Shown here: positions 1 through 44,219 of the stretch, one piece after another
How positions within the stretch are numbered: position 1 is the first letter of the stretch
Layout of the letters: each line of letters begins with the position of its first letter
Position numbers and translations under genes: made by a program
The notes under the pieces: generated by a model
The model's database searches: none
What the model saw: the letters and a program-made list of their open reading frames with translations, nothing else
Told to the model about the DNA's origin: nothing
Sequence record: NC_049813.1
Origin: Escherichia phage vB_EcoS-12210I
Length of the DNA stretch: 44,219 nucleotides
Reading direction: 5' to 3' (one strand)

Positions 1-127
1 TTTAATCTTTTCTTCAGGACTACTTTTTTCTGCAACTTTCTTTGGTGCTGCTGGGTTGAAGCCAGTTGCTGCATTTGCTTCAATCTCTGCCTTTCGCTCT
101 ATGATGTGGGGTTCGAAAACCTTCCAT
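1..127. repeat. Terminal overlap: bases 1-127 identical to 44093-44219 (circular closure or terminal redundancy)
   Basis: Direct comparison of the first and last 127 nt of the window. Confidence 0.9.
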
Positions 128-621
128 CCTGCCGCATCAAGTGACTGCTTAGCCTCCTTCCAGACATTGCGAAGCTCATCAAGAGTATTGCATTTCTCTA
201 GCTCTCGCTTAAAGTCCTTAACACCTTTCGCTGCGAGATTGCCATCATCATCTGCCTGACTAAGTCCTAATGCAGCTGTGATTCCGTAACGTCGAGCGTA
301 TGTTAATGCTGAGCCGTAGCCCTGTGCATCATTCTTACTGATTGGGACGATCATTAAGAAGCTAACCCACTCTCCAGATTCAGCATGAAACAGTTTTGTC
401 TCAACCTTCATGCGATTGGTTTGTTCATCATCAAGTACACTCTGGAACATAACAAGCCCACACTCATCTAAACCAGGCTCAACAGCCGCCAAAACGTCTT
501 CTAAGGTAGCGTACTTGTTCTTTAAGTGCGAGTTCTGCTTAGACTTTTCAGCCTTCGCAAATAGCGATTTGGCAGTGTGTAGCGCGTTTAAAATTGATTT
601 GCATGATTCTGAAATTTGCAT
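1..621 (-). CDS. ERF-like single-strand annealing protein, N-terminal 207 codons; ORF crosses the window junction and ends at 44063 (about 216 aa total)
   Basis: ATG at 621-619 with GAGG RBS; frame open to position 1 and continues 44092..44063 to TAA; sits between ssb and an exonuclease; family call from recollection only. Confidence 0.5.
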   Translation of the reverse strand, partial: MQISESCKSILNALHTAKSLFAKAEKSKQNSHLKNKYATLEDVLAAVEPGLDECGLVMFQSVLDDEQTNRMKVETKLFHAESGEWVSFLMIVPISKNDAQGYGSALTYARRYGITAALGLSQADDDGNLAAKGVKDFKRELEKCNTLDELRNVWKEAKQSLDAAGWKVFEPHIIERKAEIEANAATGFNPAAPKKVAEKSSPEEKIK

Positions 622-651
622 ATTTAACCTCGTTCGTAGTTGATGGGGGTA

Positions 652-697
652 ATCATACTCCACCTTTTAATTTTTTATTTAGCAATTCGTGCTATTT
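652..697 (-). promoter_or_regulatory. Promoter-like module copy a: 20-bp element 678-697, 20-bp spacer, TATGAT hexamer 652-657 (gene sense)
   Basis: Element AAATAGCACGAATTGCTAAA in gene sense; drives the ERF-like gene. Confidence 0.55.
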
Positions 698-1661
698 AAA
701 TTTCTTTATACTGCTTAATTGCCCAGTCAGGAATCATCAACTCTTGCTCTGTAATGCCATTAGAGTACCCAGGCCAGATATCCAGCTCCTTGCACTTCTT
801 GTAAGTGGCGAGCGCCTCAAGGTACTGAAGGCGACCAATTCGAAGTTGCTCGTCAGTTAGGGTGTACAGCATTGGTAAGTATGGCTCCACCTTCTCCTGA
901 GCCAACAACCCTACAACAACCTTTCGCTTCTCGTTAAATGCCTTCACAAACAGATCTCTCTGAAGCGCCATTTTTGCAAGGTAGCCGTGATTAAACGCCG
1001 ACTTACCAAATCCTTCCGGGCTTGCGTCTGCGGTAGTTTTATAATCTGTGATCCGAACTACACCATCAACAACATCAACGTGGTCTATTCGAATCTTAAC
1101 TCCGACACCGAGAATCTCACCAAAGATTGATAGCTCTTTCTGCGCCGTTTCGCTGTTCACGATTGCATTATATGCTGGAATATTGCAAAGAACCTCGCGC
1201 ATCGCTACCACTTTGTCGTAGTCTGCTGCGCTAACCAGCTCCTTACCCTCCACGAGCGCCTGAGCGCTTTCCAGCTGCTCAATTAGCCATTTAACGGGCC
1301 AGTCCTCACCAGATCGATACATCATCTCTACGAGCTCGCTATAACCCTTCCCGGAAGTGCCAGCCACGCCAACTTTTTTAAGTGCTGAAGCTAAACCTGC
1401 CTGGCTTGTAATTAAGCCTTCAATCGCGTCAAGGTCTGTAGCTCGAAGGTATTCTTTATCAAACATGTCACCTTCCAGGATGTACGTGTGACTAAGCGTT
1501 CCGAATTTAAGTGCCTTGCTATCGCTGTTACGCTGCTTGAATTTCCACTTTGCTGGTGATCCTTGGATAATCTCGACAAGTGAGCTACCGGAGATGTGTT
1601 CAGTCTCGGAGTGGTAAGACTCATTGCTTAGTTCCTCTCGTGTGTAAACTCTGAAAGTCAT
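696..1661 (-). CDS. Putative recombination exonuclease, PD-(D/E)xK family
   Basis: 321-aa ORF; motif VRITDYKTT (D-x-K) after acidic residues; AGAGG RBS; next to ERF-like and ssb genes. Confidence 0.5.
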   Translation of the reverse strand: MTFRVYTREELSNESYHSETEHISGSSLVEIIQGSPAKWKFKQRNSDSKALKFGTLSHTYILEGDMFDKEYLRATDLDAIEGLITSQAGLASALKKVGVAGTSGKGYSELVEMMYRSGEDWPVKWLIEQLESAQALVEGKELVSAADYDKVVAMREVLCNIPAYNAIVNSETAQKELSIFGEILGVGVKIRIDHVDVVDGVVRITDYKTTADASPEGFGKSAFNHGYLAKMALQRDLFVKAFNEKRKVVVGLLAQEKVEPYLPMLYTLTDEQLRIGRLQYLEALATYKKCKELDIWPGYSNGITEQELMIPDWAIKQYKEI

Positions 1662-1855
1662 TTTATCTTAACCTCTACGTTTCTAAGTGATACATCTACA
1701 GGGATTTCACTGCATCCCATAATAGCCTTTGATATACCAGAGCATGTTGTTGTTATGTTTATCTCTCTTCCAGTTTCAAATTTTATCCTTATTCTTACCT
1801 CTGGATCTGATTCGTCGTTGTATGGTGACTTATTTATGTCTATAAAAGCCTTCAT
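1658..1855 (-). CDS. Hypothetical protein, 65 aa
   Basis: ORF with 4-nt overlap to downstream gene. Confidence 0.4.
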   Translation of the reverse strand: MKAFIDINKSPYNDESDPEVRIRIKFETGREINITTTCSGISKAIMGCSEIPVDVSLRNVEVKIK

Positions 1856-1859
1856 ATTT

Positions 1860-2189
1860 TTACTCCTTAACCTTAACTACTTTAACAGACTTCAAATCTT
1901 CTTCAGTGAAGTATCCGTTCAGTACATCCCTAGCTTCCTCTTTAGTCTCGAATCTGTCAGCCTCGCTCTTATTCGTGGTGTATCCAGCTGGGCCACCAAA
2001 ATAGCAGTCGCCGAACAGTGCGTTGTTTTTCTCTTTGATAATGTAGTAGGTCATTTCTGCATCTCTCTGGTTGTTTGCTTTCGATGAGTTAACTATATAT
2101 TCGGCACTGTAGCCAGTCCAATTGGTTTCACCAATCGTTGATTTAAACTTACGCGTGAATCCTTTGTAATCCCGTGTAGGTATTACCAC
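1860..2189 (-). CDS. Hypothetical protein, 109 aa (possibly shorter, starting at internal MTYYIIKEK)
   Basis: ORF; internal promoter-leader-like sequence TATAGTTAACTCATCGAAAG at about 2078-2097 precedes an internal ATG. Confidence 0.4.
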   Translation of the reverse strand: MVIPTRDYKGFTRKFKSTIGETNWTGYSAEYIVNSSKANNQRDAEMTYYIIKEKNNALFGDCYFGGPAGYTTNKSEADRFETKEEARDVLNGYFTEEDLKSVKVVKVKE

Positions 2190-2360
2190 TAGTTACGTTT
2201 CTTGGCATCTCAGCCCAGCCATAGCTCAATGTAACCATCGTGTATATCGTGTATATCATTTATTGCTAATGGTGCATTGGTATAGCTGTCGCGCAATACT
2301 GTATAAATCCACATGATATTAAAATTATAACCGGAACACTCTATAGAAGTAGTTACATGA

Positions 2361-2427
2361 TATACACAGTAATATATATAATAATAATAATAAGAGTAAA
2401 AGGTTGATATATATAGATATTTTAATG
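2361..2427. repeat. AT-rich repeat copy A with (ATA)4 tract; about 90 percent identical to 29409-29483
   Basis: Shared TATACACAGTA..(ATA)n..GTAAAAGGTTGATATATATAGATATT. Confidence 0.8.
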
Positions 2428-2501
2428 TAACTAATGCGTAAATTGGCGTAACAGCGCGTATATCATTTTTCGCGGATGAGATTGCATACATCGAGTTACA
2501 T

Positions 2502-2517
2502 CGGTTACGTGTAACCG
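2502..2517. promoter_or_regulatory. Perfect inverted repeat CGGTTAC-GT-GTAACCG
   Basis: 7-bp arms, 2-bp spacer, in the control region upstream of the 2752 regulator gene. Confidence 0.4.
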
Positions 2518-2540
2518 TGATTTGTGGTGAAATTGGCGAT

Positions 2541-2560
2541 AAATAGCACTAATTGCTAAA
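2541..2560 (+). promoter_or_regulatory. Promoter-like element copy b
   Basis: AAATAGCACTAATTGCTAAA followed 20 bp later by TATTAA. Confidence 0.5.
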
Positions 2561-2637
2561 GACATTCTGATAATTTCATTTATTAACTCAGGGAGCGAGG
2601 TTTTTACTTTACTTTTTGGATGGCAATTTTGTTTAAG

Positions 2638-2703
2638 TGACTACAATTAAATGTAGTCATTTTAAGTGACTGCAATAAAATGTAGTCAGCAATATTGACT
2701 ACA
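2638..2703 (+). promoter_or_regulatory. Operator-like array: two 22-bp palindromes (TGACTACA-N6-TGTAGTCA at 2638-2659; TGACTGCA-N6-TGTAGTCA at 2667-2688) plus half-site 2696-2703
   Basis: Tandem 29-bp units each holding an inverted repeat, directly upstream of the RBS of the 2752 HTH gene. Confidence 0.6.
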
Positions 2704-2751
2704 TATGAGTTAACGAGTATATTCATCGCATACATAACGGGAGGATGAAAG

Positions 2752-3081
2752 ATGAGAATGACAAGCACAAGAAAAAAGGTAATTGATTGCATACTACACT
2801 GCACTGAAGGATGCGATAGGTACAGCCCTACCGCGGATGATGTATCTAGATTGACAGGAATCCAAAGGGCTAACGCAAGGAGGACCTTGCTTGAACTTGA
2901 ATCTTATGGGGTTGTTGAAAGGGTTGAAGTTGCCTCTTACTACTCAGTCTCAAGGCGTATTGACATAAAAAGAAAATGTACAGGATGGAATGTTACAGGC
3001 AAAAAACCAGAGCCAATAGAGAGATTGAAGCTGTCTCAGGATGATGCTGATAAATTGATTAATAAAATTTTTGGCGGTTAA
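2752..3081 (+). CDS. Putative winged-helix DNA-binding regulator, 109 aa
   Basis: GGAGGA RBS; HTH-like segment SPTADDVSRLTGIQRANARRTLLELESYGVV. Confidence 0.5.
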   Translation: MRMTSTRKKVIDCILHCTEGCDRYSPTADDVSRLTGIQRANARRTLLELESYGVVERVEVASYYSVSRRIDIKRKCTGWNVTGKKPEPIERLKLSQDDADKLINKIFGG

Positions 3082-3730
3082 AATGAATATCAAGCCATTT
3101 AAAGATACCAACGTTGCCATGATGAGCACCAAAGAGATCGCGGGGTTAACTGGTAAAGAACATAATAAGGTAATTCGTGATGCCAAGGAAATGATCAATG
3201 ATTTGATACATTATAACAACTCCTCATACTTAAGGAGTGAGGATTATCAAGTACTTACAGATAATTTAGGCTATACATCAGAGATTTTACTTAACAAGGA
3301 ACTTACAGAAACGCTAATAACTGGCTACAGCGTCATTCTTCGTCACAGAGTTATCCGTCGACTTCATGAGCTTGAGGCGTTAGTTAAAAAACAAGCAGAA
3401 GTAATCAGCCAGATGGTAAGCATTAATGAACTTAAAGAGGTTCGAATGATGCTTGGTGTGGCTAATGCGCAGAATGCACACCTGAGCCAGCGCATTGTTG
3501 CAGAGCAAAGAATAAATGAGATCTTACTCATGGATAAGAGTACCGATGAAAAACTAGACATGCTGGCTTGTGAGGCTCGCCAGTGTTGGGCTAGTCGTTC
3601 TGATGAGATGGAGGAAAGATTTAAGTATGAAGCCCAATGCTTCGCCCTTAAAGAAAAGAATGATGCGCTGACTGGATTGATTGAGAATAATCTCGGAATT
3701 GACATTAAGCTGCTGCTGGAAAAGAAATAG
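3071..3730 (+). CDS. Rha-family phage regulatory protein (putative)
   Basis: N-terminal MSTKEIAGLTGKEHNKVIRDAKEM resembles the Rha/pRha motif; coiled-coil-like C-terminus. Confidence 0.5.
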   Translation: MAVKMNIKPFKDTNVAMMSTKEIAGLTGKEHNKVIRDAKEMINDLIHYNNSSYLRSEDYQVLTDNLGYTSEILLNKELTETLITGYSVILRHRVIRRLHELEALVKKQAEVISQMVSINELKEVRMMLGVANAQNAHLSQRIVAEQRINEILLMDKSTDEKLDMLACEARQCWASRSDEMEERFKYEAQCFALKEKNDALTGLIENNLGIDIKLLLEKK

Positions 3731-3786
3731 CACTAATTGCTAAACACTGATCGCAAGGATGCGATACTATTACTCCATCGAAACGA
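3725..3786 (+). promoter_or_regulatory. Promoter-like module copy c: element 3725-3744, TACTAT 3765-3770, start region CATCGAAACGA 3776-3786
   Basis: Full module geometry; overlaps the stop of the Rha-like gene. Confidence 0.6.
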
Positions 3787-3805
3787 AATTACCAAGGAAT
3801 ACAAA

Positions 3806-4036
3806 ATGAATAACTTCATCAAATCAGCAATCATCGCAGCAGCAGTAATCATGGCAGTTGGTTGTTCTTCTGGTCCTCGTCCTGATGGTTGGTGTGCAAC
3901 GTCCTCAAACGGCGTGTGCGTAGCTAAATGGAAAGGTGGCGTAGTTGTTCCGGCTGGTGAAATTGACATTCGCTACGATGGAATTAAAGGCTCCAGTGGC
4001 TCCGTTCGTGATTATGGCTCTAAGGAGTGGAATTAA
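3806..4036 (+). CDS. cor: Cor-like lipoprotein (putative receptor-blocking superinfection exclusion), 76 aa
   Basis: Signal peptide with lipobox (IMAVGC); small size; near tail genes as in T1/phi80/N15; ATG at 3806. Confidence 0.55.
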
Positions 4037-4971
4037 TGACTCAAGGTATATACATAGATCTTAATGATGGAAGGAATCCAATGACAATTACCGCAGGCAT
4101 GCGAGCCTTGAACTTTGCTGGAAACTTCAACGTTTCTAGTGGTGGATTTAGTAAGACGTTCTCAATCCAGGGAAATGAAGGGGCATCAAGGTTCCTTATC
4201 CCTAACAATGGAGCTTACTCATTCGAACTTGATAGAGGTGTTGAGATTTACTACATAAATGGATTCTCATCAACTGCATCAAGAGGAACGATATCGATTG
4301 GCTATGAGAATGGATATTCCGACCGTATAACTCAATTTTCTGGTACTGTTGTTGAGGTACTAAGAGCATCTACAGGCCAGGGTATTTACGTTTCTGACAG
4401 TACTGACTTTACTTCTATAACCACCACTGACAGGCTATTAGTATGCAAGTTTGCTCAGAGAATATCTTTCACCAACACATACACACTGCCAATTTATGGT
4501 ATACCGTTTGGAAAGTGGAACAACTCCGGCGTATCAGTTGAATACAATGGTAGTAACCAGCTGGTATGCACAAACATAAATACGGAAGATACTGGTGACA
4601 CTCCAGGAAGTGTAACTATGGACCTTCTTATATTTCAGATGGTAGCACCAACGCCAGGTCCTGGATTAAACATATTTAATTCAAATGGTGTTTGTACGCT
4701 GTCGACCGTAACTAGGCCATTGGTTGTTTCTGGATTCATAAACCTATCAGGTAGCAATCAGTACATTGGCGAATCTTACTTCCCAATACTCAGATGTGGG
4801 TTTAACACAAGGGCAATACGAGCATATAAGGAGTTGAGAAACAAAGGAATCGTAATGAGCAATGGGTATGTTAGATCTGGCACCGGCTCAAGGATTGTCA
4901 GATACGAGATAGGAAATAGGCCTGACGTAACAATATCAATGCCACTTCCTTACCTTCCTGATATGTATTAA
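4036..4971 (+). CDS. Hypothetical G/S/T/N/Y-rich protein, 311 aa, coupled to the Cor-like gene
   Basis: ATG 4036 overlaps Cor stop (TAATG); AAGGAG RBS; no recognisable catalytic motif. Confidence 0.5.
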   Translation: MTQGIYIDLNDGRNPMTITAGMRALNFAGNFNVSSGGFSKTFSIQGNEGASRFLIPNNGAYSFELDRGVEIYYINGFSSTASRGTISIGYENGYSDRITQFSGTVVEVLRASTGQGIYVSDSTDFTSITTTDRLLVCKFAQRISFTNTYTLPIYGIPFGKWNNSGVSVEYNGSNQLVCTNINTEDTGDTPGSVTMDLLIFQMVAPTPGPGLNIFNSNGVCTLSTVTRPLVVSGFINLSGSNQYIGESYFPILRCGFNTRAIRAYKELRNKGIVMSNGYVRSGTGSRIVRYEIGNRPDVTISMPLPYLPDMY

Positions 4972-4975
4972 ATAT

Positions 4976-4999
4976 AAAGCCCCTTTCGGGGCTTTTGTT
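4976..4999. terminator. Bidirectional rho-independent terminator
   Basis: Hairpin AGCCCC-TTTC-GGGGCT with flanking T/A runs between convergent genes. Confidence 0.7.
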
Positions 5000-7900
5000 T
5001 TAGAACGTACCTACCACAACTCTTCCCCCTCCAGGTAAGTTAACCGTGATTCCGTTTCCGTTAATCTGTACCGTATTATTTATTCCGTTGAATGCGAACT
5101 CACCACTGTTGGCGTACAGTTTACCGCGAATCTCAGCGTTACCAGACTTATCAATCCTCCAGCCTGTGCTTCCTGCTACGTAGTTGCTGGACTGAATAAA
5201 GTCACCAATCTTCGCGTTAGTAATTGAGCCATCGCCAATTACCGCACTTTGGATGATTACGTTTCCGTTCTCTACAACGAAGGGGAGTTGCCACTGACCG
5301 GAACCAGAACCAATGCCGTTACTGATTGCGAATCTGTTTGCGTCAAAAATGAATTGACTACGAACATTACCACCAGTGCCAACAAGCTCCATACTCATGC
5401 CGGATGAATAAGTCTGCCCATTGTATTTCAGGCCAAGGCTAATTCCGTACTGCACTCCAGTTGATGTGGCATTAGAGAATGCGTCTAATTTCTGGTTTAG
5501 AGCCGCCTCGTTTTCACCGAGCCTTGCTGATAGAGCCGTGTCTGCTGTAGTCCTTGCTTCTGTCTCTGTGGCTAATGCAGTCTGAACTTCAGTAATCGAC
5601 GCTACAACTTCATCATCTATCTGCGCCTTAAGCTGTGTGAGAGCCTCTACGCGCGCCTGAGTTTCATCGGCTATGAGATTAACAGCCTGAACATATTCAG
5701 CCTTACGTTTGCCGTTCTCCTTAGTCATACGACGAACATCAGTGTCATTAGCCAATGCGTTCTGAAGGATTGATTCTGCCTGGTTCTGAATGTCCTGATT
5801 CTTTTGAATCGCATTCTGCTCGAGGTATTTGAATCCTTCCGAGCCCTCAATATCAACCTTGATGTAATCATTGATAATATTGGCGTCGTCAGTACTCATG
5901 CCTCTTGCGAAATTAGACCAATCAGATGTGTTACCGATTCTGTCAATCAATCTTGCGCGATACCAGATAACCTTTCCTGGCTGAATTGGTGTGTGCCAGT
6001 ATTCATAGGCTGGATAAGGCAGTAAAGTCAGCAAACTTGCGTTATCAGGATTATAAGTACCGTCACCATTATCAGGAACCTGCTGAAGTTCAGTGTAAGC
6101 AGTATCACCAGATCCTTCAGGAAATCCCCATTTAACACGGATGCCAAATACTTCATCAGTTGATGCAGTGATAACTGTAGGCGCAGACGGGCGGCCAATC
6201 TTACCAGTTAGCGATACAGTTACAATGTCAGACCAGGCAGACACGTTTTCAGTATCTGATACGCTGCGAACCCTAACGTCATAGATTCCTGCGTAAATAC
6301 CTTCGATATCAACCTCTGCGCTAGCTGTTCTGGGTACGTTAATCCAGTTGCCATTCTCTTTTCTCCACTGAACATTGTAGGTTTTAGCATATGGAGCCTT
6401 GTCCCAGCCAATTACCATCGTCTCGACTGACAAGCCCTGAACAACCTTACTGTAGCTTGACACTGTTAAATTCTCAGGCGGCGACAATCTGTCAGGCTCT
6501 ACGATTGAAGTCGGACGATCAACGATGTTAACGCCGTAGTCAATCTCGTCATACTTGTTCGGGTCATACTCTACTGCGGTAATCGTGTACTGGAATGAAT
6601 CCGAACCATCAGAATCCGCTTTTTGAATCCCGGTCACAACATACTGCTGAAGCGCCAGATTATCCTTATCGATTGCGAATACAGTGTCAGGCTGAGCTAC
6701 AAAGCTGAAAGCCGTGTTCAGGTTAATCGTCATACCATCCTCAGATACGCTTGCAATAGTTCTTGCCTCCGGGCTTCCGTCGGGTTTGTTCAGAAGAATT
6801 CTGTCACCTGGAGCTGCGTCAACTTTAAACGGGGTAAAAACCTGCAATCCCTGAACTGACTCAATGCGACCGGAAAGGTTTAACTGATAGTTGCTCGACC
6901 ATGCTGCGTCATTAACCGCAATAACCTCTCCAATCATCGGAATCATGCCTTCCAACCCGGTAGTGAAGCTAATAGTTTCGCTTCTCAGATTGGTTTTAAG
7001 GAGCCACCTACCACGTCTGTTTGCTTCACTTCTGCGAGTACAGCCAATCGCAGTTAAATCTACAGGGTTAAATCCAAAACGACGAGTTGCCTCTAATTCA
7101 AATACCGGCTCTACATCTTGTTGATAGTTGTTCTCTACATCATCAAACTGGACGTTAGCAGTAGTGTAAAGGCTCTTATCGCTGGCAAATGTGCGACTGA
7201 ACAATCCATTAACAACGTTATCATTCGTGAAGATGTAAGATGGATTACGAGGCTTATCAACCACGACGCCAATCTTTTCACCGTCATAGAAGGTTAGGCC
7301 ACGGAAGATTGAACAGATATCACGAATTAGCGTGTAAGCCTCAGCTTTATTCTGGACAACCATATCGCAAAGATAACGAGGCTCTAAACCACCCTTACCA
7401 TCAGGAACCATCTGGTCGCAGAATTGCGCGGCTTCGTACAGCCCCCATTTATCAATCTCTACACCTAGCTCTCGCTGGTCAAGACCATATCGGCGGTTTG
7501 TCACCAAGTCATAAAGAACCCACGCTGGGTTATTTGACCATGCCATCTTGAACAAACCGTTCCATGTCCCGCTGTAAGTTCTGGTTTCAGGGTCGTAGTT
7601 AGTTGGGACCTGAATCAGCTTCCACCTCTTCTTGATTGAGATTGTTGGAATCCCGTTAGGGAAAAGGTCAGAGCCGAACTCAACATAAACCAGGGCCGTA
7701 AGCGGATATCGGAATTTAGCGTCGATTACCTCCTGATAGGTTGTGATCTGCATTCCGTTAACCAGGGTGCTACTTGTTGAGTCTGGTGTGATCTTACGGA
7801 TGCGAACCAATGCGCTATCAAATTCAGCAGGAAGATTTACACGAATGCTGCGGTCGTAACCAGTTGTTGTCTTCCCGTTAGCAACTCCTCGAGTGTATTC

Positions 7901-8410
7901 CTGGTAAGCTCCACCATTAACAGAAAGGTCAATTGCATACTCGCAGGTTGTCCCGTTCAGGTCACCGTTACTCTCTTGCTTAACCAGTCTGGGCCAATAT
8001 AGCTTTACACGAATCGCTGATAGCTGATTATTGTTAACCGCAATGATGTGCGGGGTATCGTTTTTGATTTCCCTTGATACCTGAATTTCTGAGTTGGCAC
8101 CATCAAGGCCAGCGATATAGTCCTGATACTGCGTGCCAGCACGGAACTCAGCGCGAACACCTTCATAGTTGTAACTACCATCCTGATTTTGTACCGGAAC
8201 GTCAGCAAGGTATAAATCCTTCATTGAGAAGTTTGAATCCACCTCTCCGTCAGCAACCGCAAGCAACACCTTAACCTTGTTTAATGAAATAAGGTTGTCT
8301 TCCTGCTCAACTGGTTGATGCTGCTTCTGGCTACCACCTTTAGCACCATAAATCTTAATATCTTCAGCCATATCACAAAGCCTCATGTTTGTTTTGATCA
8401 TTTGTGCCAT
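5000..8410 (-). CDS. Central tail fibre / host specificity protein (lambda J-like), 1136 aa
   Basis: Size and position after I/K/L/M-like genes. Confidence 0.75.
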   Translation of the reverse strand: MAQMIKTNMRLCDMAEDIKIYGAKGGSQKQHQPVEQEDNLISLNKVKVLLAVADGEVDSNFSMKDLYLADVPVQNQDGSYNYEGVRAEFRAGTQYQDYIAGLDGANSEIQVSREIKNDTPHIIAVNNNQLSAIRVKLYWPRLVKQESNGDLNGTTCEYAIDLSVNGGAYQEYTRGVANGKTTTGYDRSIRVNLPAEFDSALVRIRKITPDSTSSTLVNGMQITTYQEVIDAKFRYPLTALVYVEFGSDLFPNGIPTISIKKRWKLIQVPTNYDPETRTYSGTWNGLFKMAWSNNPAWVLYDLVTNRRYGLDQRELGVEIDKWGLYEAAQFCDQMVPDGKGGLEPRYLCDMVVQNKAEAYTLIRDICSIFRGLTFYDGEKIGVVVDKPRNPSYIFTNDNVVNGLFSRTFASDKSLYTTANVQFDDVENNYQQDVEPVFELEATRRFGFNPVDLTAIGCTRRSEANRRGRWLLKTNLRSETISFTTGLEGMIPMIGEVIAVNDAAWSSNYQLNLSGRIESVQGLQVFTPFKVDAAPGDRILLNKPDGSPEARTIASVSEDGMTINLNTAFSFVAQPDTVFAIDKDNLALQQYVVTGIQKADSDGSDSFQYTITAVEYDPNKYDEIDYGVNIVDRPTSIVEPDRLSPPENLTVSSYSKVVQGLSVETMVIGWDKAPYAKTYNVQWRKENGNWINVPRTASAEVDIEGIYAGIYDVRVRSVSDTENVSAWSDIVTVSLTGKIGRPSAPTVITASTDEVFGIRVKWGFPEGSGDTAYTELQQVPDNGDGTYNPDNASLLTLLPYPAYEYWHTPIQPGKVIWYRARLIDRIGNTSDWSNFARGMSTDDANIINDYIKVDIEGSEGFKYLEQNAIQKNQDIQNQAESILQNALANDTDVRRMTKENGKRKAEYVQAVNLIADETQARVEALTQLKAQIDDEVVASITEVQTALATETEARTTADTALSARLGENEAALNQKLDAFSNATSTGVQYGISLGLKYNGQTYSSGMSMELVGTGGNVRSQFIFDANRFAISNGIGSGSGQWQLPFVVENGNVIIQSAVIGDGSITNAKIGDFIQSSNYVAGSTGWRIDKSGNAEIRGKLYANSGEFAFNGINNTVQINGNGITVNLPGGGRVVVGTF

Positions 8411-8422
8411 TCTACACTAAAT

Positions 8423-8443
8423 AAAAAACCCGCACTAGGCGGG
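8423..8443 (-). terminator. Intercistronic hairpin with U-run (I-J junction)
   Basis: CCCGC-ACTAG-GCGGG followed by T6 on the minus strand. Confidence 0.5.
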
Positions 8444-8451
8444 TATGATGT

Positions 8452-9024
8452 TTAAGCAATGTCTTCGGAATAACTGCCAGCACTAAATACCGAACCGCCA
8501 ACCGTTCGATAACCATAAGGTAGGCAAACAGGATAACCAGCGGCTACAGTGTTTACAGCTGAGCCAAATGCGTAAGAGGCGCGGTTGCTTGTTTGGTTGT
8601 CCTGCGTCTTTAATCCAGTTGCTTGAGGTGAAAGTAGCTGGGCAATACCGCCAGCAGCCAGAGAAACACCAGCGCCAACAAGATAAATCTGCCCGGTAAA
8701 GATGCCAACCGTGATAAGAGCGGCGCCTAAAATAGTCTGAAAAAGCCCGCCAGACTTACGGCCTTGAGGGATTGGTAAGATGCGTATCTCCTGAACGGCA
8801 CTAAAATCAGCTATTCGATGCTCGTTCACATTTTTACCATCCACAAAAATAGCATATCTGGTGTTTTGACCTACATGGCTATTCATGAACTCCTTGAACG
8901 CAGGGATCTGTGAGCAAAGTGCCCGCATAGCTTCAGGCACGCTACTCACCGCCATCTGGTGAATCTTTCCAAACCTGCGGCCTAGTGACAGGCCCAACTT
9001 AATGTCAATCAGCTTCTGAGTCAT
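8452..9024 (-). CDS. Tail assembly protein I-like
   Basis: 190 aa with hydrophobic Gly/Ala-rich C-half; synteny K-I-J. Confidence 0.65.
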   Translation of the reverse strand: MTQKLIDIKLGLSLGRRFGKIHQMAVSSVPEAMRALCSQIPAFKEFMNSHVGQNTRYAIFVDGKNVNEHRIADFSAVQEIRILPIPQGRKSGGLFQTILGAALITVGIFTGQIYLVGAGVSLAAGGIAQLLSPQATGLKTQDNQTSNRASYAFGSAVNTVAAGYPVCLPYGYRTVGGSVFSAGSYSEDIA

Positions 9025-9763
9025 AAATTACATCCTCTGGTAAATCCTTGTGGCGAACAATTCGCACAGTGCGCTCCCTCCAGTAATCGGAGTAGATATC
9101 AACGGAACTCATTTTACCATAAAGGTGATGAATGAATCTGTTATTGCCAATGTAGATTCCGGCGTGGTTTGTCACCTCACTTTGCACCTGCATCATAATC
9201 ATGGAACCAATCGGAATATCTGAAGTTTTTACCAGCTCAAATCCTTCCTTAATCCAGTTGTCATCATAGATATTTTCATTGTACCGCTTCTCCCACCACG
9301 GGTAATTAACGCGGTAGTCATTCAGTTTGACGCCGTATTTCTTATGGAATGCCATTACCAACTCCCAGCAATCAAAGCTACCAAGCCCCCACGGGCGACC
9401 AATCAGTGGCATCGTTGATGGCTCAAGAATACGCATATCTCCCTCCGGGATGCTTACAATAACATACGGAATCTCGCACTCATTGCAGCTACAGATATCC
9501 GCTGGGCTTGGTCTTGTTGTTGCTCCATCGCCCGTGTGGGAGTGAACTACGTAAACAATGGACTCATTATCCGCTAGGTTGAATGCGACACTAGCATACT
9601 CATTTGAATCAAGGAGGAATTCATTCTCTGGGTCTTTGCTGGCGTTGGTGATTCTGTGATACTTCTGAGCGCGACCCTTTTGTGTGACAACTCCGCAGCA
9701 TTCATGCGGGTAATCCTCTTTTGCGTGCTGAAAGATTTCAAGTTTAACTTTTGGTGTTAACAT
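9005..9763 (-). CDS. Tail assembly protein K-like (MPN/JAB plus NlpC/P60 domains)
   Basis: JAMM-like HSHTGDGATTRPSPAD and Cys/His peptidase residues (DCWELV...H). Confidence 0.75.
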   Translation of the reverse strand: MLTPKVKLEIFQHAKEDYPHECCGVVTQKGRAQKYHRITNASKDPENEFLLDSNEYASVAFNLADNESIVYVVHSHTGDGATTRPSPADICSCNECEIPYVIVSIPEGDMRILEPSTMPLIGRPWGLGSFDCWELVMAFHKKYGVKLNDYRVNYPWWEKRYNENIYDDNWIKEGFELVKTSDIPIGSMIMMQVQSEVTNHAGIYIGNNRFIHHLYGKMSSVDIYSDYWRERTVRIVRHKDLPEDVIYDSEAD

Positions 9764-9773
9764 TTATTTCTCC

Positions 9774-10529
9774 TTAACTCTGGTTGGCTTTAGCTTGAAG
9801 GCTTGCTGCAGCGCAGCCGCCGAAATCTAACTGATTATTCTCACCAAATCTAAGTTTGCAACTGTTAACAGTTCCTGCACAGAAGTCTAAAGACGGGTCA
9901 TCAACTGGCTTATCATCCTTATTAAAGTATCTATTTCCATCATAAGTACACCCATTACCGCTACGATACCAACCCCTAGAAGCCCAGTAGCAAACAGACT
10001 GAACAAGTCTTGCGGGGATATAAATACCATCCATATCCATCGGGCTACTTAGCTCAAATGATGCGGTTTTATAATCAACCTGCTTAGGTCGCTCAATGAA
10101 GTAAACGAATCTGCGATAGTCCCCATCAGCAATGCTTCCGTCTTCATTGATGTTGTCTCGCGTAGTAATCCAGATAGTAACCTTAGCCTTAACCAATCCG
10201 TTGTATGTGCGGATAAGTGCGCTAATGCGCTGGTCCACGTTTGATACCGTTAACGTAACCTTGTTAGCCTTGCCGTCAGAAGTCATATTGATACCCGAGA
10301 TACCGAAAGGTCTAGGTCCGTACTCTTCACCGCGGAAGGTGATGGTTTTCTCTGGTAGTGGCTCGCCATTCATCTGGGCCAGCATGATCTCTTCTGGCGT
10401 GTATGAAATATTCTCATTGTGGAAGTTGTAAACGAGACTTCCGAAGGAGGTTCCGTCAACCTGGATTAGTGTCACAATCTCGCCAGGGAAAAGGCTTTGC
10501 AACTGATTTTCAAACTTTGGACTTAGCAT
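9774..10529 (-). CDS. Minor tail protein L-like
   Basis: Synteny; ATG at 10529 with GGAG RBS (the track ORF begins at an upstream TTG). Confidence 0.65.
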   Translation of the reverse strand: MLSPKFENQLQSLFPGEIVTLIQVDGTSFGSLVYNFHNENISYTPEEIMLAQMNGEPLPEKTITFRGEEYGPRPFGISGINMTSDGKANKVTLTVSNVDQRISALIRTYNGLVKAKVTIWITTRDNINEDGSIADGDYRRFVYFIERPKQVDYKTASFELSSPMDMDGIYIPARLVQSVCYWASRGWYRSGNGCTYDGNRYFNKDDKPVDDPSLDFCAGTVNSCKLRFGENNQLDFGGCAAASLQAKANQS

Positions 10530-10542
10530 ATATTTCTCCAAT

Positions 10543-10565
10543 AAAAAAGCCCCGCATAGGGGCTT
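10543..10565 (-). terminator. Intercistronic hairpin with U-run (M-L junction)
   Basis: GCCCC-GCATA-GGGGC then T6, GGAG RBS, ATG; near-identical cassette at 22295-22318. Confidence 0.55.
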
Positions 10566-10568
10566 AGT

Positions 10569-10919
10569 TTAACGCATTGAACTAAATACTTCTACGAATT
10601 GCATGCTTACAGTCTGAACTTCCTTACTGACTGGTGTGACGCTAATACTATCCTGCTGAATAACAAACATGGATGTGTCGCCCTGCGGCGTAGTCCAGAA
10701 GAACGGGGTAATGATGTGGTTGAAGCAGAAATCCATGACATCTCGCCAGTCCTTGTTGGTATATGTCATCTGGTAGCTTCTGGTGTTGCTCCTGTATCCA
10801 CCAGTACCCCTTTGGGTGTAACCATTGCCGAAGCTAACTATTCGCACATTGTTCGTGTTAGAGAACGAGCCGCCTCCATTTTGGATTTGAGTGCACCAGG
10901 TAAATTTATCAATAGCCAT
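10569..10919 (-). CDS. Minor tail protein M-like
   Basis: 116 aa directly downstream of the tape measure gene. Confidence 0.6.
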   Translation of the reverse strand: MAIDKFTWCTQIQNGGGSFSNTNNVRIVSFGNGYTQRGTGGYRSNTRSYQMTYTNKDWRDVMDFCFNHIITPFFWTTPQGDTSMFVIQQDSISVTPVSKEVQTVSMQFVEVFSSMR

Positions 10920-10946
10920 AAAAATCCTTAGGGGCCGAAGCCCCGT
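10920..10946 (-). terminator. Intercistronic hairpin (tape measure-M junction)
   Basis: GGGGCCGAAGCCCC followed by T5. Confidence 0.5.
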
Positions 10947-10949
10947 TAA

Positions 10950-13925
10950 TTAGTTGAATCCACGAAGGTAGGCATACGCCCTACCACCCTGCTGGAAGGA
11001 CTGAGCAATCTCTTCGGCTACGATAGCCTTGACTCCGCTTTGCAGTGCCTTAGCTTGTTCTGGGTCGCTACCTACACCCGAGTTTACGTTAACAGTGATA
11101 CCACTAACATTAACATCTGCTCCACCAGAAACCAAACCACCATTTGCATAACCAGAAGGGCCACCAACAACACCGCCATTTGCGTAACCCTTCATTAGTG
11201 CGTAAAGGTTCTTAACACCAATTCTGCTAGTCGCTTCTTTTGTGAATACAAACTCACCGCGGTGCACCGTTCCTGCTGGCTGATACTTACCACCATTGCC
11301 AGTATAGCCGCCACCAGCAAAACCCAGGCCAGAAGCAATTGAACCAAAGGCGCCGCCAGTACCGCCGAAGCTACTTAAACTGGACTCAATAGCCTTGACA
11401 ATAAGAAGCTGAGTTGCAATCTTGGCAATCATTTTGAGGATGCTTGCTGTGAACTCCCTAAAATTGGTCTCACCAGTGGTTACAAGGTTTGTAATTTGCT
11501 CTGTTATCCCGTCAAATGCCGCAACGGTTAAGTCCTTAGCAATCTGGTTGTAGTCAGTGTACTTATCTGTCAAGTCAGCGAGAGTGGATATTACACCGGA
11601 TTGCCAGTCTGACCTAAGATTATCCTCTTGCTTGTAGTATTCCTTTCTTGCTTCCAGCAATTGCTGAAAATCAACATCATCAAGAGAGCCACCAGCATTG
11701 ACCTGATTGGACTGAAGAGCCTGAATCTCTTTGGCTCTTTGCAGTTCACGAGATGATAGTCCAGTACCCAAATTAATATTGCTTGCCTCATTGTTAATCT
11801 GAAGAATCTTCTTGCGGTTATCTTCAGCCAACTTATTAGCTCGCTCCTGCAAAGCAATCTGATCACCTAGCTCAGCCTTCTGTCTTGCCAGCTCAAGAAC
11901 TTTATCCTTTTCAATGAGAAGTCTTGCTTGCTCTTTGGTAATTGAGCCATCAAGTTGCCTCTGCTCAAGAATCTGGAATTTGGCAACCTCCTGAAGATAC
12001 TGCTTGCGCTCATTGCTTATTACCGCGCCGATATCCCTGTTTTCCTGAAGAACCTTGAGCTGAGCCTGGAGCGCCAACACGCCAGATTCGTAACCAATTG
12101 TAAGGTCTCTTTGCTCTTTAACCCTACCATTTTCTTCTTTCCTGCTCTTCTTGATCGCATCAAGTTCATCCTGAAGCGCCTTCTTCCTTTTTGCAAACTC
12201 CTCATCAGTACCTGATTGCTCATTGGAATTCTGATTTTCCCTGCGTGTAACGTAACCAAGTTCTCCCTCTCTGATTCTGGCATCTCTCTCCCTGATAGAC
12301 TTCTCTAGCTCAAGGTTTTGCTTCTTGGCGGCATCGATAATCTTCTGCTGACTCTTGATTACATCATCACCGACACCATCAAGGCCTGGGATATTCTGCA
12401 ATGCCTGAGTTGCACTAATTACAAACTCACCAATCAGCGCGTCACCTTGGTTAATGAAGACCTTAATCTGTTCAATTGTCCCGGCTATTACATCAACAAA
12501 CAGGTTTAGCGCCCCAACCGTTCTGCGACTAATCGCATCCCATACATCAGATATGTACTTCCTGAAGTCATTCCAGGCCAATTCAAGAGGAGTAAGCTGG
12601 GCTGCAATATCGTTAAGGTTTGCTTCCTGTGATTTGCTAAATATATCAATAGCAGCAGTTACGGCTTCAACCTCACCCCTAGTCTCTCTCAATCTTTCAA
12701 TTGTTGTTAACTGCCCCTGAGTAAGGAAGTTAAACCTCTTGTCTAAATCAGCAAGTCCTTGAATTGGGTCGCTCGCAATCTGGTTATAGTAACCAGTAAT
12801 TTCCTTTGCATCCTTACCTGTCAACTGCGCCCATCTGGCGGTAGATTTAGTAATCTTGTCAATCTGCGTCAGCGTAAGGTTCCCTTGCTCAATAAGGCTT
12901 GTTGCGATGCTAGTCACAAGTCCTCTGGTTGCACCAGTAGCATCAGAAACAGAGCTAACCAACTCTCTAACCTGCGAGATTGATGCGATTGTGGAGTTGT
13001 TTGAGAACGCAATGGCAGAATTTAATGCTCTGAATTCACTCTCTGCCTGGGCAGCACCGATACCTAGAGCAACAAGCGCGCCACCCAAAACCCCAACAGC
13101 AACATTGAATGGATTTAAGGCTGCAAGCGCGAATCTAAAGGTGTTACCAATACCTCCAAATGCATCCTTAATTTGTCCGCCTTGCTGAATTGCAATAAGC
13201 CAAATCGGAATGCCGCCAGCAAGTGATGTCCCAATATCTGTAATCTGCGCTGGCAATTGAGAGATTGCAGCCTTGTATTGGCCTGCGCTTAAGCCAGAGC
13301 GTTGAAAGGCCTTGCTCTGAGCAATTAGCTGGGTGTTTGCCTTCTGTGATGCATCGGCGATTCTGTCAATAATAGGCGCTGCCTGAGAACTTACGCCAAG
13401 CTGAGCAGCCTGTAATTTTAAGTACTCCTCACGCGTCAATGTTGCCGCTTGAGCCTGACGCTCAAGTGATGCAATGAATCTATCCGCTTCAGCCTTTGCC
13501 TTTGCCTTATCCTTTGCAGCTTGCGCTGCCGCTCTACCCTCTTCAGTTAGTGCCGCACGTGAACGAGCAAGTTTTGCGTTCTGCGTTTCAAGCGCCTCAC
13601 CTAAGCGGAAAAACTCCTCATCAGGAACTACGCCAGCCGCGAATGCCTTATCAAGACCTACCGCTGCCTCTTGCAGCTTACGGAACTTTGCCGCAGTTGG
13701 GTCAATAGCCGTTTGCAATTTAGCCAAAGATGCTTGCTGTTCAGCAAGTGCGCGAGCCGTGTCTCTAGCCTGGTTTTTAGCAACCTGCTCAGCGTTGACG
13801 AACTCACTAATACCGGAAGCAGCCTGCTGGTTTGCCTGCCTGAACTTTTGTAGGGACTGCGTACCCCTGTCTACTTGCGATACGTCTACGGCTAGTGTGA
13901 TTCCGGCTAATTCATTTGTTGCCAT
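10950..13925 (-). CDS. Tail tape measure protein, 991 aa
   Basis: Long Ala/Gln/Glu-rich helical protein with Gly-rich C-terminus, downstream of G/GT. Confidence 0.8.
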   Translation of the reverse strand: MATNELAGITLAVDVSQVDRGTQSLQKFRQANQQAASGISEFVNAEQVAKNQARDTARALAEQQASLAKLQTAIDPTAAKFRKLQEAAVGLDKAFAAGVVPDEEFFRLGEALETQNAKLARSRAALTEEGRAAAQAAKDKAKAKAEADRFIASLERQAQAATLTREEYLKLQAAQLGVSSQAAPIIDRIADASQKANTQLIAQSKAFQRSGLSAGQYKAAISQLPAQITDIGTSLAGGIPIWLIAIQQGGQIKDAFGGIGNTFRFALAALNPFNVAVGVLGGALVALGIGAAQAESEFRALNSAIAFSNNSTIASISQVRELVSSVSDATGATRGLVTSIATSLIEQGNLTLTQIDKITKSTARWAQLTGKDAKEITGYYNQIASDPIQGLADLDKRFNFLTQGQLTTIERLRETRGEVEAVTAAIDIFSKSQEANLNDIAAQLTPLELAWNDFRKYISDVWDAISRRTVGALNLFVDVIAGTIEQIKVFINQGDALIGEFVISATQALQNIPGLDGVGDDVIKSQQKIIDAAKKQNLELEKSIRERDARIREGELGYVTRRENQNSNEQSGTDEEFAKRKKALQDELDAIKKSRKEENGRVKEQRDLTIGYESGVLALQAQLKVLQENRDIGAVISNERKQYLQEVAKFQILEQRQLDGSITKEQARLLIEKDKVLELARQKAELGDQIALQERANKLAEDNRKKILQINNEASNINLGTGLSSRELQRAKEIQALQSNQVNAGGSLDDVDFQQLLEARKEYYKQEDNLRSDWQSGVISTLADLTDKYTDYNQIAKDLTVAAFDGITEQITNLVTTGETNFREFTASILKMIAKIATQLLIVKAIESSLSSFGGTGGAFGSIASGLGFAGGGYTGNGGKYQPAGTVHRGEFVFTKEATSRIGVKNLYALMKGYANGGVVGGPSGYANGGLVSGGADVNVSGITVNVNSGVGSDPEQAKALQSGVKAIVAEEIAQSFQQGGRAYAYLRGFN

Positions 13926-13940
13926 CTAAGCCTCCATAAT

Positions 13941-13970
13941 AGAAAACCCGCCGAAGCGGGTTATTTTTTT
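13941..13970. terminator. Hairpin with runs on both sides (GT-tape measure junction)
   Basis: ACCCGC-CGAA-GCGGGT; T7 on plus side. Confidence 0.5.
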
Positions 13971-14595
13971 CTCAGGTTGTCCATCATCTCAAGAGCTTTA
14001 GCTTCAAGGATGCGTAAATCACTGAGCACCAATTCTTCTTCAGAAACATTATACACTCTAAAGAGGAAATTTAGCACGTTGTAATCAAGACCTGTTACTC
14101 CATTAGCTCCGACTCGCCACTGTGTAGCCATTGAACAATAAATGTCCCACGCCTTCATCATGTTATCGTCGAAGTGCAAAACTTCAGGCTCTTCGTCTTC
14201 GTAATCAGAGCGGCGCATCCCAATAGCTTCCAGTTCGGCATCAGTTGGTTCTGACTGGTACTGTAGATACACCGCTCGTTTTAGTTTTTTACACGCTGAC
14301 CAGCCAGTGCTTGCATATAGGCGGTAGTTAGCGCAACGGTTGAAGCAGGGAATAGGTCACAGAACTCATTAACGTTATCCTCGTTGTATTCCTCTTCCAA
14401 GTCCCAGTCAGAGGCAATTGCCATAATAAGCTCTTTGGTGCTCAAGTCTTCCTTTCTAAGTAATTCCTGCAACTCAGATGTTTTCTTATGTTTGACTGTA
14501 AAGATAACCTCTACATCCTGGTCGTTAGCCAGCTTAAATTTTACAGGCAACTTAAAGTCAGGGAGTGCTGCCAGTGAAAGTTTGAACTTTGCCAT
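13961..14595 (-). CDS. Tail assembly chaperone GT fusion made by -1 programmed frameshift
   Basis: Slippery heptamer AAAAAAC at 14284-14290 abuts the G stop; the -1 frame is open into the downstream ORF. Confidence 0.65.
14281..14595 (-). CDS. Tail assembly chaperone G-like, 104 aa
   Basis: Acidic small protein between major tail protein and tape measure. Confidence 0.7.
   Translation of the reverse strand: MAKFKLSLAALPDFKLPVKFKLANDQDVEVIFTVKHKKTSELQELLRKEDLSTKELIMAIASDWDLEEEYNEDNVNEFCDLFPASTVALTTAYMQALAGQRVKN
14284..14290 (-). other. -1 frameshift slippery site A_AAA_AAC
   Basis: X_XXY_YYZ heptamer in the G frame, 0 nt before the TAA stop. Confidence 0.65.
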
Positions 14596-14633
14596 TTTGT
14601 TAATCCTCTTATTGTTTGTGAGTGTGTATTCTA

Positions 14634-14882
14634 TTACTTAGTGTTTTCTTTTGCAATCTTAGCAGCGGTATCCTTGCAAATCTCGCTACCATATTTCATG
14701 ATTTGGTCAACTTTACCACCTACCAAACCCTTGCAAACTCGCTCGGCCTTAGCAAACTCAAAGTTATATTCGCTTGCCTTTGCATTGGCATAAGTCTCGC
14801 CAGTTGGGTTAACAATCTTAACTACCGCATAAAAAGCAACCAGAACCGCAGTAAGTTTGATGATGTTTTTAACGTTATTCAT
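14634..14882 (-). CDS. Moron-like secreted or membrane-anchored small protein, 82 aa
   Basis: N-terminal hydrophobic signal/anchor; own promoter-like module upstream and terminator-flanked; lies inside the tail gene cluster. Confidence 0.5.
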   Translation of the reverse strand: MNNVKNIIKLTAVLVAFYAVVKIVNPTGETYANAKASEYNFEFAKAERVCKGLVGGKVDQIMKYGSEICKDTAAKIAKENTK

Positions 14883-14915
14883 TTAATTAATCTCTCATTT
14901 CGTTTCGATGAGTTA

Positions 14916-14961
14916 ACTATACAGGAAGATTGGATTAACTCTTTAGCAAAAAGTGCCATGC
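14916..14961 (-). promoter_or_regulatory. Promoter-like module copy d (variant element) with TATAGT hexamer
   Basis: Element 14942-14961, hexamer 14916-14921, start region CATCGAAACGA downstream. Confidence 0.5.
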
Positions 14962-14964
14962 AAT

Positions 14965-14986
14965 AAAAAACCCTCCGAAGAGGGTT
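14965..14986 (-). terminator. Rho-independent terminator after the major tail protein gene
   Basis: CCCTC-CGAAG-AGGG followed by T6. Confidence 0.65.
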
Positions 14987-14992
14987 TGTGTT

Positions 14993-15649
14993 TTAAACTT
15001 TAGCTGCCACGGAGGACAGTCGACCACGAATGGATACCGCCATGGATACCGTTTCGATTTCGTTGACACCAATGGCAGGGATGTCATTGAAAGAGATAGT
15101 GCCGGACTGCAAGCGCATTTCCTGAGCGCGAGGTACGAACAGACGAATCGCAACAACCTGGCCAGACTCATCGTATTTACGCAGAACCGGATAGACCGGG
15201 TTGGTGTACTCGTGAGCAAAGGTGAAGGTGTTTGTTACCGCAGATTTATAAGTCGGAATCTGCTGTTCGCGTTCGTCAGAAAGGCACTGGAAGTTAACAA
15301 ACTGCTGTTCGCCGCCGTCAGTAGATACGTCCTGAACACACGGGACTTCGATCCATGAATTAATCTTAACAACCTCACCAGTTAAGCCAGCAGGGAACTT
15401 AGTGGCGTCGGAGGTATCAATACCTTCAACTGTTACCGAAGTGCCAGAAACTTCAGTTACTCGCACCTGTTTGTCGCTAAGTAGGGTTGAGCTGGAGGCG
15501 GTAAACAGAAGGTAGTCACCCTTAGCCAGGCCAGATGCGCTAGATACGGTTAAAACTGGTTTAGTTGCGTTAGAGATTTTAGTTACGTTAATTGGAGTTC
15601 CGCGAGTTCCTTCTACGAAGACCTGCGTGCCATTTGATAAATGAGCCAT
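14993..15649 (-). CDS. Major tail protein
   Basis: 218 aa immediately upstream of G/GT. Confidence 0.7.
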   Translation of the reverse strand: MAHLSNGTQVFVEGTRGTPINVTKISNATKPVLTVSSASGLAKGDYLLFTASSSTLLSDKQVRVTEVSGTSVTVEGIDTSDATKFPAGLTGEVVKINSWIEVPCVQDVSTDGGEQQFVNFQCLSDEREQQIPTYKSAVTNTFTFAHEYTNPVYPVLRKYDESGQVVAIRLFVPRAQEMRLQSGTISFNDIPAIGVNEIETVSMAVSIRGRLSSVAAKV

Positions 15650-15664
15650 GTATTTTTCCTTTTG

Positions 15665-16066
15665 TTAGTCTAGACGAACATAAAAATGAACCGGGATAAA
15701 CCACCCAGACTTGGATTTGATAACCGGGTTAACAACTCCAGACTCGTAAATGGTCCCGGTGTCAAGCATTGTACCATCAACGATAGATTCTGCCAATTGA
15801 TTAGCGATTTGTCTAGGCTTATCAATGCCAGTACCTGGACTGAAGAAGACAGAAACCTGCACCATCCCTACATAGTATTTGCACTTCCTGCTCAGCCCGT
15901 ATGTTACGGTGTCAACCTCGATGTAGTCATACTTTAGCCAGATAGAACCATCTGCTGGAGGAGTGAAAGCAACGTTTTCCCAAGATACTGGATATCTGAC
16001 TGGGAAGTTTTTCACCAGCAAATCATTAACATATTTCCTGGCAGCTATAGACAATTCATAGTGCAC
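15665..16066 (-). CDS. Putative tail terminator protein
   Basis: Position upstream of major tail protein (lambda U-like slot). Confidence 0.4.
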   Translation of the reverse strand: MHYELSIAARKYVNDLLVKNFPVRYPVSWENVAFTPPADGSIWLKYDYIEVDTVTYGLSRKCKYYVGMVQVSVFFSPGTGIDKPRQIANQLAESIVDGTMLDTGTIYESGVVNPVIKSKSGWFIPVHFYVRLD

Positions 16067-16505
16067 GTTTAGCCTCCTCTACTGCTTCCTGGAAGTATCG
16101 ACCAAGCCGCATCTGAACAATCCTAATAATGCCGTTTGGCGCCTGACCCGAACCGCCATACTCAAGGTGAATTGAGTAATCAAGCCTGTTTGTTATGTAA
16201 ATGACCTTTGTTCCCTTTGCTCTGGCTACCGCCCTTGCTTGTCTTGCGAGTGCTCTTTTGGTCTCTGTTCCAAGTTTATCATAGTCAATTACTGACTGCT
16301 GAGCCGGGGAGTTTGCTGTTATTTGCCAGTTGGCTTTAAATCTACCGGTGTCAACTGGTGACTGATCTACCAGGCCATTAGCTGTCTTGATAATGGTTCC
16401 TGCAACAACCTCATCAACTCCAGATTCAACCTTATCTATCCATTCAGAAATGGAGCGGGTAAATTCAATAACCCCGCCATTGGCCTTCGGTATAAAACTA
16501 GCCAT
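16056..16505 (-). CDS. Putative tail completion / neck protein
   Basis: ATG at 16505 overlapping the upstream stop; the track's longer N-terminus overlaps the previous gene. Confidence 0.4.
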   Translation of the reverse strand: MASFIPKANGGVIEFTRSISEWIDKVESGVDEVVAGTIIKTANGLVDQSPVDTGRFKANWQITANSPAQQSVIDYDKLGTETKRALARQARAVARAKGTKVIYITNRLDYSIHLEYGGSGQAPNGIIRIVQMRLGRYFQEAVEEAKRAL

Positions 16506-16869
16506 AAGTAGCCACCCTACGAAGAATTGGCCTGTAGCCAACAACTGTACCAGTTGGTTTAACAGGTCTCGGGTCAACAACAACAAAAGTGTCGCCATTG
16601 ACTTTAATCTGATAACCCTGCTTAATTTCAACCTGCGCCGTGAATATTCCGCGCTTATCGCCAAACTGGATAAACTCACCATCTATATCGCGCGTCTTGA
16701 TTTCTCGCACCAAGCCTTTTAGCTGAAATGTTTGCGAAGGAACTTCAACTTCAACGCCGTTAGCAATTTCAACATATCCATCACCAGTACTCATTTCATA
16801 AACGCCATTGGCATCACTAAAGAAGTTAATGCCAGAGCGAGTGATTGATTCAATTTCACTGTAGTTCAT
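16498..16869 (-). CDS. Putative head-tail adaptor / head closure protein
   Basis: Synteny; ATGA overlap with upstream gene. Confidence 0.4.
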   Translation of the reverse strand: MNYSEIESITRSGINFFSDANGVYEMSTGDGYVEIANGVEVEVPSQTFQLKGLVREIKTRDIDGEFIQFGDKRGIFTAQVEIKQGYQIKVNGDTFVVVDPRPVKPTGTVVGYRPILRRVATYG

Positions 16870-17282
16870 CGGCAACCACACCCACCGCCACCAGCGGAAG
16901 TAATTAAACCGAAGCCGCCGCCTTTCTTGCGGAGCAGTGCTTTGTACATACGGCCGAATTGAGAAGATGATAAGTCGCCAGATGCTGCTGATTGGGTATC
17001 ATAAGTGATAGAGAATTCACCGCTCAGTGCATAACTTGCCATCCTACGGCTGTATGTTTCCAGCCCTTCATTCTCACCCTTAAACGCGCCATCAGCAATC
17101 ATCAGGTGTAGCGCGTAAAGTCCTACTGCCTTATCTTTGTCTGCTCCAAATTTACTTTCGCATACGTATAGGCGTGCCAAATCAATCCATACATTAATTG
17201 ATTCGTCATCCACCGCTTTGAGCGCCGGAACAAGCGAGCGCATAAACGCCAAAATTGCATCATTCATATTAGCTCCATACAA
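16866..17282 (-). CDS. Putative head-tail connector protein
   Basis: Synteny between capsid and tail genes. Confidence 0.4.
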   Translation of the reverse strand: MYGANMNDAILAFMRSLVPALKAVDDESINVWIDLARLYVCESKFGADKDKAVGLYALHLMIADGAFKGENEGLETYSRRMASYALSGEFSITYDTQSAASGDLSSSQFGRMYKALLRKKGGGFGLITSAGGGGCGCR

Positions 17283-17308
17283 TAAAGGACGCCGAAGCGC
17301 CCTGTTTG

Positions 17309-17554
17309 TTATTTGTACTCGTTGCCAGTCTCAGCTTCGGAGATAGTTTTCGGTTCTTTGCGCTTTTTCTTGCTAACAATTTCTTGCGCGATTTGCTTGG
17401 TTGCTTTAGCGTCACCTTCAATAGTGAGTTTACCCTCTGCGATTAAACGCTTGAGTCCGTCGCAAATTACATCAACCTCAAAAGTGTCACCAGGCAAATA
17501 TTTCTCACCCTTGTAAACGATAAGGCAAGCGCCAGTGTGTTCTAAACGAATCAT
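17309..17554 (-). CDS. Hypothetical protein, 81 aa
   Basis: ORF downstream of the major capsid gene. Confidence 0.4.
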   Translation of the reverse strand: MIRLEHTGACLIVYKGEKYLPGDTFEVDVICDGLKRLIAEGKLTIEGDAKATKQIAQEIVSKKKRKEPKTISEAETGNEYK

Positions 17555-17618
17555 TTTTGTCTCCTTTGTTTATCTGATTGAGTGATTATAACCCAACAAA
17601 TCCATTTGGTACAGACGT

Positions 17619-17641
17619 AAAAAAAGCCCTCCGAAGAGGGC
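17619..17641 (-). terminator. Rho-independent terminator after the major capsid gene
   Basis: GCCCTC-CGAAG-AGGGC followed by T7. Confidence 0.7.
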
Positions 17642-17647
17642 CATTTA

Positions 17648-18592
17648 TTAGATTAAGGTAATACCTTTGATTACGGCCATCGTCAGAGGGCGATAAACGA
17701 TCAAACCTGTAGCTTTTGATGTTACAGGGTACTTAAAGTGCAAGTCCTTAGGTTGTCCTGGAAGAACGTTGGTAGCTTCCGGAATCTCGATAGACATATT
17801 GAGTGGACTCTTCTCAAACGCCAGAGCAGCCTTACCATTCGCACCATCGTAGTTGTCCAGGAACTGCAAGAAACGAATGGTCAAACCTGGGTTGTTACGA
17901 GTGAACAGTTCACCGTAGCTCAAATTTGTCTGCGGAACCAGTTGCTGCATAATTCGACGAGCAGAGGCCGGAAGCAGAATGTCAGTCACATGATGGAGGC
18001 CCTGTGTTGAAGTCTCAACTGCGTCAATCATCTCGGTGATATCACCGATTGCGTTGTCCGGAATATTCCAACTTGGAGTTGCAACAACGTTGTTGATGTT
18101 CGGCTGGTCGAATACGCTCACGATGCCGTGCGGGGCGGAACCAGACCACACCAGTTTATCCAGCAGGTTGTCGTGCGCTTCGAAAGCCAGGGCTTGCTTG
18201 CGAGTTGACAGGGACTGACCAGTTGCGGCGCCAGCTTTAATTTCATCAATAGAAATCAGGAATGCGTTACCGAAACGGAACACTTTGCCTTGTTTCTCGT
18301 TCATAAACGCATCAACCAGCGGCAAGTCGTCAGAGTAATCAGCGATAATCTGAGCAATGCCAGCACCATCAAATTCTGGGTACTCGAAATACTTCGCGTG
18401 ACCAGGAATTTCATTTGTTACAGGGAAGATATTAACAACTGAGTTTTCTGCGTATTCTTTTTCGTAAGCACGGTTCAGAGCAGCGGTAAGCTGGCTAACA
18501 GTCCAGATACCAGCGGCATCAGCTTTTTCTACGCCCATTTGCTCGAGGTGAGCGGTGATTTTTGCTTGTTCTGCATCAAATTTAATGGCCAT
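17648..18592 (-). CDS. Major capsid protein
   Basis: 314 aa between scaffold and connector genes; terminator immediately downstream. Confidence 0.75.
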   Translation of the reverse strand: MAIKFDAEQAKITAHLEQMGVEKADAAGIWTVSQLTAALNRAYEKEYAENSVVNIFPVTNEIPGHAKYFEYPEFDGAGIAQIIADYSDDLPLVDAFMNEKQGKVFRFGNAFLISIDEIKAGAATGQSLSTRKQALAFEAHDNLLDKLVWSGSAPHGIVSVFDQPNINNVVATPSWNIPDNAIGDITEMIDAVETSTQGLHHVTDILLPASARRIMQQLVPQTNLSYGELFTRNNPGLTIRFLQFLDNYDGANGKAALAFEKSPLNMSIEIPEATNVLPGQPKDLHFKYPVTSKATGLIVYRPLTMAVIKGITLI

Positions 18593-18664
18593 TCTTTATT
18601 GTTCCTTTTCAGTTATGTGTTTACGGATTCATTATACACGAGTTTTTAGCCCACGCAATGACAT

Positions 18665-18688
18665 AAAAAAAACCTCCCGAAGGAGGCT
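18665..18688 (-). terminator. Hairpin with U-run
   Basis: CCTCC-CGAA-GGAGG followed by T8. Confidence 0.6.
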
Positions 18689-18704
18689 TTATATATCTTA
18701 ATTA

Positions 18705-19214
18705 TTAAGCTGCAACAGTTGAGTCTGCGGATTGAATAAGCTGAACTTCAACTAGTGCGCCATCAACGCTTAGGTCTTGCGGGTCTGTGCCCGTTTTTTT
18801 GATGTAACCACCAGCAAATGTAAAACCAGTCTCCCAAGTAGAACCTGCCGCTTCTGCAACAACAACGCCACTCGCGTTTACGAAAACCTTGCCACCAAAA
18901 GCTGGCGCAGCCGCTAGATTTGTACGAACCCAGATTCGACCATGAGTCATTACGTTAACCGCTTCATTTACGCGAGCTGTGCCATCTGGAGTCTCGTAAT
19001 GAGATTTAACAACAACACCATAAGGTTTAACTGGCGAGCCAGTTACAGCTGGGAGTCCAACAACCTTGTGACCATCTACAGGCTGAGCGGATGTAACGCC
19101 AACAAAAGTGCCAACCGGAATTGGTGCTGCACCGCCAACCACACAAGCACCGTCGATGTTATAGAGCGAAGTATCAGAAATCATACCAGCCAGTGCTACG
19201 GAACGAATTGCCAT
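18705..19214 (-). CDS. Putative head decoration / structural protein
   Basis: 169 aa Gly/Val/Ala-rich, between scaffold and capsid genes. Confidence 0.4.
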   Translation of the reverse strand: MAIRSVALAGMISDTSLYNIDGACVVGGAAPIPVGTFVGVTSAQPVDGHKVVGLPAVTGSPVKPYGVVVKSHYETPDGTARVNEAVNVMTHGRIWVRTNLAAAPAFGGKVFVNASGVVVAEAAGSTWETGFTFAGGYIKKTGTDPQDLSVDGALVEVQLIQSADSTVAA

Positions 19215-19226
19215 GTTTATAACTCC

Positions 19227-20315
19227 TTATTTCTTAATTTTAGCTAAACGAGCACGCGGGTCTAATTTCTTAGGCTCATCGGCGCTGTCATATTTGTCGG
19301 AAGCGGTAGTCGCTTTACGTATTTCAGCCATTTTATCAGATTCTTTGGCAATGTCGAACGCTGCGTCGATGTATGCGTCAGACTTCTCGGAAACATCAAG
19401 GCCGGAGACTTCTTTAACGTAAGCAACTTTAATGCCTTTAGCATCCATACCGTCAGCCTTAACACCAGCTTCAGCAGCAACAGCAACCAGGGCGGCAAGG
19501 GCATCAGCGTCAGCTTTCGCTTTAGCCACGGCAGCTTCGATTTCAGCAGGCATTGCATCTACCTTGGCTTTCAGTGCATCGCGCTCAGCGATTGCGGTGT
19601 CAGCCTTTGCGTTCAGTGCTTCGATGTGAGAGGCGATTTCCGGGGCGACCTCAAATTCCTGCGCGCCGTCGAGTTTAATTTTAACTGTCATTTCATGTTT
19701 ATCCTCTTTATTGATATCAACGTCAGTAGTATACGGGTTTTCCTGCTCACCGTCCATATTCAATTTGGCAATACCTGCGCGACCTCTATACACCATTGCG
19801 AGATGGTTCACTTTAATGTCACGCTGAATTGCGTCGAACTCCTGCCATCCTTCTGGCGCATCGAATTGATCACCATCAGATTTAAGGACGTACTCGCCAG
19901 TAATGGGGTCGCCCCAGCCAGGGGTTTCGTCAAGAATTGCATAGTAACCAACGGATAACTCCTTGGCGTTACCTGCCATAGCTTCCTGAATGGCTGTGTT
20001 ATCGTAAACAACAATCGGAGCAACCACTGAGCTACCCAATGGCTCAGCTTTGCCAGTAACGGAACCTACCACTACCTCTTTAGCGTTCTCTGAGTTAACG
20101 AAAACATGATCAAGAGTCATTGGCTTACCCTGGTAACTAGCGAGGGATTCATCCTTGAAGACTTCCTCGGCTGGGCGAAACTCTCGAACCGTTCGACCGT
20201 CTTCCATGTAGTAGACTTGCACGCCTAGGCGTGCGACTACTGGTGTGTCGACTAGAAATCCATTCTCGTCGATTGTCGCCTTGAACTTTGCGCTGTCATA
20301 GCGGATTTTGCTCAT
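19227..20315 (-). CDS. Putative prohead scaffold (possible protease-scaffold fusion)
   Basis: C-terminal Ala/Lys/Glu/Asp-rich helical region typical of scaffolds; position. Confidence 0.5.
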   Translation of the reverse strand: MSKIRYDSAKFKATIDENGFLVDTPVVARLGVQVYYMEDGRTVREFRPAEEVFKDESLASYQGKPMTLDHVFVNSENAKEVVVGSVTGKAEPLGSSVVAPIVVYDNTAIQEAMAGNAKELSVGYYAILDETPGWGDPITGEYVLKSDGDQFDAPEGWQEFDAIQRDIKVNHLAMVYRGRAGIAKLNMDGEQENPYTTDVDINKEDKHEMTVKIKLDGAQEFEVAPEIASHIEALNAKADTAIAERDALKAKVDAMPAEIEAAVAKAKADADALAALVAVAAEAGVKADGMDAKGIKVAYVKEVSGLDVSEKSDAYIDAAFDIAKESDKMAEIRKATTASDKYDSADEPKKLDPRARLAKIKK

Positions 20316-20327
20316 TTAATTCTCCTA

Positions 20328-21056
20328 TTATGATTCCCAATCTGGAACCGACCAGCAACGACAGCCGTATTCTTGACCTGGAAATATATCGTTACCACCA
20401 AGTTTAAAGCTAAGACCTTCTCTTGCTATGTGAGACTGACGCTCCCTATCATCTAACATGCCATGCCAGATGTAACGGCTAACACCAGCATCCTCAAGCC
20501 TACGCCTCATCAGTGTCGAGTTGAGACTAGAGACAATTCCAGATGCAATATTTGCCGTTCGCTTCCTGTATGTTTTGTACCTATCGGATAACTTAACGTA
20601 GTCACCATTCTGTATTGTTGCAGCCGCCTGTAAGAAATCATCCTTGATGTTATTTAGCAGCTTCCTGGCTGACTTATCCGTGGTGTAAATCCACTGATTA
20701 AGGTCATCATTATACCACGGCTCACCACCATTGATGCCGTTAACCTCAAGGTTCAGAACGCTAGGATTGGACCTTCCTCCGGTCTTTATTGCAAGCACAA
20801 GAAATTGCGAGCTATTGTATCTGTATATCGCCGCCCCTATAGCCGGGATGGTTGATATAAATGACGCCACCAATGCAGAAATTATCCCCTCAAGATATCC
20901 ATCCTCCTCCCCTAGCTCCTCTGCAGTATCAATTCTAAGCCTTGTTGCTGAATCCTTCATTGCTGAAATTAACTCAGTTACCGCAATGCTGAGATTGCGG
21001 TTAACCTTGCTCTCAATTATCTGCGGATACTTCCAGCGGGTCGTTACTGGTTTCAC
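20328..21056 (-). CDS. Head morphogenesis protein (SPP1 gp7 / Mu F-like)
   Basis: Downstream of portal; C-terminal GCRC motif. Confidence 0.55.
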   Translation of the reverse strand: MKPVTTRWKYPQIIESKVNRNLSIAVTELISAMKDSATRLRIDTAEELGEEDGYLEGIISALVASFISTIPAIGAAIYRYNSSQFLVLAIKTGGRSNPSVLNLEVNGINGGEPWYNDDLNQWIYTTDKSARKLLNNIKDDFLQAAATIQNGDYVKLSDRYKTYRKRTANIASGIVSSLNSTLMRRRLEDAGVSRYIWHGMLDDRERQSHIAREGLSFKLGGNDIFPGQEYGCRCWSVPDWES

Positions 21057-22281
21057 TAATCGTCACCTCTGTCTCTACTGAACCGTCACTAATCTTAACC
21101 TCTGGAGCGATTGCGCGCAATGTATCTCTCGCTTCGTCAATATCCATAGCGCCAGATGCAATTAGCGTCGCGATGCTGTTTACGTTCTTCTCAAGAATCT
21201 CGGCCTTATCCTTACTTGATTCCTGCGCTAGGGGATTAAACTCCACTGACCATTCTTGCTCGTCTGAAATGAACGGAATCAGGAACCCGAGAATCGGCAG
21301 TAGTTCAGCGTTACGCTTGCGATCGACTAGCTTATGGAATGTCTCCAATGCGGTGTTCTGACTTGATGATACGCCGCCAACGTTCTTGTTCTTCAGGATA
21401 ATCTCATGAATACCGCTCAGCGCAACGATTCTGTCGAACTTCTTATCCAGGAACGCATCAATCCCGCCAATATCAGAGTTCAGAACACTGTATTCTTCAG
21501 ACTCTGCGTCAATGCCAATTGCCTGACCAACGCCACTATTGTTATCAACCTGAGCTAGGCGCAATCTTGCAGCGCCAAATCCTTCGCTATCATCACACAA
21601 TTCAGCAAGACCCTTGGCTTTCCACACCGCCTGCTGCTTGCGCTTCAGTAACTGCGTAGCAAGTAGTTCGCAGTTGGTGTAATCCTTAATTGAGTCAAGA
21701 ATGTCACTGGAGAGAACGCTGCGGCCCCAGCCATCATTCTGCCGACGCATTACGTTAGGAATTCGCTCTCCGTCAATGATGTGAATGCGGCTGTAGTGCA
21801 CATCATAGAACATATCGCTCTCATTAGTTGTGATGCGATAGGTTAGTGGCTTACCAAAACGCGCGTTGCGTGGGTTCTCCTCGCGAGTCTGGACTTTTAC
21901 CTGCGTACGGTCGTAAACGCGAACAGTTTCAAGTTCAGCGCCTTCTCTGACCGGACTTGTTAGCGCCCTATTGTCCTTAACGATAGCGACAATGGCAGAA
22001 CCGCCGAACAATCTCGCCCATGACCAGGCTTCATTGATGTGCTTTGTTAGTTCTAGGTAGTCCCAGCGCGACCAGAATGCAGGCTCATCATCAATTCCAT
22101 CAATGTGGAATCCTGCCGCTAATGCTGTTTCCGGGATTGTGTCGATTATTCGACGCACCAGCGCATTATCCGCATAAAGCGAAGCTAGAATTGTAGGGGC
22201 TTGGCTCTGCAAGCTCCCGTAAATCTCACTACCATCACTGCCGCCTAGAAAGATATTGGCGTAGCTGTCTGTCTTGACCAT
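21013..22281 (-). CDS. Portal protein
   Basis: About 422 aa after terL; start reset to ATG 22281 with GGAG RBS because the track N-terminus runs through a hairpin. Confidence 0.7.
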   Translation of the reverse strand: MVKTDSYANIFLGGSDGSEIYGSLQSQAPTILASLYADNALVRRIIDTIPETALAAGFHIDGIDDEPAFWSRWDYLELTKHINEAWSWARLFGGSAIVAIVKDNRALTSPVREGAELETVRVYDRTQVKVQTREENPRNARFGKPLTYRITTNESDMFYDVHYSRIHIIDGERIPNVMRRQNDGWGRSVLSSDILDSIKDYTNCELLATQLLKRKQQAVWKAKGLAELCDDSEGFGAARLRLAQVDNNSGVGQAIGIDAESEEYSVLNSDIGGIDAFLDKKFDRIVALSGIHEIILKNKNVGGVSSSQNTALETFHKLVDRKRNAELLPILGFLIPFISDEQEWSVEFNPLAQESSKDKAEILEKNVNSIATLIASGAMDIDEARDTLRAIAPEVKISDGSVETEVTISETSNDPLEVSADN

Positions 22282-22294
22282 GTTTTTCTCCAAT

Positions 22295-22318
22295 AAAAAA
22301 GCCCCATACACGGGGCTA
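22295..22318 (-). terminator. Intercistronic hairpin with U-run (terL-portal junction)
   Basis: GCCCC-ATACAC-GGGGC then T6, GGAG, ATG; paralogous to 10543-10565. Confidence 0.55.
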
Positions 22319-22329
22319 GTTTATCACGC

Positions 22330-23904
22330 TTATTTAATTCCTGCGAGGCGTAACATCCGCGATTTAGGGTCATCTGCAAGGTTTAGCTCGCAGTTTATTG
22401 CCATTGTTGTTGTATCTACAATGTCATCATGGCGGTGGCTCATGTCTGCTGTAAATGCTGAAAACTCAGAGATGAATGCACTCATCCACGGCGCCGATTC
22501 TGGAATCATTACATTTCCAGCCTTAATCTGAGGCATTGCTGACAGCACTCTGGTAACTTTATCTGTATCTGGTATAAATGGCTCAATAGGTGTACGCATA
22601 ACCCTGCTTGCAGATTGAATCAGACCGATACCAGATGCTTTCTTCTCGATGATTACCTTCCGAAGAATACCCTCCTCCCGATTAGTCTTTCTCGCATTGG
22701 ATTCAAACTCTAGCAAGGTAGCCTCAAGCTCGGGCGCTTCATACTTACCCCTAACCATATCAAGAAGGTATAGCTTTCTGTCTTTTACTCCCCACAGCTG
22801 GAATACACTAAAGTCACTGTACGACTTCGTGGTAAGCGCGGTATCCGCAGTAATAAATCGGTAATCATACTTCAATGGCGCTCGCAAATCTCCACCGTAA
22901 CGTATAAACCAATCCGTATCCACCATGTTGCCACCTAGAGCTATGGGGCTTTGCATATATTGACTTGCGAACGTGTATGGGTCTGCGTCTTGCATAGCCA
23001 TTAAATCATGAATGGATTCCTTTTGTGGGTAGTAGCTGTAGTACTTAACACCATCTCGCTCGATGTACTCACTAGATAGAACGTCAGCCTCGAAGTGTGG
23101 TTTTAACCAGTCAGGAAGTGTGTCGATGTAATCCTCAGTAACTATCGCCGGAATCTTCACCACATCGAAGTCTATCCCCATACCTCCAGATTCAGCCATG
23201 AACCAACTTGAGTCGTTAACATGCAATCGCTGCTGTATGGAAATAATTGGTGTGGCCTTACCCTTGACCGAGCTAGCCCTACGAGAGCGAATGGTGTTCT
23301 TCAGGAGCATATGAACCGACTCTCGGCGAACCTTGCTAAACATGTCATCAACCTTATCTACATCATCCAGCATAAGGCAACCACTATAGGTGTCAGTAAT
23401 GTAGCCGCCACGTGAACCTGTAATCTGGCCTCCGATAGCTTTTGATATCGACTCAAAGCGAACCTTGCCTGACTCATCGAGAACCTGAATCTCATCATCC
23501 TTGCACGTGCCAAACTTGCTAGGGAATAGCTCCTGAAACTCCTTGCACTTAATTAGGTCGCGCACTCGCTTAGAGTTTCGCTTAACCAGGCTATCAGAGA
23601 ACGAAAGGCTAAGATTTCGCACTTTTGGTAGTTTTAGATAGCTATAAACTGGAAAGTGGATGGATGTGATCTCGGTTTTACCGGCGCCAGGCGATACGTT
23701 TATGATTGTATCCTTTCGATCTCCGCTAATAATCTCGTCAACTATCCTGCAAAGATACCTGTGATGCCAGTTCATGATGTACTTCTGGCCCTGTGTCAGG
23801 CTGAACCATACCCGAAGGAATGTCTCGAAGTTATGCGTGGAAAGAAGCCTGATGGCTTGCTTTTCTGATTGGGATAGCTCCTCCCAAACTAAAACATCAC
23901 TCAT
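22330..23904 (-). CDS. Terminase large subunit
   Basis: 524 aa with Walker A-like PGAGKT and acidic C-terminal nuclease region; position. Confidence 0.8.
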   Translation of the reverse strand: MSDVLVWEELSQSEKQAIRLLSTHNFETFLRVWFSLTQGQKYIMNWHHRYLCRIVDEIISGDRKDTIINVSPGAGKTEITSIHFPVYSYLKLPKVRNLSLSFSDSLVKRNSKRVRDLIKCKEFQELFPSKFGTCKDDEIQVLDESGKVRFESISKAIGGQITGSRGGYITDTYSGCLMLDDVDKVDDMFSKVRRESVHMLLKNTIRSRRASSVKGKATPIISIQQRLHVNDSSWFMAESGGMGIDFDVVKIPAIVTEDYIDTLPDWLKPHFEADVLSSEYIERDGVKYYSYYPQKESIHDLMAMQDADPYTFASQYMQSPIALGGNMVDTDWFIRYGGDLRAPLKYDYRFITADTALTTKSYSDFSVFQLWGVKDRKLYLLDMVRGKYEAPELEATLLEFESNARKTNREEGILRKVIIEKKASGIGLIQSASRVMRTPIEPFIPDTDKVTRVLSAMPQIKAGNVMIPESAPWMSAFISEFSAFTADMSHRHDDIVDTTTMAINCELNLADDPKSRMLRLAGIK

Positions 23905-23922
23905 TGTTATACCCTCTTATTG

Positions 23923-24429
23923 TTATAACTTGCTAATCACGGACTCCAGCGCCTCCTTCATACTATCAACGTCGTTAGCTGTGGAGTTGTTGCTAATCTT
24001 AATCTCCTGCGGCTTATCAATGCCAAGTTCTTTACCAACGATTGTGGAGTTGATGATACCCGCAACGCCAAGCTGATACTTCTGCTCGTAGATTACGTTA
24101 TCAATAAATTCCATCACATCAGAGTACCCAGCCTCAGTACGCCAGCGTGCGAATCTATTGATGTTGACACCCATGAAGAGCGCCAACCCGGTTAATGTGA
24201 ACACGCGCGGCTTGTGTACAAGGTTTTCACTAACAACGCCCTGGAAAGCTGCTGTCTCAATTGCCTTAATTGCCTCACTCTCTGCCCAGGAGAAGTATCG
24301 AACGGCGAAATTGAAGACCTCCTCTGGTGTGTACTTGCGGTTGATTGCCACCATGGCAATATCGCCATACTTCTTGTTGTATAGCGCCTTGAAATTTCCC
24401 TCACCCATCTTTAGTGCTGCTTTACTCAT
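23923..24429 (-). CDS. Terminase small subunit (putative)
   Basis: 168 aa directly upstream of terL; AAGGAGG RBS. Confidence 0.55.
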   Translation of the reverse strand: MSKAALKMGEGNFKALYNKKYGDIAMVAINRKYTPEEVFNFAVRYFSWAESEAIKAIETAAFQGVVSENLVHKPRVFTLTGLALFMGVNINRFARWRTEAGYSDVMEFIDNVIYEQKYQLGVAGIINSTIVGKELGIDKPQEIKISNNSTANDVDSMKEALESVISKL

Positions 24430-24452
24430 AAATCCTCCTTTGTTGAGGTCAG

Positions 24453-24461
24453 ATTATACCA
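24453..24461 (-). promoter_or_regulatory. Extended -10 element TGGTATAAT upstream of terS (candidate late promoter)
   Basis: Perfect TGnTATAAT about 24 nt upstream of the terS ATG. Confidence 0.4.
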
Positions 24462-24472
24462 TATTGGAGACG

Positions 24473-24495
24473 AAAAAAAGCCCTCAAGCGAGGGC
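24473..24495 (-). terminator. Rho-independent terminator separating the early block from terS
   Basis: GCCCTC-AAGC-GAGGGC followed by T7. Confidence 0.7.
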
Positions 24496-24540
24496 TAAAA
24501 ACAACGAGAGAAACGAAACTTTACAAGGGTATAACACTTT

Positions 24541-24723
24541 TTACTTTCGCTCACGAACGTAAGCTACAAGGAATTTGTGAGTGTCAGGGTCAGCACCTGA
24601 CATCTCTTTTACTTTCGCTACCGCATCCTCAGCGCTGATTGCGGCAACTGACGCGATGTAATCTTGAGAGCAATTCTTGCAACTGCGGCCCATTAAGCGA
24701 ATGGACAACTTCACATCCCACAT
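24541..24723 (-). CDS. Hypothetical protein, 60 aa
   Basis: AAAGGAG RBS; starts 15 nt downstream of the tRNA. Confidence 0.5.
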   Translation of the reverse strand: MWDVKLSIRLMGRSCKNCSQDYIASVAAISAEDAVAKVKEMSGADPDTHKFLVAYVRERK

Positions 24724-24738
24724 AATGAACTCCTTTAT

Positions 24739-24816
24739 TGGCGCTCCGCACTGGATTCGAACCAGTAACCTACGACTTAGAAGGTCGTTGCTACTATCCT
24801 ATTGAGCTAGCAGAGC
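24739..24816 (-). tRNA. tRNA-Arg (anticodon UCU), CCA encoded
   Basis: Manual cloverleaf: acceptor GCTCTGC/GCGGAGC (one G-U), T arm ACTGG-TTCGAAT-CCAGT, anticodon stem ACGAC/GTCGT with loop CUUCUAA, 5-nt variable loop; D stem weak. Confidence 0.8.
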
Positions 24817-25090
24817 CTTGAATGAGTCCCGGTTACGGCTCCGGGGCTGCCTGATACAGCCGGTTAATCTGCCTATTTGCGCTAGGTCTTAATGCCGTAT
24901 ACGCTACCTAATGAGCAACGGACTTATTAGCTGCGCTCCGTGCGCCGTTCCATCTTGGATGGCTCGATTGCCTACGTGGTTAATGTTAGATAATTCCGGT
25001 CAGTGATGCAAGCTCTTTTTTACAACCTCCATCTAAACGATTAAAAAGCAACCCCAAGCAATCAGTCCCGCGATAAACCAGATAGTAAAT

Positions 25091-25330
25091 TCACTCATAA
25101 AGACTATTCCCATTCTCGTCATGACCCACACGACCCTTAAGATATCCACTAGTCCAAACAAAGCGATCTCGACTAATGATTGTAAAAACTGGCTCCCACA
25201 TCTTAGAAATCAACGTCGCAACATGCTTATCGTCCTTACGCTGCTTTGGCGATAGCTTGCTGTACTCTTCGTTCAACTTTGCGGCCTGACGTTTAACTGC
25301 GTTGAAGTGTGCTTCTGATAATCCGAACAT
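25091..25330 (-). CDS. Hypothetical protein, 79 aa
   Basis: ORF in the early minus-strand block. Confidence 0.45.
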   Translation of the reverse strand: MFGLSEAHFNAVKRQAAKLNEEYSKLSPKQRKDDKHVATLISKMWEPVFTIISRDRFVWTSGYLKGRVGHDENGNSLYE

Positions 25331-25533
25331 TATAAGACTCCACCAACAAAGACGCAGCGAGACTCAAAACCAATAACTGGTTTAGCTATAACGCAGCGAG
25401 AATGAAAACCCGTGATTCCGTTAACAACTACTTTTCTTGAATTCAAACCTAAACCTAAACCCAAAGACTCATCATAATTATTTTCTGCGATATGTGATTT
25501 AACTTTGGTCACTTCATTTGATTTGTTGTTCAT
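25330..25533 (-). CDS. Hypothetical protein, about 67 aa (starts MNNKSNEV)
   Basis: Start moved to ATG 25533 after RBS AGAGAGATAGAG; the track's longer ORF runs over the promoter element. Confidence 0.45.
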   Translation of the reverse strand: MNNKSNEVTKVKSHIAENNYDESLGLGLGLNSRKVVVNGITGFHSRCVIAKPVIGFESRCVFVGGVL

Positions 25534-25566
25534 TTTCTCTATCTCTCTAGTTGTGTTGATATGGTG

Positions 25567-25612
25567 ATTATATGCCATCCATGGCGACTGCGTTGAGCAA
25601 TTCGTGCTATTT
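25567..25612 (-). promoter_or_regulatory. Promoter-like module copy e: element 25593-25612, TATAAT 25567-25572
   Basis: Element and hexamer with 20-bp spacer. Confidence 0.55.
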
Positions 25613-25750
25613 ATAGAATGACTTAACAAAAGCCTCTGGCGTCACACCTTGTTTGTAAGGCTTAATTAAATCCTTAATGATGAACCGGTTGAATGTTTTC
25701 ATATCAAAGACCAGTCTTTCACATGCGATTACGTATTCAGTGAAGCTCAT
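25607..25750 (-). CDS. Hypothetical small protein, 47 aa
   Basis: GGGAGGAG RBS; ATGA overlap with upstream ORF; below the track length cutoff. Confidence 0.4.
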   Translation of the reverse strand: MSFTEYVIACERLVFDMKTFNRFIIKDLIKPYKQGVTPEAFVKSFYK

Positions 25751-25872
25751 TGTTTCTCCTCCCGTTGCATCCAAATTTGCGCAAGCTCGTAGTAAGCCAT
25801 CACCTCTTCGCTAGTTTTAGCTTCGTCCTGCATTCGCTTGCACCACTCTGCTGGGCTTTCTTGTGCTTCCAT
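25747..25872 (-). CDS. Hypothetical small protein, 41 aa
   Basis: AAGGTGA RBS; ATGA coupling to the next ORF. Confidence 0.35.
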   Translation of the reverse strand: MEAQESPAEWCKRMQDEAKTSEEVMAYYELAQIWMQREEKQ

Positions 25873-25923
25873 GATGAATCACCTTGCTTAAATTATCGTT
25901 CGTTAGAATGCGTTTTAGGCGCG

Positions 25924-26367
25924 TTAAATCTTATTCAATTGCTCAAGAATTTCGTATGCTAGCTCTCTGGCCTGCTCTTCGGTTAAGTGAATGGTGTGAA
26001 CCTGTGGCTCTTCGCGCATCCCGCACGCCTGGGCAATGATGAATGTTGCGTAGCCGTCAAAGTGGTTGGCCTGGAGCTTTGGCTCTGATTGGGAGAATCG
26101 AAGTGACTCAGCTCTCGCCTTGCACTGACTCATCATCATGTCAAATGTTGGATCTTTATCCATCTCTTTAACCTCTTTCCATTGCCAAAGTATACCATTT
26201 AATGGAACTCGTTCTCCAACCTTAAACTTTGGCTCACCATCATTAGAAGGGCAATCGTTGGTGTCTTTGGTTATAATAAACTCCCCATCTTCAGAGGCGA
26301 GGCCATATACTACCTGACCAATAGAAACTGAATCAGTGTAACTTCCTGTGCAAATAAACTTAGTCAT
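25924..26367 (-). CDS. Hypothetical protein, 147 aa
   Basis: ORF with GAGATGAGG leader/RBS downstream of a promoter-like module. Confidence 0.5.
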   Translation of the reverse strand: MTKFICTGSYTDSVSIGQVVYGLASEDGEFIITKDTNDCPSNDGEPKFKVGERVPLNGILWQWKEVKEMDKDPTFDMMMSQCKARAESLRFSQSEPKLQANHFDGYATFIIAQACGMREEPQVHTIHLTEEQARELAYEILEQLNKI

Positions 26368-26398
26368 TATTGTAACCTCATCTCGTTTCGGTAGGGTA

Positions 26399-26444
26399 AC
26401 TATAATAAATTACCCCAATACTGTTTTAGGAATTCGTGCTATTT
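26399..26444 (-). promoter_or_regulatory. Promoter-like module copy f: element 26425-26444, TATAGT 26399-26404
   Basis: Element and hexamer with 20-bp spacer. Confidence 0.55.
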
Positions 26445-26586
26445 AGCATTCTTTGACAACTTCACACCACTTAATAGTTCCCCCAAGAACCCTCTGCTGA
26501 TCAAATGCTTTATGAAACCCCTCGCACACTCGAACATGCTTAACGCTATTAAACTTACCAGTGTAGTACGTATGGATGTAAATCAT
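26443..26586 (-). CDS. Hypothetical small protein, 47 aa
   Basis: ATGA overlap with upstream gene; 3-prime end overlaps promoter element f. Confidence 0.3.
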   Translation of the reverse strand: MIYIHTYYTGKFNSVKHVRVCEGFHKAFDQQRVLGGTIKWCEVVKEC

Positions 26587-26810
26587 TTCTTAGTCGCCTT
26601 ATCCAAGTTAGTGAGGTATGCGGCATTAACGATAAGCGCCTCGTACTGGCGTGATGATTCGAAGTCACTGACGTCGAATTGCTGATTATTAATCTGTGCG
26701 CGAATCTCATCTACCGCTTTGCGCTGGCTATCACTTCGTGTTGGCATGAATGAATTAATCATCGACTTCAGTTCTGCTGCTTGCTTGTCTGACAGGTTAA
26801 TAGTAATCAT
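26583..26810 (-). CDS. Hypothetical protein, 75 aa
   Basis: GAGAGGATAG RBS. Confidence 0.45.
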   Translation of the reverse strand: MITINLSDKQAAELKSMINSFMPTRSDSQRKAVDEIRAQINNQQFDVSDFESSRQYEALIVNAAYLTNLDKATKK

Positions 26811-26839
26811 TTTCTATCCTCTCGCTTTGTGTGAACCAA

Positions 26840-26885
26840 CTATAACAAAACCCGCCGTAGCTGGTTAGGCAAAAAGTGCTATTTA
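26840..26885 (-). promoter_or_regulatory. Promoter-like module copy g: element 26866-26885, TATAGT 26840-26845
   Basis: Element and hexamer with 20-bp spacer. Confidence 0.5.
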
Positions 26886-27139
26886 CCAACCTGAATTGAT
26901 TTAGACGATTCATGAATCATCTTCTGCCCGTAAAGCTCTTTAGCCCTCCGCAATGAATCAATCGAGTCATTAAGATCAGTAAGGTAATCTTTGTGACCAC
27001 GCAGACCAGTGCAAAGCATCTTCTTTATTGCATGCTGCGTTGCTGGGTCAGATACACCAAACGCATCAAGAACGCGATAAACATCCACTGTTGTTACCGT
27101 GCCATCAATGCCAATAATTTCACGATTGTACTTACTCAT
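26879..27139 (-). CDS. Hypothetical protein, 86 aa
   Basis: ORF in early block. Confidence 0.45.
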   Translation of the reverse strand: MSKYNREIIGIDGTVTTVDVYRVLDAFGVSDPATQHAIKKMLCTGLRGHKDYLTDLNDSIDSLRRAKELYGQKMIHESSKSIQVGK

Positions 27140-27289
27140 ATATCAATCCTCGTTATTGTGCCGCCATGCGTCTTAAGCATGAGCTTTGCGTACTTTTCGT
27201 CTACATAGTGCAGGAGCATATCAATACCCCTGCTGCTGAATTTATGTTCGTATATCGTCACTTAACTTACACTCGCGTGGTTGGTGTGG

Positions 27290-27337
27290 GGATTATACCA
27301 GTCAGGATGAATCCCATTTTAGCAAAAAGTGCTATCT
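27290..27337 (-). promoter_or_regulatory. Promoter-like module copy h: element 27318-27337, TATAAT 27290-27295
   Basis: Element and hexamer with 22-bp spacer. Confidence 0.5.
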
Positions 27338-27550
27338 GATAACCCCGTACTTAACCGCGTTGGCGAGGGTAACATACTGCTTAGCCGTCAGCGTTGAGTG
27401 AAAGGTGAAGATTCCGGCCTGGACACCCTTAACCAGCGATTCAGGCTTGATCCCTGAAATGTTGATGATCCCGAGACCGCCAACAGTGCGAAGAACCACT
27501 CCGGAAACCACACAAAACTCGACACCATTACTATTCGTATATACCTGCAT
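27332..27550 (-). CDS. Hypothetical protein, 72 aa
   Basis: ORF in early block. Confidence 0.45.
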   Translation of the reverse strand: MQVYTNSNGVEFCVVSGVVLRTVGGLGIINISGIKPESLVKGVQAGIFTFHSTLTAKQYVTLANAVKYGVIR

Positions 27551-27563
27551 TATAATTTCTCCT

Positions 27564-27773
27564 TCATTGCCTCTCCGCCTCGTCTGCTGCCAGGATTAAT
27601 GCCGCCGCCAGTTTGCGGGCTTGATCAGAGCTGTATCGCATAATCGCCTGGCTGTCTCCATTGTCGTCAGGATCGAAATCCAGATACACAAACGTTCCTT
27701 GAGCGCCGCTACCTATACTTACCTCGGCCTGATCAAAGCACTGATCTTCTACTCGAACAGCTTCCATATTCAT
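27564..27773 (-). CDS. Small strongly acidic protein, about 69 aa (starts MNMEAV)
   Basis: AGAGGAAA RBS; about 14 Asp/Glu versus 5 Lys/Arg. Confidence 0.5.
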   Translation of the reverse strand: MNMEAVRVEDQCFDQAEVSIGSGAQGTFVYLDFDPDDNGDSQAIMRYSSDQARKLAAALILAADEAERQ

Positions 27774-27797
27774 TTCCTCTTTGTTTTCGATGGGGTA

Positions 27798-27843
27798 ATC
27801 ATAGCTGACTACCCGATCCATTGTTTAGCAATTCGTGCTATTT
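27798..27843 (-). promoter_or_regulatory. Promoter-like module copy i: element 27824-27843, TATGAT 27798-27803
   Basis: Element and hexamer with 20-bp spacer; CATCGAAAACA start region. Confidence 0.55.
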
Positions 27844-28053
27844 GCGAACTATTTCGAACTTAGCCATTATGACGCCAAGGCTTTTTATCATAAGGGATTC
27901 ACCTATCGTCTTAACTATGTACCCATTACCATCAACCTTGATGTAGTATGAGCCATTAAAACAAGGTATCGGCTTAGCCACGTATATCCCGCCATTTACA
28001 ACTGAAAGGTTGTGGTGATTGGCTTGCCTTACATACACACATTTTATAAGCAT
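27838..28053 (-). CDS. Hypothetical protein, 71 aa
   Basis: ORF in early block. Confidence 0.4.
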   Translation of the reverse strand: MLIKCVYVRQANHHNLSVVNGGIYVAKPIPCFNGSYYIKVDGNGYIVKTIGESLMIKSLGVIMAKFEIVRK

Positions 28054-28160
28054 TAATATTCACCGTTCAGGAGAGCTTTCGCTTTCCAGTAGAACTCAAT
28101 CCCCGCCTTCACCTCCTCATCACTGTACCGGAAGTGGTATGGTAGTCTACTAGGATGCTC

Positions 28161-28583
28161 TCATTCGTATACTTTGAAGTTAGGCTCCCAGCTCTCCTCG
28201 AGGATTGCCGGATGAACATAAATCTTATCTCCAATGAGGCAAGCTAGATTCATACTCTCTAGGGCTGGGATAAACTCATCCTTAATGCGCGCCATTAGCC
28301 TGTCATTGCCACCCTTAATTCTTTTCGCCCTGCGAGCGCCTTCGTATAAAGACCTGATACCAAGCACGCCCTTGCCGTTCTTTGCCATTTTCCTAATAAT
28401 ATTAATCAGAACGCCAAGCGCTTCATCTTTGTATACTTCTGACGCATCGGGATGACCCCAGAAGCCTTGCGTTTGTCGATACCCGTTAGCATTGATTGCA
28501 ACCAGTAGCGGTGGCAGCCCATCTTGGATAGCAATATTCATAATCTGCTCGTCCGTCAGTTTCTCTTCATCGAAATTAAACAT
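28161..28583 (-). CDS. Truncated paralogue of the 31069-32652 NTPase (N-terminal and C-terminal segments only, no P-loop core)
   Basis: First about 45 aa and last about 85 aa align with the ends of the 527-aa protein. Confidence 0.55.
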   Translation of the reverse strand: MFNFDEEKLTDEQIMNIAIQDGLPPLLVAINANGYRQTQGFWGHPDASEVYKDEALGVLINIIRKMAKNGKGVLGIRSLYEGARRAKRIKGGNDRLMARIKDEFIPALESMNLACLIGDKIYVHPAILEESWEPNFKVYE

Positions 28584-29131
28584 CAGTTAGTCTCCTTAAT
28601 CATTTCATAGTAACGGGCCAGGGCAATGAGAGCGCCCTCTTTCTGCTCGCCTTGCAGGTCGATAACGTTAGGTGTGATCTTGAGTAACCGAGCCTTGAAC
28701 CTTTCAATGATGGCGACCTCTTTCTCTGCTTCCTGCTTCTTCTTCTCACGATTGCCAGTCCAGTGAGAGCCGTTCTCAATATAAATTACCAGGTATTTAT
28801 CAGCACCATCGCCGTCGAAATTACCCGGCCTGGTTTGCTCGCCTTCATCGTCAATCCAGATGAACTTGTAGCGCGCTCGCTTGTTGGCGTCTCGTAGTTC
28901 AGTCATTCGCGACACGGTATTGTAGATGTACGAGTTCTTGAGTTCAGGCATCGCCCTGTCTGCCAGGTTTAGGATCTCGTCAGTCTCTTCGTCATACTCC
29001 ATTTCTGGATATGGCTTGCCGCGAACAAGTTTGAATATCTGGCTTACCGGAACTTTGAACTCGCCGTTCTCAGACGCCATTGCGTTACGCACCATCTCAC
29101 GGATAACTTCGCCAAGTGTTACTTTCTGCAT
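28583..29131 (-). CDS. Hypothetical protein, 182 aa
   Basis: First gene of the minus-strand early block; leader contains AAACGAAACGAGG. Confidence 0.5.
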   Translation of the reverse strand: MQKVTLGEVIREMVRNAMASENGEFKVPVSQIFKLVRGKPYPEMEYDEETDEILNLADRAMPELKNSYIYNTVSRMTELRDANKRARYKFIWIDDEGEQTRPGNFDGDGADKYLVIYIENGSHWTGNREKKKQEAEKEVAIIERFKARLLKITPNVIDLQGEQKEGALIALARYYEMIKETN

Positions 29132-29408
29132 GTTGATACCTCGTTTCGTTTACTTCGTTTCAGTGATTGCCATCTTGCCACTTGTTTACGTGTCGGTCAA
29201 CGTATTTTTATGTCTATTCCATCGCGGATACGTTTTTTCGGCCTCCAAGGCAGCGTCAGCACTGGTTGTAAACGTGCCGTATCCCCTGTGTACCGTTTTT
29301 GGGAGTGCTTTCCTATATATGCGCCTTTTTATTCCTACAATGTCATCCCATTCTGACAAGTGTCAGAATATCTGCGCGGAACATATCAATTATCCAATCA
29401 ATTATCGG

Positions 29409-29483
29409 TATACACAGTATACATATATATAATAATAATAATAATAATAAAGTAAAAGGTTGATATATATAGATATTATATTG
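29409..29483. repeat. AT-rich repeat copy B with (ATA)6 tract; partner at 2361-2427
   Basis: Same flanks as copy A, longer trinucleotide run. Confidence 0.8.
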
Positions 29484-29679
29484 TATATCGTGCGTATATC
29501 TCGCGTAAAAAACGTAGGTTAGTGGTAACTAACTTTTGTGACGACACTTGGTATACGATGGTTACTCGTATATCTCAAGAATGGCTCACCAAGAATGAAA
29601 ATCAACTTGTATGGTAGTCAATCCATCTTTCATTCACTCACCCACCACTTCATTTCACTTTTCGCAACAATCAAAAACA

Positions 29680-29752
29680 TCATTGCATCAGAAGCAATAT
29701 TGCTGTATGTGCAATAATCATGTGAATCATTGCAATATCTGCAACAATGCAT
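29680..29752. promoter_or_regulatory. Cluster of TGCAA-containing palindromes (AGCAATATTGCT, ATTGCAAT and others)
   Basis: 6-7 TGCAA/TTGCA copies in about 70 bp upstream of the plus-strand early operon. Confidence 0.45.
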
Positions 29753-29761
29753 AAATCTGAC

Positions 29762-29809
29762 GAATAGCGCTTTTTGCTAAAGACATTATGAGTTAGCGAG
29801 GCTATAGTT
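29762..29809 (+). promoter_or_regulatory. Promoter-like module copy j: element 29762-29781, TATAGT 29804-29809
   Basis: Element and hexamer with 22-bp spacer; start region CATCAAAAACGAGG. Confidence 0.5.
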
Positions 29810-29835
29810 AGCTCATCAAAAACGAGGAGATAGAA

Positions 29836-30015
29836 ATGAAGATTGATAAAGATGAACTTCGTAACGAATGCGCACTGATTGGGCTTAACGAAGATTACAC
29901 AGACCTTGTGTTGCGCGGAAAGTTGGACATTAACTTGGCTAAGCAATTCCAGTCAGAGGATGAATTCCTGTGCTGTGATGGACTTGGATGCGTTGAATGT
30001 TTACCATTTATTTGA
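29836..30015 (+). CDS. Hypothetical Cys-rich small protein, 59 aa
   Basis: GAGGAG RBS; C-terminal CCDGLGCVEC; below track cutoff. Confidence 0.45.
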   Translation: MKIDKDELRNECALIGLNEDYTDLVLRGKLDINLAKQFQSEDEFLCCDGLGCVECLPFI

Positions 30016-30025
30016 AGATTGAGAT

Positions 30026-30265
30026 ATGAAAATTCGCTGCACTAACTGTATCACCAGCACGGACAAGAAGATTTTGACACCGTTCGTAAAGGGCTCTGTA
30101 TACAACGCTGAGCCACTAATCATTAACGGCAAGGCAATCCCGAACGAGTGGTTGATTAATGGCGCTGAGCGACCGCACAAGAACGATTCTGGCTGGATTG
30201 CCATTGCAGGCTGGAATGTTGTGATGTTTATCCCTGGAATTGCAACTTTTGACGAGGTGAAATGA
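30026..30265 (+). CDS. Hypothetical protein, 79 aa
   Basis: ORF with N-terminal CTNC motif. Confidence 0.45.
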   Translation: MKIRCTNCITSTDKKILTPFVKGSVYNAEPLIINGKAIPNEWLINGAERPHKNDSGWIAIAGWNVVMFIPGIATFDEVK

Positions 30266-30426
30266 TGCTATTACCATCTGAGATAAATTATTTCGATCTT
30301 GAGGTCATAAGTGCCTACAGCGGCAAGGGTTGGCCTTGCGGTGACTGGTTTAATGAGGACCTACTGGATTCTCACGAGATTATGCTCAAGGCGATAGAAA
30401 AAGCACGAAATAGCACGAATTGCTAA
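30262..30426 (+). CDS. Hypothetical small protein, 54 aa
   Basis: ATGA-type overlap with upstream gene; 3-prime end overlaps promoter element k. Confidence 0.3.
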   Translation: MMLLPSEINYFDLEVISAYSGKGWPCGDWFNEDLLDSHEIMLKAIEKARNSTNC

Positions 30427-30469
30427 AACGAAATCGCAAGGATGCGGTATTATCTTTACATCGAAACGG
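30408..30469 (+). promoter_or_regulatory. Promoter-like module copy k: element 30408-30427, TATTAT 30448-30453, start region CATCGAAACGG 30459-30469
   Basis: Full module geometry. Confidence 0.6.
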
Positions 30470-30479
30470 GAGATAAGAA

Positions 30480-30644
30480 ATGTTCGACAACTTTCATGAC
30501 GCGATAGAAGAGGCATTGTACCGCGCGTCACTTGATGGGAAGATTTACGGTTTAGTTCAGAAGGTTGACAAGATTGTTGTGCGAATCGTGCGCAAATCAG
30601 TACCTAACAAATTCATGTGGACAACTAAGAGAGTAACAAAATGA
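30480..30644 (+). CDS. Hypothetical small protein, 54 aa
   Basis: GGGAGATAAG RBS; ATGA overlap with next gene. Confidence 0.4.
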   Translation: MFDNFHDAIEEALYRASLDGKIYGLVQKVDKIVVRIVRKSVPNKFMWTTKRVTK

Positions 30645-30994
30645 CAACTACGATTACCAAAAACTGGATCAGTAACGAAAACGTATTATACAAAGCCAGA
30701 GTAAAAGATGGCGTAGAGCAAATCAAGAAAGATGGAAAATGGATTAACATTGAAGAGCGCGGCAAGTACATCAAGACAAAGACCATTTACTGCACAAATG
30801 TTAATCATCGATCATCCATTCGTAAATACTTCACTGAAGGGAAGAGATATCAAGTAGATCTCCATGCTGGACTTGGTCAGTTCGCTGGATACATTTACGA
30901 TAAAGAGGGCAGCGCATGGCAGCTATATCGTGACGAAGATGTTGGCTTTGTTACAGTTTGCGGCGACTACCGCTTTGAGGCTCAATACCGATAA
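30641..30994 (+). CDS. Hypothetical protein, 117 aa
   Basis: ORF coupled to upstream gene. Confidence 0.5.
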   Translation: MTTTITKNWISNENVLYKARVKDGVEQIKKDGKWINIEERGKYIKTKTIYCTNVNHRSSIRKYFTEGKRYQVDLHAGLGQFAGYIYDKEGSAWQLYRDEDVGFVTVCGDYRFEAQYR

Positions 30995-31068
30995 TAAGCA
31001 CAAATTGACAATGAATTATAAGCGGTCGTTGATATAATGGCCGCTCAGAAACAATACGGAGACAAGTA

Positions 31069-32652
31069 ATGTTCGATTTCAACGAAGATAAACTATCTGT
31101 TGAACAGGTTATGGCAATTGCTGCCGCAGAAAACCTCCCGCCCCTGCGCGTCGCCATTAATGCTAATGGCTATCGCCAGTCTCAATCATTCTGGAAAGCA
31201 CCAGTCGAGATTGATGCAGCTAATGACAAGTATCCAGTAATCTCACTAGGTAATGACATTGATGTTGTTGGTAAGCTGTCAGCTAATATTGCCCGTTCTG
31301 TTCAGTTCCCTGAGTCGTCAGCTTACATGCACTTCCTGGGGTGTATTTCCGCTGCAATGCTGGGTCGATTTACTGTTGAGTATCACGGAACGCAGCAACC
31401 GACTTCGCTGTACGTCGTAACGAGTCAGCCACCATCGACGGGTAAATCAGCAATCAACTCACTTTCAATTGCTCCAATGATTGCTGAGACTGAGCGACTA
31501 AATAAAGTGAGAAAGCGTGAGCGCAAGAAAATTATGGCAAAACTATCTGAATTATCCAAAGAGATGAAGCAGGAAAAATCTCCGTCAGAGATGGCTTCAC
31601 TTTTTGAGGAGAAAGAGGAACTAGAGGAAAAACTCGAGAAACTATGTGATATCGTTTTCCCTGTGTCAGATACCACACCGGAAGGACTTGCGCGAATAAA
31701 CAACCGCCAGGGCAGCTTTGCTGTAATATCAGATGAAGCAACCAGCGTCAACTCACTGCTTGGTATGACCTATGGTGATGGTTCGAAGAAAACGAACAGC
31801 GAGCTTGTGCTGAAGGCCTGGGATGCTGGTAACGTGTCAATTGCGCGTGCTAACGCAGAAAACAATATGAGCTTTGTTGCTATGGGTTGCATCTCTGTAA
31901 TTGCACAGGATGAAACAATCAATGCGATCATGAACGCTGGCGCGCGTGGTATCGGTGTATCTGAACGTTTCCTGCTTGTACGTGAAAAGTCATTCCTGGG
32001 CGAGCGTGTGTTTGTTGATGAAAATGGTGAGTCAACTTACGAACCGATAGATGGTGAGCTTAAGGCTAACTACTTCCGTCTGGTTCATGAAATCATGAAT
32101 GAACAAGAAGTTAAGTTGACAGTTAGTAATTCAGCAATGAAATATCTCAACCGCGCGCGTCAGGAGATGGAACCGCACCTTGCTGACGGCGGGAAGTATT
32201 CACACACAATGTTGCGAGGCGCGTTGGGTAAGTTCGATAAGCAGGCAATCAGGATTGCGGCGGTTCTTCACACTGTGCGTAACTGGTTCAACCCAAATGG
32301 CGGTAGCCCTCAGAAGTCGAGAGAAATTGAGCTTGATACAATGCAGGAAGCTGTAATTATGTTCCAGGAACTTAGCAAGACTTATTTGTCATCCGCTAAC
32401 GCCGCGGGTCACGCTGGCGACAATGCAGAGATGAATAAGCTGATTGATATCCTGATTAAGCAAGGCAAAAACGGGAAAGGAGTAGTAGGTATTCGTTCGC
32501 TATATGAAGCGGCTCGCAAGGTTAAGCCGTTCGAGGCTCAAGCGGGAGTAATGACGAAGATTAAAGACCACTTGCTGCCAATGCTTGATGAGAAAAACTA
32601 CACGTGCCTGATTGGTGATAAAGTTTACATTAATCCACGACTATTGGGGTGA
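31069..32652 (+). CDS. P-loop NTPase, putative replication-associated protein, 527 aa
   Basis: Walker A-like QPPSTGKS and Walker B-like AVISDEA; termini shared with the 140-aa paralogue. Confidence 0.55.
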   Translation: MFDFNEDKLSVEQVMAIAAAENLPPLRVAINANGYRQSQSFWKAPVEIDAANDKYPVISLGNDIDVVGKLSANIARSVQFPESSAYMHFLGCISAAMLGRFTVEYHGTQQPTSLYVVTSQPPSTGKSAINSLSIAPMIAETERLNKVRKRERKKIMAKLSELSKEMKQEKSPSEMASLFEEKEELEEKLEKLCDIVFPVSDTTPEGLARINNRQGSFAVISDEATSVNSLLGMTYGDGSKKTNSELVLKAWDAGNVSIARANAENNMSFVAMGCISVIAQDETINAIMNAGARGIGVSERFLLVREKSFLGERVFVDENGESTYEPIDGELKANYFRLVHEIMNEQEVKLTVSNSAMKYLNRARQEMEPHLADGGKYSHTMLRGALGKFDKQAIRIAAVLHTVRNWFNPNGGSPQKSREIELDTMQEAVIMFQELSKTYLSSANAAGHAGDNAEMNKLIDILIKQGKNGKGVVGIRSLYEAARKVKPFEAQAGVMTKIKDHLLPMLDEKNYTCLIGDKVYINPRLLG

Positions 32653-32655
32653 TGA

Positions 32656-32991
32656 GTGTTTATTTTGGATTTGTACCGCTTCTGCGAGTCGTATTCATAC
32701 TTCACGCGCCAGCATTTGGCGCGATTCATCTACCAACATAAGGACTCTCAGAGATTCAGCAAAGCAGCAGGTTTGTCGCATAGGGAATTTTGCAGCGCTG
32801 CTTCAAAGGAGTTTTGCGCAAAGATGTTAACTGCTGGATACATTGATGGTAAGTGTGGTGAGTTTGTTAGCAAGGGTAGCCTGAAGAGGCCGTTTGATTT
32901 CAATTTCGATGCGCTTAGCGGGTATGAGAGCAAGTACATAAAAGAGATGATGAACATAGGAACAATGACTGACGAGGAGTTATTTTCTTAA
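32656..32991 (+). CDS. Hypothetical protein, 111 aa (GTG start)
   Basis: ORF begins at GTG right after the upstream stop; could start at a later ATG. Confidence 0.35.
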   Translation: MFILDLYRFCESYSYFTRQHLARFIYQHKDSQRFSKAAGLSHREFCSAASKEFCAKMLTAGYIDGKCGEFVSKGSLKRPFDFNFDALSGYESKYIKEMMNIGTMTDEELFS

Positions 32992-33051
32992 ATAGCACTT
33001 TTTGTTAAAAGCCCCTTGTGGGCTTTTGTTATTATTAATTCATCGAAACGA
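32990..33051 (+). promoter_or_regulatory. Promoter-like module copy l: element 32990-33009, TATTAT 33030-33035, start region CATCGAAACGA 33041-33051
   Basis: Full module geometry; a hairpin (33009-33025) sits inside the spacer. Confidence 0.55.
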
Positions 33052-33072
33052 TAGACAGGAAAGGAAAACAAA

Positions 33073-33150
33073 ATGGTTAAGTTCTTCGCTGGTATGCTGA
33101 CTGCTGTTGCAATCATGGATAACGTAGCTATTTATCTTGGCGTGTACTGA
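33073..33150 (+). CDS. Small hydrophobic peptide, 25 aa
   Basis: AGGAAAGGAAAA RBS; MVKFFAGMLTAVAIMDNVAIYLGVY. Confidence 0.35.
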   Translation: MVKFFAGMLTAVAIMDNVAIYLGVY

Positions 33151-33209
33151 TAGCACAAATTGCTAAATAAAAGAAAAACAAAAAGAGCATAGTTACTTCA
33201 TAGAAAACA
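33150..33209 (+). promoter_or_regulatory. Promoter-like module copy m: element 33150-33167, CATAGT 33188-33193, start region CATAGAAAACA
   Basis: Module geometry with a variant start region. Confidence 0.5.
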
Positions 33210-33223
33210 AAGAGGATTTTAAA

Positions 33224-33316
33224 ATGGATAATATTATGAAGATGAGCCAAGTTAATGGAAAGGCCCATCCATTAGCTATGCGGTACGATATCGACGTTGA
33301 AGTTAGAATTAAGTAA
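33224..33316 (+). CDS. Hypothetical small protein, 30 aa
   Basis: AAGAGGA RBS; followed by a terminator. Confidence 0.3.
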   Translation: MDNIMKMSQVNGKAHPLAMRYDIDVEVRIK

Positions 33317-33324
33317 CAGAAATA

Positions 33325-33346
33325 GCCTCCACTATGAGGCTTTTTT
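33325..33346. terminator. Terminator at the convergence of the plus early operon and the lysis cassette
   Basis: GCCTC-CACTAT-GAGGC followed by T6. Confidence 0.65.
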
Positions 33347-33721
33347 GCGTCTTAAGATTAATGCCATGAGAATTAAAACCAGCAGACCCATCGCTCCCGT
33401 TCCAATCCACGGCAGTGCGGATGATTCGTTATTGGTGATCTCAATCTTTTCAGCAGTGATTGTTGAGGCCTTAATCGAATTGTCAGCAGTCTTTTTTCCG
33501 CTCGAGCTATCAAGTGACCCAACCTTAGAATCTTTAACTGTGGCTTCACTGGAGTTACTTGAGTCAACCTTGTTCGTTAACCCGACACCAACCTTATTGT
33601 TCTCTGTACCAGCTTGAGCGCTAATCTCTGGCTTACTGCCAATTAAACCAGTCAGCGCAGACGTTGCCGAACATCCAGATAAAGCTACGCACATTACTAA
33701 CGCTGCAATCCACTTAAGCAT
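33332..33721 (-). CDS. Unimolecular spanin (outer-membrane lipoprotein with C-terminal transmembrane segment)
   Basis: Lipobox LSGC near the N-terminus plus C-terminal hydrophobic helix and basic tail; position after endolysin as in T1 gp11. Confidence 0.65.
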   Translation of the reverse strand: MLKWIAALVMCVALSGCSATSALTGLIGSKPEISAQAGTENNKVGVGLTNKVDSSNSSEATVKDSKVGSLDSSSGKKTADNSIKASTITAEKIEITNNESSALPWIGTGAMGLLVLILMALILRRKKAS

Positions 33722-34182
33722 AGCTTAATCTCCTCATTTCTCCTGTTAACAAGGCCTTTAACTACCTTCAGTTTCCCGTTAACTCGAGCCTTGTTCCACA
33801 TCCCGAGAGCCTTGCAACCTTGCTCAATCTTACCCTGGTTAATTAGCCTTACAGCCGTGGACTTCCTCATCGCTGAGCCGCCAACATTATAGCTAAAGCT
33901 GATTAACGCCCCCCTTGTCTGCGGTGCGATTGGGTAGGTAACTGCATCCTGAACATACTTAGCATGAATCTGGATATGTTTCTCCAGCAGGTTCCGGCAC
34001 TCCCTATTGCTGTAAGTCTTACCCCAAACAACATCAGGACCAGTAATACCGGAACAAACTGTAGGGATTCCGGCAATGTCCATGTACGGCTTGTTCTCCA
34101 CACCTTCCACGAGCTCAATAAGCGGAGCTGCGATGTATATCGCCGCAGCCGTAGCCGCGGTAATTAGCAGCTTCTGCTTCAT
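33697..34182 (-). CDS. SAR endolysin (phage lysozyme, GH24-type)
   Basis: N-terminal weakly hydrophobic signal-anchor segment; lysozyme-like E-x8-D-x5-T motif region (ENKPYMDIAGIPTVCSGITG). Confidence 0.7.
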   Translation of the reverse strand: MKQKLLITAATAAAIYIAAPLIELVEGVENKPYMDIAGIPTVCSGITGPDVVWGKTYSNRECRNLLEKHIQIHAKYVQDAVTYPIAPQTRGALISFSYNVGGSAMRKSTAVRLINQGKIEQGCKALGMWNKARVNGKLKVVKGLVNRRNEEIKLCLSGLQR

Positions 34183-34398
34183 TTATTTGCTCCTTATATT
34201 GATTGCTGTTTTCAAGTCTCCAGATTCAAGCGCCCGCCTGATAGCTTGACTATCCTTATACTTCCAGTAAGCACCCCAGGCTCCGAAAATGATTAGAGCG
34301 ATAAGGCTGATTATTGCTATAGTCATTTGACCAGTTGCCGCACCAGTAAACGCAGCACCGCCAGTTGATGCTGTAGCGGCGTTAATTACTTCTCTCAT
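34183..34398 (-). CDS. Holin (putative pinholin), about 71 aa
   Basis: Hydrophobic transmembrane segments; AAAGGTGGA RBS before ATG 34398; immediately upstream of the endolysin. Confidence 0.6.
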   Translation of the reverse strand: MREVINAATASTGGAAFTGAATGQMTIAIISLIALIIFGAWGAYWKYKDSQAIRRALESGDLKTAINIRSK

Positions 34399-34476
34399 GT
34401 GATCCACCTTTATGTATTTGTCAATGCTTAAGTTAATAAAAGAATGATACATTAGCACCGCTCGGAAAAGAAGCAT

Positions 34477-34500
34477 AAAAAAAGGGAGCCAAAGGCCCCC
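34477..34500 (-). terminator. Hairpin with U-run upstream of holin
   Basis: GGGGGCC-TTT-GGCTCCC (one G-U) followed by T7 on the minus strand. Confidence 0.5.
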
Positions 34501-34527
34501 CGCTTGTAAAGCTATGTTTTTTCTGCG

Positions 34528-34704
34528 CTAGTCAGCGATAATAAATTCAACTAACGAACCATCAATCGGCGCTAAAATGTGAGTCATGTCATCGCCGTAA
34601 ATCTTGTAATATCCATCACCCTGGTACTCTGCATTGTACGGCTGGTTAACTGTAAATGGCAGTGTCTTTGAGTTGTTCTTGGTGCAATAAATCACTTTAG
34701 TCAT
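34528..34704 (-). CDS. Hypothetical small protein, 58 aa
   Basis: AAGGAAG RBS downstream of a promoter-like module; weak similarity to the 30026 product (K.L.PF...YNAE). Confidence 0.45.
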   Translation of the reverse strand: MTKVIYCTKNNSKTLPFTVNQPYNAEYQGDGYYKIYGDDMTHILAPIDGSLVEFIIAD

Positions 34705-34745
34705 TTTGTGCTTCCTTGTTTAGCTCATCTCGTTTCGATGTGGTG

Positions 34746-34790
34746 ATTATGCCGCATTTCTACGGCATTACTTAGGCAAAAAGTGCTATT
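34746..34790 (-). promoter_or_regulatory. Promoter-like module copy n: element 34772-34790, CATAAT 34746-34751
   Basis: Element and hexamer with 20-bp spacer; start region CATCGAAACGA. Confidence 0.55.
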
Positions 34791-35919
34791 AACTAAACAT
34801 TTCGGGACGGCAAGTGAATCGACCAATCTCTCCGAATTTAGGGCTGTAGATGATTACCGACGCCTGGCGATAAGAGCGATAACCACCGTTGGCACTGTAC
34901 GCATCCTTGCAACCAAGCTGACCATGAGACTCATCGATACCTAAGTTACCCTCTGTAATCGTTTGATGGTGGTAATGGCCACTATGAGTGTAAACATACT
35001 CAGACTCACCAAAAGCCTTACGATGGTCACGAGCCAGTGTTGATAGTCTGGTATCAGGCTTTTTGAGTTCATGTCCATGACAGTAACCAAGCAGCGTCTT
35101 TCCAAACTGCGTTACGTGAAGCGCTGCAGGAGATGCGTCAACATTAACTCGAGGCTCATCCATATAGAACGCCGCCATTGCAGCACGAAGCCAAATCATA
35201 CCTGAGAGGTCGTGGTTTCCAGGGATAATCTGAACCTCAATCTCAGCGTGCTTATCAAGCATCCGGCTAATTGCTCTGCGGGTTGCTCGTACTGCTACGT
35301 AAACCAATTTGTGATAACGGCTATCTTGGTCAAGAATATGACGACTCGTTGGAGTTACCGCTTCCATTCCGTCAGAGTGAAGGAAGTCACCACCAATCAG
35401 CAATACAGCCTTCTTTGAGTTAGGAGCCTTTGCAACCGCGTAATCAAAGTAGCTATTAAGAATGCGCTCTGCAATTTCAGTGCTGTAGTTCTCACCACAC
35501 TCGGCATGGTGAGCCATTGCGCCAATGTGTAAGTCGAATACGGGGTACAGGCTTAAGGTATCCTCAAATGATGACTTACTGAGCGGCTTTGGTTTCTCGC
35601 GTGGCAACTCATCAGTTAGGGCCTGAATTGCCTGAAGCATCATTTCTTCTTGCTTCTCTTTGTCGATGTCAGATTTAACCCACTGTTGCTTAATCTCACC
35701 GTCGGCACCAATTAAGCTAGACACACCTTTGACAGCGTAACCTTGAGGAATTAGGTTGCTAACATCACGGCCATGCCCCTCACCTTGCTTAGCTAATTTA
35801 CTACGACGCAATTCAACGTTGCGAATGTTCATTCCGTACTTCTCTGCGATTGCCTTGTTTGTCATGCCATTAGCCAGCTCTTCGCGCAGTTCTTCGTTGG
35901 TAATTTTTGCAGTTGCCAT
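34789..35919 (-). CDS. Calcineurin-like metallophosphoesterase with N-terminal HTH domain
   Basis: Motifs DLH, GDFLHSDG, GNHD, GHxH; N-terminal HTH-like MTNKAIAEKYGMNIRNV. Confidence 0.65.
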   Translation of the reverse strand: MATAKITNEELREELANGMTNKAIAEKYGMNIRNVELRRSKLAKQGEGHGRDVSNLIPQGYAVKGVSSLIGADGEIKQQWVKSDIDKEKQEEMMLQAIQALTDELPREKPKPLSKSSFEDTLSLYPVFDLHIGAMAHHAECGENYSTEIAERILNSYFDYAVAKAPNSKKAVLLIGGDFLHSDGMEAVTPTSRHILDQDSRYHKLVYVAVRATRRAISRMLDKHAEIEVQIIPGNHDLSGMIWLRAAMAAFYMDEPRVNVDASPAALHVTQFGKTLLGYCHGHELKKPDTRLSTLARDHRKAFGESEYVYTHSGHYHHQTITEGNLGIDESHGQLGCKDAYSANGGYRSYRQASVIIYSPKFGEIGRFTCRPEMFS

Positions 35920-35930
35920 TTATAAGTTCC

Positions 35931-36005
35931 TTAATTCATTACGATAAAGTATAAGATAGTAAAGCTAAATAGTGGGACTAATGCTACTAGTATTAGGATC
36001 TTCAT
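35931..36005 (-). CDS. Small hydrophobic peptide, 24 aa
   Basis: ATGA overlap with upstream stop; MKILILVALVPLFSFTILYFIVMN. Confidence 0.3.
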   Translation of the reverse strand: MKILILVALVPLFSFTILYFIVMN

Positions 36006-36253
36006 TCAACTTCTTTCAACCAGTAGTCAATCAAATCAGCACTAATTGTTAACTTATGACCAAGGTCAGTCATGCAAAGGTTTCCGCATGCCGGAGAGTA
36101 GTAAATCTGCACCCACTTTCCTTCTTTAGTTTTTGCGTTCACATCCACATAATCTGGAGGAAACCAGTCAGAAATAGGTATCGCTCTAAACTTTGCACCG
36201 CTTTGCCCATGCACTAAATCGTAATGCCCTGGCTGAAAATCTAAACCTAACAT
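36002..36253 (-). CDS. Hypothetical protein, 83 aa
   Basis: ORF. Confidence 0.45.
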   Translation of the reverse strand: MLGLDFQPGHYDLVHGQSGAKFRAIPISDWFPPDYVDVNAKTKEGKWVQIYYSPACGNLCMTDLGHKLTISADLIDYWLKEVE

Positions 36254-36255
36254 AC

Positions 36256-36504
36256 TTAATCCTTATGCTTCGTTATCTTAAACTTTAATCCCTCAGATTT
36301 AAGGAACTCGTTAACATCAATTCTAACACCTGGCTTAACTCTTGCGTATTTTCTTGGGCGTTCATCCATGTAAGAAAATTTACCATTAAAGACAACGCTA
36401 ATATCTTTTATGTCAAAGAAGCGGGATATCTGCTTAATGTCATCCTGCAACCCCGCCTCCCCACAATGCGCCCATACTGCGGCGCGTCCGGTTTCAACTA
36501 TCAC
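36256..36504 (-). CDS. Hypothetical protein, 82 aa (GTG start)
   Basis: ORF with GTGA coupling. Confidence 0.4.
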   Translation of the reverse strand: MIVETGRAAVWAHCGEAGLQDDIKQISRFFDIKDISVVFNGKFSYMDERPRKYARVKPGVRIDVNEFLKSEGLKFKITKHKD

Positions 36505-36626
36505 AAGCCGTATGCCATTTTTATGTACTCTTTAGCACACATCCAGCAATATTCTGAGCCGGTTTTAACTGCGTCTTTTGCATAAGTCTGTGAAATTTCG
36601 AACATCTCTTTGTCTACAATTTTCAT
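36501..36626 (-). CDS. Hypothetical small protein, 41 aa
   Basis: TAATG overlap with upstream gene. Confidence 0.3.
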   Translation of the reverse strand: MKIVDKEMFEISQTYAKDAVKTGSEYCWMCAKEYIKMAYGL

Positions 36627-36847
36627 TATTCAAAATCCTCCGGGCAATCTTTTTTCATTTCCGCAATGTCTGCAACAATACGGTCACGCCATGTTTCGAT
36701 ATCTGTGTTCAGGTAATCTTCTTCAAAACTCATGTCCAGGCAAAATGCTAAGCCCCAAGGGTTTTTGTTATATCCAGATTTATTTAGCTCCTGAACTGCC
36801 ATTAACTTAAATACTTCCCATTGGTGCTCAAATGTAAAAATTGCCAT
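36626..36847 (-). CDS. Small acidic protein, 73 aa
   Basis: About 16 Asp/Glu versus 7 Lys/Arg. Confidence 0.45.
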   Translation of the reverse strand: MAIFTFEHQWEVFKLMAVQELNKSGYNKNPWGLAFCLDMSFEEDYLNTDIETWRDRIVADIAEMKKDCPEDFE

Positions 36848-37041
36848 TATTCCGATACCTCATCAAATTTTTCGCCAAATGCGTTTTTAACAGTTTCTAA
36901 ATCATCTTTGTATGTCGGGCTAACTTCGAATGCGTAACCATCTCCATCATCAAGAACATAACCGTCAGCTGTAATTACTAATTCATATTCGTAACCAGTC
37001 TTGCGTGATTCGTACATTTTGCCAGTGTAGATAGTAGCCAT
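36847..37041 (-). CDS. Small acidic protein, about 64 aa (starts MATIYTG)
   Basis: Start placed after promoter module o and RBS AGAGAGAGAAA. Confidence 0.45.
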   Translation of the reverse strand: MATIYTGKMYESRKTGYEYELVITADGYVLDDGDGYAFEVSPTYKDDLETVKNAFGEKFDEVSE

Positions 37042-37077
37042 TTTGTTTCTCTCTCTTCGTTTCGTTTCGATGAGGTG

Positions 37078-37123
37078 ATAATACACCACCCCACCGATTC
37101 ATCTTTAGCAATTAGTGCTATTT
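37078..37123 (-). promoter_or_regulatory. Promoter-like module copy o: element 37104-37123, TATTAT 37078-37083
   Basis: Element and hexamer with 20-bp spacer; start region CATCGAAACGAAACGA. Confidence 0.6.
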
Positions 37124-37537
37124 TGAAATCATTTCTCTAAATGCAGCAAGAAAACCCTCGCGACCGTACGCCACGGCAGCGAAGCCGCCTGACTCTCTTA
37201 CGCTTTTAAGGAAGGACTTCTGCTCGTTACTGACTGGACTAGCCTGGGTTTTTCCTGCCCTCTTTAGCTCTATGGCTCCGAAAGGGTACTTTCCTCTGAT
37301 AGATTCGGGAATAAGAAACATACAGTCTGATACGCCTTTGAGAAGCCCTTTAGCCTGGTCCTTTCTTGCTTGACCAATGGTTTTTTTGCCCTCATTCACG
37401 CAGTGGAAAAATACCATCTCTGGATAGTTATACTTAACCCAATCAGAGCAAAAGATTTGTTCGTCATCCTCTTTCGGACACGACTTAACCGGTCCAGAGT
37501 AAAACTCAATGTAATCAAATTTGTCTGTAATGTTCAT
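37118..37537 (-). CDS. VRR-NUC family nuclease (putative)
   Basis: PD-(D/E)xK-like GVSDCMFLI...GAIELKRAG. Confidence 0.5.
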   Translation of the reverse strand: MNITDKFDYIEFYSGPVKSCPKEDDEQIFCSDWVKYNYPEMVFFHCVNEGKKTIGQARKDQAKGLLKGVSDCMFLIPESIRGKYPFGAIELKRAGKTQASPVSNEQKSFLKSVRESGGFAAVAYGREGFLAAFREMISK

Positions 37538-39528
37538 AACAATTCTCCAAAATTCTTAAAAGCTATTATATCCTTTCCTTTGCCATTCTTGCGGTGTGTC
37601 ACCTGGACTGGCGCACGAAACTTATCTGCGTTAGTCATAATCATTCTTGCATTCTTCAGTCTGCCAATTCGTGCTGCTTCAGCGCGATTTTCAATGTGAG
37701 CAAGGCAAAAGTTTTTCCAAAGCACACTACAAACCCTATGGTCAGATTCTGGATTGAAGAACTCCCAAGCGTTAAATCTTTCTCCGTTGTGGGCCATGAT
37801 ATTGTACTTAACTACAATGCCCGTTTGATTCTTGCTTAAACCAACTTGAAAATCATAAACCCGCAAATAGTCTCCGCGACGATACATCTTTCCAGTCAGG
37901 TTAGCGTTTGGGTCTTTAAGCATTTCTCCGCATTCACGACAAACTTTTGCTGCTATGTCATTTTTAGTTCCACAACCTTTCTTGATTACCGCCTTTGTTT
38001 GTTGGTCGGTAATATCATCACATGTTGTGAACTGGAAAAAGTGATCGCATCTAACGCCATTAATCTTATTGCTACAGCGTCTAGCAAATGGCGAGTTCTC
38101 ATATCCACATTGCGGACACTGGCGAACCTCATCACCACCTTTTCTTGAGGATTTAAACTTCTCAGCCTGAATCTCCTCAATTATTGGGTCAAAGTAAAGC
38201 TCTGCCATGTCATCAAGCGCTCCGGCAAAGTCTAATACCAAGTGGTCCTCCTTCTTGAACCCAGCATCTATGTGCGCCTTTTTTAGTTTTCGCATGCCAC
38301 GACCAAGAAGCTGAATCATTAAGGTTAGACTGCCAATCTTGCGTAGTATGACGCTAGTATCCCACAGCGGTTGGTTTACGCCCGTGGTTAGACATCCAAT
38401 CTGAAAGATAATCTTGTACTTTCCAGTCTGGCAATCTGCAAGAATCTCTCTGCGCCTCCTCTCTCCGGTAGAATCGGTGATAATGGCGTAAGGGTATCCA
38501 TCCGGCAATGCCGCAGCAGCCTCATCACAATGGAGTTTTCCAGCGCAGGTGACCAATGCGGCGTTGCGAGTCTCCAGTATTTTGACGACAAACTGCATTA
38601 TCTTTTGTGTCATGGTTTGGTTGTCGTGAATCTTTGCGGCCATTGCATCCATTTCTTTTCTGCTAAAGTCTTTCACGCCATCACTACCGTCTGGAACAAA
38701 CTCGCTAAGGTCATAACCCAAATCGCCAACCTCGCCATAAACAGTAGGAACCACGAATCCCAAATCAACAAGGTAATTTGTTGGAACCTGAATCACAGTT
38801 TTTCGCCAGAACCCACGGATATTTGGATTGCTAACGACGATATGATCATTGTTTCGATAAGGGCTACCAGTAAGGCCGAATATACGAAGCTCCCGCCCGT
38901 ATTTTTCACGGCAGCGACGCTTCATCTCAGTGATTATTAGCGTGTACTGCGCACGACCAGTACCAAGCAATCCAGTATTAACGCCATCCTTAAAAACCAT
39001 CTCGCCTTTCTTTGTGCTCATTTGCTCAAATGTTTCTTCATTCTCTTCGGCTTCCACGATATCCATGTGATCGACCATGTGACACTCATCGATTGCGATA
39101 ACAGCCGGAACATAGTCACCAAGCCCCTTAAATAAGCCGTTAGCTGCCGTGCCCTCACTGGCAACTATGGTTGGGTAATAAACTGATTTAACGTTAAGCC
39201 CGGCGCAATAGACGCTATTACGGATGCCAAGATTGCGAAGCTCTTCTGAGTTCTGGCTGATTATCTCTGACTGGCGAGAAAGCACCATATAAGGAAGACC
39301 AAGCTGCTCCATACGCTTACCAATCATAGCGAGAATGATTGTCTTACCAGCCGATACGGAAAGGTCTGCGATAAATGGCGCCTCATACTTGCCAATAGCC
39401 TTCCCAATTGCGTCAAATGTAACGCACTGGAATTCGTAAGGGGTTATCTCGCCAAACTGGTAATCTTTCTGAATCTGCTTGATTCTTTCTTTATCGAAGT
39501 TTGCAACCAGCTTCTCGATAGGCAACAT
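37534..39528 (-). CDS. DExH-box ATP-dependent helicase with C-terminal zinc-ribbon motifs
   Basis: Walker A SAGKT, DECH box, several CxxC pairs near the C-terminus. Confidence 0.7.
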   Translation of the reverse strand: MLPIEKLVANFDKERIKQIQKDYQFGEITPYEFQCVTFDAIGKAIGKYEAPFIADLSVSAGKTIILAMIGKRMEQLGLPYMVLSRQSEIISQNSEELRNLGIRNSVYCAGLNVKSVYYPTIVASEGTAANGLFKGLGDYVPAVIAIDECHMVDHMDIVEAEENEETFEQMSTKKGEMVFKDGVNTGLLGTGRAQYTLIITEMKRRCREKYGRELRIFGLTGSPYRNNDHIVVSNPNIRGFWRKTVIQVPTNYLVDLGFVVPTVYGEVGDLGYDLSEFVPDGSDGVKDFSRKEMDAMAAKIHDNQTMTQKIMQFVVKILETRNAALVTCAGKLHCDEAAAALPDGYPYAIITDSTGERRRREILADCQTGKYKIIFQIGCLTTGVNQPLWDTSVILRKIGSLTLMIQLLGRGMRKLKKAHIDAGFKKEDHLVLDFAGALDDMAELYFDPIIEEIQAEKFKSSRKGGDEVRQCPQCGYENSPFARRCSNKINGVRCDHFFQFTTCDDITDQQTKAVIKKGCGTKNDIAAKVCRECGEMLKDPNANLTGKMYRRGDYLRVYDFQVGLSKNQTGIVVKYNIMAHNGERFNAWEFFNPESDHRVCSVLWKNFCLAHIENRAEAARIGRLKNARMIMTNADKFRAPVQVTHRKNGKGKDIIAFKNFGELL

Positions 39529-39629
39529 ATCTAAATTCCTATAAAAATTGTCTTGTAGCGTTTAATTGAGTACAATAATACCATCAAATCAGTATGACTT
39601 TTAACAAAAAATGCTATTGAGGTAATGAA

Positions 39630-40103
39630 ATGAATGCAGTAGACAAGCGAACCATTAACGGCAATAACGGAACCATCCGCACTGAAGATAAAAAGCAGCG
39701 AAAACGACCTTCAGGTTACTACGTTTTAAAAGATGAAGTAAGAGCGGGTTTACGTGCGCGGCTGGAAATTGTTCTTGATTTCTTCGGCACAAAGGCAAAT
39801 ATGGCAAAGCAATTAAAGGTAACACCACAGGCTGTAGAAGAATGGTTTAAGCGCGGCATGATGTCGGCGCGTGGTGCTCAGCTTTCGCACAACTACTATA
39901 AGCGAAATGGAGAAGGTTTTCGCGCAACATTCTGCCGACCAGACTTGCAATTCGACGGCAACGGCAAGCCGCTGACACTTCGGTGCAAAAAACGCCACAT
40001 GCTTCGCGTGGTTACCGAGGCTGAATTAGCCACCAAGCCAGAGTGTCGGTCCTGGCGCAAAATTAAGGCCGCTAACGAAGCAGCACGGAAAGCTAAAGAG
40101 TAA
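39630..40103 (+). CDS. Putative HTH DNA-binding protein, 157 aa
   Basis: GAGG RBS; HTH-like KANMAKQLKVTPQAVEEWFKRG. Confidence 0.45.
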   Translation: MNAVDKRTINGNNGTIRTEDKKQRKRPSGYYVLKDEVRAGLRARLEIVLDFFGTKANMAKQLKVTPQAVEEWFKRGMMSARGAQLSHNYYKRNGEGFRATFCRPDLQFDGNGKPLTLRCKKRHMLRVVTEAELATKPECRSWRKIKAANEAARKAKE

Positions 40104-40106
40104 GGG

Positions 40107-40152
40107 AAATAGCACTAATTGATAAACAGTGGCGCTATGCATTGTGTATAGT
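40107..40152 (+). promoter_or_regulatory. Promoter-like module copy p: element 40107-40126, TATAGT 40147-40152
   Basis: Element and hexamer with 20-bp spacer. Confidence 0.55.
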
Positions 40153-40178
40153 GCCTTTATTGTTTATGGAGGGTGTAT

Positions 40179-41105
40179 ATGAATTATCATGACAAAAATG
40201 AAGTGATAGCTAAAATGAAAGGGATGTGGGGTGAGTTCTACTTGTCTCATTTGGGATGGACCAGAGAAAATCTTAGCAAGAAGCATGGGCCATGCCCGAA
40301 TTGTGGAGGTCGTGATAGGTTTAGATTCACTGATGAGTTAGGTCAAGAAAAGGGAAATGGAGCAGCAATATGCAACCAGTGCGGCAATGATTCTGGTGTT
40401 GGTTGGGTCATGAAGTGTTCCGGAATGAGTTATAGTGAAACAATAGATACGCTTGGTGATTGGCTAAATCTCGTTCCAGTAGAGGTTATATCAAAAGCAA
40501 ACAAAAGAGCATCTCGTACATCACCATACAAAATGGGCGCTCAGATTGACCATGAAAGATGCTTAGAGATAATGGAAAGGACGGAGAGGGTAGAATCAAC
40601 TCCACTCAGCATATATGAGGGTATCTATAGCGAGTTTGGCTTTGATGTTGGCAGAACAAAATCAGGCGAAATAATACACGCAATACCGTGTTTTATGGCT
40701 TATAGTGACGGCATATCGGAAGAAATGTGCAATGTAATGTTTATAAATGAAGATGGAGATGTTAGTTATGCTGCAAAAGATTACACTCGCCAATCTGTCG
40801 CTGTTATTGGTGCCTTTAAAAGTGATGAGTACGCTTATCTTGTGGATAATTGGATTGATGGTATTCGTGTTCATCTTGCTACTGGTAACCGCTGTGTACT
40901 TGTTTGCCACTCTAGCTACAATATGGAGATGGTTGCTTATGCGCTTAGGAACCACAAGCTGAGAGTGGCTTGTACTCGCCACGATTTTGATTTACTCGCC
41001 GTTGCTGATGATCGCAATCTTGATGTTGTAATGCCAAATGATGATAATTTTTTCAAGTCAGGAATAAGAAAGCGCATATACAAGGCAAGCGAATTACTAG
41101 ACTAA
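40179..41105 (+). CDS. DNA primase (zinc-ribbon type)
   Basis: GGAGGG RBS; CPNCGG...C..C zinc-binding motif near the N-terminus. Confidence 0.65.
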   Translation: MNYHDKNEVIAKMKGMWGEFYLSHLGWTRENLSKKHGPCPNCGGRDRFRFTDELGQEKGNGAAICNQCGNDSGVGWVMKCSGMSYSETIDTLGDWLNLVPVEVISKANKRASRTSPYKMGAQIDHERCLEIMERTERVESTPLSIYEGIYSEFGFDVGRTKSGEIIHAIPCFMAYSDGISEEMCNVMFINEDGDVSYAAKDYTRQSVAVIGAFKSDEYAYLVDNWIDGIRVHLATGNRCVLVCHSSYNMEMVAYALRNHKLRVACTRHDFDLLAVADDRNLDVVMPNDDNFFKSGIRKRIYKASELLD

Positions 41106-41127
41106 CCTCCTTCGGGAGGTTTTTTTA
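41105..41127 (+). terminator. Rho-independent terminator after primase
   Basis: ACCTCC-TTCG-GGAGGT followed by T7. Confidence 0.75.
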
Positions 41128-41138
41128 TGCCTGAAAGA

Positions 41139-41172
41139 TGATACAATCCAACTTATCAATTAGTGCTATTTT
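41139..41172 (+). promoter_or_regulatory. Candidate tail-fibre promoter (TGATACAAT extended -10 at 41139-41147) overlapped at +1 by an inverted copy of the 20-bp element (41153-41172)
   Basis: Element copy q is in the opposite orientation to all other plus-gene copies and lies downstream of the -10. Confidence 0.4.
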
Positions 41173-41192
41173 ACAAATGGAGACTTTACACA

Positions 41193-43562
41193 ATGGCAAT
41201 TTATGACTTAGGAACCGCCTCGCTGGCCGCAAATGGCAAGGTAACTGGCGCGGGGACAACATGGAAAGCACCTCTTACACTGATCAGGGTTGGTGCCACT
41301 ATCATTTTTAAAACTAACCCACTAAAAATTTACACCATCTCTGAAATCATCAGTGATACGCAGATTAATGTTTACAATCCTAATTCTGAAACAGTTCCGG
41401 CTGGTACGGGTTATGCGATTCTTGCGCACGATGGTATTACGGTTCAGGGTTTGGCTCAGGATGTTGCGGAGACTTTGCGATACTATCAGTCAAAGGAGAC
41501 TTCTATTGAAAGTTTACTGCAATTTATCGGGCAAGATACTTTCGATTGGCCTCGCTTCGAGCAATTAGCCAACCAGTCAGTAACAGGCGCCTCCGAGGCT
41601 TTAGCTAGCCAGATTGCCGCAGCAGAGAGCGCCGCCACTGCTGTTAGTGCAAGAGACATAACTACAGCCGCAAGAGATGCAACTATCGCAGCCATTGATA
41701 GCGCTGGAGACGCGGGGGCTATGGTTGCTCTCGCAGGAATGGGAATTAGCGGAACAACGCCACTTCTAACATCGCTTGACTGGGATACGTTTAATTTCAA
41801 TTCTGGCTCTCGTTACCTGTGCCGGGTATCATCGATGACCAACACCCCGGAGGTGATAACATCAACCTTCGCAGCTGCGACAGTCTGCATAATTGAAGTT
41901 AAATCAAACCGAGGGATCAATGGTCAGAAAAACTTCCAGATTTCAGCAAACACGTCATCTGATAACATATACAGAGTCATTGACCTAAACCAGACTGTAG
42001 CGGGCGGTGTGCGCTCCTATTCATCCAGAGAGGCTCTGTATGTTGCTTCTGGCTCTAATACTGGTGGCGCAAGTGCTAATAGAGTAAGGGGTTTGCTTGA
42101 TGTTTATTCAAAAAGTGAGACTTTTCAAAAATCATTAAACCTCTCTGACGTTTCAAATAAAGCTACAGCAAGAACCAATCTTGATGTTTACTCAAAGTCA
42201 GAAATTTACTCAAAGTCAGAAATTAACTCAAGAGAGGGTTATTCAACTAATCTTGCGGAAGTTATTTCAGGGCTATCAAGCGGTATGGCAACTATATCTA
42301 AGTCCTTGGTTATCTCCGATGGGCTTTCGGTGCCTTCATTTGCTGAAATATCAGGCGATAAAAACTTTAGGGCTGGTTTTATTGGAGTTGATTATAGAAA
42401 GAACAAGACGATAAGGAAAAGTTCAAACTCTACAGTTACATTATCAAATCAGGATTCCAACGCAGGCAGTCAGGTTGTTGACGCAGTTCTTTACCAGGAC
42501 CCAGCGTGGCCTTTTGCTTCTGTTTACCCGCAGAAGACAACAATAAAAAATCTAACAATTGAGGGTAACTCGGCTGCAAGCAAGAATCAGGCAGCGATTT
42601 ACATCCTACAAGCAGGCGTTGCTGAAATTGATGGCGTAGATACTATTAACTGTAAGTATTCAGTGTGGTCAAAGGATATTTTTCAGACGCGCATTAACCG
42701 CGTTTTCTCTAACGACGGAAAGATAAGGCTGGATAACGGAACATCGGTTGTTATTTCTAACTGCGGGCTTGCATCATCAGACACTGAGAGAACTGGAGCC
42801 TTTGACCTTACCGGAATGAAGTACTCAACAATGATTAGCTGCACTTCAGACCACACGACAAATACCGCTTATTCACTCAATGCGTGTGAGGGGTTGAGCA
42901 TGATTTCATGTGGGTGTGAAGCATCAGGAACAACTACAGCAAATTCAGGAACGGCGATTGCATTTAGGGATAACAACAAGAATATCTTTGTTAGTGGATT
43001 CTCATGCTTACCTGTACCAGATCAAGGGCCTGCATTGGTTAGCTTCGGATCTAACAATGATATCAACCTTACTAACTTTGAAGTCATACCAGGAATAAAC
43101 TACTCATCTGACTTCTATATTGCTGGTCCTGGAAACAACATCGTTATTAATGGCGGTCGTTTTGGGAGATCTGGCAGCTTAATGCCTGTTGTGACAGCTA
43201 GTGGAAGCGCAATTGGATCAAGGATTACATACAACGCATCAAACGGCGTAACGTATGATTACGTAGTTTCCGCGGCTGGAGTTGTAAATCCAGTACCAAG
43301 AAAAAGCGCAATAACTTCTATTCTCGTAAACGCTGAAGGTAATGTAATTAGAGGCTCGGGGGCTTCATGTGAGAGAGAGGCTGACGGAACGTACCTTGTA
43401 ACTCTTGATTATTCAAATGGAATTACGGGCGCATCAGTTGATTTGTATGGTTACATTGGTTTATCTTCATTTGTGTTTGTTGATAACAACAAGATTAGGG
43501 TTAGCGTAACAAATACAGGAGGAGTATCTGTAAACCAAGCATTTAGTGTTATAGTTTTCTAA
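41193..43562 (+). CDS. Tail fibre protein, about 789 aa
   Basis: ATG 41193 (MAIYDLGTA); internal tandem YSKSE repeats (fibre-repeat-like); terminator downstream. Confidence 0.7.
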   Translation: MAIYDLGTASLAANGKVTGAGTTWKAPLTLIRVGATIIFKTNPLKIYTISEIISDTQINVYNPNSETVPAGTGYAILAHDGITVQGLAQDVAETLRYYQSKETSIESLLQFIGQDTFDWPRFEQLANQSVTGASEALASQIAAAESAATAVSARDITTAARDATIAAIDSAGDAGAMVALAGMGISGTTPLLTSLDWDTFNFNSGSRYLCRVSSMTNTPEVITSTFAAATVCIIEVKSNRGINGQKNFQISANTSSDNIYRVIDLNQTVAGGVRSYSSREALYVASGSNTGGASANRVRGLLDVYSKSETFQKSLNLSDVSNKATARTNLDVYSKSEIYSKSEINSREGYSTNLAEVISGLSSGMATISKSLVISDGLSVPSFAEISGDKNFRAGFIGVDYRKNKTIRKSSNSTVTLSNQDSNAGSQVVDAVLYQDPAWPFASVYPQKTTIKNLTIEGNSAASKNQAAIYILQAGVAEIDGVDTINCKYSVWSKDIFQTRINRVFSNDGKIRLDNGTSVVISNCGLASSDTERTGAFDLTGMKYSTMISCTSDHTTNTAYSLNACEGLSMISCGCEASGTTTANSGTAIAFRDNNKNIFVSGFSCLPVPDQGPALVSFGSNNDINLTNFEVIPGINYSSDFYIAGPGNNIVINGGRFGRSGSLMPVVTASGSAIGSRITYNASNGVTYDYVVSAAGVVNPVPRKSAITSILVNAEGNVIRGSGASCEREADGTYLVTLDYSNGITGASVDLYGYIGLSSFVFVDNNKIRVSVTNTGGVSVNQAFSVIVF

Positions 43563-43569
43563 CAAGAAA

Positions 43570-43592
43570 AGCCCCGAAAGGGGCTTTATCTT
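43570..43592. terminator. Bidirectional terminator between tail fibre and ssb
   Basis: AGCCCC-GAAA-GGGGCT with T-rich flank. Confidence 0.7.
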
Positions 43593-43595
43593 TTA

Positions 43596-44021
43596 TCAGA
43601 ATGGGATGTCGTCCTCGAAGTTCTGTTGCTGCTGAGGTTGCTGTTGCCGCTGAGGTTGCTGTTGCCGCTGAGGTTGATGTTGCTGTTGCTGCGGTGCTGA
43701 ATCACCACGCTGACTAAACTCAAGTCGCGGATTGTTCATGTTAATGGTTACGTAAGTCTTACCATCTTTATCCCTAACATCTACAGCCAAACTTTCAGCG
43801 CTAACACTAACAACTTTACCTTCTTGAAATGCATCATTGTACCAATCTAACATAGATTCTTTAGCGAAGAAGACGGCGCGATAGTTACTATACTGATTCT
43901 GCCCATCTTTATCCTTATATCGCTCACTCAAATCAACTGCGAACATTTTCCAGCTACCATTAGCATTCTGACCTTCCTTAGTGAATGGGGCGCGTCGAAT
44001 CTGACCAGTAATTACGTGCAT
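43596..44021 (-). CDS. ssb: Single-stranded DNA-binding protein
   Basis: C-terminal acidic tail ending DDIPF preceded by a Gln/Pro-rich linker. Confidence 0.85.
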   Translation of the reverse strand: MHVITGQIRRAPFTKEGQNANGSWKMFAVDLSERYKDKDGQNQYSNYRAVFFAKESMLDWYNDAFQEGKVVSVSAESLAVDVRDKDGKTYVTINMNNPRLEFSQRGDSAPQQQQHQPQRQQQPQRQQQPQQQQNFEDDIPF

Positions 44022-44062
44022 GTTTTTATCTCTCTATTGTTGGGGCCGAAGCATCTCTTAAA

Positions 44063-44219
44063 TTAGAATGTGTCGATTTGTTTTGATTCTACTTTAATCT
44101 TTTCTTCAGGACTACTTTTTTCTGCAACTTTCTTTGGTGCTGCTGGGTTGAAGCCAGTTGCTGCATTTGCTTCAATCTCTGCCTTTCGCTCTATGATGTG
44201 GGGTTCGAAAACCTTCCAT
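44063..44219 (-). CDS. 3-prime part of the ERF-like gene (same gene as 1-621; 44093-44219 duplicates 1-127)
   Basis: Frame continuity across the junction; TAA at 44063-44065. Confidence 0.5.
   Translation of the reverse strand, partial: WKVFEPHIIERKAEIEANAATGFNPAAPKKVAEKSSPEEKIKVESKQIDTF
44093..44219. repeat. Terminal overlap copy (identical to 1-127)
   Basis: Direct comparison. Confidence 0.9.

Follow-up and report, generated by a model that had tools for sequence, protein, structure and literature searches.

The gene at 34789..35919 of the window, by which we mean the whole 44,219-bp stretch of DNA analysed, encodes a 376-aa protein that joins an N-terminal HTH fold and a family-specific hairpin module to a calcineurin-like metallophosphoesterase core with an intact, invariant active site. 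The best reading of this protein, which we hold tentatively and at slightly less than an even chance, is a stand-alone, HTH-tethered, metal-dependent (Mn) DNA nuclease; its likeliest role would be host-DNA breakdown and nucleotide salvage, or else the processing of replication intermediates. The window is a complete T1-like coliphage genome (Drexlerviridae; Braunvirinae; Veterinaerplatzvirus). The gene is 100% identical in about 40 "Escherichia phage vB_EcoS-..." isolates, vB_EcoS-12397V among them, and the same CDS in MK907227 is QDJ98017.1, labelled "hypothetical protein". The gene, its signals and the layout of its product are as follows:

34789..35919, minus strand: HTH-phosphoesterase CDS, stop codon included; 376 aa, ATG start
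35927..35932, minus strand: ribosome-binding site AAGGAA, 7 nt 5' of the ATG, by direct sequence reading
35770..35919, minus strand: residues 1-50, three-helix HTH (helices 8-16, 21-27 and 32-44), pI 9.3
35584..35757, minus strand: residues 55-112, family-specific beta-hairpin (61-70, 76-85) followed by a helix (87-102) and an ELPR motif
34792..35562, minus strand: residues 120-376, compact calcineurin-like metallophosphoesterase core
35527..35535, minus strand: motif I, D129-L-H131, invariant
35368..35391, minus strand: motif II, G177-D-F-L-H-S-D-G184, with the Mre11-style GDxxHS
35308..35355, minus strand: residues 189-204, TPTSRHILDQDSRYHK, family-specific loop between motifs II and III
35209..35220, minus strand: motif III, G234-N-H-D237
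35077..35079, minus strand: motif IV histidine H281, within CHGH 280-283, invariant
34966..34980, minus strand: motif V, G314-H-Y-H-H318
34483..34501, minus strand: strong terminator-like hairpin, 8-bp stem (6 G-C pairs) with a T run after it

The core has the beta-sandwich phosphoesterase fold and carries all five motifs of the calcineurin-like superfamily in the expected order (D-x-H, G-D, G-N-H-[DE], H, G-H-x-H). The motifs named in the sequence-only reading were all located, as DLH at residues 129-131, GDFLHSDG at 177-184, GNHD at 234-237 and GHYHH at 314-318, and they make up a complete site. In an alignment of 59 non-redundant relatives (27-97% identity), D129, H131, G177, D178, H181, G234, N235, H236, H281, G314, H315 and H317 are invariant. 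Because the metal-binding residues are invariant in all 59 relatives, the presence of five motifs in a 376-aa protein is not a chance occurrence. A complete active site under strong purifying selection argues that the 376-aa phosphoesterase family is an enzyme, its activity being predicted. The most conserved stretch of the protein is the loop at residues 189-204, in which T189, D197, D199, R201 and K204 are invariant; compared between the T1-like and alphaproteobacterial groups, this loop between motifs II and III is 63% identical, versus 41% for the core. Its N-terminal end overlaps residues 185-191, where the AF2 pLDDT falls below 50. The Pfam Metallophos profile (PF00149) scores 20.1 bits on the window protein, narrowly under the gathering cut-off of 21.5, and reaches E < 0.01 in only 5 of the 59 relatives. 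Judged from these scores, the phosphoesterase core is a divergent branch outside Pfam coverage, which accounts for the "-" in the precomputed domain columns.

Among known structures, the folds closest to the core are Mre11 and SbcD. The motif order is the same, and the motif details of the window protein (DLHIG, GDFLHSD, GNHD) are of the Mre11/SbcD type, with motif II (GDFLHSD versus GDLFHSS) and motif III (GNHD) in the Mre11 style; motifs II, III and V align with GDLFHSS, EGNHD and GHIH of Pyrococcus furiosus Mre11. A match to phrog_284, annotated as "exonuclease", was found at 2.6e-17. In other respects the protein departs from Mre11/SbcD. It lacks the capping domain and ends 58 residues past motif V, its spacing from motif III to motif IV is about half that of Mre11, and it bears the N-terminal HTH and hairpin instead. 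A gene for the Mre11/SbcD partner, Rad50/SbcC, is absent as well: PHROG scans of 30 window ORFs, comprising the gene neighbours and most of the remaining larger ones, found no Rad50/SbcC-type ATPase, and no ATPase cluster occurs among the neighbours at 84 homologue loci. At the sequence level, the family profile matches Mre11/SbcD entries in PDB without significance (E 0.5-2.4), and the window protein does not match NCBIfam SbcD. A direct PDB sequence search with the window protein returned no match, no family member has a solved structure, and the PDB profile search gave HTH and Mre11 matches only, none of them significant. The missing capping domain, the missing partner and the lack of a significant profile match led us to reject a true Mre11/SbcD. 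Two further phosphoesterase classes were set aside, namely the PolD small subunit DP1 or a eukaryotic B-subunit phosphodiesterase, since the window protein has no OB domain and scores below Mre11, and a PPP-type Ser/Thr phosphatase such as lambda NinI, whose GDxHG/GDxVDRG/GNHE signature it does not carry. T1-like phages have no polymerase gene (PMC11447400).

The N-terminus has the tri-helical HTH fold. Its three-helix domain superposes on LuxR/FixJ (GerE) and resolvase-type HTH domains at 1.3-2 Å over 42-46 residues, and the window protein has weak LuxR-type matches (GerE, FixJ, UhpA and TtrR). The GerE match is sub-threshold, with an E-value of 0.044 for the whole protein and 0.007 for the N-terminus alone, and a score of 13.9-16.4 bits against a cut-off of 23.5. 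The relatives match Pfam HTH families more clearly, with HTH_1 in 28 of 59 and HTH_50 in 13 of 59 (best E 3.7e-7), and some match HTH_23, HTH_29 or GerE. The HTH-like segment proposed by the sequence-only reading is thus borne out as an HTH fold of the DNA-binding kind, with binding itself predicted. That reading had pointed to Pfam Metallophos and HTH families as a check on both domains; the HTH families were recovered in the relatives, whereas the window protein itself stays under the Pfam thresholds for Metallophos and GerE. While the LuxR/GerE domain is C-terminal in response regulators, here the HTH sits at the N-terminus of an enzyme. It is also the fastest-diverging segment of the protein, with 14% identity between the T1-like and alphaproteobacterial groups, as opposed to 41% for the core. 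This divergence on a conserved core would fit a targeting module tuned to each lineage and joined to a catalytic engine that stays conserved. In the adjoining hairpin module, for which no structural match was found, G65, S67, W80 and K82 are invariant. We also scanned 10 N-termini that lack the family HTH and obtained weak HTH-like matches in 4. By eye only, one N-terminus (P0408) looks zinc-ribbon-like and another (P0412) ParB-like; neither resemblance is relied on.

The sequence-only reading had called the fusion of an HTH to a phosphoesterase unusual. It is in fact the standard architecture of a large family. The window protein matches phrog_704 ("DNA repair exonuclease") over its full length (E 1.6e-147; residues 4-375 against profile positions 2-389 of 390), so that it falls in a catalogued family, the label of which is itself a prediction. 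Homologues were detected by tblastn in 2048 phage records, including T1 (62.6% identity, "hypothetical"), Klebsiella Webervirus (~60%), Jerseyvirus (~45%) and Dhillonvirus (~42%), and more remotely in Vibrio and Rhodobacter phages (33-36%) and, beyond these, in Campylobacter and Flavobacterium phages. A HMMER search of 1.8 billion cluster representatives yielded 4723 clusters at 50% identity with E <= 1e-3 and 1014 with E <= 1e-30, most homologues being 375-420 aa long. Among the best 149 of the 4723 cluster representatives, the core is present in 149, the hairpin module in 140 and the same HTH in 117. A further 119 homologues come from genome assemblies of proteobacteria. Several sit on contigs at least hundreds of kilobases long, presumably within prophages. 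In Drexlerviridae, the phrog_704-type exonuclease is a persistent gene, present in 508 of 522 genomes (PMC13164509). One GenBank record names a homologue "transcriptional regulator", and our literature search found no functional study of the family.

In the window, the phosphoesterase is the final large gene of a minus-strand operon that begins with a helicase (39528-37534) and a VRR-NUC-like gene (37537-37118), continues through four small genes to the phosphoesterase, and then encodes a 58-aa protein. The terminator-like hairpin (34501-34483) ends this helicase-to-phosphoesterase-SH3 transcription unit, after which come holin, SAR endolysin and spanin genes. The rest of the genome encodes a RecE-like exonuclease VIII, an SSB, a primase, a second helicase and structural genes. 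Neighbours of the homologues were compared by ORF clustering across the 84 homologue-bearing loci; the highest-ranking "clusters" proved to be antisense shadow ORFs and were dropped. No universal neighbour exists across these loci. Endolysins are the commonest neighbours (Phage_lysozyme 25, GH108 9), and a 287-aa cluster without a Pfam match, for which endolysin is a guess only, is found in 12. A small membrane protein lies near the homologue in 15 of the 84 loci, as does a dNMP kinase, the latter chiefly in one related prophage group, and HNH homing endonucleases also recur. The links to endolysins and dNMP kinase hold in part of the loci only and are not phylogenetically independent. In Drexlerviridae without the SH3 gene, a polynucleotide kinase and a dNMP kinase are the usual direct 3' neighbours, and the order exonuclease-holin-endolysin-spanin is kept in 508 of 522 genomes (PMC13164509). 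Elsewhere the position changes: the Jerseyvirus homologue forms part of a three-gene antisense cassette in the interval between the major tail and tail-chaperone genes, within the tail module; phages that have an SU10-type adaptor carry it co-oriented within the tail module; and in RcMrWorf it lies 3' of the lysis genes. As the location of the gene differs from phage to phage, early expression cannot be assumed throughout the family. Given this widely varying position and the lack of a universal neighbour, the homologue acts as an independent unit, with no need for a partner encoded by the phage. In one further phage, the gene lies between primase and terminase and adjoins a dGTP-diphosphohydrolase-like gene.

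Stand-alone phage metallophosphoesterases linked to DNA have been described in two other settings. A1 of T5, predicted to be a metallophosphatase, is both required and sufficient for the degradation of host DNA, and works beside a separate DNA-binding protein, A2 (bioRxiv 10.64898/2026.04.02.716235). Like the window protein, A1 stands alone, without a Rad50 partner; in the window protein, the DNA-binding domain is fused rather than separate. A1 has 556 aa, matches phrog_1745 only and is confined to Demerecviridae, and the sole feature that it shares with the window protein is the short motif-III string NHDLxxSxWL. Homology to A1 was rejected (hhalign probability 9% over 19 columns; different PHROG), as was homology of the window N-terminus to A2 (probability 0.9%). 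The metallophosphoesterase Gp48 of mycobacteriophage A10ZJ24 has DNase activity in vitro, destroys the host genome in vivo and serves in counter-defence (PMC12287305). The cluster A mycobacteriophage enzymes (Gp48, D29 gp66; phrog_547) resemble the window protein in having the five motifs and in standing alone, but they are ~200 aa long, start with motif I at the N-terminus and have neither HTH nor hairpin. Homology to D29 gp66 and cluster A was likewise rejected (hhalign probability 2.7%, BLASTP E 0.83, different PHROG). Since the PHROGs are distinct and no relation to A1 or cluster A is detectable, we rate the family as a third lineage of stand-alone phage metallophosphoesterases, marked by its fused HTH and hairpin module.

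Several lines of evidence underlie the nuclease reading: the Mre11-type motifs, the conserved HTH, the precedents among phage metallophosphoesterases, the degradation of host DNA by T1 and TLS, and the adjacency of kinase genes. The sequence-only reading had offered, as one of its options, a phosphoesterase targeted to DNA, and this option agrees best with two real domains, a complete conserved site and an HTH fold for which binding is predicted. What we observed directly are both folds, the intact site, the distribution and the missing partner; the DNA substrate, the identity of the metal and the biological role are inferred from them. The phosphoesterase would be a binuclear-metal (probably Mn2+) phosphodiesterase that cuts DNA, with a catalytic core working like the nuclease domain of Mre11/SbcD. 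As neither the Rad50/SbcC ATPase nor the capping domain is present, the N-terminal HTH would tether the enzyme to duplex DNA, and the beta-hairpin/helix module together with the conserved loop between motifs II and III would probably shape the substrate site. In the T1-like phage, expression would come from the helicase/VRR-NUC operon, ahead of the lysis genes. The likeliest role would be breakdown of the host chromosome, leading to nucleotide salvage and host shutdown; next in likelihood would be the trimming of ends or branches in intermediates of phage replication and recombination.

Both T1 and TLS break down the host genome and recycle its nucleotides, and the 2024 re-annotation leaves the responsible gene unassigned (PMC11447400); host-chromosome degradation by T1 is reported to have been defined genetically in 1981 (Roberts & Drexler; Christensen et al.). 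That the phrog_704 family supplies the long-sought host-chromosome-degradation enzyme of T1-like phages, and more broadly a host-DNA-destroying or counter-defence device in thousands of siphophages and prophages, seems to us rather doubtful, clearly less probable than the nuclease reading as such. Some observations count against the nuclease reading itself. The Mre11 profile matches stay at the E-values given above, the HTH is the part that diverges fastest, the gene position is inconsistent, and the dNMP-kinase linkage comes mostly from one prophage group. Furthermore, the fused HTH may be an autoregulator instead of a targeting device, and the window phage has no Dam gene, which bears on how its own DNA would escape.

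An autoregulatory HTH is central to a different explanation: the enzyme would hydrolyse small molecules, namely cyclic mono-, di- or oligonucleotides or further nucleotide signals, as a phosphodiesterase serving anti-defence or metabolism, and the HTH would be an autorepressor or operator-binding module only. Class III cNMP phosphodiesterases share the D-x-H / GD / GNHD / H / GHxH pattern, the gene behaves as a mobile accessory with variable positions, often beside HNH homing genes, and the design has a precedent in AcrIIA1, an HTH-fused anti-defence protein. However, neither an operator-like inverted repeat nor a promoter match was found in the 82-nt spacer 5' of the gene, which lies inside an operon, and an autoregulatory operator was rejected on this basis. 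The phage enzymes known to degrade such signals, Acb1 and Apyc1, are not known to carry DNA-binding domains. The near-universal presence of the gene in Drexlerviridae is also unlike the patchy occurrence of anti-defence genes, and neither PADLOC nor any signalling-related family gave a match; among NCBIfam defence relatives, the hits are sub-threshold only (PdeM 18 bits versus 150, DS9_1 13 bits versus 420). We consider this explanation improbable. The further suggestion of the sequence-only reading, a regulator that also acts on signalling nucleotides, found no positive support either: the motifs are of Mre11 rather than PPP type, and the PADLOC and signalling-family comparisons were empty.

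An equally small likelihood attaches to an end-healing role, in which a 2',3'-cyclic phosphodiesterase/3'-phosphatase comparable to the calcineurin-type domain of bacterial Pnkp would work with a polynucleotide kinase to mend RNA or DNA ends that host nucleases have damaged. Mycobacteriophage D29 gp66, a metallophosphoesterase, is reportedly a 2',3'-cyclic nucleotide phosphodiesterase, although its relation to the window protein is limited to the superfamily motifs. The kinase genes that directly follow the homologue in Drexlerviridae without SH3 would suit such a pathway, but in the window phage neither a polynucleotide kinase nor a ligase adjoins the gene, and the HTH indicates duplex DNA, not tRNA. 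Calcineurin-like domains have been invoked in end healing by jumbo phages (PMC7824862). The conserved position ahead of the lysis cassette raises yet another option, a regulator of late or lysis genes, either as an HTH transcription factor or as a phosphatase directed at RNA polymerase or another protein. The linkage is strikingly stable in Drexlerviridae, endolysins lead the neighbour counts at the 84 loci, the HTH resembles LuxR and sigma region 4 domains, and the "transcriptional regulator" label points the same way; in lambda, Q and the nin-region phosphatase are encoded just upstream of the lysis genes. In the window, however, a terminator separates the gene from the holin, and the lysis linkage may merely reflect an inherited module order. 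Moreover, conservation is complete at the catalytic residues and lowest in the HTH, and the motifs differ from the PPP protein-phosphatase signature (GDxVDRG, GNHE), with GDFLHSDG and GNHD in their place. A regulator of this kind is therefore very unlikely, the least probable of the readings weighed here.

The gene is among the most widespread unexplained enzymes of siphophages infecting E. coli, Klebsiella, Salmonella and Vibrio, many of them therapy candidates, and of proteobacterial prophages. Its database labels vary between "DNA repair exonuclease", "phosphoesterase", "proof-reading exonuclease", "transcriptional regulator" and "hypothetical". If the protein is not a nuclease, the present annotation is misleading in thousands of genomes. 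What emerges is an enzyme that is abundant, wrongly annotated or not annotated at all, and testably tied to an old T1 question; nothing about it is categorically new. If the HTH-tethered protein is indeed a self-targeting nuclease, it would be a third independent lineage of stand-alone phage metallophosphoesterase DNases beside T5 A1 and Gp48, would account for the destruction of the host chromosome by T1-like phages, and would bear on the transduction frequency of these phages and thereby on the safety of phage therapy.

Around motif III (GNHD, residues 234-237), T5 A1, a predicted metallophosphatase for host DNA degradation, and the HTH-metallophosphoesterase family share an unusually specific string, SNHDLALSRWLD in A1 (encoded at L087 1706-3376) versus GNHDLSGMIWLR in the phosphoesterase (residues 227-245), but the hhalign probability of the overall comparison is only 9%. 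Within this string, W243 is invariant across the phosphoesterase family.

Some members of the family carry different N-terminal modules in place of the HTH. By eye only, the N-terminus of one representative (P0408) has the look of a Cys4 zinc ribbon, and that of another (P0412) contains a ParB-like DGHNR segment; neither module gave a significant match in Pfam. Homologues also occur inside the tail-gene clusters of unrelated phages (L003 4759-6358, L088 7730-9191, and one further locus). In the Jerseyvirus locus (Salmonella phage SETP7, L003), the homologue lies within a three-gene antisense cassette together with an "immunity to superinfection" gene, and in SU10-adaptor phages it is co-oriented with its neighbors and flanked by tail chaperone and tail-tip genes.

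The window contains only 60 GATC sites in its 44219 bp, fewer than the approximately 173 expected. In T1, the VRR-NUC-like gene and the phosphoesterase flank a Dam methylase gene (L002 4203-4916); no Dam gene is present in the corresponding interval of the window.

The following features elsewhere in the genome and downstream of the phosphoesterase are discussed below.

3071-3730, +, gene resembling an anti-repressor (Ant), matching phrog_8235 at E 2.5e-78
28161-28583, -, 140-aa ORF matching phrog_7327 and also phrog_2373 (profile positions 438-514)
31069-32652, +, 527-aa helicase matching phrog_7327
34183-34476, -, holin ORF as mechanically called, 97 aa
34483-34501, -, strong terminator-like hairpin between the 58-aa ORF and the holin
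34528-34704, -, 58-aa ORF (phrog_4788), next after the phosphoesterase

The C-terminal ~90 residues of the helicase have a paralogue in the 140-aa ORF, with phrog_7327 common to both. The phage that carries the Ant-like gene is a member of a virulent family.

The PHROG alignment to the 97-aa holin ORF begins only at residue 27, and the holin product is annotated as 71 aa in GenBank relatives; the real start is probably an internal ATG near 34398. The 58-aa ORF is the counterpart of the stand-alone SH3/DUF7244 protein of Drexlerviridae, which was recently proposed to be an auxiliary lysis factor (PMC13164509). Since the hairpin lies 3' of this ORF and ahead of the holin, the 58-aa ORF belongs transcriptionally with the phosphoesterase operon and not with the lysis genes.

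Follow-up and report, generated by a model that had tools for sequence, protein, structure and literature searches.

The tail-fibre gene of Escherichia phage vB_EcoS-12210I raises a simple question: why does a 20-bp element that elsewhere in this genome precedes promoters lie here inverted and downstream of a -10 hexamer, across the predicted start of transcription? The window, that is, the whole stretch of DNA analysed (44,219 nt), is the complete genome of a T1-like phage of the genus Veterinaerplatzvirus (Braunvirinae, Drexlerviridae). Its bases 1-127 recur at 44093-44219, a repeat that resembles the overlap left when a circular contig is assembled, and the stretch compared (39500-42500) is 100% identical to that of vB_EcoS isolates grown on E. 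coli DSM 12242. We propose, at roughly even odds, that the copy at 41153-41172 is an operator, and that one element-binding protein would activate transcription from sites at -42 and repress it from a site over the start point.

The element, AAATAGCAC-nnn-TTGCTAAA, has the palindromic core TAGCA-N5-TGCTA and occurs 18 times in the genome. Allowing at most one mismatch, we counted 20 matches to the core where 1.9 are expected; none of 100 shuffled sequences reached 20. A weight matrix was trained on the 17 promoter-associated copies; scored by leave-one-out, these gave +15 to +35 bits in the forward and -7 to -24 bits in the reversed orientation. Therefore, the polarity of the element is real, its palindromic core notwithstanding. 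When the genome was scanned at a threshold of >8 bits, the matrix recovered the same 17 copies and that at 41153-41172, and nothing else (0-1 in shuffled sequences).

All 17 promoter-associated copies share one geometry, referred to below as standard: the element follows the strand of the gene, and the core is separated by 21-23 nt from a TAnnnT -10 hexamer (e.g. TATAGT, TATTAT or TATAAT). The spacer is not conserved and in several instances contains the upstream gene's terminator hairpin; none of the 17 has a TTG at the -35 position, and most have a motif resembling CATCGAAACGA about 5 nt past the -10. Reading the element as a sigma-70 -35 box was ruled out, TTGCTA being 22 nt away from the -10, as was a sigma-32-type reading of the CCCCATCG motif, which has no matching -35. 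If transcription is assumed to start 7 nt past the hexamer, the core falls at about -49 to -35, with its centre near -42. This is the position of class II activators, such as CRP and FNR at -41.5 or lambda cI at PRM, and the predicted geometry of the standard copies is typical of a class II activator site. The same geometry was also found in T1, TLS, Rtp and Vibrio phage Vc1.

The sequence family itself has been described. In phage TLS, 21-nt direct repeats (DR1-DR18, aaATAGCACnnnTTGnTAAAA) of the same family were reported, with mention of T1, Rtp and Rogue1 (PMC11447400; Phage 2024). According to that report, the repeats follow the direction of transcription and lie about 76 nt ahead of start codons; their function was left open, with a stoperator, an enhancer site or an UP element as suggestions. 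The fixed spacing of 21-23 nt to a -10 is not remarked there, and the TLS list contains no copy at the side tail-fibre promoter, an absence that the TLS sequence confirms. The copy at 41153-41172 thus differs from the TLS repeats in being inverted and downstream of a -10.

To place this copy, the start of the tail-fibre gene has to be fixed. The gene begins at ATG 41193 rather than at GTG 41163 of the mechanical open reading frame list, and its PHROG match runs from residue 1. Ahead of it, 12 nt past the terminator of the primase gene, begins an extended -10 sequence, TGATACAAT, with TG one base 5' of the hexamer, A at hexamer position 2 and T at position 6. There is no -35 at this promoter, its place being taken by a T-run (TTTTTT); promoters of the extended -10 type can do without -35 contacts. 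Judged by these signals, the tail-fibre gene is its own transcription unit with a predicted promoter of the host-type extended -10 class, which would need no activator. A start 7 nt past TACAAT would fall at about 41154, where the 15-bp core begins. Transcription of the tail-spike gene had been doubted in a phage of the same genus, since a terminator precedes the gene (PMC7718038); the conserved promoter described here answers that doubt at the level of sequence. The literature searched yielded no 5'-end, footprint or time-course RNA data for the tail-fibre gene or for T1-like phages.

The plus strand at 41153-41172 reads TTATCAATTAGTGCTATTTT, the reverse complement of AAAATAGCACTAATTGATAA, and the minus strand accordingly reads AAAATAGCACTAATTGATAAG, which matches the T1-like 21-nt repeat aaATAGCACnnnTTGnTAAAA. 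The matrix scored +18.6 bits on the minus strand and -16.6 bits on the plus strand, and hence the copy runs opposite to the tail-fibre gene. The earlier note had claimed such an inverted copy, opposite to every other copy at a plus-strand gene; matrix and scan show the copy to be real, and the contrast holds as well, as the 7 other copies at plus-strand genes (2544, 3728, 29765, 30411, 32993, 33151 and 40110) are all plus-oriented. The copy at 39602, which is also minus-oriented and lies just upstream of the plus-strand regulator gene, calls for a caveat; this copy serves the divergent helicase gene as its regular promoter element. Besides that at 41153-41172, each minus-oriented copy drives a leftward gene.

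The inverted copy departs from the consensus at a single position (TTAGCA to TTATCA). The same G-to-T variant (TGATA; TTGATAA) occurs in promoters of standard geometry, namely at 40110 in the window (primase), in Sd1 and ACG-M12, at 46434 in Vc1 and at 43835 in Rtp, and is thus a tolerated form. With 18.6 bits, the copy is weaker than its counterparts in relatives (25-34 bits). It is the sole strong copy in the window without a -10 at standard spacing in either direction: at 21-23 nt from the inverted core no -10 was found on either side, the sequence being GGCATA at 22 nt leftward and the start codon rightward. The copy thus does not follow the direction of transcription as the T1-like repeats do, and there is no leftward gene beyond it. 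It starts 5 nt past the extended -10, its core 6 nt past the hexamer, i.e. at predicted positions +1 to +15, so that the core (41154-41168) falls inside the footprint of a polymerase bound at the predicted start, as an operator would. The further claim that the copy lies downstream of an extended -10 and over the predicted start is borne out by the sequence, the position and a layout conserved among relatives (see below).

Features of the tail-fibre and regulator loci, and element copies or promoters at structural genes of the window and of T1
Feature	Coordinates	Strand or orientation	Sequence, basis and remarks
Regulator/helicase divergent control region	39548..39618	.	host-type TTGTCT-17-TACAAT at 39548-39576 (+) for the regulator; minus element at 39601-39618
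Cro-like helix-turn-helix regulator, 157 aa (T1 gp23 family)	39630..40103	+	phrog_2856, E = 5e-84
Primase gene standard promoter	40107..40152	+	element AAATAGCACTAATTGATAA at 40107-40125, 22 nt, TATAGT at 40147-40152
Intrinsic terminator of primase gene	41104..41126	+	AACCTCCTTCGGGAGGTT then T7; terminator scan; conserved in relatives
Extended -10 promoter TGATACAAT (predicted)	41139..41147	+	TG 41139-41140, TACAAT 41142-41147
Inverted 20-bp element, proposed operator	41153..41172 (core 41154-41168)	-	weight matrix and conservation
Shine-Dalgarno GGAGAC and ATG of tail-fibre gene	41179..41195	+	Shine-Dalgarno 41179-41184, ATG 41193-41195
Side (lateral) tail-fibre gene, 789 aa	41193..43562	+	phrog_24092 tail fiber protein, E = 2.8e-149; annotated tail fibre in relatives
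terS promoter			TGGTATAAT; host-type, no strong element copy; conserved in Rtp
Major capsid promoter			TTGCGT-16-TATAAT; host-type, no strong element copy; conserved in Rtp
J-like fibre promoter			TAGAAT; host-type, no strong element copy; conserved in Rtp
T1 terS copy		forward	overlaps TGGTAAAAT
T1 capsid copy		inverted	within TTGACG-16-TGcTATTAT before capsid gene
T1 tape-measure chaperone gene copy		inverted	before gene
T1 J copy		forward	weak; 12 nt past J -10
T1 side-fibre promoter copy		inverted	tail-fibre equivalent

We compared the region upstream of the tail-fibre gene among relatives. In BEK6, G8, Sd1, EC3a, ACG-M12 and Rtp, TG[A/C]TACAAT is followed after 5 nt by TTAGCAATT[C/A]GTGCTA. 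T1 belongs to another subfamily, and both the N-terminus of its fibre and the flanks differ; it has TGATAAAAT, 6 nt and then TTAGCAATTCGTGCTATTT. Scanning viral contigs (IMG/VR) with the fibre N-terminus gave 45 loci, which are not phylogenetically independent, and 23 of them carry an extended -10, a gap of 6-7 nt and an inverted core. The gap between the -10 and the core is 6 nt in the Braunvirinae-like and 7 nt in the T1-like sequences. Across 24 distinct upstream regions of both kinds, likewise not independent of one another, TG-n-TA-n-AAT is invariant and TTAGCAATT-n-GTGCTA is invariant or nearly so; variable are the degenerate 'n' positions, the flanks and the bases between the two motifs (CTGAG, CAGTG, CATTG and others). 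Read as a sequence pattern, the alignment is a phylogenetic footprint of two putatively functional motifs at a fixed distance. That both motifs are invariant while the intervening bases vary argues for a functional site at a position where binding of a protein would obstruct RNA polymerase. Common descent alone may account for the conserved orientation of the copy.

In Rtp, the tail-fibre copy is the only non-standard one of 20 copies. Lineages that lack the copy keep a promoter after the terminator, in several cases an extended -10 (TGCTATTAT, TGATACAAT and TGGTAGAAT); the TLS-like phages, which have no copy at the tail-fibre promoter, have a -35/-10 instead (TTGCAT-17-CATAAT). Since the promoter is retained where the copy is absent, it is the older feature, with the operator-like copy present in a large subset, and the TLS-like phages indicate that the copy is dispensable in some lineages.

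Which protein would bind the element? Its quasi-palindromic sequence would suit a dimeric DNA-binding protein, and we consider the Cro-like regulator encoded at 39630-40103 its most likely binder, as a candidate. The regulator gene lies two genes upstream of the tail-fibre gene and is annotated as a transcriptional regulator in Rtp, T1, Sd1 and TLS. The protein matches Pfam P22_Cro with E = 6.6e-6 and 26.3 bits, below the cut-off of 30.2. A confident structure model (pLDDT 86.8) shows a helix-turn-helix domain, and the best PDB matches in a fold search were the all-alpha Xfaso 1 Cro and N15 Cro, with target-normalised TM scores of 0.65-0.74 and weak E values of 0.04-0.4; a sequence search against solved structures gave no match. 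The protein also has a long conserved N-terminal arm, and its C-terminal part is without a structural match. Within the family, the basic N-terminal arm and the first helix are the most conserved. Identity of the regulator across Braunvirinae is 96-98%, including cases in which the adjacent primase shares only 55%. Homologues were found solely on Drexlerviridae-like contigs or records, and protein and element co-occur in the same loci. In Vc1, the predicted recognition helix differs (VCCVRLTNAY vs TPQAVEEWF) and the element is unchanged, so that covariation gives no support for this helix reading the site. Other candidate DNA-binding proteins in the window are a Rha-like protein (3071-3730) and a protein with a weak winged-helix match (2752-3081); the T1 annotation lists two HTH-domain proteins adjoining the ATPase gene.

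The control region of the regulator gene is consistent with this assignment. Few promoters in the genome are of the host-type -35/-10 class, and that of the regulator is among them; the element at 39601-39618 lies both in the leader of the regulator and at about -42 of the leftward helicase promoter, whose -10 (TATTAT) overlaps the TACAAT of the regulator on the opposite strand. T1 and TLS share the divergent regulator/helicase layout, and a copy is found at the regulator promoter or leader in T1, TLS and Braunvirinae. By its arrangement, this layout would suit a protein that shuts its own promoter by activating that of the helicase. With a copy in the transcribed leader of its own host-type promoter, the regulator would be self-limiting.

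At the tail-fibre promoter, the same sequence would lie at about +1 to +15. As the polymerase footprint includes these positions, the activator of the other promoters would block or throttle that of the tail-fibre gene. The likely outcome would be that tail-fibre expression is capped, or shaped in time with respect to the terS, capsid and J promoters, which lack this regulation. Two variants would fit equally well: a cap specific to this gene, set on a strong constitutive promoter, or relief of repression by titration as genomes with 18 sites each replicate. We would expect the tail-fibre protein to be needed in few copies per virion.

The inverted copy might instead be a non-functional leftover of recombination or gene conversion with the copy at the primase promoter 1 kb upstream. 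The two form a perfect 19-bp inverted repeat, 40107-40125 being the exact reverse complement of 41153-41171, and the two changes that distinguish this copy from those of the closest relatives (G to T, and C to A in the spacer) both match the primase copy; moreover, TLS-like phages manage without a copy here. However, T1, Rtp, Sd1 and 23 of the 45 loci have the copy in this position and orientation, invariant amid variable intergenic bases, and a primase-promoter copy that could have served as donor is missing from most of these phages (Rtp, BEK6 and G8 among them), which leaves this explanation unlikely. We assign a similarly small probability to the possibility that the site acts positively, either because the bound protein holds or recruits polymerase from downstream, or because the half-site GTGCTATTTT is a second extended -10 (TGcTATTTT, 41164-41172) producing a short leader. 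Indeed, TGCTATTTT fits TGnTAnnnT and is conserved in Braunvirinae, and the tail-fibre promoter of another lineage, TGCTATTAT, is preceded by TTAGCAAA, as if half of the element had been turned into a -10. Yet T1-like phages have TGCTATTTA, which misses the essential final T, and a start there would leave almost no leader ahead of the Shine-Dalgarno sequence; activator binding at +1 to +15 is, to our knowledge, not a known mode, which counts against recruitment from downstream. Also improbable is that a host factor, or host RNA polymerase itself, reads the element, the tail-fibre copy then being a constitutive brake or decoy independent of phage expression. This would be in line with the lack of a proven phage binder, with the resemblance of both half-sites to the TGnTA of an extended -10, and with a regulator recognition helix that varies while the element does not. 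Nevertheless, element and geometry are the same in phages of Escherichia, Klebsiella and Vibrio, and we know of no E. coli regulator with this site. In 185,579 representative genomes, the exact consensus gave 65 scattered single matches, none of them in Escherichia coli. One 46.7-kb contig in that scan had two matches and is probably contaminating phage. A host factor is therefore less likely than a phage protein as the reader of the element.

Two further explanations were rejected and are given very little weight. If the copy were the upstream element of a leftward promoter, the transcript would cover the 3' end of the primase gene in antisense. The copy points leftward like the other copies so oriented, all of which drive leftward genes, and a -10-like TATCAT is present on the minus strand (41144-41139), but this hexamer is only 10 nt from the core instead of the standard 21-23 nt. 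The sequence at the standard spacing, GGCATA, is neither a -10 nor conserved, with relatives varying and lacking a final T (GGTATA, TACCTG, TATGAG and others), and a leftward transcript would find no gene and would run into the terminator hairpin. Equally remote is the idea that the palindrome works at the RNA level, where a hairpin at the 5' terminus would stabilise the tail-fibre mRNA or influence how it is translated. The element would sit at the extreme 5' end of the transcript, and for the canonical copy on its own a stem of 5 bp closing a 5-nt loop is predicted (-3.8 kcal/mol, z = -3.75). The variant in the window, however, gave 0 kcal/mol, whole leaders ranged from z = -0.5 to +0.9 against shuffles, and two independent half-site changes (TTATCA in the window and TTACCA in the locus L025) are uncompensated on the other arm. 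A search of Rfam gave no match near threshold. At the 17 other sites, the element is upstream of the predicted start and thus absent from the transcript of that promoter.

The structural units of this phage, too, start with host-type promoters right after terminators. On the packaging side, a standard copy is present at 25595, and a terminator and the terS promoter stand between it and terS. In T1, all five non-standard copies sit at structural-gene promoters, and TLS retains the capsid and J copies. A leaderless J transcript was considered and dropped, as there is a better start, preceded by a Shine-Dalgarno sequence, further downstream. Taken together, the T1 and TLS cases indicate that an element over a host-type structural promoter recurs in the family, the Braunvirinae having the tail-fibre case only.

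These observations bear on the suggestion in the earlier note that an upstream site activating early genes serves here as an operator on a late gene, in a simple early/late switch. The operator part is favoured by the conserved inverted site over the predicted start; for the simple switch, support is only partial. The element is not specific to early genes, since the lysis cassette (34774) and the tail chaperone/tape-measure genes (14944) are likewise driven from standard copies. Furthermore, terS, capsid and J are without a copy here and in Rtp, which points to gene-specific control rather than a general early/late switch. A binder that activates late-acting genes would itself be present late, and hence an 'off early, on late' behaviour would need an extra step, such as titration or inactivation.

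Several known systems offer parallels. At OR, lambda cI activates PRM from a site near -42 and represses PR by overlap. As in lambda cI, P22 C2 and Cro-type regulation, one dimeric helix-turn-helix protein would act here on a palindromic site with an effect set by position; the candidate binder has a Cro-type fold, and the divergent regulator and helicase promoters share one site. Unlike in lambda and P22, there are about 18 sites genome-wide instead of two operator clusters, and there is no cooperative triplet of sites; this phage is virulent. Protein p4 of phi29 activates a promoter without a -35 and represses others depending on the position of its site. Its targets for repression are early promoters, and it activates the late promoter from a site lying farther upstream, whereas here the activated set would include early, replication and lysis genes and the proposed repressed promoter belongs to a structural gene. 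At T4 middle promoters (MotA box and AsiA), a phage element replaces the -35 while a good sigma-70 -10 is kept; the MotA box, a non-palindromic sequence, has its centre at about -30, in contrast to the element here, which ends 22 nt before the -10 and is centred at about -42. Like lac O1, the tail-fibre copy is a palindromic site just past the -10 and within the polymerase footprint; unlike lac O1, the same sequence doubles as the upstream element of other phage promoters.

The repeat family is published, and activation or repression according to the position of a site is a long-known principle. Within the literature consulted, three things appear to be new: that the repeat stands in a fixed geometry to its promoters, that the side-fibre gene has a conserved extended -10, and that a conserved inverted copy covers the predicted start of transcription of this gene. 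No description of an operator-like inverted copy was found in the literature searched; the genome papers of T1 (2004) and Rtp (2006) might mention it.

A broader, tentative possibility, to which we give clearly less credence than to the operator itself, is that one protein of the T1 gp23 family and one palindromic site run the whole transcription programme of T1-type phages. Host polymerase would first make the regulator from a consensus-like promoter; the regulator would then activate some 17-25 promoters without a -35 from sites near -42, curb its own synthesis via the overlapping divergent promoters, and repress those host-type structural promoters that the site overlaps, i.e. that of the tail fibre and, in T1, also those of terS, capsid and J.

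T1-like phages often contaminate laboratories and are candidates for use in phage therapy, and a short DNA site might be mutated to alter the dosage of tail fibres in engineered phages. The present analysis turns a descriptive repeat into a simple, testable model of one protein acting from two positions. If the wider programme proves true, it would explain how T1, a classical T phage, times its genes without a polymerase or sigma factor of its own.

The 22-nt spacer between the element and the -10 box is itself unconserved and often houses the preceding gene's terminator hairpin, so that a terminator and the next promoter are nested within ~45 nt. Downstream, a conserved motif, CATCGAAACGA, starts ~5 nt past most of the standard -10 boxes in the window, around the predicted start and the first transcribed bases. 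The motif was also found in the phages T1, TLS and Rtp, as well as in the Vibrio phage Vc1, where it takes the form CAACGAAAC. The promoter of the gene for a 527-aa ATPase is a hybrid, in which a degenerate element (ATAAGCACAAATTGACAAT, 3.8 bits) precedes a perfect extended -10 (TGATATAAT) by the standard 22 nt. In a genome scan with the exact element consensus, the sole contig with two matches was NZ_VSMK01000220.1 (L083, L101), filed under Nitratidesulfovibrio liaohensis; its length of 46,669 bp suggests that it is a T1-like phage genome inside the assembly of that bacterium.

Among the structural genes, those for the small terminase subunit (terS), the major capsid protein and the J-like protein each have a host-type promoter, located immediately after a terminator. 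At the J promoter, a sequence with weak similarity to the element (GAATGGCACAAATGATCAAAA, 5.4 bits) overlaps the -10.

Features of the element promoters, control regions and repeats (window coordinates unless a phage is named)
Feature	Position	Strand	Sequence or remark
Promoters with terminator nested in spacer, examples	32993-33035; 40107-40155; 26826-26884		e.g. AAAAGCCCCTTGTGGGCTTTT at 33009-33029
Motif around predicted start, examples	3771-3785; 30454-30468		
Motif around predicted start, example	37056-37075	minus	
ATPase gene promoter	30996-31038		
terS promoter	24440-24500	minus	TGGTATAAT; kept in Rtp
Major-capsid promoter	18600-18700	minus	TTGCGT-16-TATAAT; kept in Rtp
J-like gene promoter	8395-8440	minus	TAGAAT; kept in Rtp
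Regulator residues 1-45	39630-39765		
Regulator/helicase control region	39548-39618		
Same region, T1 (L007)	~36425-36535		
Same region, TLS (L008)	~35825-35930		
Inverted-repeat arm, primase-promoter element	40107-40125		
Inverted-repeat arm, tail-fibre element	41153-41171		
AT-rich stretch	2354-2443; 29402-29499		(TAA)n run, then AGTAAAAGGTTGATATATATAGATATT
Second halves of AT-rich stretch	2395-2443; 29451-29499		~86% identity
End duplication	1-127; 44093-44219		exact
18-bp tandem repeat	43623-43688		CTGTTGCCGCTGAGGTTG
ORF containing tandem repeat	43596-44021	minus	

The primase gene is bracketed by a perfect 19-bp inverted repeat, the arms of which are the element copy of the primase promoter and the inverted copy at the tail-fibre gene. 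The latter differs at 2 positions between the window and its closest relatives, and at both of them the window carries the bases of the primase copy, suggesting that gene conversion may have taken place between the two copies. Other repeats were also observed. An AT-rich stretch of ~90 nt is present twice, both times within large non-coding gaps bordering gene blocks, with an origin or early promoters being possibilities. The ends of the window share a 127-bp duplication, which, rather than a biological terminal repeat, looks like the assembly overlap of a genome that is circular or circularly permuted, and an 18-bp unit is repeated in tandem ~3.7 times within an ORF.

In the family of the regulator, the Cro-like candidate binder of the element, conservation peaks outside the helix-turn-helix, in an N-terminal basic arm (DKRTINGNNGTxRxxDKKxRKRP), for which disorder is predicted, and the first helix (EVxAGLxAR); in the C-terminal part, 2 Cys are nearly invariant. 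The promoters of the regulator and helicase genes are divergent, and in the window, T1 and TLS their -10 hexamers overlap on opposite strands. A single element copy has two settings: it lies within the leader of the regulator gene, and for the helicase promoter it is the -42 site. This layout, with a shared element and overlapping divergent -10 hexamers, suggests that the regulator would limit its own synthesis.

Follow-up and report, generated by a model that had tools for sequence, protein, structure and literature searches.

Lateral tail fibres of Drexlerviridae are conserved at their far N-terminus only, the homology among them being confined to the 5' end of the gene, and it has been proposed, without direct demonstration, that O-antigen is bound by such fibres, which hosts lacking it would render dispensable (PMC8594841). 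Beta-layer hexads and nonads of trimeric alpha/beta coiled coils have been described by Hartmann et al. (2016, eLife; PMC4786415), in whose work six-residue inserts form beta-layers with the consensus [aliphatic]-A-T-K-[polar]-[DE], the chains rotate by about 120 degrees at every layer, and the tailspikes of P22, CBA120 and Det7 have beta-layers at transitions from coiled coil to beta-helix. Consecutive layers at hexad spacing were known there only from the prophage tail fibre HylP1, which contains 'VYTKAE', and could not be built from MATKDD repeats (PMC4786415). Here we describe an 18-nt in-frame tandem duplication in the tail-fibre gene of Escherichia phage vB_EcoS-12210I (NC_049813.1), analysed over the whole stretch of 44,219 nt, hereafter the window. 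With a probability of about 0.7 for the explanation as a whole, we read it as a derived duplication at a module junction, which would have originated by slippage or misalignment and would act as a beta-layer spacer.

The fibre gene and its modules

The source genome is a complete Veterinaerplatzvirus (Drexlerviridae), a T1-like coliphage. The first 127 nt of the window are the same as its last 127 nt, an assembler artefact situated away from the repeat. The gene had been taken for a tail-fibre gene in an earlier note on this DNA, and its match to phrog_24092 bears this out (Table 1). Its true start is the ATG at 41193, preceded by GGAG at 41179-41182, and not the upstream GTG at 41163; MAIYDLG begins every homologue, and both a ribosome binding site and the primase terminator were found upstream of the gene. 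As in other Drexlerviridae lateral tail fibres, the N-terminal attachment domain is conserved and the gene has the primase on one side and the ERF/exonuclease genes on the other, and there is synteny with the annotated tail-fibre genes of G8, ACG-M12, EC3a and BEK6 and with contigs L013 and L014. The first ~120 residues share 75-100% amino acid identity with the relatives compared, and a phmmer search against the PDB matched residues 1-170 to 7VZ3, 7VYV and 7LZJ, all depolymerase chains, at E about 1e-33. A Pfam scan of the fibre protein gave no family at E<=1, tail-fibre repeat families included.

The C-terminal part is predicted to be a portable receptor-binding module. The AF2 model had a mean pLDDT of 81.7 overall, with values >80 from about model residue 70, and Foldseek against the PDB retrieved the Sf6, Det7, HK620 and CBA120 tailspikes together with Klebsiella and Acinetobacter depolymerases (E 1e-6 to 1e-7, probability 1.0); the right-handed parallel beta-helix of a tailspike or depolymerase is predicted by AF2 and Foldseek together. 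The module is also found joined to other N-terminal parts: at 46-58% identity it stands behind P22 head-binding (PF09008), TSP1/gp66 (PF18668) and T7-fibre (PF03906) N-termini, and also in PaulScherrer, and homology in those proteins starts at about GYS..TNLA.

Table 1. Features of the fibre gene and its surroundings (window positions)
Feature	Position	Strand	Details
Lateral (side) tail-fibre / tailspike gene, 789 aa	41193-43562	+	ORF list; tail fiber family phrog_24092 (E 3e-149)
N-terminal virion-attachment module, residues 1-170	41193-41702	+	Conserved across Drexlerviridae fibres
28-aa fibre-repeat unit DVYSKSETFQKSLNLSDVSNKATARTNL, residues 303-330	42099-42182	+	Has at its start the older, first DVYSKSE hexad (42099-42119)
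YSKSEI, copy 1 of the 18-nt unit	42189-42206	+	Residues 333-338; with V332 gives hexad V-YSKSE
YSKSEI, copy 2 (extra copy)	42207-42224	+	Residues 339-344; missing in BEK1-1, L013, L014, P0001-P0007, P0121-P0134
Downstream microhomology TTAACTCAAGA, start of I-NSREG	42223-42233	+	Read from sequences
Portable C-terminal receptor-binding module (predicted), residues 349-789	42237-43559	+	Short helix, right-handed beta-helix, C-terminal beta domain
Terminator-like hairpin, bidirectional	43568-43587	.	Between the fibre gene and a convergent SSB-like gene

The duplication and its copy number among relatives

The unit TTACTCAAAGTCAGAAAT occurs exactly twice in the window, head to tail, with starts at 42188 and 42206, which confirmed the perfect 18-bp tandem duplication at 42188-42223 that the earlier note had recorded. 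TRF likewise reported an array at 42187-42231 with a period of 18, 2.5 copies and 96% matches; the span of period-18 identity is 42187-42224, and the half-copy TTAACTCAAG (42223-42232), which TRF counts directly downstream, is present in single-copy alleles also. The whole 44 kb contains no more than three tandem arrays, and tandem duplications of such quality numbered 0 in 20 genome shuffles as against two observed genome-wide, which rules out a chance origin. In codon phase the unit reads TAC TCA AAG TCA GAA ATT and encodes YSKSEI, the array YSKSEI-YSKSEI corresponding to residues 333-344. The duplication is real and in frame, and adds one six-residue YSKSEI unit to the fibre neck, by which the shaft is connected with the putative sugar-binding tailspike head. 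A 77-aa ORF in an alternative frame (42181-42414) lies wholly within the well-supported fibre gene, its start being created by the repeat sequence itself. A template/variable repeat pair of a diversity-generating retroelement was dismissed, the copies being perfect, adjacent and only 18 nt long.

The unit had earlier been given as DVYSKSE(I/T), which is wrong since DV lies outside the duplication, and the diverged third copy said to adjoin it, if DVYSKSET was meant, is not adjacent but lies at 42099-42122, 28 codons upstream. It is an old paralogous motif, conserved across the subfamily, which is 7/8 identical to the array motif in protein and 17/24 in DNA, the codons for Y, K, S and E being different. 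The 18-nt duplication does, as stated then, lie within a repeat-motif region, in which the 28-aa fibre-repeat unit is conserved in Braunvirinae fibres and two DVYSK motifs stand 28 aa apart in 67/126 homologues (one motif in 50/126). Phage Msk has an independent 84-nt tandem duplication of the 28-aa repeat, 99% identical, and T145P1-type fibres have three consecutive hexads, VYSKSE-VYPRSD-VYSKTE, both of which speak for a hotspot.

Related isolates were compared for repeat number, as the earlier note had advised. One YSKSEI unit is present in BEK1-1, in contigs L013 and L014 and in 21 distinct database proteins (P0001-P0004 and 14 further cluster members, all of 783 aa, and P0005-P0007, of 661 aa), and two are present in the 41-record clinical clone of the window and in metagenomic contigs L015 and L016, which are ~8% diverged from the clone; copy number differs among relatives and hence is not strictly conserved. 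An exact 18-nt gap is the sole indel of the gene in the BEK1-1 alignment, and the same exact gap against the window was observed with L013 and L014; L013 is ~97% identical to the window, which its single unit and flanks match. L015 and L016, which come from other data sets, carry the copy-to-copy junction and encode an identical 789-aa protein; against the window they show 0 mismatches over 42168-42299, as against 19-34 in every 100 nt across the 400 nt at the gene's 5' end. The 41 clonal records, assembled independently, are identical over the whole fibre gene. An allele of three or more copies was found neither in the collections scanned nor among 158 proteins, and in scans of IMG/VR neither the single-copy allele nor the copy-to-copy junction had any match, so that this collection is uninformative for this phage group.

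On these alignments the single-unit allele is the ancestral type, and the allele of the window is the same sequence plus one exact copy, that is, a derived duplication. As the two-copy state occurs both in the clone and in contigs ~8% diverged from it, a 1-versus-2-copy allele is segregating. The two-copy alleles share an identical local haplotype, but whole-module distances do not cluster them, the C-module of two-copy L015 having 39 mismatches to the window but only 32 to single-copy L013. If the two-copy allele arose once, recombination must therefore have followed; alternatively, the 18-nt unit may have been gained or lost repeatedly.

The module junction, the proposed origin and competing explanations

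Homology of the fibre to nine other fibres stops at the second NLDVYSK. Max-chi-square analysis placed the best-supported breakpoint with BEK1-1 at 42240 (Fisher p 1e-8; mismatches 49/600 upstream vs 8/600 downstream) and that with L015 at 42168 (p 2e-7; 54 vs 13), and these two positions flank the repeat within 20 nt, with permutation p<=0.001 each. Taken together, the comparisons place the 18-nt unit at a family-wide boundary between a conserved N-terminal module and swappable C-terminal modules, and by the same comparisons the two-copy allele in the ~8% diverged phage is linked to the C-terminal module. As a variant in copy number the duplication is ordinary, and junctions of this kind, at which modules are swapped, are known. 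The view that this is a site of slippage or recombination was upheld as far as a recombination junction is concerned, by the end of homology and the two breakpoints, while ongoing instability was not, as the 41 records are identical and no allele of three or more copies was found.

In single-copy alleles TTAACTCAAGA stands exactly 18 nt after TTTACTCAAAG, which makes the pair a candidate substrate for slippage or misalignment, and the single-copy sequence already has the 18-nt-spaced microhomology TTTACTCAA / TTAACTCAA. We infer that the second copy arose by replication slippage, for which this pre-existing microhomology would be a plausible substrate, or when co-infecting genomes recombined out of alignment; the two routes would leave one and the same product. 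The two-copy allele may later have spread among backgrounds via homologous recombination at the junction.

With respect to the protein, V332-YSKSE and I338-YSKSE fit the hexad motif of beta-layers, with Y and S in place of the consensus A and T, much as in 'VYTKAE' of HylP1, and stand directly upstream of the beta-helix which AF2 and Foldseek confidently predict. By this motif matching, each [V/I]-Y-S-K-S-E hexad would be a single beta-layer in a neck formed by a trimeric alpha/beta coiled coil, so that the extra unit probably contributes one more layer ahead of the beta-helix tailspike domain. In that case the duplication would amount to exactly one structural period and would lengthen the neck by roughly 1 nm, by our estimate. 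Since each layer turns the chains by ~120 degrees on a three-fold axis, the geometry of the distal domain would be kept, which would explain why the two-copy allele is tolerated and persistent. In the AF2 monomer the YSKSEI segment has pLDDT<50 and confidence returns just after it, as expected if the segment is ordered only in the trimer and equally if it is a flexible linker. A segment of PDB 7OAA/7OAC, DVYTKDQLYTKTEINSQ, has hexad spacing and is identical to the window's segment at 11/21 positions, a weak match (E 0.14); a literature search for PDB 7OAA, 7OAC and 7OAD returned no paper, only unrelated compound labels. A bolder version, in which the neck is a natural alpha/beta coiled coil of consecutive hexad beta-layers whose number (1, 2, 3) is varied in phage populations by microhomology-driven duplication, so as to be a geometrically silent and neutral cassette for length tuning and for recombination linking in swaps of tailspike modules, is tentative, and we would rather expect it to fail than to hold in full.

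On our main reading the extra unit would be at most a small change of spacer and not of specificity, and the alteration of host range that had also been suggested found no support. Such an explanation would hold that the extra hexad was selected for altered reach or flexibility of the tailspike, hence for the hosts or glycans engaged. It gains from the persistence of the two-copy allele in two backgrounds ~8% apart and from the position of the neck, which directly precedes the predicted receptor-binding domain and whose repeat number varies across the family; it loses by the facts that the receptor-binding beta-helix is unchanged by the duplication, that the length change is very small (six residues per chain) and that most relatives with the same module have a single copy. 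O-antigen is missing from E. coli strain C. The clone was isolated and propagated on E. coli DSM 12242, which derives from strain C (PMC6753275) and on which such fibres would be dispensable under the proposal in PMC8594841. We consider an adaptive host-range mutation unlikely.

Still less probable is a hypermutable contingency locus, at which slippage-prone copy number would change often within populations and so vary fibre length or function in the manner of phase-variable simple-sequence repeats. Perfect tandem copies are inherently prone to gain and loss, 1- and 2-copy alleles are both natural, and recurrent change could explain why L015, with two copies, has a C-module nearer to that of L013, with one, than to that of the window; yet the locus consists of only two in-frame 18-mers, known in 1- and 2-copy states only and invariant over the gene in 41/41 clone records, alleles of at least three copies are seen neither in the scanned collections nor among the 158 proteins, and, the change being in frame, no on/off switching would follow. 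That the direct repeat has a non-coding function, as a protein-binding site, internal promoter or terminator, RNA structure or recoding signal, is very improbable: direct repeats can serve as binding sites and the 77-aa alternative-frame ORF starts at 42181, but no site resembling a promoter or terminator lies near the repeat, the RNA folds no better than shuffled sequences do (z = -0.28), the zero-frame GAA ATT TAC forms no X XXY YYZ slippery heptamer, and in single-copy relatives the gene is intact without the second copy. Moreover, the upstream paralogue keeps the amino acid motif in other codons, a sign that selection acts on the protein. A sequencing or assembly artefact of the repeat can be set aside, for although an assembler artefact is present at the ends of the window, a single read is much longer than the 36-nt array, and the array does not differ among 41 isolates, each assembled separately, or in two metagenomic contigs of other projects.

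Comparison with known fibres, tailspikes and coiled-coil necks

The import of these observations is modest, namely a nucleotide-resolution example of tail-fibre gene change at module junctions; a literature search on tandem duplication in tail-fibre linkers found nothing relevant. Short conserved motifs like NLDVYSK may serve as recombination linkers for swaps of receptor-binding heads and also supply the substrate on which small in-frame duplications form. Should the reading of hexads as beta-layers hold, the cassette at the junction would offer a natural 'plug point' that tolerates gain or loss of whole structural periods and would be useful for chimeric receptor-binding proteins on Drexlerviridae scaffolds; the duplication alone predicts no change of host range.

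Among described systems, the lateral fibres of the small siphoviruses (Drexlerviridae) of the BASEL collection (Maffei et al. 2021, PMC8594841) occupy the same locus, between primase and recombination genes, and share with the present fibre the conserved N-terminus, the hypervariable C-terminus and the proposed role in binding glycan (O-antigen) as primary receptor. Beyond that work, the junction is here resolved to an NLDVYSK / 28-aa repeat cassette with small in-frame duplications. The 28-aa motif itself resembles the NLSDVxNKAxARxNLG repeats of the short tail fiber gp92 (PDB 9ZD7, E 1.3e-8); in the 'NLSDLxxxxxARxNLGL' class of repeats (gp92 and P0008), SLNLSDVSNKATARTNLDV matches at least six repeats in 9ZD7, including ARQNLSVYSKAE. 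In contrast to such long arrays the 28-aa unit is present once or twice here, the likeness coming via PDB 9ZD7 only, with no Pfam match.

The predicted fold of residues ~355-789 is like that of the tailspikes and depolymerases of Sf6 (4URR/2VBK), Det7 (6F7K), HK620, the CBA120 TSPs, AS12 gp42 of Acinetobacter (6EU4) and KP32gp38 of Klebsiella (9QRM), and the module can be carried by N-terminal adaptors of different kinds; sequence identity to these proteins is only 10-14% and TM-scores are 0.3-0.5. As in the necks of P22, CBA120 and Det7 (PMC4786415), the hexads of the window stand in a phage fibre directly before a beta-helix tailspike domain (predicted). Their hexad spacing is that of ETVYTKAESKQE in the Streptococcus prophage tail-fibre hyaluronidase HylP1 (PDB 2C3F), an example of a trimeric alpha/beta coiled coil, and of the 7OAA segment, and V/I-Y-S-K-S-E fits [aliphatic]-x-[T/S]-K-[polar]-[D/E]. 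The differences from the hexads of PMC4786415 are the Y and S at the consensus A and T positions and the natural copy-number polymorphism of the hexad, which is not described there.

The duplicated unit and its gene

We found TTACTCAAAGTCAGAAAT exactly twice in the window, head to tail at 42188 and 42206, which confirmed the perfect 18-nt tandem duplication described in the earlier note. The repeat is in frame within the fibre ORF, and in codon phase its unit reads YSKSEI (residues 333-338 and 339-344). Only three tandem arrays were present in the whole genome, and shuffled genomes held no comparable array. The downstream half-copy included by TRF, TTAACTCAAG, is present in single-copy alleles too. 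An adjacent, diverged third copy had also been proposed; the upstream DVYSKSET is 28 codons away and encodes Y, K, S and E by codons other than those of the repeat, so that it represents an old paralogous motif under protein-level selection, outside the recent duplication.

The true start of the gene is the ATG at 41193, with GGAG 10 nt 5' of it and the MAIYDLG start shared by all homologues. The protein had no match in Pfam; its gene is syntenic with annotated tail-fibre genes adjoining primase, and residues 1-170 resemble the N-termini of Depolymerase chains 7VZ3, 7VYV and 7LZJ. An AF2 model of residues 285-789 (mean pLDDT 81.7, confident from about residue 354) predicts a right-handed beta-helix for the C-terminal part, matching the Sf6, Det7, HK620 and CBA120 tailspikes as well as several capsule depolymerases. 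This C-terminal module is portable: versions 46-58% identical to it follow N-termini of the P22 head-binding, TSP1/gp66 and T7-fibre types, and occur in enterobacterial prophage proteins and phage PaulScherrer; homology among the proteins sharing it starts at about 'GYS..TNLA', a few residues past the repeat. The BASEL paper (PMC8594841) finds only the N-terminus of these fibres conserved and proposes, without direct proof, that O-antigen serves them as a primary receptor that is not essential.

Features located in the window
Feature	Coordinates	Strand	Remarks
Complete genome	44,219 nt		Escherichia phage vB_EcoS series (MK9072xx); Drexlerviridae, Braunvirinae, Veterinaerplatzvirus
Identical ends	1-127 and 44093-44219		match stops at nt 128
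29-nt tandem repeat	2632-2703		between divergent ORFs (2491 minus, 2752 plus); palindrome TGACTACA...TGTAGTCA in each unit; third half-site at 2696-2704
Site without homing-endonuclease gene	~40103-40173		BEK1-1 has the annotated gene here (L012 4746-5270), between 157-aa ORF homologue and primase
Primase terminator	41104-41121		upstream of fibre gene; supports start at 41193
Lateral tail fibre (Drexlerviridae)	41193-43562	+	phrog_24092, E 3e-149; synteny beside primase
Divergent patch	41473-41572		30 mismatches to BEK1-1 in 100 nt; flanks 0-7 per 100 nt
Upstream DVYSKSET	42099-42122	+	
18-nt repeat (TRF)	42187-42231	+	period 18, 2.5 copies
Hairpin	43568-43587		perfect 8-bp, GC-rich, T-runs on both strands; between convergent fibre and SSB-like genes
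18-nt-period array	43623-43692	-	3.4 copies, 95% matches; gene 43596-44021; encodes Q/P-rich (QQQPQR)n tail of 141-aa protein

Elsewhere in the window, the 29-nt repeat resembles a series of operator sites between divergent promoters, and the hairpin is likely a bidirectional terminator. The position and acidic ...DDIPF end of the 141-aa protein suggest a single-strand DNA-binding protein, and its (QQQPQR)n array is another in-frame repeat, one that could differ in copy number.

Copy number among relatives

Over the fibre gene, 41 GenBank records show at least 99% identity to the window, and the source paper (PMC6834657) reports 34 phages, called 'identical', that came from 14 clinical samples and were all plated on DSM 12242, an E. 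coli derived from strain C; the records thus amount to one clone. T1-like phages are called notorious laboratory contaminants in the abstract of PMC13164509, and a shared origin in a laboratory or hospital may deserve consideration. The identical genome ends look like the assembler k-mer overlap of a circularised contig, which would make the non-redundant genome about 44,092 nt; the sister record vB_EcoS-26174I has 44,091 nt.

Beyond the clone, repeat number does vary. BEK1-1, the closest non-clonal GenBank relative, has one unit, the 18-nt gap being the gene's only indel. The metagenomic contig L013 (~97% identical) also has one, with unit sequence and flanks as in the window, so the window allele is an L013-type allele plus one exact copy. 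Among related database proteins, P0001-P0004 and a further 14 proteins of the P0001 cluster each have one unit and a length of 783 aa, six short of 789, and P0005-P0007 (661 aa, different shaft) likewise have one. Scanning for the copy-to-copy junction recovered two metagenomic contigs, L015 (44,077 nt) and L016, encoding an identical 789-aa two-copy protein; no allele of three or more copies was found among the relatives and collections scanned. L015 and L016 differ from the window by 19-34 mismatches per 100 nt over the gene's first 400 nt, by none across 42168-42299 and by 0-6 per 100 nt thereafter. The two-copy state is therefore an allele that segregates in association with the C-terminal module and not the clinical clone's private mutation.

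A recombination junction and the origin of the repeat

Sequence comparison places the repeat at a genuine recombination junction. Against BEK1-1 the window has 49/600 mismatches 5' of the repeat and 8/600 3' (Fisher p 1e-8; maximum chi-square breakpoint 42240), and against L015 54/600 upstream and 13/600 downstream (p 2e-7; breakpoint 42168), both breakpoints with permutation p<=0.001; L013 gave no significant breakpoint. Nine other Braunvirinae/Rogunavirinae fibres are 47-90% identical to the window over residues 281-320 and drop to 0-27%, close to background, past about residue 360, which puts the junction at or near the second NLDVYSK. Junction points vary slightly by lineage, all inside a cassette of 28-aa unit plus hexad. 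In phage Msk (MW057918; L008 1600-1784) the same cassette has undergone an independent recent event, an 84-nt tandem duplication of the 28-aa NLDVYSKNETFQKSLNFSDVANKSAART unit, with copies 99% identical, that results in three DVYSK motifs, and T145P1-type fibres carry three hexads in succession (VYSKSE-VYPRSD-VYSKTE). The divergent patch, which corresponds to about residues 94-127 and lies immediately ahead of the alanine-rich part of the fibre, is a small mosaic of its own.

Single-copy alleles carry TTTACTCAAAG and, exactly 18 nt on, TTAACTCAAG(A/G). Misalignment on this microhomology, during replication or recombination between co-infecting genomes, would yield precisely the observed duplication; ERF-type recombinase and exonuclease genes adjoin the fibre gene. 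We infer that the repeat arose by slippage or misaligned recombination, two routes that the product does not distinguish. Over the C-terminal module, two-copy L015 has 32 mismatches to single-copy L013 and 39 to the window, so either later recombination scrambled the linkage or gain and loss recur. The site of slippage or recombination envisaged in the earlier note is thus partly supported, in the origin of the repeat, its place at a junction and the differing copy number among relatives. Nothing supports ongoing instability, the 41 records being invariant, or an effect of the duplication on host range.

A contingency locus is rejected, the two in-frame copies being invariant in those records, and so is an assembly artefact, since independent assemblies agree (41 records, metagenomic contigs). 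RNA folding did not exceed that of shuffled sequences (z = -0.28), and the repeat holds no promoter-like or terminator-like site and no in-frame slippery heptamer for recoding. The feature is an ordinary small indel polymorphism of the fibre neck, for which there is a tidy candidate structural rationale.

Structural reading of the neck

That rationale is that the repeat hexads may be beta-layers of a trimeric neck. In the AF2 monomer, confidence is low over precisely the repeat stretch, which fits trimer-only order and a flexible linker equally. If YSKSEI hexads are beta-layers, the duplication would add one whole structural period, lengthening the neck by roughly 1 nm by our estimate and leaving the tailspike's three-fold geometry unchanged, which would account for the tolerance of the allele. 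In trimeric coiled coils, six- or nine-residue inserts form 'beta-layers' with the consensus [aliphatic]-A-T-K-[polar]-[D/E], each turning the chains by about 120 degrees (Hartmann et al., PMC4786415); V-YSKSE and I-YSKSE fit this pattern, I-NSREG more loosely. PDB 7OAA/7OAC, GCN4 fusions of the natural segment DVYTKDQLYTKTEINSQ, are identical to the window segment at 11/21 positions, with a weak E of 0.14. In the HylP1 prophage tail fibre 'VYTKAE' forms hexad-spaced layers, and the P22, CBA120 and Det7 tailspikes have beta-layers where the coiled coil passes into the beta-helix (PMC4786415).
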